34,617 nt of DNA from a virus (lineage: Duplodnaviria > Caudoviricetes): positions 1 through 34,617 of the IMG/VR virus record IMGVR_UViG_3300025101_003920. One strand, written 5' to 3'. Shown piece after piece: positions 1-34,617 of this stretch. The translations under genes and the position numbers were made by a program. Each line of letters starts with the position of its first letter. The stretch's first letter is position 1. The notes under the pieces are model-generated. The model worked only from the letters and a program-made list of their open reading frames with translations, ran no database searches and was not told the origin of the DNA.

Positions 1-104
1 TCGCGCTGGCAAGGTAGTGTCAGTGACGACTCCCATACCGTGCCATGCACGTTCGCCGTTGCCGAGCCAGCCGGATGTGAAATTTGCGGGCATTGATTGT
101 TCAT
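1..104 (-). CDS. hypothetical protein, partial (runs off window)
   Basis: ATG at 104, MNNQCPQISHP..., open to position 1; lies directly downstream of the hairpin element at 112-144. Confidence 0.5.
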   Translation of the reverse strand, partial: MNNQCPQISHPAGSATANVHGTVWESSLTLPCQR

Positions 105-111
105 ATATAGA

Positions 112-144
112 GAACACCTTTGGTGAAAGGCGCTGGTAAGCGCC
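112..144 (-). promoter_or_regulatory. GAACAC-N11-hairpin element
   Basis: GAACAC 112-117, 11 nt, GGCGCT-GGTA-AGCGCC 129-144. Confidence 0.75.
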
Positions 145-234
145 ACACACTTTTTATCGAGTTGAACTACTTATGTCTTGTATTGTCTGCTACAAAAACA
201 TTTATCTGCAAAATATGTACACGATAAGTGAATT

Positions 235-474
235 TTACTCATTGTTGAATTCTTGTTTAATCTCTTTTTGCAATTTGTCAGCTTTACTTCCAGGCGGATA
301 TGAGCCATTAAGTAGTAACTGGCGTATCTGGGGATCTTCTCGTACGTTTTTGGCAAAGTCAGCAGCAATGAGTTCGTAACAATACTCACTAACGCTTATA
401 TCTTTTATTGCACAGAAGCTTTTTAATAGAGCATGGCATTCGCTAGCCATGTTGAAGTTGATTCGTTTTGCCAT
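235..474 (-). CDS. ribbon-helix-helix DNA-binding protein
   Basis: MAKRINFNMASECHALLKSFCAIKDISVSEYCYELI shows the alternating beta-strand followed by two helices typical of RHH; ATG at 474 chosen as start. Confidence 0.6.
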   Translation of the reverse strand: MAKRINFNMASECHALLKSFCAIKDISVSEYCYELIAADFAKNVREDPQIRQLLLNGSYPPGSKADKLQKEIKQEFNNE

Positions 475-605
475 TCCCCATTTTAAAAGCATAGGTATTT
501 TAACGGTCCATTTTTGCACAATGAGTATTTGAGTTTATGAGTAAATTATGTGTAGTTACGAAACGCTACTCATAGCAAGGGATTAAAGGCAAAAACTACT
601 TCCAA

Positions 606-715
606 GCTACACTGGCTACACAAGATCTCTTATATATACCTTTTTTAATACATCCTCTCTCTATATATCTATTTTTAAAATAACTATATAGGGAGATAGC
701 GTAGCAAGTGTAGTT
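606..715. repeat. AT-rich nested inverted repeats; imperfect direct copy at 9537-9575; origin-like
   Basis: 606-619 vs 701-714 inverted, 12/14; 657-667 vs 685-695 inverted, 10/11; AAAATAACTATATAGGGA identical at 677 and 9537. Confidence 0.6.
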
Positions 716-725
716 AAGCGTGGTT

Positions 726-1373
726 TCAATATGCGAATCGCAGTGAGTCTTTCATGTCGTTCATCATTTGAGCAACAGAGTTACCTTGAGAAGCTTTGTT
801 CTTATTACCTGTAATCGAAATTTCATTGCTTTGATTGATTGGAGCAACAATACTATTGTCTCCACCAGTTACATTTCCAGTAGATTGACTAGGAATAACT
901 TTTTCAATTACTTTATCTACATATTTATCTTTAAAGTCTTGAGCGACAGGATTGGTAGTAGGAGTAGAGGTATCTACTTCTTTTTCATCAGGTCCTTGAT
1001 AACGCTCGTCACGATCGTAGAAGTCAATTAGTTGCTTTACATTACTACCTTTGACGTTCTTAATACCTGCTTGTTTCGCGTAATAATCCCATTGTGAAGG
1101 CGGAATGCCAGCTTCAAAAAGCTCATCTTCAAATGAGCCTCCTCTTAACTTGTCCCTTTTCCGTGCAAAGTTCCTTTCACCGCCAGAAAAACCAGAGTAT
1201 TTATCACCTGTATACAAATAGCGCTGAAATGCTTCATCACGCTCTTTTTCATAGAAGAGCCCATCTTCAGTTTCTGTATGCTTGGGTATGAAATTATCGT
1301 TGAATTTCTTTCTCAAATAATCATAAGAAGTTGGCTTTCCACCAAAAGATGATCTTTTGTTATCCTTACCCAT
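726..1373 (-). CDS. hypothetical protein with N/Q/S-rich motif shared with 21708-22661
   Basis: 215-aa ORF containing STGNVTGGDNSIVAPINQSNEISITGNKNKASQGNS. Confidence 0.75.
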   Translation of the reverse strand: MGKDNKRSSFGGKPTSYDYLRKKFNDNFIPKHTETEDGLFYEKERDEAFQRYLYTGDKYSGFSGGERNFARKRDKLRGGSFEDELFEAGIPPSQWDYYAKQAGIKNVKGSNVKQLIDFYDRDERYQGPDEKEVDTSTPTTNPVAQDFKDKYVDKVIEKVIPSQSTGNVTGGDNSIVAPINQSNEISITGNKNKASQGNSVAQMMNDMKDSLRFAY

Positions 1374-1423
1374 GTCATCATTAAAAGCAATGTTTATATA
1401 ATAACGATTTTGGTAGGTTTGAG

Positions 1424-1714
1424 CTAAGGCTGTTTATTAGGCTGCTCGTAATAATGAAGCTTACGATGGCAGTTAGAGCACAAACAAATACACTTCTTAA
1501 TTTCAGCCAAGGTCGCTTCAAGAGTTGAATCTCTCTTGAGCCTATTAACGGTTGCAACCTTAGTAGATGGATCTACATGATGCCAATCCATATAGGCAAT
1601 ATCAAAAGCACCACAGTGCTCACAAGCTGTAAGGCGTTTATTTACTTCATCTTTAATGTGTTGACGACGTTTATCACGTGCTTGTTTACGTTTACAAGAA
1701 TCTTTGTACGGCAC
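1424..1714 (-). CDS. HNH endonuclease
   Basis: CEHC...DWHHVDP...CICLCSNCHRKLH zinc-finger/HNH pattern. Confidence 0.85.
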   Translation of the reverse strand: MPYKDSCKRKQARDKRRQHIKDEVNKRLTACEHCGAFDIAYMDWHHVDPSTKVATVNRLKRDSTLEATLAEIKKCICLCSNCHRKLHYYEQPNKQP

Positions 1715-1753
1715 ATATATATTTTGTCCAACACAATTAATTTATCTAATTAA

Positions 1754-1837
1754 TACCCAGAGCGAGACTTGAACTCGCACGACATAAATGTCAGCGGATT
1801 TTAAGTCCGATGCGTCTACCGATTCCGCCACCTGGGC
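1754..1837 (-). tRNA. tRNA-Leu(UAA), 84 nt, no intron, CCA not encoded
   Basis: GCCCAGGTGGCGGAATCGGTAGACGCATCGGACTTAAAATCCG...GTTCAAGTC...CTGGGTA; acceptor stem, D arm, long variable arm and T loop all present. Confidence 0.95.
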
Positions 1838-1848
1838 ATAAATGGGAA

Positions 1849-1951
1849 GAGGGGCCACATCTAGCAACCCCTCAATTACACAGACAGAAACGACAAAAAT
1901 GCCTGATACCCGATCGGGTAGGCGGTGCCGTCGTTCTTCTTCCCGCCTGTG
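1849..1951 (-). ncRNA. putative structured RNA (two hairpins) in the tRNA leader
   Basis: Long stems that pair via G-U on the minus strand; inner TACCC-GATC-GGGTA. Confidence 0.45.
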
Positions 1952-1962
1952 ACAAGCTTAGC

Positions 1963-2190
1963 TTAGTTGCCAGCTAAATGTGATTCAAGCGTTTGAATTG
2001 CATCACGCAAAGTAGCGCCAGCAAATCCAGATGCGCCTGAATAAAACTCAGTTGGCTCAGCATAAATATCCGTTTCAGGATTGAACGGAATACTTGGCCG
2101 TGCTTTGAGGCAATAACCCTCAGCACGTTGAAGCTTGATCAACATCTCTTCGACTGCAGGTCTAGAGATCAAAACCATTTGCGTGTCCAT
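1963..2190 (-). CDS. hypothetical protein
   Basis: 75-aa ORF downstream of the hairpin element at 2206-2238. Confidence 0.7.
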   Translation of the reverse strand: MDTQMVLISRPAVEEMLIKLQRAEGYCLKARPSIPFNPETDIYAEPTEFYSGASGFAGATLRDAIQTLESHLAGN

Positions 2191-2205
2191 AAAAAATAGT
2201 TGAAA

Positions 2206-2238
2206 GGACAGTATTAACTAGAGGCGCTAATTAGCGCC
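2206..2238 (-). promoter_or_regulatory. hairpin element
   Basis: GGACAG-N11-GGCGCT-AATT-AGCGCC. Confidence 0.65.
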
Positions 2239-2310
2239 CTCAAAGTTTATACAATCGAATAGTAGATGTTGATACTTATGCGAATTAAATAAACATAGGT
2301 ATGTGTATGA

Positions 2311-3141
2311 GTGTTTTACAAACGTCCTGGAGTATTAGACTTATTGGCTGCAAATAATTTAAAATTTAAAGCAGACGAATATGGTAACCCACTAATAAAT
2401 CAAAGCAGAAAAGCTGGCTTGCTTTCTGTTGAGACAGTTGAGCCAGATGCTTATACTCCACAAGCGCTGTATGACGCTTTAGATGGAGCAGAACGCGCTG
2501 AAAAGGAATATATGAAAACAGGTAAAAGAGTTTTGGCTACTGACAACTCGCCTAAAACTAGTGATTACGACTTGGCTAGATTAATTGCAACTTCATTGAC
2601 CAATGATTCATTGCGAATGCTAGCTGAAAGAGGTCTTCATGGAAGATATGCAGGAGATAGAGCGGCTATGGAAGCAGCTGCGCAAGATTTGTTATACAAA
2701 GGTAGTTATGGCCGTGATTTGTATACAAACACATACACTGGCAATATGCCAACACAGATGGGACATACCACTGCAAACAGCTTAGGTGGTACTGAATTGA
2801 GACCAGAACTGGCAGCAATTAACACTAGTTTGCAAGATAGTGAAGGGAAAGACCGGCTTGAAGCAATTCGAAGAAAAAGAGTACAACTTAATGCTATGAA
2901 GGCAATTCAGGACAATCCTGAGCTGCTTGATGATCCTGACGTTAAACGTCTCATTATGGGTGATAAAACTTTTGTAAATGATTTATTATCTAAAGCAACT
3001 AACTACGGTTTTGATGTTGCTAATAAATCTGCTGGAAGCATTACTACAGCCGATCAAGGCAAAGCCGTCAATATTTTTGCTGATAAAGTCGTTATGGAGA
3101 AAGCTATTAACGGCAATGGAAAGAACGGCAAGAGGCATTAG
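2311..3141 (+). CDS. hypothetical protein (late-type gene inside the early region)
   Basis: 276-aa ORF; TACAAT at 2250; RKAG and RYAG motifs. Confidence 0.75.
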   Translation: MFYKRPGVLDLLAANNLKFKADEYGNPLINQSRKAGLLSVETVEPDAYTPQALYDALDGAERAEKEYMKTGKRVLATDNSPKTSDYDLARLIATSLTNDSLRMLAERGLHGRYAGDRAAMEAAAQDLLYKGSYGRDLYTNTYTGNMPTQMGHTTANSLGGTELRPELAAINTSLQDSEGKDRLEAIRRKRVQLNAMKAIQDNPELLDDPDVKRLIMGDKTFVNDLLSKATNYGFDVANKSAGSITTADQGKAVNIFADKVVMEKAINGNGKNGKRH

Positions 3142-3386
3142 AGCTTGCCATCAACAATACCGTTGTGTGGTTTAGATGTCCAGCCATCGTATTCACCTTT
3201 CATTACTGGAATATGAATGTCGTCCGTAACTAAACGAACGCCTTCTTCAGTCATGCCAGTAACCATATGTGTACCATCAGTAAGAACTGATGTGTATAGT
3301 CCATATTTTGATTTAACGATTGTATAGCTCCAATCAGTTTTTGTCGAAACTGGCGATTGTGAAACAGTAGATTGTGAAGATGGCAT
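3138..3386 (-). CDS. hypothetical protein
   Basis: 82-aa ORF after the hairpin at 3439-3455. Confidence 0.65.
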   Translation of the reverse strand: MPSSQSTVSQSPVSTKTDWSYTIVKSKYGLYTSVLTDGTHMVTGMTEEGVRLVTDDIHIPVMKGEYDGWTSKPHNGIVDGKL

Positions 3387-3420
3387 AGATTGCTAGATAT
3401 ATAAAGATGTCCATGGTTTA

Positions 3421-3455
3421 GGAAAAAGAAAAAACCCAGCCGTGGAATACACGGC
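3421..3455 (-). terminator. variant hairpin with U-tract on the minus strand
   Basis: GCCGTG-GAATA-CACGGC preceded on + by an A-run; lies just after the SSB stop. Confidence 0.6.
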
Positions 3456-3466
3456 CAGGAGTTTAT

Positions 3467-3949
3467 TCAATAAAGAGCAGTCTCTTCCACCTGCTCTGCT
3501 TCGTCACTGTAGTCAGGTGTCTCATCGATGGCAGGTGTGCCAACTTGAGTAACAACTGAACCAGCGACAGCACGCACGTTGTTTTCAGCCTTAGGCATAG
3601 GTCCAAGGCCACCGTCCAGTACAGTCACTCCAATGAGGCTGATTTCGGGACGCTTGCGCATACGCACTTGGCCAGAATTGTCGGTGTAAACCTCACTGAC
3701 ATTCTTGATGTGACCAGTGATAGTCACCTGACGGCCTTTACCGAAGTAGCCCTTCTCATGAAGGCCCATGAGGCCGTTGTTGTTGTTGAAGGTATACACC
3801 AAATCAGCGCCGTCATTGGTAGCAGTGCTGATGAGGGACACAGCAAGGAACTGGCTCCCATCTTTCTGCGTAACGACTTCAGCGTTGAAGATACGTCCAG
3901 TGACGGTGAGTGCGTTGAACTGAGCGTAGCGTGTTTGAGTGTTGGTCAA
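3467..3949 (-). CDS. ssb: single-stranded DNA-binding protein
   Basis: N-terminal TVTGRI, KGRQVTITGHI, YTDNSG OB-fold motifs and acidic C-terminal tail (DETPDYSDEAEQVEETALY). Confidence 0.75.
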   Translation of the reverse strand: MTNTQTRYAQFNALTVTGRIFNAEVVTQKDGSQFLAVSLISTATNDGADLVYTFNNNNGLMGLHEKGYFGKGRQVTITGHIKNVSEVYTDNSGQVRMRKRPEISLIGVTVLDGGLGPMPKAENNVRAVAGSVVTQVGTPAIDETPDYSDEAEQVEETALY

Positions 3950-3966
3950 AGTGAATCTTTGATAAA

Positions 3967-4008
3967 GAACATGAAAAAAGAAAGCCGCTGTTAAGCGGCA
4001 AGGTGTTT
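3967..4008 (-). promoter_or_regulatory. hairpin element
   Basis: GAACAT-N11-GCCGCT-GTTA-AGCGGC-N3-GTGTTT. Confidence 0.75.
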
Positions 4009-4393
4009 AGTCGTGACCACCACAGGAAGCACACATAGGGTCATCAGGACCACATTCAATAGTCTGAAGAATGTTAATCATTGCTTGAAACTTACCAGCA
4101 TCTTTGAGCCAAGCTGCAGATGAGTCTTTATCTTCTAACTTGCAATCTTCAGCTACACGTTCGTGGAAGTGGATCATACGATCAATAATGTAAACCATCA
4201 TCAGCTTGTGAACAATCAAAGGATTGTTTGAGCTAGATGCTGCACGCTGTACCCAATGTTCAGCTTCATCAAATACATCATCAAAATGATCTTTAGTAAC
4301 AACTTTATCTGCAGCATCTGTTGGCGCATTTTTGAGGTGATCTTCAAGCGCTTCAGATGAAATGCTGTCAGGGATGTTGAATGATTGAGTCAT
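4007..4393 (-). CDS. hypothetical protein
   Basis: 128-aa ORF between two hairpin elements. Confidence 0.75.
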   Translation of the reverse strand: MTQSFNIPDSISSEALEDHLKNAPTDAADKVVTKDHFDDVFDEAEHWVQRAASSSNNPLIVHKLMMVYIIDRMIHFHERVAEDCKLEDKDSSAAWLKDAGKFQAMINILQTIECGPDDPMCASCGGHD

Positions 4394-4423
4394 ATAGTAC
4401 TCGAATTTACAAAAAGAATGAAA

Positions 4424-4439
4424 CCCGCTGTTAAGCGGG
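4424..4439 (-). promoter_or_regulatory. hairpin element (box degenerate)
   Basis: CCCGCT-GTTA-AGCGGG. Confidence 0.7.
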
Positions 4440-4452
4440 ATTGGTGGTTAAC

Positions 4453-4662
4453 TCAAGCGATATTGCAGCACATATGTGCGTGGCCTGCATCGGAGATGAA
4501 GTCACCGACACGGTCTGCGAACAGAGCCGTGGAACCATCGGAGAAGATGGTGAATTCGGTTTCATCTACGAGATAGCAGAACGCATCTTCGTTCTGAGGA
4601 ACCACCTGTGATACACCTGGAATGTTGCTTGCAACAATCTGGAAGTCATAGGTGATTGCCAT
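4453..4662 (-). CDS. hypothetical protein
   Basis: 69-aa ORF between hairpin elements. Confidence 0.7.
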   Translation of the reverse strand: MAITYDFQIVASNIPGVSQVVPQNEDAFCYLVDETEFTIFSDGSTALFADRVGDFISDAGHAHMCCNIA

Positions 4663-4678
4663 ACAGCATTCAGAAAAA

Positions 4679-4722
4679 GAACACTAAAAAAGAAAGGCGC
4701 AGTTAAGCGCCATTGTGTGTTC
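4679..4722 (-). promoter_or_regulatory. hairpin element with outer stem
   Basis: GAACAC-N11-GGCGCA-GTTA-AGCGCC-N5-GTGTTC. Confidence 0.75.
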
Positions 4723-4854
4723 TCAACCGATCACGGTTGTTCTGGCAGCTTTACGCAGGTAAAGCATATCCCTCATCATCTCTTTGGTTTGACGGAGATA
4801 CTCTTCCTGAGTGCGCTTTGCTGCACGGACTTGAAGGTCTGTCATAGTGATCAT
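4723..4854 (-). CDS. small hypothetical protein (43 aa)
   Basis: MITMTDLQVRAAKRTQEEYLRQTKEMMRDMLYLRKAARTTVIG; fills the interval between two elements. Confidence 0.6.
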   Translation of the reverse strand: MITMTDLQVRAAKRTQEEYLRQTKEMMRDMLYLRKAARTTVIG

Positions 4855-4859
4855 GTAAT

Positions 4860-4892
4860 GGACACGAAAAACTAAAGCCGCTGATTAGCGGC
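4860..4892 (-). promoter_or_regulatory. hairpin element
   Basis: GGACAC-N11-GCCGCT-GATT-AGCGGC. Confidence 0.75.
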
Positions 4893-5017
4893 TATTGCTC
4901 ATCAGAGCAAATGTCTGCGGCTTCTGTACTAGATAGAGGTGGTAGTAGGCATAGGCCTATAGATCTTGCATCTGCATTGAAGTAGAGAGCAAGGAAGAAA
5001 TAAAGAACTAGCTTCAT
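4892..5017 (-). CDS. small hydrophobic protein (41 aa)
   Basis: MKLVLYFFLALYFNADARSIGLC...; TGATG coupling to the upstream stop. Confidence 0.5.
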   Translation of the reverse strand: MKLVLYFFLALYFNADARSIGLCLLPPLSSTEAADICSDEQ

Positions 5018-5535
5018 CAAACCTTGACTACTACTTCTGGATGGGCATTCCAGTACTCACAGTTCTTGAGTACATGGATGCGTTTGATCCGTTGCAGGCG
5101 AGCGCCTTCTATGTTGTAGGGACTGTCATCAATGAGAGTACCCACCATCCGATAGTTTTTGCGGAGATACTTCAGCATGTGCTGCTTTGTATTACCGCTG
5201 TTATCGACGCCTGTAGATACAAGGATGACATCAAATGGAATGTCCCACTTGCGTAGCCAGTTGAATGATTCAGTGAGCCTGTCTGATGGTCTTGCCGTAC
5301 AGATGGCGATCGAATCACCCCATTGATGCATTATCCGTAGTAGATCCACGATGCGGTCATCAGGTGCAAATTCTCTGGATGCATCAAAGAATGCATCTTT
5401 GGACATACCACGGTTGTCAAAGCCATCAGGCTTTTGAGTGATAGTGTCGTCCAGATCAAATGCATGCACAATCCGCGACTTGTGCGGCTGTACACGCTGA
5501 ATACCGACAAAGTGGGATTGAGCTATACCTTTCAT
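5017..5535 (-). CDS. HAD-superfamily phosphatase (similar to the PNKP/pseT phosphatase domain)
   Basis: AFDLDDT (DxDxT), CTAR, K and IDDSPYN motifs I-IV. Confidence 0.8.
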   Translation of the reverse strand: MKGIAQSHFVGIQRVQPHKSRIVHAFDLDDTITQKPDGFDNRGMSKDAFFDASREFAPDDRIVDLLRIMHQWGDSIAICTARPSDRLTESFNWLRKWDIPFDVILVSTGVDNSGNTKQHMLKYLRKNYRMVGTLIDDSPYNIEGARLQRIKRIHVLKNCEYWNAHPEVVVKV

Positions 5536-5547
5536 GTAATCTAATAA

Positions 5548-5580
5548 GAGTACAAGAAAGTAAAGGCGCTGTTAAGCGCC
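5548..5580 (-). promoter_or_regulatory. hairpin element
   Basis: GAGTAC-N11-GGCGCT-GTTA-AGCGCC. Confidence 0.7.
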
Positions 5581-5586
5581 TATTGG

Positions 5587-5754
5587 TCATACGTCAGATA
5601 GATGTGCAAACATGAGTGCTTGAATTAGACGCAGTTCATTAATACGTAATGGTGCTTGATGCACATTAGTAGTGAATTGCGCTGTTTCGCGACAGATGAC
5701 ATCGTGAATAGCTTGAACTTGTGCTTTGTCTAAAGATAGCTTTAGATCTGCCAT
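5587..5754 (-). CDS. small hypothetical protein (55 aa)
   Basis: MADLKLSLDKAQVQAIHDVICRETAQFTTNVHQAPLRINELRLIQALMFAHLSDV, between elements. Confidence 0.6.
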   Translation of the reverse strand: MADLKLSLDKAQVQAIHDVICRETAQFTTNVHQAPLRINELRLIQALMFAHLSDV

Positions 5755-5789
5755 TGCTTGTTTCTATATATGGACCGTTTATTACTAAA

Positions 5790-5805
5790 GCCGCAGTTAT
5801 GCGGC
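5790..5805 (-). promoter_or_regulatory. hairpin element
   Basis: GCCGCA-GTTA-TGCGGC; the loop contains the upstream gene's TAA. Confidence 0.7.
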
Positions 5806-6045
5806 CTTAGGTTGTTCTACAGCTGGCTCAAGGTCTTTCTTGAGATCAGCTACGTGAGCCTCTAAGCGTTCGATGGAAGTCTTATGACTATCGATTAGCT
5901 TATTGAGCTCATCAATCTCTGATTGAGTTTGCTCTTGTTTATAGGCGGCCAACTGTGAGTCTGAAATGACGTATACAGATGGACGCTGATGTGTGATCCA
6001 AGGATCAAAGGGATTTTGCATGTTATATAGGCTTATAAAGCTCAT
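5797..6045 (-). CDS. hypothetical coiled-coil protein
   Basis: 82 aa with heptad pattern EIDELNKLIDSHKTSIERLEAHVADLKK. Confidence 0.7.
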   Translation of the reverse strand: MSFISLYNMQNPFDPWITHQRPSVYVISDSQLAAYKQEQTQSEIDELNKLIDSHKTSIERLEAHVADLKKDLEPAVEQPKAA

Positions 6046-6137
6046 TGCTCATTTATATATACCGACCCTATTAATTTACTGTCTAAGTATCTAATAGGGC
6101 TATCGGTATACACGGTAGTTGTTGTAGTAATAGCCGA

Positions 6138-6287
6138 TTATTCACACGCCTTCTTTAAGGCATTTAATTGAAAATCGTTCTCAATAAGCTCTAACTTACG
6201 CGCTTTCTTGAGGACCTTACGGGCCTCTTTGCGAGTAGTTGCTAATTGAGCCTTATTTAACAACTTGAGGTATTTACGTTCGGACAT
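6138..6287 (-). CDS. small basic protein (49 aa)
   Basis: MSERKYLKLLNKAQLATTRKEARKVLKKARKLELIENDFQLNALKKACE. Confidence 0.55.
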   Translation of the reverse strand: MSERKYLKLLNKAQLATTRKEARKVLKKARKLELIENDFQLNALKKACE

Positions 6288-6291
6288 AGTG

Positions 6292-6381
6292 TCACTTCAG
6301 TAATTGGACAAGTAGTACCCCAACTGAGGATAGGCCCCATAGGAGTAGGAAGAGGACATACGTCTTTACTAGCTCATTCAT
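6292..6381 (-). CDS. single-TM peptide (29 aa)
   Basis: MNELVKTYVLFLLLWGLSSVGVLLVQLLK; ATGA coupling to the upstream stop. Confidence 0.45.
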   Translation of the reverse strand: MNELVKTYVLFLLLWGLSSVGVLLVQLLK

Positions 6382-6569
6382 TTCACTTTTAAGCAACGTA
6401 CATAAATGTCTAATGCGTCCACAGTCTCAATCACTTTCTCTTCTACAGCCATAGACAGTGAGATGGCAATGTCATGGCACATGTCTTCGACAGTAAGATT
6501 ATAAGGTGATTGATATGGTGTAACTGTAATGGGTACAGCTAGTAACAACGGTAGTAATGTGTTCAACAT
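6378..6569 (-). CDS. hypothetical protein with signal-peptide-like N-terminus
   Basis: 63 aa, MLNTLLPLLLAVP; GAGGA upstream. Confidence 0.6.
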   Translation of the reverse strand: MLNTLLPLLLAVPITVTPYQSPYNLTVEDMCHDIAISLSMAVEEKVIETVDALDIYVRCLKVK

Positions 6570-6650
6570 AGTGTATTCCTCTCAATTCAATTTTACCTGT
6601 TCTTAACCTGCCATTATGGATACAATGTTGGTAAAGGTAAGGTATAGGTT

Positions 6651-7250
6651 ATGGAAAGACGTAAGGCCGGTGACTTCCTAACCGGATTACTTGATAAAGC
6701 TCGTGGAGTAGACGATGCTTACAGTAGCCGGGTTAGAGATATGTACACCCCTTTGCTTGATAAGGATGGTAAGGCTAAAGGCCTTAAAGGCACAGCCTTT
6801 GTCCTTGGATCAACCATCGGTGGTGGACAGCCGTCCTTACGGAAGATGGAAGGAGTAGAGCGCACTGAGGGTGCTGGCAAAGTTCAACAACGGATTGAGA
6901 ATGTTGTTGTACCAGCCATGGAATATGGCGTACCAGCAGCCAGTGCTGTATCTAAGTACGTCCTACCAGCGGCAGGTGTGACCCTTGCTGGTAAAGGACT
7001 AATGGATCTAGCCGCAAGCTTCGGTGGTCCAGCGGACCAACAGCAGCCTGGACAGATCTCATTAGGACAATCCGCAGGCGTTGCACTTGTTAGCGGTGGA
7101 TCAGTTGCATTGGGTATGGAAGTCTCGGAAGCATCACGTGACCCATTAACCCAAGCTTCGATCTCTCCGCGTAATCGTGCAGCCATTGCTATAGGCACAG
7201 GCTTAGGCGGCGGATTGGTGAATGCAGCAGGGCAAGCTGTGCTTCAGTGA
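6651..7250 (+). CDS. Gly-rich hypothetical protein (late-type)
   Basis: 199 aa; TACAAT at 6621; N-terminal RKAGDF; hydrophobic Gly-rich segments. Confidence 0.75.
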   Translation: MERRKAGDFLTGLLDKARGVDDAYSSRVRDMYTPLLDKDGKAKGLKGTAFVLGSTIGGGQPSLRKMEGVERTEGAGKVQQRIENVVVPAMEYGVPAASAVSKYVLPAAGVTLAGKGLMDLAASFGGPADQQQPGQISLGQSAGVALVSGGSVALGMEVSEASRDPLTQASISPRNRAAIAIGTGLGGGLVNAAGQAVLQ

Positions 7251-7271
7251 TATTAGAAAACGAAAAATAAA

Positions 7272-7287
7272 GCGCCCGATAGGGCGC
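7272..7287 (-). promoter_or_regulatory. hairpin element
   Basis: GCGCCC-GATA-GGGCGC with an A-rich 5' flank on +. Confidence 0.7.
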
Positions 7288-7294
7288 ATAGGCG

Positions 7295-7534
7295 TCAAGC
7301 AGCGACGGGCTCGGAAGCTTTTACAGCCTTGGCAGCTTTAGCTTCTTCAGCTTTGGTGTCGATGGCTTTGACAAGGGACTTGGCATAAGAGAAGGAACCA
7401 CCGACAACCATGCTGTCGATAGAGCCGTCTGCTTGTTCAATGCCAACATCGAAGATGTCATACTGGTCATCTTTAGTTTCAACGCGCTCAAAGAGACGAA
7501 CGTTGATGTCTTGACCAGGGACTTTGAAACGCAT
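7295..7534 (-). CDS. hypothetical protein
   Basis: MRFKVPGQDINVRLFERV..., 79 aa from ATG 7534. Confidence 0.7.
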   Translation of the reverse strand: MRFKVPGQDINVRLFERVETKDDQYDIFDVGIEQADGSIDSMVVGGSFSYAKSLVKAIDTKAEEAKAAKAVKASEPVAA

Positions 7535-7552
7535 AAGAGATAACGAATAAGT

Positions 7553-7616
7553 GAACAAGCCCTAATCGGGCAAAGAGCGAGAAAGGCGCTGATAAGCGCC
7601 CTATCGCAGGATGTTC
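7553..7616 (-). promoter_or_regulatory. hairpin element, branched variant
   Basis: GAACA...GCCC-TAATC-GGGC...GGCGCT-GATA-AGCGCC (7585-7600)...TGTTC. Confidence 0.7.
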
Positions 7617-7938
7617 AATAGAGGGCTACCACAGCGTCCTCTGCAGGACGTGGAGCCTGAGTGTCTTCATCCAGTGGAAGTTCCTGCTGGATAGAAGGAG
7701 CTCGCTTTACAGGTTTCGGAGTAGGGCGATCCCAACGGCGCTTAGCCGTGTGACGCTCCAAGTCGTAACCGTAAGACGCATAGTTCACCATGCAGTCTTG
7801 AAGCTGTGTGTATGAGCGGAATACTCTGCAACGGTTAGTAGTACCACCGTATGCAATATATACGCCATCACACTGAGCGAATGTCCAAGTTGACAGACCT
7901 TTGGCAGTCATCTTGGTAAGAGTAGCGAGTTTACGCAT
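7615..7938 (-). CDS. hypothetical protein
   Basis: MRKLATLTKMTAKG..., 107 aa from ATG 7938. Confidence 0.7.
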   Translation of the reverse strand: MRKLATLTKMTAKGLSTWTFAQCDGVYIAYGGTTNRCRVFRSYTQLQDCMVNYASYGYDLERHTAKRRWDRPTPKPVKRAPSIQQELPLDEDTQAPRPAEDAVVALY

Positions 7939-7956
7939 ATAGATACTTAAGTATCG

Positions 7957-8007
7957 AAAGAACACGACAAAATAAAGGCGTCAATAGACGCCCTTGTGTG
8001 TTCATGC
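7957..8007. repeat. 51-bp exact direct repeat, copy 1 (hairpin element)
   Basis: AAAGAACACGACAAAATAAAGGCGTCAATAGACGCCCTTGTGTGTTCATGC. Confidence 0.9.
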
Positions 8008-8178
8008 TTCGCTTAGGTAGCCCCAAGTCATGCCGACGAGGCCACATAAGCCAAGGAACCAGAAGTTGGTATAGCTCCATACGATGTAGGAGTGATACCA
8101 AGCTGGTCCGAAGAAAAACAGCAATGCAGAGAGAGCTAGTCCGAGGACAGCGCCGAAGATTGCAGGTTTAATGGTCAT
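8002..8178 (-). CDS. small membrane protein (58 aa, ~2 TM)
   Basis: MTIKPAIFGAVLGLALSALLFFFG...FWFLGLCGLVGMTWGYLSEA. Confidence 0.65.
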   Translation of the reverse strand: MTIKPAIFGAVLGLALSALLFFFGPAWYHSYIVWSYTNFWFLGLCGLVGMTWGYLSEA

Positions 8179-8191
8179 GTGCACAGCACAT

Positions 8192-8242
8192 AAAGAACAC
8201 GACAAAATAAAGGCGTCAATAGACGCCCTTGTGTGTTCATGC
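8192..8242. repeat. 51-bp exact direct repeat, copy 2 (hairpin element)
   Basis: Identical to 7957-8007. Confidence 0.9.
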
Positions 8243-8464
8243 AGGTGAACCCGGCATAGCCGGTGTAGGGGCATCACCCCAAGCAGCACTGCGGATGCAG
8301 TAGCTGTAGAGATGTCCCCATTCACCTTCGTAGTAATCGATAAGGCTTTCGCAAGCCTTGTAACTACGTGGAGCATATGGCATATCTTGCCAGCAGTTGC
8401 TCCAAGGATTTGTAGTGTCAGGTTTACGCTCGCGAAACCAAACACGGCACAGACCTGGAATCAT
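8237..8464 (-). CDS. hypothetical protein
   Basis: MIPGLCRVWFRERKP..., 75 aa, between elements. Confidence 0.65.
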   Translation of the reverse strand: MIPGLCRVWFRERKPDTTNPWSNCWQDMPYAPRSYKACESLIDYYEGEWGHLYSYCIRSAAWGDAPTPAMPGSPA

Positions 8465-8479
8465 TGGAAGGTATATAAA

Positions 8480-8523
8480 GAACACGGAGAAAGAAACCCG
8501 TCGATAGACGGGCTCCAGTGTTC
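8480..8523 (-). promoter_or_regulatory. hairpin element with outer stem
   Basis: GAACAC-N11-CCCGTC-GATA-GACGGG-N5-GTGTTC; additional GGAG/CTCC pairing. Confidence 0.8.
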
Positions 8524-8695
8524 AGAACGGAATGTCCGCAGGTTCCGTAGGCTTGACATAGTCAATACGTACGTCTTCCCAGTCCTCAAAGGACTTGGCG
8601 TATGCCTGTGCTTCGTGATAGGTATCGAAGTACTCGCGAGTAGCTTCGGGAATACCATCGTCACAGTAAACTTCGAAGTAGGAAACTGTGTACAT
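8522..8695 (-). CDS. small acidic protein (57 aa)
   Basis: MYTVSYFEVYCDDGIPEATREYFDTYHEAQAYAKSFEDWEDVRIDYVKPTEPADIPF. Confidence 0.65.
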   Translation of the reverse strand: MYTVSYFEVYCDDGIPEATREYFDTYHEAQAYAKSFEDWEDVRIDYVKPTEPADIPF

Positions 8696-8709
8696 CTGAA
8701 TGATGTAAA

Positions 8710-8755
8710 GAACACAGTGAACGAAACCCGCCGATAGGCGGGCTCTCATGTGTTC
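8710..8755 (-). promoter_or_regulatory. hairpin element with outer stem
   Basis: GAACAC-N11-CCCGCC-GATA-GGCGGG-N7-GTGTTC. Confidence 0.8.
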
Positions 8756-8768
8756 AAGGGCAAAGCCC

Positions 8769-8885
8769 TCAAAGCCAGCCATCCTCGGGACGAGGAGCTG
8801 GACAACCGCAGAGACGCCACCAGCGATGACAAAGCTCACCGCGAAGGCGATACGAAAGCGGCAGAGAAAGGAGGAAACGACGCAC
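8769..8885 (-). CDS. possible micro-ORF (38 aa)
   Basis: GTG start, MRRFLLSLPLSYRLRGELCHRWWRLCGCPAPRPEDGWL, between elements. Confidence 0.35.
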   Translation of the reverse strand: MRRFLLSLPLSYRLRGELCHRWWRLCGCPAPRPEDGWL

Positions 8886-8901
8886 GAGCAAAGCGAGCAA
8901 A

Positions 8902-8944
8902 GAACACAACTGACTAGACACGTCGATAGACGTGAAGTGTGTTC
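8902..8944 (-). promoter_or_regulatory. hairpin element with outer stem (most upstream copy)
   Basis: GAACAC-N11-CACGTC-GATA-GACGTG-N4-GTGTTC. Confidence 0.8.
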
Positions 8945-9069
8945 AGTAATTGAATTGATGAGAGATGACTACACGCATAAGTTACGCATCAGTGATGCAG
9001 TCAACGGATGATACATGTGTCATCAATGAATACACATACGTTGCAACATCTGATCTAAACGAAAGGAAG

Positions 9070-9220
9070 ACTTGAGTTAGACGATTGCAACTTGTGTGGA
9101 AACTCAACTGTTACAACATAAGTAACTTACATGTGAAACAACTTAAGTAAACTTATGAATTGAAACTTGAGTTTGAATCTGTTGTTAGAACAAAAGTAAA
9201 TCACAAGTAAAAACTTGAGT
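9070..9220. repeat. cluster of (A)ACTT(G/A) motifs in the non-coding divergence region
   Basis: ACTTGAGT 9070, AACTTGTGT 9089, AACTTAC 9124, AACTTAAGT 9140, AACTTATG 9150, AACTTGAGT 9164 and 9212. Confidence 0.5.
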
Positions 9221-9536
9221 GTATTTTTTTTGTTCCACCGGGTAGGCGGGTACAACAGGGATTAGACGTGTCAAAAATTTTGTAGCATTTTTAGGACCCT
9301 ATAGAGCGGTTTTTTGTGCCTGATTAAATGTGCCGACTCGTATCCCAGAATCTTTGGGTATATGTGGGATATTTTACGGTACATACCATATATGGCTGTG
9401 TTTGTGCTAATTAACACAAGACAGTCGGGCAGTGCGATGCTGCTTGTTTGGAATCAAACTACAGACCACGCCAAATACGGCAGTTTTCTATATAACTGTT
9501 TTTAATTCTCTTACTACGCTTCTCTCCATCTTTTTG

Positions 9537-9575
9537 AAAATAACTATATAGGGAAACAGAGTAGCAAGAGTAGTT
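9537..9575. repeat. imperfect direct copy of 677-715
   Basis: AAAATAACTATATAGGGA-N6-GTAGCAAG-N-GTAGTT. Confidence 0.75.
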
Positions 9576-9620
9576 TTGAAGTTAGATAAAATAAAAACAA
9601 TACGCTCAGACAGAAACAAA

Positions 9621-11126
9621 ATGGATAGATTAGCTGGAATGTTAGAGCAATACGGCAAGTTTGGACTTGATAAAAGCCAGATGGCTGCATTGAAAGATAT
9701 TCTGCAAAATAGGAATCCAGGTCCAGGCGTAACTAATGAATTGATCACCTCTGCAGGTAGAAATGATCTATTTACTGGCAAAGGTTACGTAACACCAGGC
9801 ATTAACCCTAATATGCCTAAGGGGTTGCAGGAAATTAAAAATACTCCAGGAATTGAACAATCAAGGCAGAATCTTCTAAATTTTATTGAAAGGTATAAAA
9901 AAGGAACAACAAGTACTTCTGCACCAACCCCTAAAATTCCGGCTGCTCAAAGTGCACCAGTTACACAACCAACATCACCCAATCGAGGTGGTGCTTTAGT
10001 AAGAAATAGTGGAGGTGCTTTAGTAGATACAACTCAGCGTATAAACACTAATACAGCTGCCCCTTCGGGTCCAAGAGGCATGTACACACGCCTGCCTAGT
10101 TCAAGTATTGTGACATCAAATGCCACATCGGCTGCACAAACCCCTGCTGGTAAAAGTGTAGTTAAATCAGTATTAAATAGATCCGCTCCACTTGTAATAG
10201 GTGGCCTAGATGCTGGAGTGCAGATTTCGCAAGGTGAAAATCCATATGTTGCCGGTGGTAGGGCATTTGCATCAATGCTTGGAGGAACAATAGGATCTAC
10301 TGGAGCTATGTTTGTAGGAGGCGAAGGTACTCCACTTGATTATCTAACAATGAGTGGAGGATATAACGAGGGTTCAAAAGTCGGTACAGACATGTTTAAT
10401 AAAGCATTAAACATGTTTGGATACAAACAGAACACACCAAGTGCTCAAACAACTCAACAAATAAAAGCTCCAGAGCAGTCTACTATTCCACCAAACTCAC
10501 AAAATAAGCCTGAGTTTGCTGACTTACATAAATCTGCTACAGAAGCAGCTTTCGCAAAAGCCAAAGAATATAAAGAAGAAATACCTAAGAAACCCGAATC
10601 CAGCCCCGACCTTACACCTACTTCCTCTGTTTATAACGCTCAAGAGCGTGTGAAAAAATATGGTGTAAAAAAAGCCGAAGATATGGGAATGATGGAGTGG
10701 GCGAAAGCAAATAAAGAGTTAGCAGCAAAAGTAAAGCCTGGTCAATCAGGTTATGACGCTATTCAATTTGCATTAGGTAAAACAGAAGTTAAACCAGAAG
10801 ATATTCGCGGCTATATGGACGATACCGGAAGATCTGCAGAAGATGTCAGAGGAATTCTTGGAAAAGGAACTCAAGTCGAAACAGTAATCAGTAAGGGCAA
10901 TCCTGATGTTATGACTATTGGCCCAATCCCTAAAGTAGGTGGACCTGAAGTAGAGATACCAGCTGGCAATTTCAGTGAAATGAGCCAGTCAATTCAAGAT
11001 CTCTTTGCCCCACGTCAAGAAACTGGTGCTACTCCATTCGATTTCGGCTTTCAAAATGTAATGGACCAGCCTTTTTCTCAACCATTCTTGATGAATTTCT
11101 TAAAAAAAGTCCCAGGTACTAAGTAA
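9621..11126 (+). CDS. putative internal virion protein
   Basis: 501 aa from ATG 9621; low complexity with a Gly-rich hydrophobic segment; TAAAAT at 9587. Confidence 0.7.
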   Translation: MDRLAGMLEQYGKFGLDKSQMAALKDILQNRNPGPGVTNELITSAGRNDLFTGKGYVTPGINPNMPKGLQEIKNTPGIEQSRQNLLNFIERYKKGTTSTSAPTPKIPAAQSAPVTQPTSPNRGGALVRNSGGALVDTTQRINTNTAAPSGPRGMYTRLPSSSIVTSNATSAAQTPAGKSVVKSVLNRSAPLVIGGLDAGVQISQGENPYVAGGRAFASMLGGTIGSTGAMFVGGEGTPLDYLTMSGGYNEGSKVGTDMFNKALNMFGYKQNTPSAQTTQQIKAPEQSTIPPNSQNKPEFADLHKSATEAAFAKAKEYKEEIPKKPESSPDLTPTSSVYNAQERVKKYGVKKAEDMGMMEWAKANKELAAKVKPGQSGYDAIQFALGKTEVKPEDIRGYMDDTGRSAEDVRGILGKGTQVETVISKGNPDVMTIGPIPKVGGPEVEIPAGNFSEMSQSIQDLFAPRQETGATPFDFGFQNVMDQPFSQPFLMNFLKKVPGTK

Positions 11127-11169
11127 AAGAAATTATCTACAATAGTTGTAGGTTTTTGCAGTAGAAATA

Positions 11170-13209
11170 GTGTACTTAGAAACTAATCAAGGAAGGCACA
11201 ATACTAATAAGGTTGCATTAAGTAGGCTTTCTGCAAGTGCTGATCCACAGCAGACCCCACATGATATTAATTCTGGGCTAATTAAGTCTGCTGAGTTTCA
11301 AGCTGCCGGTAGAACTCTGGGAATGTCGCCAGAAGAGACCCTGGCAATGGTGTCACGTCAACAAAGACGGCAGCAGCGGAAAGGTGACGGCTTCGATTCC
11401 AAGCAATATTTGCGTCAAATCGCCCAAGCCAGCAAAACTACCACCAATGAAGTGGGCCGTGCAGAGCTTGACGGACTGAGATTTCAAGAAGATGACGAAT
11501 TGACTGCTGCTTTCGGGCAAATGCAGGACGATGAACAGACATATCGCGCCGATGACCGTGGATTTACGGTCGATGAGGAGACTGGACTGCTTCGTAGAGA
11601 GACTTTTGACGAAACTCGGGGCGAAGAAGTCACAATGGCCCCCAAATCTGTCATTACTGACGCATTAAGCGACCTCGAACGCTCTGCTGAGCGTCAAAGG
11701 CGCGGTGTTGGTGGCTCAATGGCACGTGTATTTGGTGGATCCGCCGTTGATAGCGAGACATCCACGGCAATGGACGCCCTTAAGGAGTATTTGCAGAACG
11801 AAAAGCAAAGTGATGCACGTCTTGGTCGAGTACTGGTTCGTCAGGACAACAGACGATTCGATCCTGAGGTACGTGAAGCTAATCAGTTCCGTGCAGACGC
11901 TGAAGCACAGAACATTGCTCGTACTGCGTTCCTAACTGGTGGTGCAGGTGCCTTTGCTGACGACGCTATTGGCCGTATTGGTGAGATGAGGCGGATGGGC
12001 GCTGCTGGTTCCTTAGGGCCTATGGAGCAATCCCAAGTTATTCGCCAAGGAGCCCCTAGCCAATACCCTCAAGCCGAAGAGATTGTTGATGGCACTGGAC
12101 GTGTCGTTGGATATGCCGATCCAGCTACGAAAGTCCCCATTGCTCTGGACCCTCAGCTTGGTATCAGCCTCGCAACTCAAGGATCTAACACTCCTGACAC
12201 TGCTCAGCTAATTAATGCTCCACAAAACCCGCAAACCGCCCGAGAGTGGGCAGCTAGCAACCTTCCTGCCATGACACAGGACACAGGAAGCACTCCTCCT
12301 CGCTACCCCCAAGCAAACATCAGCAAAGAAACGACTGATTTCTCCAACAGAGTGCGGAATGTGCTCCAAGGGATGGAGCTGACAAACACCCCTTCAGTCT
12401 CAAACAATGTTCGGAATCTTGAAGAGGTCGAAGGCGTAGCCAACTTCATTCAAAGGGAGCTGGAGAAGCGTGGCGACACCCTGATGATCCGTAACCCTGA
12501 TGAGACCAGTAGAACCAAAAACATCCCTGCTGGTACTCAGGTCGTTAGTGGTCTGATGCAGAAGCTAGGCATGACAAGCGGTGATGAGGAGCGGTTAGCT
12601 AACTCGATGTTCCAATTGGACGCCGCAAAACGCTCATCGGTTAATCAGAACCCAACTGGCACCTACCTGTCTCGTACAGGAACACCTACTGAAGACGTGA
12701 TTTTCAATGCACCTGCAGAAGGGTTTGGAAGTATGCCTATCGCTCAGCAAGGTGGTGGCACCAGCATTCGTGTTGGTACTGACTCCAGAGGCAAAGCAGT
12801 CAAGCAAGACATCCGCTCTGCCATGGCTGGATTAGATGCACAGCGTGGAGGTGCTGGTGCACAAAAGCCCTTTATCGGTATGCCTGCTGACAGACCTACA
12901 CAGTCCACAGTTCGTGGACCGATGGACGCAACTCTGCTCCAAGAGCCTGTATACAACCGCACTGGACAAACCAACCCTGCAGCCATTCGCTCAACACTTG
13001 AAGGTCTGAGTGACAGACGTGCCAAGAAAGGTGAATCCAAAGCAGACGCTGCTATCCGTCGTAAGCGGAATGAAGGAAACATTATTGGTGCCCAGGCAGT
13101 ACAACGTCGGGCTGATGAAGACCTTACCCGCCGTGCCGATGCAATGAGCACAATCATCGGATCACTGCCACCCATTGCTCGTCGTTCCTCCTTCCCCCGT
13201 AGCCGCTGA
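11170..13209 (+). CDS. large hypothetical protein (putative internal virion protein)
   Basis: 679-aa ORF; TACAAT at 11138. Confidence 0.75.
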   Translation: MYLETNQGRHNTNKVALSRLSASADPQQTPHDINSGLIKSAEFQAAGRTLGMSPEETLAMVSRQQRRQQRKGDGFDSKQYLRQIAQASKTTTNEVGRAELDGLRFQEDDELTAAFGQMQDDEQTYRADDRGFTVDEETGLLRRETFDETRGEEVTMAPKSVITDALSDLERSAERQRRGVGGSMARVFGGSAVDSETSTAMDALKEYLQNEKQSDARLGRVLVRQDNRRFDPEVREANQFRADAEAQNIARTAFLTGGAGAFADDAIGRIGEMRRMGAAGSLGPMEQSQVIRQGAPSQYPQAEEIVDGTGRVVGYADPATKVPIALDPQLGISLATQGSNTPDTAQLINAPQNPQTAREWAASNLPAMTQDTGSTPPRYPQANISKETTDFSNRVRNVLQGMELTNTPSVSNNVRNLEEVEGVANFIQRELEKRGDTLMIRNPDETSRTKNIPAGTQVVSGLMQKLGMTSGDEERLANSMFQLDAAKRSSVNQNPTGTYLSRTGTPTEDVIFNAPAEGFGSMPIAQQGGGTSIRVGTDSRGKAVKQDIRSAMAGLDAQRGGAGAQKPFIGMPADRPTQSTVRGPMDATLLQEPVYNRTGQTNPAAIRSTLEGLSDRRAKKGESKADAAIRRKRNEGNIIGAQAVQRRADEDLTRRADAMSTIIGSLPPIARRSSFPRSR

Positions 13210-13211
13210 TC

Positions 13212-13535
13212 ATGAAACATTCATATCCAACACGTAATACCCAACAGGGTCGTGATACTCAACAAGAAGCACAACGTACTCCACTAAGCACTGGCAAAAT
13301 TAACAGTGCTGCCAAGATTAGGCAGGCACACGATTTAGACAGGCCTGAACAACAAGTTCAAGCTCGTGCTCGTGTGCAGCGATACATGAATGATCCTGAT
13401 AATAAGCAATGGACTGACGAGTTCATGGTTGCCTTTGAAAAGTCAAATCAAGGTCAGGACTGGTATCAAGCTAGATATAATATGGGCAAGCCAGTTAAAC
13501 CTATTAATCAAGAGGACAATAACAATGCTGGGTAA
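13212..13535 (+). CDS. hypothetical protein
   Basis: 107 aa; starts 2 nt after the upstream stop. Confidence 0.7.
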   Translation: MKHSYPTRNTQQGRDTQQEAQRTPLSTGKINSAAKIRQAHDLDRPEQQVQARARVQRYMNDPDNKQWTDEFMVAFEKSNQGQDWYQARYNMGKPVKPINQEDNNNAG

Positions 13536-14028
13536 GACATTAAGCACTGGTGGTAGATTTGCGGGTAACGCTTTAAAGAGTTTATTTAAAGTCCCTGGTA
13601 CAAATCAGTATATGGGAAAAGGCGAACTTACGCTACGCTTATTGCCTGACATATTGTTTGGTGGGCTTGAAGGAGCAATGACGCCAGGAGATATTGGAGA
13701 CAAATTAATTGCAGGAACTTCAACTGCACTAGGAGGTTCATTGGGTGGACTCGGCTTAGGAAGGCTTGGAGGAACAAATCAAGTACTAGGAACAGGGCTT
13801 GATATTGGTGGTTCTATTCTTGGTGACTTTGCTGGTCGTGCTGTTGGAGATCAAATACAACGTGGTAAAGATAAGGTTGCAGGTGGCAAAGGTCTTACCG
13901 CTTATGAACGTTTAAATGAAAAAGATCGCGAGAAACTTGAACAATTAATTCGCGAAGACCAGACCGGACGTATTCTTGCTGAACTCGGGCTGCTCCCTGC
14001 TTCGACACAGAGTGCATTAATTAGCTGA
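13525..14028 (+). CDS. glycine-zipper protein (putative ejection protein)
   Basis: ATG 13525 after GAGGA; ALGGSLGGLGLGRLGG. Confidence 0.7.
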   Translation: MLGKTLSTGGRFAGNALKSLFKVPGTNQYMGKGELTLRLLPDILFGGLEGAMTPGDIGDKLIAGTSTALGGSLGGLGLGRLGGTNQVLGTGLDIGGSILGDFAGRAVGDQIQRGKDKVAGGKGLTAYERLNEKDREKLEQLIREDQTGRILAELGLLPASTQSALIS

Positions 14029-14038
14029 GGCAGTACTG

Positions 14039-15277
14039 ATGGCTGAAGGAAGACGGGAACAAATCAAAAACATCCTGAATGATTTAGGTGCTGGCTTCTC
14101 TGCTGACTATCAGCTTGGTCGTGAGGACAGACGTAATGCGTTTCTCCGTGATCGCAAGCTGAAAGGACAAACAGAAGAATCCACTAAGTGGGACGCAATG
14201 ATGGGTACACACCCTGCCGCGTTCCGGGTACAGGAAGCTCTCGGAATGCTGAGTCCTGAAAAGAAGCAAGCCCTCCAAGAGTTGGATATGAGCTTAAGGG
14301 GCAGCACAGCACACAAAGTGGGGCAGTTTGGTGGAAGCATTGCCAACGACCTGACACAGGACACCACTAGAGGTATCTACTGGCTTCTGAATGCACTACA
14401 AGCAACAGGTGAAGTAATTAACGAACAGACCCTGTCTAGGATTGTTCCTCAGCTATACGAGAAATCTCGTGTACAGAGCACAGATACTCCGTTTACTAAG
14501 AAGAGTGGTGAGGGCAAGCAGCCGCGTTATCTGAATAGAGCAGACGAACAAGCCGTTGGAGAGATGCTGCGTAGGGGCTATGCAAAGCAGATCGACGATC
14601 GCCTGACCGCATCTCGTGGATACAGCTTTGAAGAAGGTGGTGATCTGAAAAAACGGAACTACAGCCCAGGCATGGTTCAGTCTTTAGCAATCCCTACTGG
14701 TATTGCAATCAATACCGGCTTAGGCCTTTTGAGCCCCTTTGGTGGAGCTGAAGGCTATAAGGCTGCACTTCCTTCTAAAGATGATCCAACCAAGACCTCA
14801 AACGTCATTGGTGAAGTTGGACTGAAGTACTTGATGGGTAGAACCGGTCAGCTTCTTCCATACGAACAATTCAAACAGGTAAGACCTGATGTGAGCCGTG
14901 AGGAGTACAACCGTTATCAAGCATTTAAGTATGACAAGCGTGAGGACTACAACCCGCTAGATGGTGACCTAACCATCGGTGCAGGAGCCTTGAAGTTCAC
15001 AGACGAAGGTATCCACGGACCTGAGGTTCAGTTCCTTGGTAGAGGCTTACCTGTCACCACGGGAATTGTTCCCTACCTTGGAGCATTAGCTGGAGGAGCT
15101 GCTGGCGCTAAATATGGTTCTAGATCTAAGCGTGCCGCTATTGGTGGATTAACAGGTGGACTAGCAGGATTAGCAGTTGGTAATGTCACAGGCAATATAA
15201 TTGAATCAGAGAGACGCCGTCGTAACTCTGTTGCTAATCAATTAGAAGGCGGAAACGCAGAACAGTACTTAGGTTAA
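14039..15277 (+). CDS. protein with C-terminal glycine zipper (putative virion protein)
   Basis: 412 aa; LGALAGGAAGAKYG...AIGGLTGGLAGLAVG; GAGG upstream. Confidence 0.75.
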   Translation: MAEGRREQIKNILNDLGAGFSADYQLGREDRRNAFLRDRKLKGQTEESTKWDAMMGTHPAAFRVQEALGMLSPEKKQALQELDMSLRGSTAHKVGQFGGSIANDLTQDTTRGIYWLLNALQATGEVINEQTLSRIVPQLYEKSRVQSTDTPFTKKSGEGKQPRYLNRADEQAVGEMLRRGYAKQIDDRLTASRGYSFEEGGDLKKRNYSPGMVQSLAIPTGIAINTGLGLLSPFGGAEGYKAALPSKDDPTKTSNVIGEVGLKYLMGRTGQLLPYEQFKQVRPDVSREEYNRYQAFKYDKREDYNPLDGDLTIGAGALKFTDEGIHGPEVQFLGRGLPVTTGIVPYLGALAGGAAGAKYGSRSKRAAIGGLTGGLAGLAVGNVTGNIIESERRRRNSVANQLEGGNAEQYLG

Positions 15278-15281
15278 ATCC

Positions 15282-15701
15282 ATGAGCTTTTTAAATCCGG
15301 TTGACGTTGTTAGTTATATGGATTCGTTTGATACGGATAAAGCAGTTAATGCACGTAATAGAGCAGACGCCTTTACAAAAGCAAGTGCTGCTAAAAGGTC
15401 TGGAGCAATGGCAAGTAACGCGGCTCAAATGTTTGGACAAGCTAAGGGTACTGATTTATTAGTTGACGCAGGAGCATATGCACAACAACAAGCGCAAAAC
15501 GCTTCAACATTCGGTAGCATAATGGGGGTAGCAGGAGGTATAGGAAGTATGGGTGTACAAGGTATGTTTGATCCTACGAAAGTATTCCACAATAACGCAC
15601 TATTTGGTCAAACTCCATTTGGAGCAGGAGGAGGTACATTGCCAGATGTATTCGGCAAAAGTGTTGGAACATTTGGACCTAATTATGGAATTCGTCAATA
15701 G
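15282..15701 (+). CDS. Ala/Gly-rich putative ejection protein
   Basis: 139 aa; FGSIMGVAGGIGSMG. Confidence 0.7.
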   Translation: MSFLNPVDVVSYMDSFDTDKAVNARNRADAFTKASAAKRSGAMASNAAQMFGQAKGTDLLVDAGAYAQQQAQNASTFGSIMGVAGGIGSMGVQGMFDPTKVFHNNALFGQTPFGAGGGTLPDVFGKSVGTFGPNYGIRQ

Positions 15702-15741
15702 TAACTAGTTTGATAAACTATACAAAGGCTAATACGCTGAT

Positions 15742-16176
15742 ATGGCAAGCTTTTCTCTTTCTAAATCCAGCTTAAACCTAACTCCTCCGTCTATTACTGG
15801 AGGACCTCGCAGTAATTATTCTACTGCTGGTAATGCGGTTAATACTGCAAGGATTTGGCAAGCCAATCGTCAGGGTTCACCTGACATGGCAGGAATAGTT
15901 GCTCAGAACTCTGCTTCTGAGACAAGTGTATTTAATGCAATCAAAGATGCAGAAGCGTCTGCAATGATGGGTGGATTAGCTGGCTGGTCAAAAGCTTTTA
16001 TGGCCAACAAACAAGCCGAAGCTATGAAATCTGCTGCTAAAAAGAGTGCTAGAAAATCCATGTTTAGTTCAGCCTTAGGTGCTATTGGCACTATTGGCGG
16101 CGCAGCGATTGGAGGACCTATGGGCGCAATGATTGGTGGCGGTATAGGCAGTTCTGTTGGAGGACTTATTGGTTAA
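15742..16176 (+). CDS. glycine-zipper putative ejection protein
   Basis: 144 aa; LGAIGTIGGAAIGGPMGAMIGGGIGSSVGGLIG. Confidence 0.75.
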   Translation: MASFSLSKSSLNLTPPSITGGPRSNYSTAGNAVNTARIWQANRQGSPDMAGIVAQNSASETSVFNAIKDAEASAMMGGLAGWSKAFMANKQAEAMKSAAKKSARKSMFSSALGAIGTIGGAAIGGPMGAMIGGGIGSSVGGLIG

Positions 16177-16181
16177 ACATC

Positions 16182-16700
16182 ATGGTTATTGGACACACTA
16201 AAGAAAGCCTAGAAGCACTAGCCAGAAGGATTGGCGCTACTAACGTTGATGACGTTCTGCGATTCTTAGGCGGTGCGGACTTTGCTGAAAATGCTCAAAC
16301 AAAAATAAGAGATCAACTTATTTTTGGCGGTAAGCCTGCAGTAAAGGGAGCAAAGTCTGGAATAGTAAGAGTAGGGCCTGTGGCACGTTTTGCGGGCGGA
16401 ACAGCTGCCAAAAACATTCTGCGTGCCGTACCCGGATTGAGTACAGCCTTAGTTGGTCTTGACGTAGCCGATATTGTTGCTGGACCTGACAGCCTTGGGA
16501 ACAAGGGTATGGATGCTGTTGCTATGGGTATAGGAGGAACGTTAGGTGCAGCTGGCGGTCCACTTGGTATCGCAGCTGGTGCAGGTCTAGGAAAGATGGC
16601 AAGTGATGCCACACAGTTTTTATTTGGCGGCGGTAAGTCTGCCGAACAACGTAAACTAGAAGAAGCAATTAAGTTATTACAACAGCGAGGATTAGTCTGA
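16182..16700 (+). CDS. glycine-zipper protein
   Basis: 172 aa; GIGGTLGAAGGPLGIAAGAGLG. Confidence 0.75.
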   Translation: MVIGHTKESLEALARRIGATNVDDVLRFLGGADFAENAQTKIRDQLIFGGKPAVKGAKSGIVRVGPVARFAGGTAAKNILRAVPGLSTALVGLDVADIVAGPDSLGNKGMDAVAMGIGGTLGAAGGPLGIAAGAGLGKMASDATQFLFGGGKSAEQRKLEEAIKLLQQRGLV

Positions 16701-17503
16701 TGGGAATACGTTTAATTCCAATCGCAGGATACGGTCTCGCGAGCCTAGGCGCTGGAACGTTAGCCACTGGTCTAGGCAGTACACTTGTTTCCGCAATTAA
16801 ACCTTTAAGCGAAGCGTTTGGTCAAACTGAACGGCAGCAAGGAGAGAACGAAGACTTTGATAGAACTGCTGATCCAGGACGACGAATTAAAAGAGATTTT
16901 GGTGAAAAGTTTTTTGATGCTTTTACCGGAAGAGATCAATCTCAAATGGAGAAATTTGGACTTGATCAAAGCAATAAAAAAATAAATACAGCTATTACTA
17001 ATGATGGGTATGATTTACAAGGTATTACATCCGCATTAGGGACTTTAGAACTTAATAAAAAATTGATCCCAAAACTTAATGATAATCAATCGCAGGAATC
17101 ATACAAGCTTGAGGTTGAAAGAGCCCAAAAAGCAATTAACGCTGCACAAGAAGCACAAGCATTGTACCCAGGAGTTGATATCAAAGGCAAAGATTTAAGT
17201 GGAATTAATCTTGCAGTATCACAGGAACGAAAAAAAGAAGAGAAAGCTTTGCAGCTAAAGAATGACAATAGATATGGAGATACTAGAAAAGATAAATCAG
17301 ATGCAATGATACTTGCATTGTTGCAAAATCAATCTTCTAATAAAAGAATTGATAATCAAATGCAGCTTCAGATGATGCAGCAAGATTATAATAATCGTCG
17401 CTTAGATTTACAAGAAGCTCGTGATTTTCGCAGAGAACGGCAAGCCGCTATTATGCAAATTATGAAAGGATTTAGTGAAATGGGTAAAGCCTTCGCCTAT
17501 TAA
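16700..17503 (+). CDS. hypothetical coiled-coil protein with hydrophobic N-terminus
   Basis: 267 aa; TGATG coupling. Confidence 0.75.
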   Translation: MGIRLIPIAGYGLASLGAGTLATGLGSTLVSAIKPLSEAFGQTERQQGENEDFDRTADPGRRIKRDFGEKFFDAFTGRDQSQMEKFGLDQSNKKINTAITNDGYDLQGITSALGTLELNKKLIPKLNDNQSQESYKLEVERAQKAINAAQEAQALYPGVDIKGKDLSGINLAVSQERKKEEKALQLKNDNRYGDTRKDKSDAMILALLQNQSSNKRIDNQMQLQMMQQDYNNRRLDLQEARDFRRERQAAIMQIMKGFSEMGKAFAY

Positions 17504-17506
17504 GGC

Positions 17507-18463
17507 TTATAGCTCACCTTTTGCCTTGAGGTCACGATATACAGTCCAGGCGGGGAAGCCTTGCCTTTGAAATATTTTAAATGCGGCATCCATATTAGTT
17601 TGAGGATCTTTAAGTTGCTCATTCGATTGGATGCCAAATAGCTTTCTACGTTCAGGTCCCATGTCACCTAACATATTAATTTGCATTAAACCATAGGAAT
17701 TGTCTCCCATAGATGCATCATCATTGTGAGCTTTAGGGTTAAAGGTGCTTTCACCTCTAGCAATTTTTACAACAATGTCAGACTCACTATCTGTGAATCC
17801 TGAATTCTTAGCCAGTGATTTAACCTGCTCAGGCGATAACACTCCAGAACCTTGTATTTCAACTGGCATGCTGGTAGAAGATGAGGAGATATTTTGTAAA
17901 GTTCCAGAATTATTAGTTTGGTCAGAAGGGGTAGTGGACGAATTAATGATAGGAGTACCATCATCACTAAATTTAACGCCACTTCCTTTTAAAATCTGTT
18001 TAATGAATGCTGCTTGCTGCGCACGAGATTCTTTTCCTTGTTGTAGTATTTCCTCTTGGTTTTTTTGCATTTTTGTTCGATAGTCTTTTAAAGCGGCATT
18101 TTCCTTTTGAGCCTGCTTAGCCTCATCCATAATATATGCACCAGCAGCTACACTGCCAGCCATTCGGTTCACACCTTCCATGCGCACAGCAGGACGTAAA
18201 ATATCTTTAATAGCTTTATCCCTTTTAGTCTTAATATCTTCGGTCTTAGCCTCAACAACGCCCTTAGTAGCTGTACTAGCCATTAATGCATTACGACGAG
18301 CTGCAGCAACTTTTTTCAAAGCTTCATTTGCATTGGCTTGTTTAATAACCGTATCGACTTGAAAACCAGTCTGCTGTGCAGTGTTATAGATTTCTGTAGC
18401 AGCATCTGTAACTGACTTAGCGCCGGTCAGGAAACTTCCACTCTGTACCGAATTAAACTGCAT
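17507..18463 (-). CDS. lytic transglycosylase (SLT/lysozyme-like) domain protein
   Basis: C-terminal IARGESTFNPKA...SYGLMQIN...DPQTNMDAA...AWTVY with the catalytic Glu. Confidence 0.85.
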   Translation of the reverse strand: MQFNSVQSGSFLTGAKSVTDAATEIYNTAQQTGFQVDTVIKQANANEALKKVAAARRNALMASTATKGVVEAKTEDIKTKRDKAIKDILRPAVRMEGVNRMAGSVAAGAYIMDEAKQAQKENAALKDYRTKMQKNQEEILQQGKESRAQQAAFIKQILKGSGVKFSDDGTPIINSSTTPSDQTNNSGTLQNISSSSTSMPVEIQGSGVLSPEQVKSLAKNSGFTDSESDIVVKIARGESTFNPKAHNDDASMGDNSYGLMQINMLGDMGPERRKLFGIQSNEQLKDPQTNMDAAFKIFQRQGFPAWTVYRDLKAKGEL

Positions 18464-18535
18464 AACACTTCTACGCTTTATACATACATTGTACTTAGAT
18501 AGAATGAATATAGTCTTGTAAAATTAATCTGAATC

Positions 18536-19231
18536 ATGAGGACAGCAGATTTTAGAGATATCAATAAGAATGGTATTGATGACAGAGATGAAGGTAGTGA
18601 GTCGCAAGAAGGGGCAGCTACTAAACCAGAGGGCAGCTCTTCTAATACAGAAGACAACTCTTCTAATCCGCAACAAGATGTGCAAAAAACATATGAAGGG
18701 ATGAATACGTTTCAGCAGATGATGGAGAAATTTATGGGTACAGCTCAGAGTCCAGATGACAATTTAGGACGAGATATTAAATATGGCTTGATGGGAGATT
18801 TTATCGGTAAAGGGTTTGATAATGAGTTGACCAAAGGTATGGCTGAATTTCAGTCAGGCCTATATAAAGACAACGCTAAATTTGGTGCCGACCTAGAACT
18901 ACGAAACCAGCGTGATGCACGTGCTGACGAATTTGGTTACGGCATGAGAGCTATGGATAAGCAGTTTGAACTGCAGGATGAATTCCAAAATCGAGAATTC
19001 GGTAGAAACACTGGCTTATTGCAATCTAGTGGGGAGCAGACTCGTAAGAACTACAGATCACAGGGTGTAGAAGATCGACTCTCCAGAATTACGCAGGGTG
19101 AGCAGGATCGCCTGAATACCGCTGCAGTGGGTGACCAGGCACGTAAGAACTATGACTTCGAAGATAAAATAAATGCTCGTACTGAAAACCGAGCACAGGG
19201 CCGCTCTAACAGGCTTGCAAGAGGCTTCTGA
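18536..19231 (+). CDS. hypothetical protein with N-terminal Dx[DN]xNG Ca-binding-like motif
   Basis: 231 aa; DINKNGIDDRDE; TAGAAT at 18500. Confidence 0.7.
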   Translation: MRTADFRDINKNGIDDRDEGSESQEGAATKPEGSSSNTEDNSSNPQQDVQKTYEGMNTFQQMMEKFMGTAQSPDDNLGRDIKYGLMGDFIGKGFDNELTKGMAEFQSGLYKDNAKFGADLELRNQRDARADEFGYGMRAMDKQFELQDEFQNREFGRNTGLLQSSGEQTRKNYRSQGVEDRLSRITQGEQDRLNTAAVGDQARKNYDFEDKINARTENRAQGRSNRLARGF

Positions 19232-19764
19232 TGACCGTTGCACAATCCAAGACAGGGAAGGTATACGTCACTTATGTGGATCAGTGGCTTGATACCTTAC
19301 CTGCCGCTGAGTCAGAAGACTTTAGAGAATTTGCTGAGATAACTCCATCGGTTATTGAAATTTGGGTATATGCAGGAATCTTGAAATATCCCGGCACATT
19401 TAACGATATGGCCCGATGGGTCAAAATGAAATTTAAAAAATTAAATCGCCGTGAGATACTTAATAGCGAAATTGCTGCTCTTCATTCCGATATACAAGAC
19501 TTACGTATGGCCATTACCTCGGGAGAAATCAAAGGCTCGGATGGTGCGGCTCGTCTGGCTTCGTTGGAGAAGGAACTTCGTTCGCATATTGAAACGTCTG
19601 ACCGGATGAATAAAACCACGGACAAGCGTGGATTAATCCTGGCTGGTGCTGATCGAGTAATGCGTGAACTTACAGCCATTTTTAAAGATGATCCACATTT
19701 TGCAGAACCTATGGATAATGCAATGAATGCTGTTTGGGCTAAGATTTATAGCGAGCTGAACTGA
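19231..19764 (+). CDS. probable terminase small subunit
   Basis: 177 aa, helical, two genes upstream of TerL; call is mainly positional. Confidence 0.45.
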   Translation: MTVAQSKTGKVYVTYVDQWLDTLPAAESEDFREFAEITPSVIEIWVYAGILKYPGTFNDMARWVKMKFKKLNRREILNSEIAALHSDIQDLRMAITSGEIKGSDGAARLASLEKELRSHIETSDRMNKTTDKRGLILAGADRVMRELTAIFKDDPHFAEPMDNAMNAVWAKIYSELN

Positions 19765-20042
19765 TGTCAATCAATCGACCTGAACTAAAAGAACTGCCGT
19801 CAATAGTAGATGCAGGTTCATCAGGCATACGATTAGCAAATACCCTTCCCAAGGCTTTACCTCCAATTGATCAAGCTGGGTCTGGCACTTCAGCAAGACA
19901 AATGGCTGATGCAGAATTAAAGCGAGACATGGCCATAGCATTTGCAGAAACTAAAGCAATGGCAGCACGTAGTAAAGCAATTCAACGAATTAGAGATCAA
20001 CAATATGAACGTAGAGCTAGAGACTACGGTTTAAAACGTTAA
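19764..20042 (+). CDS. hypothetical protein
   Basis: 92 aa; TGATG coupling. Confidence 0.7.
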   Translation: MSINRPELKELPSIVDAGSSGIRLANTLPKALPPIDQAGSGTSARQMADAELKRDMAIAFAETKAMAARSKAIQRIRDQQYERRARDYGLKR

Positions 20043-20081
20043 AACAGAATATTAGTTAAACTTGGGGTAAAGGTTTAACTT

Positions 20082-21620
20082 ATGGCAATACCTAGCGCTG
20101 CATTAGCTTATAGACGATCAGCTTTGATGACAGCGACAAAGGTAACTGTTAAAGCACCTAGCGAGGAGGTTTTAGAAGCAAGAGATAACTTTCAAGCGTT
20201 TTGTAAGTTTATGGGTAAGGCTCCAGCAAAGCATATGTTGGAGTGGCATGCAGAATTATGTACAGGGGAAGATAGCGAATGTCTACTAGGAATTGCAGGA
20301 CCAAATACTTCGATCCTCGCACCCCGTGGATCTGCCAAAAGCACTGTCCTTGGTTTGTTTGCAGCTTGGATGATAGGCCGACATGCCGCTGCCAAGAAAA
20401 TGCTGCGAATCTTGTACATTGCTTACATGGTCGATATTAGTCGTGCGAAGTCAGCAACCATTAAAGGCATTCTCAGCTCCCCAAAATACAGAGAAGTCTT
20501 TCCTATGGTGAGACTATCAAAGATAAAACGATCAGATGAATATTGGAGTATTGACTATGAATTTGCTGGAATTGATACAGCGGGTGAAGAAGCTTTTACA
20601 ATTGCGTGTGGCGGTCTCAAAGGTGCAATCACCTCTAAACGATCGCAGCTGGTGCTTATTGATGACCCTATCAAATCTGCCGCTTCAATCAACAACCCAG
20701 ACATTCGCCGTGAGATGGAACAGACTTGGTCTAACGTTATCGCACCAACGATGTTTCAAGGTGCACGGGCTATCTGTTTGGGAACCCGCTTCCACTTTAA
20801 CGATATACACGCAACACTATTTGTCCCTAAAAACAATTGGAAGCAGATCGTTCAGCAAGCGGTCTTAACAGACGACGAGGGCAAACAGCGTTCATACTGG
20901 CCAGAGTTTTGGTCTATGAAATATCTGAATGACCGGAAGCTTGAAGATAGAGTTGCCTTTGCATACCAGTATCTCAATGCAGCAGTCAGATCAACTGAAG
21001 TTGGAATTTCACCTGAGTTGATTATCAAAGGTGAGGTTCCAGAAGACTATGACTGTTTAGGCGTAGGTATTGATCTTAGTGCAGGGCTTCGTGAAAAGAA
21101 CGACTGGACTGTAATGACGTTAGGTGGAATTAAAGAAGGCAAAATTTACATGATCGATCAGCGTCGTGCCCGCACCATGGGCAATCTTGAAAAGATGGAC
21201 CTCCTCTGTGAGATGCTCGCAGACTGGAATATCCTTGCTGAAAACGATGAAGGTCAATTCTTTCCAACAATGTCGCCGTGCGTAATATGGCCTGAAGCTG
21301 TTGCTTATCAGAACTCATTTGAAGGTGATTTCAAAAGGGTAGTAATTGAACAACGTGCTTTATACAATTTGTCCGTATCTCCAGTAAAAGGTTTTAAAGG
21401 AGACAAATTAGCCAGATTACGAGGCGTTCTAGGATTATATGAAAATAAACGAGTTGTTTGGAATAAGTGGAGAAAGTGGAATGTCTTAGAAGATGAGCTA
21501 CTTAACTTTGGTCATTCTCCGCATGATGATGCTGTTGATTCAATGGTATTAACTATGGGTGGCCTATTAAGAAGAGGGAACCTACAGATTGATTACAACA
21601 GCGATAGTTTTGATTTATAG
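20082..21620 (+). CDS. terL: terminase large subunit
   Basis: Walker A APRGSAKST, Walker B LVLIDD, GTRFH coupling motif, nuclease motifs GIDL and HDDAVD. Confidence 0.93.
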   Translation: MAIPSAALAYRRSALMTATKVTVKAPSEEVLEARDNFQAFCKFMGKAPAKHMLEWHAELCTGEDSECLLGIAGPNTSILAPRGSAKSTVLGLFAAWMIGRHAAAKKMLRILYIAYMVDISRAKSATIKGILSSPKYREVFPMVRLSKIKRSDEYWSIDYEFAGIDTAGEEAFTIACGGLKGAITSKRSQLVLIDDPIKSAASINNPDIRREMEQTWSNVIAPTMFQGARAICLGTRFHFNDIHATLFVPKNNWKQIVQQAVLTDDEGKQRSYWPEFWSMKYLNDRKLEDRVAFAYQYLNAAVRSTEVGISPELIIKGEVPEDYDCLGVGIDLSAGLREKNDWTVMTLGGIKEGKIYMIDQRRARTMGNLEKMDLLCEMLADWNILAENDEGQFFPTMSPCVIWPEAVAYQNSFEGDFKRVVIEQRALYNLSVSPVKGFKGDKLARLRGVLGLYENKRVVWNKWRKWNVLEDELLNFGHSPHDDAVDSMVLTMGGLLRRGNLQIDYNSDSFDL

Positions 21621-21707
21621 ATAACTGATGATAGAGGTAAGTATTAGCGGAAACTAAATATATCTGACTTTTGTACAATAAAGAGAGCTTTGATAGATAA
21701 ATAGCCG

Positions 21708-22661
21708 ATGTCTAAAAAACGGATGGCAGGGGAAGGTAACGTAGCCTCTTTTGTTGATTATTTAAATAACTACGATCGTACAGCTCGCGGTGCTGGTTCT
21801 AGTAAAGACACTGATCGTTTTAGTGCTTTAGATATTCGTCACGTTCATGACGCAGCCAAAGATTTTGGTCTAGATAAATATGAAGCGGCTGATCAAGTCA
21901 TTCAATATGCACGTCGTAATGAAGACAACACCAAAATGGGCAGCAAAGCCGAAAATAGATTAGATAAATTAAGAGCAATGATGAAAAACCGCCCAGATGA
22001 AGAACAATCGGGCGATCCTGATAACAACAATACTCCTACTCCAGTAGAAACAACAACGCCAGCACAAGGCGGTCAGCAGACCGGCAACACAAGCAGTGGT
22101 GATAGCTCTATCAGTTCTCCTATTAATCAGGACAATGATATTTCTATTGACGGAAATAGTAATCAAGTAAGCCAGGACAATTCTATAAATCAATCTATTG
22201 ATAGTAGAGATCAGTCAGATAATCGTCGCTACTACGGTGGAAGCAGCCGTACCTTTAATTACAGTGGTGGTGATGGCGAGAACAACTTGTATGACAGCCC
22301 TGTAAGTAAAGCAACTATGGGTGGCTTCTATGACACGGATGACAGCCCCGCAGCTGCAGCCAAGTTTATGGATATGTACATTGATTCAAATATGCTTGGT
22401 CAGAAAGATATGCGCAAGTCCTATGACAAGCGCAAGATCGATGATTATGGGCCTAATAATGCTCAAAGATTGACTGAATTAGAAAACAGCATGAATACGT
22501 CAATCGGTGATTCACGTAAGCGTGCCGAACAACGTAATCAAACATTGTTTGGCAATAACCCATTCGGTGGCAATTTCGAATTACCTGAAATTCCCCCTCC
22601 GACCGTAGATCGAACTAAAGAGATTTATGATCAAGCCATGGAAGATATTAAAGCTATCTAA
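21708..22661 (+). CDS. hypothetical protein, N/S/D-rich
   Basis: 317 aa; motif shared with 726-1373. Confidence 0.75.
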   Translation: MSKKRMAGEGNVASFVDYLNNYDRTARGAGSSKDTDRFSALDIRHVHDAAKDFGLDKYEAADQVIQYARRNEDNTKMGSKAENRLDKLRAMMKNRPDEEQSGDPDNNNTPTPVETTTPAQGGQQTGNTSSGDSSISSPINQDNDISIDGNSNQVSQDNSINQSIDSRDQSDNRRYYGGSSRTFNYSGGDGENNLYDSPVSKATMGGFYDTDDSPAAAAKFMDMYIDSNMLGQKDMRKSYDKRKIDDYGPNNAQRLTELENSMNTSIGDSRKRAEQRNQTLFGNNPFGGNFELPEIPPPTVDRTKEIYDQAMEDIKAI

Positions 22662-22687
22662 ACTAGTAATAACTAAAGGGCAATAAT

Positions 22688-24946
22688 ATGGCGAAAATGG
22701 CCGTTAAAGGTGAATTCCAACAAATCCTCTTAGCTGCCAAAGAGCGGCGAGGGGATTTGTCAGTAGACACGATGATTGTGTCTTCTCACCTTGCTCAAAT
22801 GCGAACATTCATGCTTCGAAGAGGAATTGAATTCTTCTCAGAGCAAGATTCTTATGGCAAGCGCAGAGACTTTCTAGCACGTGTTGTTGAAGAGAACATG
22901 CTAGAAATGAAATATGACAGTATTGTCGATTATTTCTTGTGTGATGGTCAAGGTCTGTTTTATTTCAGACCATCTGGTGAAAGTTATCAGATTTTATACT
23001 TTCCACAAGACAGCTATAGGGCATACCGAAATCAGACTGGTGAACTTGAGTCAGTAGTTCTGGTTTATTCCTTTAACGTTCAACAGAGCTATGGATTAGC
23101 CGATAACTACCCTTCTGCCAATGGGAAGCCCGGTAAAAAGAAGTGGATTCAGCTAAAAGTTTATAAGGATCGTATTGAACAAACTATCTCTGACGAGAAG
23201 ATAGAGTTTGCTAACGAAATGGGTGCCATGCCTATGGGCAACCCAGGTCAAACTGAAGTTTTGACTAATAGTCTGGGCTTTATCCCTGCGGTTGAAGTAT
23301 TCAACCACATGGATTGCACTGGAGAGGCTACAGGTAACGGTGAATTCGATTGGTTGGCACACCAGATCTTGTATCACGATGAATTGGTGAGAAATATCCG
23401 TAAGAACATGAAGTTCTTCGGTAACCCGACGCTTATTTCCAGTAGGCCTAAGCATGACATCGTTGATAGTGGCGATGAAAATTCATTTAGACCTACGATT
23501 AGCTCTCAAGCTGGTTTTGCACCGATTGGTGCATCATCTCGGTCAAGCACTCGTGTAAGTCAACCGTTTGGTGGTGCTTCTCTCGACGGACAAATCAAAG
23601 TCCCACGTGTAATTGCAAATCTTGAGCCAACAGACCGCGTTGGGTATATGACTCCCGACAGCGTGTCTGGTGACCAGAACTTATATGTCAAGCAGTACAG
23701 ATCTGAGATCCGCTTGGCATTAGGTGGTGTTGATGACATCGATATCAATACAGCTGCCACTGCGTATGAAATCAAAACGCTTTATGGGCGTGTTGCTGCA
23801 ACAGCAGAGAAAAAAACAAGAGCATTATTTACATATGGTCTCTGCCGGCTGTTTGCAATGATGATTTATGCAGAAGAGCGTAACTTTAGAGAATCATTTG
23901 CCGTAACAATTGGGCTTGAAGAGCCGATACTACCTCTCCCTGAAGAATATCAGGATGAGGAAATGTACAAAAAAGCTGCTGAAAAATATAAGAAGGACTA
24001 CCGTAAATTCGTCGAGAATCGTGATAATGAGATGCGTGCTAGACTAGATTCAGGTGAGATACCTCCTGGTGTCACTGGCCTCATCCCTGATGGCTCAACA
24101 AAAGTCAGCTGGCGATGGATGGGCGAAGTTTTTGAAGAAAGTACTGAAGACATTCTGAATAACAGTATTGTCGTCCGTAACCTTCAAGAATTAGGAGTTG
24201 ATTCTATTGAAGCTCTTAAATATCTCTTCCCCGGAAAAACTGACGAAGAAAGGGCCGCAATGCTAAGCGGATTTCCGTTCAGGATGGTCCAGCAAACCCA
24301 AAGCAGTATTAACAGCTTTATTAGTCTTCTCGGTAGTTTCTATCAATTACCGCATCCACAAATGCCAGATATGCCTCTGGCTTCTGACCCGAACCTTGAT
24401 ATGACAGGGTTCTTATATCGATCTTTAGAATTTTTACGTAAGGAGTTAAGTTACAGTGGAAGTTACAAGCCAGGCGACAGCAACAGCTCCCCAGATGAGC
24501 TCAGCAGCGCCGACCAATTACGTGCCGAGCGCGGTCAGCCAATACGCGACGAGCGCACCCCAAACCTCCCAGGTATCACCGGCCCAATCGGTGGCACCGC
24601 AGGCACCGGTTTACCAGGCACCGGCCCAGGCCCCGCAGGCTTCGGCACCTCAGAGCAATCCATGGCAGCAGGCGTTTCAGGCCCTGAGCGCAAGCCTGAA
24701 TACGTCCAGCCCCTCCCAGGCCCAGGTTTCACCCTCGGCTTACCAAGTGACGCCAACCCCGCAGGCAACTACACAACCCAGTTGGGCTTCAATGGCGCAA
24801 TCGGTAGCCCCGACTTCGCAGCCCCAAGTTTCAACCCAGGCGTTTTCGGAAGCAGAGGTCAGTCAGCTGGTACAGCAGGCGGCTCAGCAAGGAGCAAGCC
24901 AGGCTCAAGATCAGTATCTAAGCGGAATCAGCAACGAAAGTCTTGA
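22688..24946 (+). CDS. portal protein with long low-complexity C-terminal tail
   Basis: 752 aa; lies between TerL and the capsid genes; FIPAVEVFN...GEFD and helical portal-like core. Confidence 0.75.
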   Translation: MAKMAVKGEFQQILLAAKERRGDLSVDTMIVSSHLAQMRTFMLRRGIEFFSEQDSYGKRRDFLARVVEENMLEMKYDSIVDYFLCDGQGLFYFRPSGESYQILYFPQDSYRAYRNQTGELESVVLVYSFNVQQSYGLADNYPSANGKPGKKKWIQLKVYKDRIEQTISDEKIEFANEMGAMPMGNPGQTEVLTNSLGFIPAVEVFNHMDCTGEATGNGEFDWLAHQILYHDELVRNIRKNMKFFGNPTLISSRPKHDIVDSGDENSFRPTISSQAGFAPIGASSRSSTRVSQPFGGASLDGQIKVPRVIANLEPTDRVGYMTPDSVSGDQNLYVKQYRSEIRLALGGVDDIDINTAATAYEIKTLYGRVAATAEKKTRALFTYGLCRLFAMMIYAEERNFRESFAVTIGLEEPILPLPEEYQDEEMYKKAAEKYKKDYRKFVENRDNEMRARLDSGEIPPGVTGLIPDGSTKVSWRWMGEVFEESTEDILNNSIVVRNLQELGVDSIEALKYLFPGKTDEERAAMLSGFPFRMVQQTQSSINSFISLLGSFYQLPHPQMPDMPLASDPNLDMTGFLYRSLEFLRKELSYSGSYKPGDSNSSPDELSSADQLRAERGQPIRDERTPNLPGITGPIGGTAGTGLPGTGPGPAGFGTSEQSMAAGVSGPERKPEYVQPLPGPGFTLGLPSDANPAGNYTTQLGFNGAIGSPDFAAPSFNPGVFGSRGQSAGTAGGSARSKPGSRSVSKRNQQRKS

Positions 24947-25442
24947 GGTTCTTGAGCACTTCGGCGCAGAAGCCCCCGCTCTCCTGAATACCTATGCCTG
25001 TGCTGTTGAGGATGCTCTTATTGAGCAGGTCCAGCGTGGCAACGATGTAGTCACCAGTCTTGAAGCTTCCTTAGAGCAAAACGGTGCCATGAACACCATG
25101 CTCACCAACCCTGATGTGCTTGCTGACTATGTCAACGAGTTCTTCGGTCCTAGTGGTCCTTACCCGACTGAGACTGCTGAAGAGACCAGCGTCCGTGAGC
25201 AAACTGAAGCCCGTGCTCAGTTCGAAGCTGAAATCCAAGCTCAAGAGCAGGGACAAGTTCCCCCGAACTTCCAGCGTCCTCAAATGGAGATGCCTACCCC
25301 TGGCCGCCAAGAGAACGTCGCTAACGATTTCTGGGGCTCCTTCAGTCAGATGATGGACAGCAATCCTGAGCAAGCTTGGCAGTACCTCTCCCAAGCTCCC
25401 CAAGGTGCTCTTCAGGCCAAAGCCCTTATTTCTGATATGTGA
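24456..25442 (+). CDS. probable capsid scaffolding protein
   Basis: GTG start with AAGGAG at 24440; Q/A/P-rich N-terminus and acidic helical C-terminus. Confidence 0.6.
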   Translation: MEVTSQATATAPQMSSAAPTNYVPSAVSQYATSAPQTSQVSPAQSVAPQAPVYQAPAQAPQASAPQSNPWQQAFQALSASLNTSSPSQAQVSPSAYQVTPTPQATTQPSWASMAQSVAPTSQPQVSTQAFSEAEVSQLVQQAAQQGASQAQDQYLSGISNESLEVLEHFGAEAPALLNTYACAVEDALIEQVQRGNDVVTSLEASLEQNGAMNTMLTNPDVLADYVNEFFGPSGPYPTETAEETSVREQTEARAQFEAEIQAQEQGQVPPNFQRPQMEMPTPGRQENVANDFWGSFSQMMDSNPEQAWQYLSQAPQGALQAKALISDM

Positions 25443-25816
25443 TGGGTTACAACTCTGGCGCTAGAGCAAGAGAACTAGGCATCGGCTCTTCGGGGTCGTT
25501 GCCTTCTAATCCTGATTTGGATTATGTGTTCCACGGCAAGATTACTCCTCAAATTCTTGAGAAGGTTCTAGGCCGTAAGCCTACGACAGAAGATATTGAA
25601 GCTGCTATTCAGCTTGCATCTAAACCTGAAAACAAGAATTTAGATATTTTTGTCAAAGAGCTGCTAGGTGTAGGGGGCGAATATGCACTTAAAAATAAAG
25701 CCCCTGATAACAATACTCAAAGAATGGCCGGTCAAGTGCTTGCTGGTTCTGGTGGACTCGCAGCATTGTTAGCAGCTATCGACTATGCAGATGGACCTGA
25801 ACAAGGTCGTATTTAA
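25439..25816 (+). CDS. hypothetical protein
   Basis: 125 aa; start coupled to the upstream stop. Confidence 0.7.
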   Translation: MMGYNSGARARELGIGSSGSLPSNPDLDYVFHGKITPQILEKVLGRKPTTEDIEAAIQLASKPENKNLDIFVKELLGVGGEYALKNKAPDNNTQRMAGQVLAGSGGLAALLAAIDYADGPEQGRI

Positions 25817-25854
25817 TTTGCATACAATATAAGTAACAACAAAAGCTCATAAAG

Positions 25855-26253
25855 ATGATTAACCCTGCTTTAGCTCACGCTCATTTAAATAAAGGCGAAG
25901 TGGGTATGGTTCAGCCTACGCCTCTGATTGATAACAGCTTGGATACAGGCACTCCTAGCAAAGTTGCTTTGAACCCTCAGGAACAAATTAGTGCACAGCA
26001 ACTCATGACCAAGGTTGGTCAAGATGCCGATACCGCAGTTATTGGCAAGATTGCTGAACAAGATGGTGCTATGCGGACTGCACAGCTACAACAGTCTCAA
26101 GCACAACAAGATGCCGAGCAAGCAGTTTCTACGATGATTTATGCCAAGTACGGTGCTAATTCTGCAACAGCATCTTTTGCAAATCCTGGTGAAGCAGAAC
26201 GACGAGGCGTCAGTGTCATGCAGCAATTAGGCATGAAAAATGCGATGAGTTAA
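25855..26253 (+). CDS. hypothetical protein
   Basis: 132 aa; TACAAT at 25823. Confidence 0.7.
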   Translation: MINPALAHAHLNKGEVGMVQPTPLIDNSLDTGTPSKVALNPQEQISAQQLMTKVGQDADTAVIGKIAEQDGAMRTAQLQQSQAQQDAEQAVSTMIYAKYGANSATASFANPGEAERRGVSVMQQLGMKNAMS

Positions 26254-26298
26254 TTAGCTAAATTGATAGAATTAGTAGAGAATAATTAGTACGGTATT

Positions 26299-26589
26299 GT
26301 GAATAGTAGAAAGGCTGGCGATTTTGCTAACGATCCAGAAATCTTTCAAGCTATTTGGAAGCACCTGAAGTCTGATGGTGTGGAAGATCAAGCAGCCAAT
26401 CATCTGACTGCTGAGATGATCCATCATGGTGATGACTTTGAAAGCTCTATTGAAGCGTACGAAAGAAATCTAAGTAACTATAAAGAACGAGGATATAACG
26501 AGCATGCTGCTCAAGCAATGGCAGTTGAGTCACTCGAATCAGAAAATAAGCCCACCGAAAGTGTTAGATTCGCAGGAATATATGGTTGA
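26299..26589 (+). CDS. hypothetical protein
   Basis: 96 aa with an internal repeat (GVEDQAANHLTAE / GYNEHAAQAMAVE). Confidence 0.7.
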   Translation: MNSRKAGDFANDPEIFQAIWKHLKSDGVEDQAANHLTAEMIHHGDDFESSIEAYERNLSNYKERGYNEHAAQAMAVESLESENKPTESVRFAGIYG

Positions 26590-26636
26590 TTTTTTGAACA
26601 TCTACTGATAGAATTAAGTATCAGTGAAGATTGAAT

Positions 26637-27578
26637 ATGTCACAAGTGAAGAGTTCTGGAGATTCTGTTCGCTCCTATTTGCGCGACATTGGCCGAATCC
26701 CACTTCTAGAACATGATGAAGAGATTTTGCTTGGTCGAAAAGTACAACGTTTGATGGAAATCAAAGCGTGCGAAGAGTTAGCAAGTACAGCTACAAAAGA
26801 CGATTTGGCAGGAGTTCTAGGTATGACTGTCAAAGATTTAAAGCGTGAAATCCGTGAAGGCAAGAAAGCTAAGGACAAAATGGTGACAGCAAATCTGCGT
26901 CTTGTTGTGTCAGTAGCTAAGAAATATACAAAACGGAATATGGATCTGCTTGATATTATTCAAGAGGGAACTATTGGGCTTGTAAGAGGTGTTGAAAAAT
27001 TTGACCCAGGTCGTGGCTATAAGTTTAGTACTTATGCATATTGGTGGATTAGGCAAGGGATTACTCGTGCAATCGCTGAAAAATCGAGGGCGATTCGGCT
27101 ACCAATTCATGTTACAGAAAACCTCAACAAGCTTAAGAAAGCCCAGCGTGAATTAAGTCAAATGAATGGTGAGATTCCAAACGTATTTGAATTGTCTGAA
27201 TACTTAAATTTGAGTGTTGATGAGATTAAAGATTTGATGTGCAAGGCTCGTCAACCAACATCTCTCGAAATCAAAATTGGAGAAAACCGCGATACCGCTC
27301 TAATCGATCTGCTTGAAGATAAATCTCAGCTACCCGATCTATTGCTTGAGCAGCAGTTCATTAAAGAGGATATTCGAGAACTCATTAATGATCTACCTGA
27401 AATGCAAGCCGCTGTAATTAGCATGCGCTACGGCATTGGCGATGAAATGCTTGAGCCAATGTCTATGACAGCAATTGGTCAGATTTTAAATATGAGCAGA
27501 GACCGTGTAAGGACGCTAGAACACAAAGCCCTTAAAGGGTTGAGAGAGCAATCGGAATGCGTCAGTGACTATGTTTAA
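26637..27578 (+). CDS. rpoD: RNA polymerase sigma-70 factor, group 2 RpoD-like (cyanobacterial type)
   Basis: Region 1.2 DSVRSYLRDIGRIPLL; region 2 NLRLVVSVAKKY, DIIQEG, KFSTYAYWWIRQ; region 4 HTH SRDRVRTLE; no region 1.1. Confidence 0.93.
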   Translation: MSQVKSSGDSVRSYLRDIGRIPLLEHDEEILLGRKVQRLMEIKACEELASTATKDDLAGVLGMTVKDLKREIREGKKAKDKMVTANLRLVVSVAKKYTKRNMDLLDIIQEGTIGLVRGVEKFDPGRGYKFSTYAYWWIRQGITRAIAEKSRAIRLPIHVTENLNKLKKAQRELSQMNGEIPNVFELSEYLNLSVDEIKDLMCKARQPTSLEIKIGENRDTALIDLLEDKSQLPDLLLEQQFIKEDIRELINDLPEMQAAVISMRYGIGDEMLEPMSMTAIGQILNMSRDRVRTLEHKALKGLREQSECVSDYV

Positions 27579-27607
27579 TACAATAGAAGAAAGTAAGATC
27601 GTGCAGC

Positions 27608-28297
27608 ATGAACGTTACACAGGAAATCTTAAAGCACGATCAGAGTTATTCTGCTAGTGATAATACCAACCCAGATCGCTATGCATCTGGGAAGGTTTTG
27701 AATTATGCAAATGGTGCAAGCATCACCAAACCAGACGTAGAAGAAATAAGCGTTGTCCCATACAATCTTCACTACGAAGATTCTGTAGGATTGTTTGGTG
27801 TAGAGAACTATTTTTTACGAGTCAACCTGAATGTTGTTGGTGATATTGTTCTGGCTGAATACATGGAGCCAGGGTATAACGCAGCAAAGATTGATTTGTT
27901 CGATACCTCAGTATCACCAAGCTATAACTTAGCTGCAAAGGATGACGATGCACCTGAGAATGATACTGGATGGAACAGTGCCGCTACTCCCGCATTGACT
28001 TTGCCTGATGTAGGCACTGAAACTTATTTAAGTGTAGAAATTGTTAATCACGAAACAGGTAATATTTACAACGACAATCATCTTGATGTACGCCTTTACA
28101 CAAGTGATCATGAAGAACATCCATACGATGTAATGTTCATCAAACCAAAAGATCACTTCTTTGTTGGTGTTCATGCGAGAAATACTCGCAGACTCCCTTA
28201 CAACATTGAAGTAAAAATTGGAGAAGAGTATAGCCCGCTTGAGTCTATTACAAATAAGGCTCAAATCATGAAAAGTAACGACCGACCTAGCTATTAA
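27608..28297 (+). CDS. hypothetical protein
   Basis: 229 aa; TACAAT at 27579. Confidence 0.75.
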   Translation: MNVTQEILKHDQSYSASDNTNPDRYASGKVLNYANGASITKPDVEEISVVPYNLHYEDSVGLFGVENYFLRVNLNVVGDIVLAEYMEPGYNAAKIDLFDTSVSPSYNLAAKDDDAPENDTGWNSAATPALTLPDVGTETYLSVEIVNHETGNIYNDNHLDVRLYTSDHEEHPYDVMFIKPKDHFFVGVHARNTRRLPYNIEVKIGEEYSPLESITNKAQIMKSNDRPSY

Positions 28298-28815
28298 TCT
28301 TCAAGTTTTTTCTTAATAGGTTTTTTTGAGAGCTTAACTGTAGGGACAGGAGAAGGTTTGGTATTTACGATAGGAGTAGTCTTTGTAGACTTAACTGCAA
28401 CAGCTTTTTTAGGCTCTACCCCTGCAGGCTTCTCAGAAGATCCTTGAGGTTTGACAGTCATAACCTTGCCACCGCTCATTGTCGGGAGAACGTAGTGCTC
28501 AATTAAACCCAGATCACGAGTAAAGAGTGCTGCACGAGTAATGCCCTTTGCACCATAAAAAGCAAAATTAAGCTTTCCATCATGGTCAATACGCACATGC
28601 GTTCCATTTCCTGAAGCGACAGCAAGCTTCAAAACTTCTCCATTAGCAGTAACTTCAAAAATAGTGCAGTCAACATACTGAACACCATTAGTAGCGTGCC
28701 ACCATTCTTTGATTTTATGAGTATCACCACCTCGCTTAGGACGGGTCAACCGCAGTTCTTTGCCAGTGTGCTTACTTACGTTTTTTACACCAGTAAGAAT
28801 AAGACTATCAGCCAT
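28294..28815 (-). CDS. hypothetical protein with Lys/Pro-rich tail
   Basis: 173-aa ORF overlapping the HNH stop. Confidence 0.7.
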   Translation of the reverse strand: MADSLILTGVKNVSKHTGKELRLTRPKRGGDTHKIKEWWHATNGVQYVDCTIFEVTANGEVLKLAVASGNGTHVRIDHDGKLNFAFYGAKGITRAALFTRDLGLIEHYVLPTMSGGKVMTVKPQGSSEKPAGVEPKKAVAVKSTKTTPIVNTKPSPVPTVKLSKKPIKKKLED

Positions 28816-29185
28816 TTTCGCGATTACAACTTTCTTCTATTTTAGTCCATTTAAGATTACCAACGATGTTGTTATCTTTTTGACCATCTACATGACGAAC
28901 TCTGCTACATGTCTTTGTACGACCGGGCAGTGATAATGGGGGTTTTAAAAATGCAAGTGCTACAAGTGTATGAACTGCTGCGGTAATTGTTTTCTTTCTT
29001 CCAATTCGTTGTGTAAGGTTAACTTGCATATAGCCATTCTTATTCTTCCGTTGCTTTAATATTTTCTCGGACCTTCCTTTAGTGCTTTTGATTTGTCCTT
29101 TGCTGTTTATATAGTATTCGATACAGCATTCATAGCCCGGTAAAGTATGAATCGGAGTCCATTCATTGTCGTCGATAAATTCCAT
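28808..29185 (-). CDS. NUMOD4-HNH homing endonuclease
   Basis: EWTPI..PGY..YYINSKGQIKS, GYMQVNL, VHTLVALAF, HVDGQKDNNIVGNLKW. Confidence 0.85.
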   Translation of the reverse strand: MEFIDDNEWTPIHTLPGYECCIEYYINSKGQIKSTKGRSEKILKQRKNKNGYMQVNLTQRIGRKKTITAAVHTLVALAFLKPPLSLPGRTKTCSRVRHVDGQKDNNIVGNLKWTKIEESCNRENG

Positions 29186-29307
29186 CGTTATTAACCACAA
29201 AATATTGGGGTATATATTCTAAAGTATAGCAATAACTACTAATATCGTTATATGTGTCTAAGTCGAAGACACTTATAAACCTTTTTAGCTTACGGAGTTA
29301 CGATCCT

Positions 29308-30456
29308 ATGTGGATTGATAATGATTTTCCGAAGCTTCTTGGTGCAGAGCTTTATCGTCCCCACCCGGCTTACATCATTGAGATGGCAGTTGAGCCGGTT
29401 GTGGTACACGACTTCTCTAAGCAACCCGGTCAAACAGTTCAGTTAGACCGTTACCGCTTCTGGGGTAAGCCCGGCACTAAGGAGTCCCGTGAGCGGACAG
29501 CCGATCAAACACTTGGATCCGCCTCCGCACGCAATATCGTCAAGGACAAAGTGCTGGTGACTCTCCGTGAGTACACCGGTCCTGCTGACTCCCGCGATTC
29601 CTCTCAGCCTTCCACCTTCAAGGTGGCTCGCGAAACTCTGATTACCGCTCAGCGTCTGCTGCTGGATACCGGCAACCTGAACGTGTTCCATCAGAGCATC
29701 GGTTCTCTGACCTTGCTCGACGACTATCGCCGCTGGCGCGATCGGGTGTTCGCTAACGAACTCCTGAAAGCAGAAGCTGCTGGTCAAGCAAGCAAAGATC
29801 AAGGTGGTTACTACCTGCCTGGCGGTAAAGCCAAAGGTGGTTCCGGTGGCACCCTCGGCGTTACCTACGCCGCTGGCGAATCCGCCAAGTTCGATGTGAA
29901 GACCGACCTTCTGGAAGTTGTCAAGGACATGCGTAAGCGCAACGTCCCGACTTTCGCTGATGGCTACTACCGCTGCATCGTGGATCCGACCGCGATGATG
30001 CACCTGCGCCAGAACGCTGACTTCCGCGAGATCGCTCGCTATCCGGGCAACGGCATGATTAACCCCATGCAGCCCAACCAGGCTCCCAACGCCAACTTCT
30101 ACCAAGGCATGGGTCCTGCTTACGGTCAAGCTGGCTTTGTTGCTGGTCAACCCGTTATGCCTACTGGCTTCCTCTTTGAGGGTGTCCGTTGGTTCGAGTC
30201 CACCAACCTGCCCGAAACCTCTTATAACCTCGTGGTGACTGACGAGAGCAGCTCTGCCGCTGACTACACGGCATCTCAGCTGATCTTCTTCGGCCCTCAG
30301 GCTGTTGGCGTGGGTATTGGTGGTAACAACGCTCAGATCTTGCTGAATAACAACGACGACTTCAGCCGTTTCATCATCATGATCTGGAGCCTGTTCGCCG
30401 GTTTTGAAACTCTGAATAGAGATTTCATTACGGTTGGTTACTCTTTCGTTTATTGA
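29308..30456 (+). CDS. major capsid protein (HK97 fold; resembles the N4-gp56-type family)
   Basis: 382 aa; GGAG RBS; strong C-ending codon bias; QPGQTVQLDRY, YYRCIVDP and GFLFEGVRWFEST motifs. Confidence 0.85.
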   Translation: MWIDNDFPKLLGAELYRPHPAYIIEMAVEPVVVHDFSKQPGQTVQLDRYRFWGKPGTKESRERTADQTLGSASARNIVKDKVLVTLREYTGPADSRDSSQPSTFKVARETLITAQRLLLDTGNLNVFHQSIGSLTLLDDYRRWRDRVFANELLKAEAAGQASKDQGGYYLPGGKAKGGSGGTLGVTYAAGESAKFDVKTDLLEVVKDMRKRNVPTFADGYYRCIVDPTAMMHLRQNADFREIARYPGNGMINPMQPNQAPNANFYQGMGPAYGQAGFVAGQPVMPTGFLFEGVRWFESTNLPETSYNLVVTDESSSAADYTASQLIFFGPQAVGVGIGGNNAQILLNNNDDFSRFIIMIWSLFAGFETLNRDFITVGYSFVY

Positions 30457-30472
30457 TAGGAGGTAACTAACA

Positions 30473-31114
30473 ATGTCCGTAATTTTCCCCGGTAATTATG
30501 TTTCTCACCTGAACGCATATCGCGAGCAGGGTGTTGAAGCTATCCCTGGTGTTGAGTTCTACCGTGCCGTTGGTGCACTGGTCCTCGATCCTGACAATGC
30601 AGGCACTCTGTCTGGTGGCTCTCTTGCTGCTGGCACCTATGGCCTGAAGATCTTGTCTCCTGACCTGCGTCAAGATGACAAGCCTCGTACTGATAAGACC
30701 TTCGTAATTCCTAAGGATTCCGTTGTCTATCGCACAGCTGTCTCCGCCCCTGGCGTGAAAGCAGCTGCTTCCGGTAACACCATCAAGATTGTCGCTCTCG
30801 GCGGCAACGCTCCTGGTAACACCGGTAGTGAAGTAACCCTGACTGCAGCAAGTGATCTCTTCTTCCCTGCTGCTGGCGCTACTTCTCCAATGCTGGGTGT
30901 ACTGAATGGCACTGCTGTAAGCACTTCTGCTGATACTGCAGTCCAGGTCGTCACCTCTGCAGGCTTCACCGCTGAGCAGAACCCCTCTGCTGGTGCTGAC
31001 CGTAAGAGCCCTTCCGCCATTCTGGTTGAAGTTTGCTACTACCGTGCAGCCTCTGCTCCTGACGCTGAAGATGCTCATATTCCTTATGGAATTGAAGCTG
31101 GTCAAGGCACCTGA
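30473..31114 (+). CDS. probable capsid decoration/minor capsid protein
   Basis: AGGAGG RBS; follows the MCP; beta-rich Ala/Thr/Gly composition; followed by a terminator. Confidence 0.55.
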   Translation: MSVIFPGNYVSHLNAYREQGVEAIPGVEFYRAVGALVLDPDNAGTLSGGSLAAGTYGLKILSPDLRQDDKPRTDKTFVIPKDSVVYRTAVSAPGVKAAASGNTIKIVALGGNAPGNTGSEVTLTAASDLFFPAAGATSPMLGVLNGTAVSTSADTAVQVVTSAGFTAEQNPSAGADRKSPSAILVEVCYYRAASAPDAEDAHIPYGIEAGQGT

Positions 31115-31134
31115 TTTATATAATCAGCATCAAG

Positions 31135-31160
31135 AGCGTCTCTTCGGAGGCGCTTTTTTT
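31135..31160 (+). terminator. intrinsic terminator
   Basis: AGCGTCTC-TTCG-GAGGCGCT followed by a T-run. Confidence 0.9.
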
Positions 31161-31194
31161 GTGCCTATAATAAGATTAGGTATACCCCAAAGAT

Positions 31195-31629
31195 ATGTCC
31201 GACCACAAGTTATTTCAAGACACCAAGACAGGTAAGTTGGTGGAATTTGTTACTCAGCACGATAAAGAGTTTGCAATGGTTAAAGACGCTGCAGGTGGCG
31301 TTACTTTTATGATGCTTGATCAACTAGTTCCTTATGATCCTCAAAAAGGACGTATGGCAAAGATCGCTCCTGTAGAACAAGAAGCGCCGGAAGAGCAAAT
31401 CCCTCAAACTGTTGTGCCGATTGAAGATACTCGCTTAAACTTAAATGCTGCTCCTGCAGAACAAATTGCTAAAAGACTGCCTGGTGTTGGCTTTGCTACC
31501 GCCAAGAAGATTGTTGAACTACGTATGTCATTGAGCGGCGAAAGGTTTGCCAATCTCAAACAGCTAGAAAATATTCCCCGAGTCAATTGGGATCAACTGA
31601 TTGAAGAGGACTTGATCTTTATTAGTTAA
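31195..31629 (+). CDS. helix-hairpin-helix (ComEA-like) DNA-binding protein
   Basis: LNLNAAPAEQIAKRLPGVGFATAKKIVELR...FANLKQLENIP. Confidence 0.8.
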   Translation: MSDHKLFQDTKTGKLVEFVTQHDKEFAMVKDAAGGVTFMMLDQLVPYDPQKGRMAKIAPVEQEAPEEQIPQTVVPIEDTRLNLNAAPAEQIAKRLPGVGFATAKKIVELRMSLSGERFANLKQLENIPRVNWDQLIEEDLIFIS

Positions 31630-31658
31630 ACTAGTGATATAAAAGTAGAAGTGTAGTA

Positions 31659-32111
31659 ATGGCTATTAGTATTGAGGAAGCTTTACTAGCAAAGGCAGCA
31701 CAAGACGAACAAGATCGTATTAGCCCTGGTAGTTCTACAGCACTTGGTGCTGGTCTTGGTGCGTTAACAGGAGCTACCGCTGGTGCAGTTCCTCATGCTG
31801 CTGGACTGCAGATAAATAAATTGAAAGACAGGTTAGCGGCAGGACAGGGGTTAGTTCCTGCTCCTAATACTGGAATGCGAGGCATTCGTAATGCTGTTCG
31901 CCCTGGTACACGTTTTGCTGGCGGATTGGTTGGAGCAATCTTGGGTGGTGGATTAGGAGCTGGAGCACGTCAAGCAATGATGGAAAATTCTCCCGCCGCA
32001 ACACTACTTGCAAAGATTCAGATGGGTGAAGAGCTGACTCAAGTTGAAAAAAGCATGCTTCAAAACGAGCTTGCCAGTACTTACAGCAATATCACCCAAG
32101 GAGCTGCCTGA
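31659..32111 (+). CDS. glycine-zipper protein
   Basis: LGAGLGALTGATAG and FAGGLVGAILGGGLGAG. Confidence 0.7.
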   Translation: MAISIEEALLAKAAQDEQDRISPGSSTALGAGLGALTGATAGAVPHAAGLQINKLKDRLAAGQGLVPAPNTGMRGIRNAVRPGTRFAGGLVGAILGGGLGAGARQAMMENSPAATLLAKIQMGEELTQVEKSMLQNELASTYSNITQGAA

Positions 32112-32608
32112 TGGAACTAGACGATTATCTAAAATCTAAAGTTCGATTTCACCTTGGCTTCAATGCCGGTGCCCAGATACCTGCTGGTGATCGATCAAGA
32201 TTAGAAGAAGCAATGTCACTTATCCCAGATGATTACTGGTATGAGCAGATCAACTATCATATCAAACGTTGTGATATCGCATGGAAAGCAAGTGCAGCTA
32301 TTCCTGACGACTATTTTGATGATAATGGTAGCAGAGTATTAAATCCATCTCGGCAAGAGATTATTTCTGGTGATGTAAGCCGAACAATCAGTACCTCAGA
32401 TCCACTCAAAGGTGATGAGTATTTCAGAGAAATCTATTTGAGAGAAATTGATCGTCTTGCGGAAAGCCTTTACGTACCAAATTATCGTCGTCCTGAAGTA
32501 CGTCGATATGCGTTTGAAAGATCAGGTGCTGAATTTATTATGGCTGTACCCGGTCCTGCAGATACAGCAGTCGGTACTCGCATGATGCTCAGCACTGATT
32601 GGTCTTAA
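32111..32608 (+). CDS. possible head-tail adaptor
   Basis: 165 aa; N-terminal KVRFHLG pattern and position after the head genes. Confidence 0.4.
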   Translation: MELDDYLKSKVRFHLGFNAGAQIPAGDRSRLEEAMSLIPDDYWYEQINYHIKRCDIAWKASAAIPDDYFDDNGSRVLNPSRQEIISGDVSRTISTSDPLKGDEYFREIYLREIDRLAESLYVPNYRRPEVRRYAFERSGAEFIMAVPGPADTAVGTRMMLSTDWS

Positions 32609-32642
32609 GTGTAGAATAGGTTTAGGCTATTTAAATAAAACC

Positions 32643-32942
32643 ATGTATGCCGTAAATACTCACGGTGCTCATAAAATTACAATGAATAGTCAGGAATCTG
32701 ACTATCAAGAAAGACTTAGGCAAGCCAGAGCTCAAGGCGATGGAAATCCATATACCAGTGGTGTACAGCCTGTAGTGAATCAAGCGCCTGCTCCTGAAAC
32801 AGTGCCTACTCCGCCTGCACCCCCAGAACAAAACTCTGTGGGAACTGACAAGTTAGATCAACGCCTTGCACTTTATGCAAAAGCTGCTGGTAATGCTGAC
32901 TTTAGTAATAATGATCGTTCTGAAACCATGAGGATTGCATAA
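32643..32942 (+). CDS. hypothetical protein
   Basis: 99 aa; TAGAAT at 32612. Confidence 0.65.
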   Translation: MYAVNTHGAHKITMNSQESDYQERLRQARAQGDGNPYTSGVQPVVNQAPAPETVPTPPAPPEQNSVGTDKLDQRLALYAKAAGNADFSNNDRSETMRIA

Positions 32943-33514
32943 TGGCTAGATCTAAAGTTCAACAAAATTCTATTGCGCTCGACCCCAATCGAGAGAAGCT
33001 ATCAATCAATATGTCGGTCACTCCTGGTGATCCAACAACTCAGATGAACAATCCTGGCAATGTCACCAGTTTTGGTCCTCAGCTGAGTGCACTCCCAGGT
33101 CCTGACGGAAGAGTTGTGAATGAGTTTCCTTATGGTGATAAAGGTTTGATGAGTGCATCACAGCTTGGTGTTGATGGTGGTGATATCAACCCCGCATTTG
33201 TCCCGCGCTCTCCAATGCCAAACCAAGGATCAGGAACTATGCGTGGGCATCAACGGAGCACACTCGCACTGTTTGCTGCACCTACCCCACCTGCAGAGAT
33301 GATGCAAGCAAGTCGAATGAACATGCATCCGTCTATGCAGGGCAAGCCTCAAAGTTTTATGGGTCTTACTGGTCAGCCTGCAAATGTTCAAACTCCACCG
33401 GGTTTTAACGCTGGTCAAGGAACGCCTTTACCGACCATGGAACAATACGCAGGTATGGCAATGACGCCAGGTGCGACTAAGCAAACAAAAGGAAAGAAAG
33501 GAGGTAAAGCGTAA
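32942..33514 (+). CDS. Pro/Met/Gly-rich hypothetical protein
   Basis: 190 aa; TAATG coupling. Confidence 0.7.
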   Translation: MARSKVQQNSIALDPNREKLSINMSVTPGDPTTQMNNPGNVTSFGPQLSALPGPDGRVVNEFPYGDKGLMSASQLGVDGGDINPAFVPRSPMPNQGSGTMRGHQRSTLALFAAPTPPAEMMQASRMNMHPSMQGKPQSFMGLTGQPANVQTPPGFNAGQGTPLPTMEQYAGMAMTPGATKQTKGKKGGKA

Positions 33515-34023
33515 TGGCTTCAACATCTACTAATAAGCAACCACTTCTGGTTGACCGAGTACTGCATGAAATTGTTGACCTTGCTGGTGCAACAGTAGAA
33601 ACAAACTCTGTAATCACCATTGGTGGCTCAAACGGTGCAAAGCTGATTGTTGACTGCACAACGAATGACGGTGCAATAATTAGTGAGATCTACACGCTCT
33701 CCAGAGCAACTAGTGCTGCTTATACAGTCAATATGTATATGAGTAGTGCAAAAGACTTCTTGAGAGCATCTCAAGCCTCTTTCCTTGGAACCTTTAATGG
33801 CACAACAACAGAAGGTTCTAAAACTGTTTACGGTGCAATGCCTTTTGTACTGAATCCAGTTCCTGGTCAAGGTTCTACAGATTCAAGCTTAGTTATTGGT
33901 ACACAGTTCCAAGCATTATACATTCCTAAAGGTAAGTGCCTGTGGGCTGCGGTTAAGAAGAAGACCTCTAGCGATACGGCAACCGAAGCACCCCTACTTG
34001 GAGTCCATGGCGGATTCTATTGA
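33514..34023 (+). CDS. probable virion structural protein
   Basis: 169 aa, beta-rich; GGAGG RBS. Confidence 0.6.
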   Translation: MASTSTNKQPLLVDRVLHEIVDLAGATVETNSVITIGGSNGAKLIVDCTTNDGAIISEIYTLSRATSAAYTVNMYMSSAKDFLRASQASFLGTFNGTTTEGSKTVYGAMPFVLNPVPGQGSTDSSLVIGTQFQALYIPKGKCLWAAVKKKTSSDTATEAPLLGVHGGFY

Positions 34024-34617
34024 TGCCTAGGAAGCGTAGTGACTTTAATCCTGGCATATACTCCTTTAAGGGATTTGCCAGTATAAATCGATCTCTTGGT
34101 AATCCAAGGGGTTCTGGTTTCTACCCAAGTAATCGGGAATTTGGTTCTACGGTTCAAAGAAGCATAATCGATCAGTGGAATCTTGAAAGTGATTGGGTCA
34201 AGTGGCGAAAAGGTTATGAGATTTATAATCGAACTGCTTGGTCCACGCTGAAGATTAAAAATCAAAACTACGATCCAGGCTTAGAACAAACTGGAAGTAA
34301 TACACCGTTTGTGGATGCATTGCTAGATGCAACACTATACAAAGGAACGCCGTATCAAATTAGCAATACGTTTTCGGGTTATGAATATCCGACAATGAAG
34401 GCAGATACAAACACACATTATGTAGTTAAAAGGACTCCAGAAAATAAATCGCTAGGGACAGTAACAAGCGTTAAGAATGATTCGTTTGTATATACCGATG
34501 ACTATAACAACGGAGAAGTCTGTGTATCCATCAACCCAGACGCTACGACTGGTAGATTGCTTCTTCAGATGGTAGGTGAAAGAATTGCTGATGGAGAATA
34601 TGCAGACAATAATCGTA
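34023..34617 (+). CDS. probable virion structural protein, partial
   Basis: ATG 34023 (TGATG coupling), MPRKRSDFNPG..., open to the window end. Confidence 0.65.
   Translation, partial: MPRKRSDFNPGIYSFKGFASINRSLGNPRGSGFYPSNREFGSTVQRSIIDQWNLESDWVKWRKGYEIYNRTAWSTLKIKNQNYDPGLEQTGSNTPFVDALLDATLYKGTPYQISNTFSGYEYPTMKADTNTHYVVKRTPENKSLGTVTSVKNDSFVYTDDYNNGEVCVSINPDATTGRLLLQMVGERIADGEYADNNR

Follow-up and report, generated by a model that had tools for sequence, protein, structure and literature searches.

A repeated hairpin-and-box element ahead of small genes in S-EIVl-related cyanophages, a candidate stop-and-start joint between transcripts

Early RNA of phage T7 is cut by RNase III, the virion RNA polymerase of phage N4 is a protein of about 3,500 aa with a T7-like core, and integron attC sites possess an invariant GTT crossover with AAC paired on the other arm. 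For cyanophages that have no polymerase of their own the activation of the first genes is poorly known; an early regulatory element was reportedly described in cyanophage Syn9 by Doron in 2016. Closest to the element presented here are the PeSL/PmSL cassettes of T4-like phages (Arbiol 2010, PMC2839356; Comeau 2014, PMC4122927). As these accounts describe them, PeSLs are repeated intergenic modules associated with small variable genes, in which a stop codon, a GC stem-loop and a start codon follow each other, which combine a stop with a start role and which mark sites of gene gain and loss; their stem-loop is variable in position, but most often sits in the -35 to -10 interval or overlaps the -10 box, and they carry sigma-70 -35/-10 boxes and a Shine-Dalgarno sequence.

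The window, i.e. the whole stretch of 34,617 nucleotides analysed, is from an S-EIVl-related cyanophage of the BAC21E04 lineage, which is represented by 468 capsid matches in IMG/VR. It contains 15 copies of an element that consists of a hairpin and a downstream box (Table 1) and resembles the PeSLs as a repeated module with stop codon, GC stem-loop and start codon between small variable genes, as a site of gene gain and loss, and in a candidate dual stop and start role. The element hairpin, too, would fall in the -35 to -10 interval if the G at position 14 past the stem (G14) were +1. In contrast to the described PeSLs, the element has neither sigma-70 boxes nor a Shine-Dalgarno sequence, its stem length and spacer are fixed, and it belongs to a different group of phages. 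A limited literature search found no published description of it. The element stands ahead of most of the small genes of the phage, and the genes so led are, judging from their size and position, probably early; the one starting at 5535 is polynucleotide-kinase/phosphatase-like. Element 7 faces the plus-strand gene 6651-7250, and element 14 has the plus-strand gene 2311-3141 as its upstream neighbour, with no gene on the same strand there.

Table 1. Elements and associated features of the window
Feature	Position	Strand	Remarks
Element 1, hairpin 8919-8934, box 8902-8907	8902..8934	-	first of the array, with no gene upstream; U-tract weak (3/8)
Element 2, hairpin 8727-8742	8710..8742	-	ATG 8695; GAACAC upstream permits a longer helix
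Element 3, hairpin 8497-8512	8480..8512	-	ATG 8464
Element 4, hairpin 8212-8227	8195..8227	-	near-identical to element 5
Element 5, hairpin 7977-7992	7960..7992	-	ATG 7938
Element 6, hairpin 7585-7600	7568..7600	-	box variant TGCCC
Second compact hairpin, GCCC-gatta-GGGC	7559..7571	-	begins at G14 of element 6; predicted 5'-terminal RNA stem; ATG 7534
Element 7, hairpin 7272-7287	7255..7287	-	stem and U-run (7/8 U) retained, box lost, no downstream gene; terminator-like
Element 8, hairpin 5790-5805	5773..5805	-	loop holds the stop codon of gene 5797-6045; ATG 5754
Element 9, hairpin 5565-5580	5548..5580	-	box variant; ATG 5535
Element 10, hairpin 4877-4892	4860..4892	-	
Element 11, hairpin 4696-4711	4679..4711	-	5 pairs and a T.T mismatch; ATG 4662
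Element 12, hairpin 4424-4439	4407..4439	-	box TGTAA; ATG 4393
Element 13, hairpin 3984-3999	3967..3999	-	start TTG 3949
Element-led gene with predicted SSB (OB) fold	3467..3949	-	model pLDDT 54; Foldseek E 9e-5 to bacterial SSBs
Plain terminator-like hairpin with long U-run	3435..3459	-	follows the SSB gene and lacks a box; internal contrast
Element 14, hairpin 2223-2238	2206..2238	-	weak U-tract, box kept; ATG 2190
Element 15, hairpin 129-144	112..144	-	precedes a DUF932 gene running off the window
Sigma-70-family factor, regions 1.2, 2, 3 and 4	26631..27578	+	adds to the first-pass annotation: sigma gene in the window

A re-scan of the sequence recovered all 15 hairpins of the first-pass annotation with their positions, stems and loops. 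Perfect GC-rich hairpins with a 6-bp stem and a 4-nt loop occur 16 times in positions 1-9300, against a mean of 0.27 (maximum 2) in 60 dinucleotide shuffles, and 14 of them belong to that set, while the other two (4724 and 7635) are intragenic and not elements; the remainder of the window holds two such hairpins against 1.1 expected. Pairing is indeed kept while stem letters change: 83 of 84 stem cells pair, in rows that had been chosen for pairing, with double-sided changes at all six pairs, and a pairing-blind search gave perfect stems in 58 of 70 cases versus 8.6 with the arms randomly dealt. Stem length is six in 106 of 131 cases. The GAACAC-like box, said to lie 11 nt from the stem in 11 copies, matches at four or more of six positions in 11 of the 15 (at least five in nine, all six in seven), and its core conserved across clusters is TG at +13/+14 past the stem (69/111 clusters). 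The near-invariant CG at stem positions 3-4, however, is a property of the sub-lineage of the window; relatives have stems such as GCCCCC, GGACCC and GCCACC. An Rfam scan returned a tRNA alone, two histone stem-loop matches (E 0.65-0.81) being attributable to chance.

A ruler for the position of the RNA 5' end is provided by ordinary promoters of the same phages. The motif TANAAT is found 21-26 nt before the ATG in 77 cases among 426 ORFs of five relatives (about 10 by shuffle), and since A occupies the seventh base in 83% of 83 such sites, the implied leaders measure mostly 17-20 nt. The distance from G14 to the ATG is 18-19 nt at its mode (29/58), the same length, so that the box, 12-14 nt past the stem, would be the site of an RNA 5' end; in agreement with this, TANAAT is absent from its usual slot in all 66 element-led genes. 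Leaders in this lineage fall into two cleanly separate classes, with TANAAT in front of most genes and the hairpin-box in front of the small variable ones. Further support comes from a second compact hairpin of RNA type, which begins exactly at the box (+12 to +15) in 29 of 109 elements, these 29 forming only about six orthologous groups (grouped by eye) with just one member in the window. Anchor calls for such hairpins number 43 versus about three in controls, and one versus 3.5 at +6 to +11; their G.U pairs favour the mRNA sense over the template sense (15 versus 3), and their loops include UUCG and GNRA. The observation was replicated in G315, a prophage-like island of a cyanobacterial chromosome with 17 element copies, where the second hairpin sits at +13 in 7/17 against 0.14 expected. 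The median distance to the ATG is 21 nt from the second hairpin and 32 nt from the first, and the first hairpin and spacer are therefore probably absent from the downstream message. Of 92 elements followed by a gene, 72 retain the box, against only 8 of 17 that lack a downstream gene (p 0.014); it is also kept in 11 of 13 elements lacking a detected upstream gene. T13-G14, finally, conforms to the pyrimidine/purine rule of bacterial transcription starts.

As had been suggested, these distances appear to be best read as a transcript start at the box or no more than 2 nt from it, yet leader ruler, second hairpins and ATG distances would locate a 5' end that is compatible with start and cut alike. 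One or several long early transcripts might be cut at each element, with the hairpin protecting the upstream piece and a 5' monophosphate left at the box, which would explain the signs of a 5' end with no need for promoter letters. The T7 RNase III sites likewise are hairpins between successive small early genes, and some copies of the element fold into a longer bulged helix: in seven of 13 window copies (8727, 8497, 8212, 7977, 7585, 2223 and 5790) 10-13 further pairs from the flanks can lengthen the stem into an extended irregular helix, a better one than swapped flanks give. Unlike in T7, such a helix is confined to a subset; family-wide the mean gain is -6.2 kcal/mol, compared with -5.3 kcal/mol for swapped flanks (p 0.02 overall and 0.06 within genomes), and G008 does worse with its own flanks than with swapped ones. 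One-mismatch stems lean towards G.U on the mRNA strand (9 versus 4; p 0.27, not significant), which hints at an RNA role of the first hairpin, but a complement of the box occurs upstream at chance frequency (11/78 versus 9.3). A cyanobacterial RNase E signature, given as A at -3/-4 and U at +2 (PMC8682795), is poorly matched (A in 14-31% at the corresponding columns) and leaves the fixed distance and G14 unexplained; profile scans of window and G001 ORFs yielded no phage ribonuclease family. We consider processing unlikely.

That the hairpin doubles as a terminator was likewise proposed, and part of the copies do look terminator-like. A terminator scan of the minus strand passes 9 of the 15 window copies, and in five unrelated bacteria the commonest element stem-loop recurs, with A- and T-runs, in the form of a terminator-like hairpin, while plain terminators of these phages carry TAAC/TACC loops. 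At least six U of the eight bases after the stem are present in 12/17 copies of G315 but in only 36/109 elements overall, so that most elements would terminate poorly; T is found at the first base in 86% and at the third in 90%, and the fourth is A in 50%. Could the element be solely a terminator, an attenuator or a hairpin-stabilised pause, grading expression along a polycistronic message with no new 5' end? The nascent-RNA hairpin would then make the polymerase pause 11-13 nt further on at Y-G, or release it, and the 12-13 nt spacer ending in Y-G has the geometry of described pauses, in which about 11-13 nt separate hairpin and 3' end (PMC9963633). Similar to such pauses of NusG type and to intrinsic terminators, the GC hairpin follows just behind a stop codon (5-9 nt before the stem in 44/96) and has a U-rich tail; as distinct from them, the U-tract is weak in two thirds, the six-pair stem is rigid and the box is tied to the next gene. 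The TTNTTT of NusG-dependent pauses, at -11 to -6, is complete in only four (register -11) or ten (one base earlier) of 78 elements, hairpin and box are kept where no upstream gene exists, and neither second hairpins starting exactly at the box nor the extra 12 nt before the ATG are predicted by pausing or termination, which we judge distinctly unlikely as the whole explanation.

A start at the box would require a non-canonical mechanism, given that no register shows -10 or -35 sequences. At the position where it should lie, TANNNT is seen in 6/78 elements versus 14.7 expected from column frequencies and is unenriched at every register, upstream information content stays below 0.5 bit, and promoter-like sites number 11 versus 19.8 in shuffles. 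The scan found no host-type promoter upstream of the first element, and a Shine-Dalgarno-like motif is present in only 2 of 91 leaders.

In N4, promoters of the virion polymerase are described as extending from -17 to +1 and having their loop at -11 (PMC4496689), and a template-strand DNA hairpin read by a phage-encoded, possibly virion-borne, RNA polymerase was what the first-pass annotation had in mind. The element shares with the N4 promoters, as far as described, a short covarying palindrome, in many copies a G..A template loop closed by C-G, a fixed distance to the presumed start and a clustering in the presumed early region. A G..A template loop is found on 78 of 109 stems (39 with C-G closure) and on 15/17 of G315, while the window copies have 4-nt loops and G008 has N4-like GGA triloops. 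GTTA, GABA and GGA/GAA are listed among the stable loops of DNA mini-hairpins (PMC13037366), and stems are mostly fixed at six pairs. N4 promoters moreover use supercoil-driven extrusion and activation by SSB, and the array contains the gene with the predicted SSB fold. The loop argument for a structure-read promoter is nevertheless weakened because the commonest form of the hairpin also occurs, in these phages as well as in unrelated bacteria, as what looks like an ordinary terminator. In contrast to N4, whose described promoters number three with 3-nt G-N-A loops and 4 nt from stem to start, there are 15-20 copies here, mostly with tetraloops and with 12-13 nt, so that the loop would sit near -21. 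Nor did the phage polymerase materialise: no T7-type, beta or beta-prime match was obtained in the end-repeat-complete G001 and G012 or in other near-complete relatives, whereas positive controls matched. PF00940 is missing from G001, G012, G005 and G008 (Syn5, the positive control, matched), Pfam and PHROGs scans of window and G001 ORFs of at least 100 aa gave no polymerase, the longest ORFs are 1231 aa in G001 and 882 aa in G012, and the only conserved DxDGD in a motif scan lies in the primase. Proteins of 679 and 636 aa with no assigned function had no named match in atlas look-ups; a very divergent or split polymerase may be among the unassigned ORFs. An N4-type promoter is to us highly improbable.

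The sigma-70-family gene of the window points to the use of the host RNA polymerase core. Dependence on this sigma is not supported, as elements occur with no sigma match in G016 (57 kb, probably incomplete) and likewise in the G315 stretch; S-EIVl has neither sigma nor element. A conserved 228-aa gene led by two elements was considered as reader; it folds well (pLDDT 78) and has no clear match (best Z 5.1).

Of the explanations weighed, the one we prefer, at about an even chance and on sequence grounds, is a PeSL-like terminator/start cassette read by the host polymerase at a non-canonical start. The element would link small, probably early genes as a stop-and-start joint. The message of the upstream gene is likely ended or shielded by the hairpin, with termination presumably at the U-rich copies, and the box, 12-14 bases beyond the stem, is likely where a new message begins, presumably by initiation rather than cutting. 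The maker of this message would probably be the host RNA polymerase at a site devoid of -10 and -35, and the resulting leader of ~18-20 nt would be capped in a quarter of the genes by a 5' stem-loop. As recruiter, we rank first a putative phage factor recognising the 16-bp palindrome or the extruded DNA hairpin, and second a restart by the polymerase just terminated on the hairpin. Such a start would constitute a compact and portable promoter type outside the sigma-70 rules. Doubtful, but tentatively entertained, is the further step to a promoter class in which the multisubunit host polymerase starts 12-14 nt past a palindrome read as structure, be it the extruded G..A-loop DNA mini-hairpin or the terminator of the previous round, by which the polymerase would be relayed from gene to gene. 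A cellular-type polymerase would then have its first hairpin-defined promoter, and the class would span an abundant marine phage group and a cyanobacterial chromosome island.

Gene gain and loss occur at the element joints, and exchange between strains takes place at these same joints. In BLAST comparisons with G001, G002 and G005 the alignment breaks at elements 129, 5565/5790, 7272, 7977/8212, 8497/8727 and 8919, and the cassette 8002-8178, flanked by elements 4 and 5, is missing from G001 and G002. A Synechococcus chromosome contig contains one element together with a homologue of gene 7295-7534, and G001 encodes a tyrosine recombinase. These observations would suit a repeat serving primarily the shuffling of cassettes, as a PeSL mini-circle or integron-like, with expression secondary. 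Ordinary homologous recombination between similar repeats can explain the breaks as well, and the fixed ATG distance and the 5' hairpins are features of expression; we regard recombination as the primary role as very improbable. As an integron attC site the element was rejected, because the crossover triplet is not invariant (GTTC in 30/78) and its upstream complement is no more frequent than by chance.

The element was found in about 20 related contigs; seven other DUF932 loci of cyanobacterial genomes lack it. Syn9 resembles our phages in having a repeated, non-host-like signal ahead of small early genes; in its positions 1-100,000 (of 177,300) the small-gene spacers carry another motif with -10-like boxes, and there is one GC-rich 6-bp hairpin. 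With copies on a chromosome island and an exact predicted start (+12 to +14), the question can be tested without phage culture. DNA folding energies differ little between the strands. Three loop families exist among the elements with unchanged spacing, which is the same in lineages with 3-nt and with 4-nt loops.

The small minus-strand genes of the window carry the hairpin array that the first-pass annotation had read from its sequence: 16 perfect GC-rich hairpins with 6-bp stems and 4-nt loops lie in positions 1-9300, where shuffling yields 0.27, and 14 of the 16 are hairpins named there, while the copy at 4696 has one mismatch. The covariation claimed for the stems likewise holds and involves all six pairs, and the box (GAACAC-like on the plus strand) was recovered with at least 4/6 matches in 11 of 15 window copies. 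When pairing was not required in the search, 58 of 70 stems were perfect, compared with 8.6 for randomly dealt arms. A longer helix with the upstream flank is possible in 7 of the 13 window copies tested; no family-wide signal for such a helix was found. Two plus-strand genes (2311-3141 and 6651-7250) interrupt the array, both with upstream boxes of the TANAAT type, the ordinary promoter box of these phages. In the relative G001 the gene at the orthologous position (37993-39078) is another one and longer.

With its 34.6 kb, the window covers part of the genome of a marine cyanophage; the terminase encoded there shares 55.6% identity with its counterpart in Synechococcus phage S-EIVl. Its close relative G001 (80,569 nt, with a terminal repeat of 141 nt) has a sigma factor 92% identical to that of the window and encodes psbA, transaldolase, a split family A DNA polymerase and a tyrosine recombinase. 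One G001 protein shares 87% identity with a protein of BAC21E04. These features match the BAC21E04 lineage as described in bioRxiv 10.1101/325100, the available main text of which does not mention hairpins, promoters or sigma. That preprint also covers a cultured strain, WH8016, with a relic prophage of the lineage, and its authors saw no expression within the prophage island. In the element region, small minus-strand genes follow one another, among them tRNA-Leu and an SSB-fold gene; judged by size and position, these genes are putatively early.

Annotated features of the window
Feature	Position	Strand	Remark
94-aa ORF	235-519	-	adjoins the 656-716 repeat
HNH endonuclease gene	1424-1714	-	
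tRNA-Leu(TAA)	1753-1838	-	
Sigma-70-family factor	26631-27578	+	inside structural module
NUMOD4 gene	28808-29200	-	

Across 25 sequences (21 contigs) we collected 209 elements, 153 of them distinct, in 115 clusters; the removal of six that were strays or duplicates in reverse orientation left 109. In mRNA sense the common pattern is a stem, T-n-T-(A/T), a T-rich stretch to +12 (counted from the end of the first stem) and then T13 G14 Y Y C T T. TGYY begins at +13 in 69 of 111 clusters (members rather than clusters were dropped for this count), at +12 in seven and at +14 in four. Loops differ by lineage (TANC in that of the window, TCC/TCT in G008, TGNC in the G315 island), as do the stems, and the spacing from stem to box is constant across all three loop families. 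S-EIVl lacks such a hairpin-box array. The G315 island (G315:C16:702,900-727,900; L184, L185) is a prophage-like, tRNA-bounded part of a cyanobacterial chromosome with 17 intact elements and homologues of SSB, DUF932, primase pieces and a split DNA polymerase. A Synechococcus single-cell contig (L166:1501-1903) has one element ahead of a homologue of window gene 7295-7534 (43% over 54 aa), beside an argJ-like gene, and is a stranded phage cassette. Another contig of the same phage group (L162, genome G029), with six elements in 3 kb whose tails are G-rich and not U-tracts, had been assigned, probably in error, to a Rhodobiaceae metagenome assembly.

Several measurements bear on where the RNA begins. 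Among 426 ORFs of five genomes, TANAAT lies 21-26 nt ahead of ATG in 77 cases (about 10 by shuffling), and the seventh base is A in 83% of 83; from this distance and base it follows that phage leaders are mostly 17-20 nt long. G14 of the element has its mode 18-19 nt ahead of ATG, and TANAAT is absent from 66 of 66 element-led genes. A compact second hairpin, with its 5' arm beginning at +12 to +15, occurs in 29 of 109 elements, although these form about six orthologous groups and are thus not 29 independent events; controls give about three calls at these positions, and almost none of the second hairpins begin earlier. Their start moves with the box G where the box is shifted, and in the G315 island they begin at +13 in 7 of 17 elements (0.14 expected), with other sequence letters. 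With G.U favoured in mRNA sense (15 vs 3) and loops such as UUCG, GAAA and GCGA, they look RNA-like, and a 5'-terminal stem is a known strategy for stabilising bacterial mRNA. The median distance to ATG is 21 nt from the second hairpin and 32 nt from the first. Taken together, leader ruler, second hairpins and ATG distances place a probable 5' end of the downstream RNA between +12 and +14, a range that includes the GUGUUC start (+12) proposed in the first-pass annotation. This position suits a transcription start or a cut alike, and processing at the elements, which we consider rather unlikely, would account for it too.

For the first hairpin the evidence points in two directions. Stop codons lie 5-9 nt ahead of it in 44 of 96 cases; element 7272, which is not followed by a gene, has kept hairpin and U-run and lost the box; the same stem-loop, with A- and T-runs, is found in five unrelated bacteria; and plain terminators of these phages have TAAC and TACC loops. 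All this suggests a terminator or RNA role, to which one-mismatch stems lean as well (nine with G.U on the mRNA strand against four, a difference that is not significant). A mere pause site or terminator is nevertheless distinctly unlikely in our view: only 36 of 109 elements have at least six U in eight, some lineages (e.g. L162) have G-rich tails, and the box is kept in 11 of 13 elements for which no upstream gene was found. A DNA role is favoured by stem length, which is six pairs in 106 of 131, by the template-strand loop G..A in 78 of 109 and in 15 of 17 (G315), across three loop families, and by the fact that none of the 109 six-pair stems has a UNCG, GNRA or CUUG loop when read in mRNA sense. 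G..A is the pattern of stable DNA mini-hairpins in the available part of PMC13037366. In alignments of the window with three relatives, the breaks coincide with elements, as would be expected of recombination joints; that this is their primary nature seems very unlikely to us.

We give about an even chance to the element being a stop-and-start cassette read by the host polymerase, for which anatomy, conservation and absences are established; the new 5' end at the box would be primary, and U-rich copies would terminate. In E. coli, polymerase staying on the DNA after termination can restart, usually in the reverse direction, according to the portion available of PMC6978322, so that a relay from gene to gene by restarted polymerase is possible.

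The phage RNA polymerase proposed in the first-pass annotation did not emerge from a search of the relatives by profile, ORF size and motif. PF00940 had no match in G001, G012, G005 and G008 (the Syn5 positive control matched), beta and beta-prime profiles had none in five records each (controls 14/14), the longest ORFs encode fibres, portal and primase, and the only conserved DxDGD lies within primase; a highly divergent polymerase could conceivably hide among the unknown ORFs. An N4-type promoter with such an enzyme is highly improbable, as the element differs from N4 in polymerase and geometry (PMC4496689, as far as available). Relatives share the sigma factor of the window at 77-93% conservation, whereas S-EIVl lacks it. 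Most other genes of the phage, not led by elements, have a plain TANAAT box. TA(A/C/G)AAT boxes with +1 A stand ahead of many genes and may be targets of this factor.

An early element of cyanophage Syn9 was reportedly described by Doron in 2016. The PeSL cassette of T4-like phages works similarly but has -35/-10 boxes and a Shine-Dalgarno sequence in the available parts of PMC2839356 and PMC4122927; because the element fails in these features, we do not class it as PeSL. No description of the element was found in the published literature as far as accessible; bioRxiv supplements could mention the repeats.

On either side of the small-gene region lies an AT-rich stretch (656-716 and 9488-9575); the two resemble each other, and both have inverted repeats and a motif of the CTACGC type. 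Related motifs are present in two or three copies in G001, G005 and G008. The stretches are possibly origin, packaging or regulator sites. The product of the adjoining 94-aa ORF, for which Pfam and PHROGs gave no match, looks by sequence pattern like a ribbon-helix-helix DNA-binding protein. Finally, the divergent small-gene and structural regions are separated by about 630 nt (8944-9575) in which no clear gene is seen; with phased A/T runs, several inverted repeats and conservation of 87% (G001) and about 72% (G005), this stretch is a candidate genome end or packaging site.
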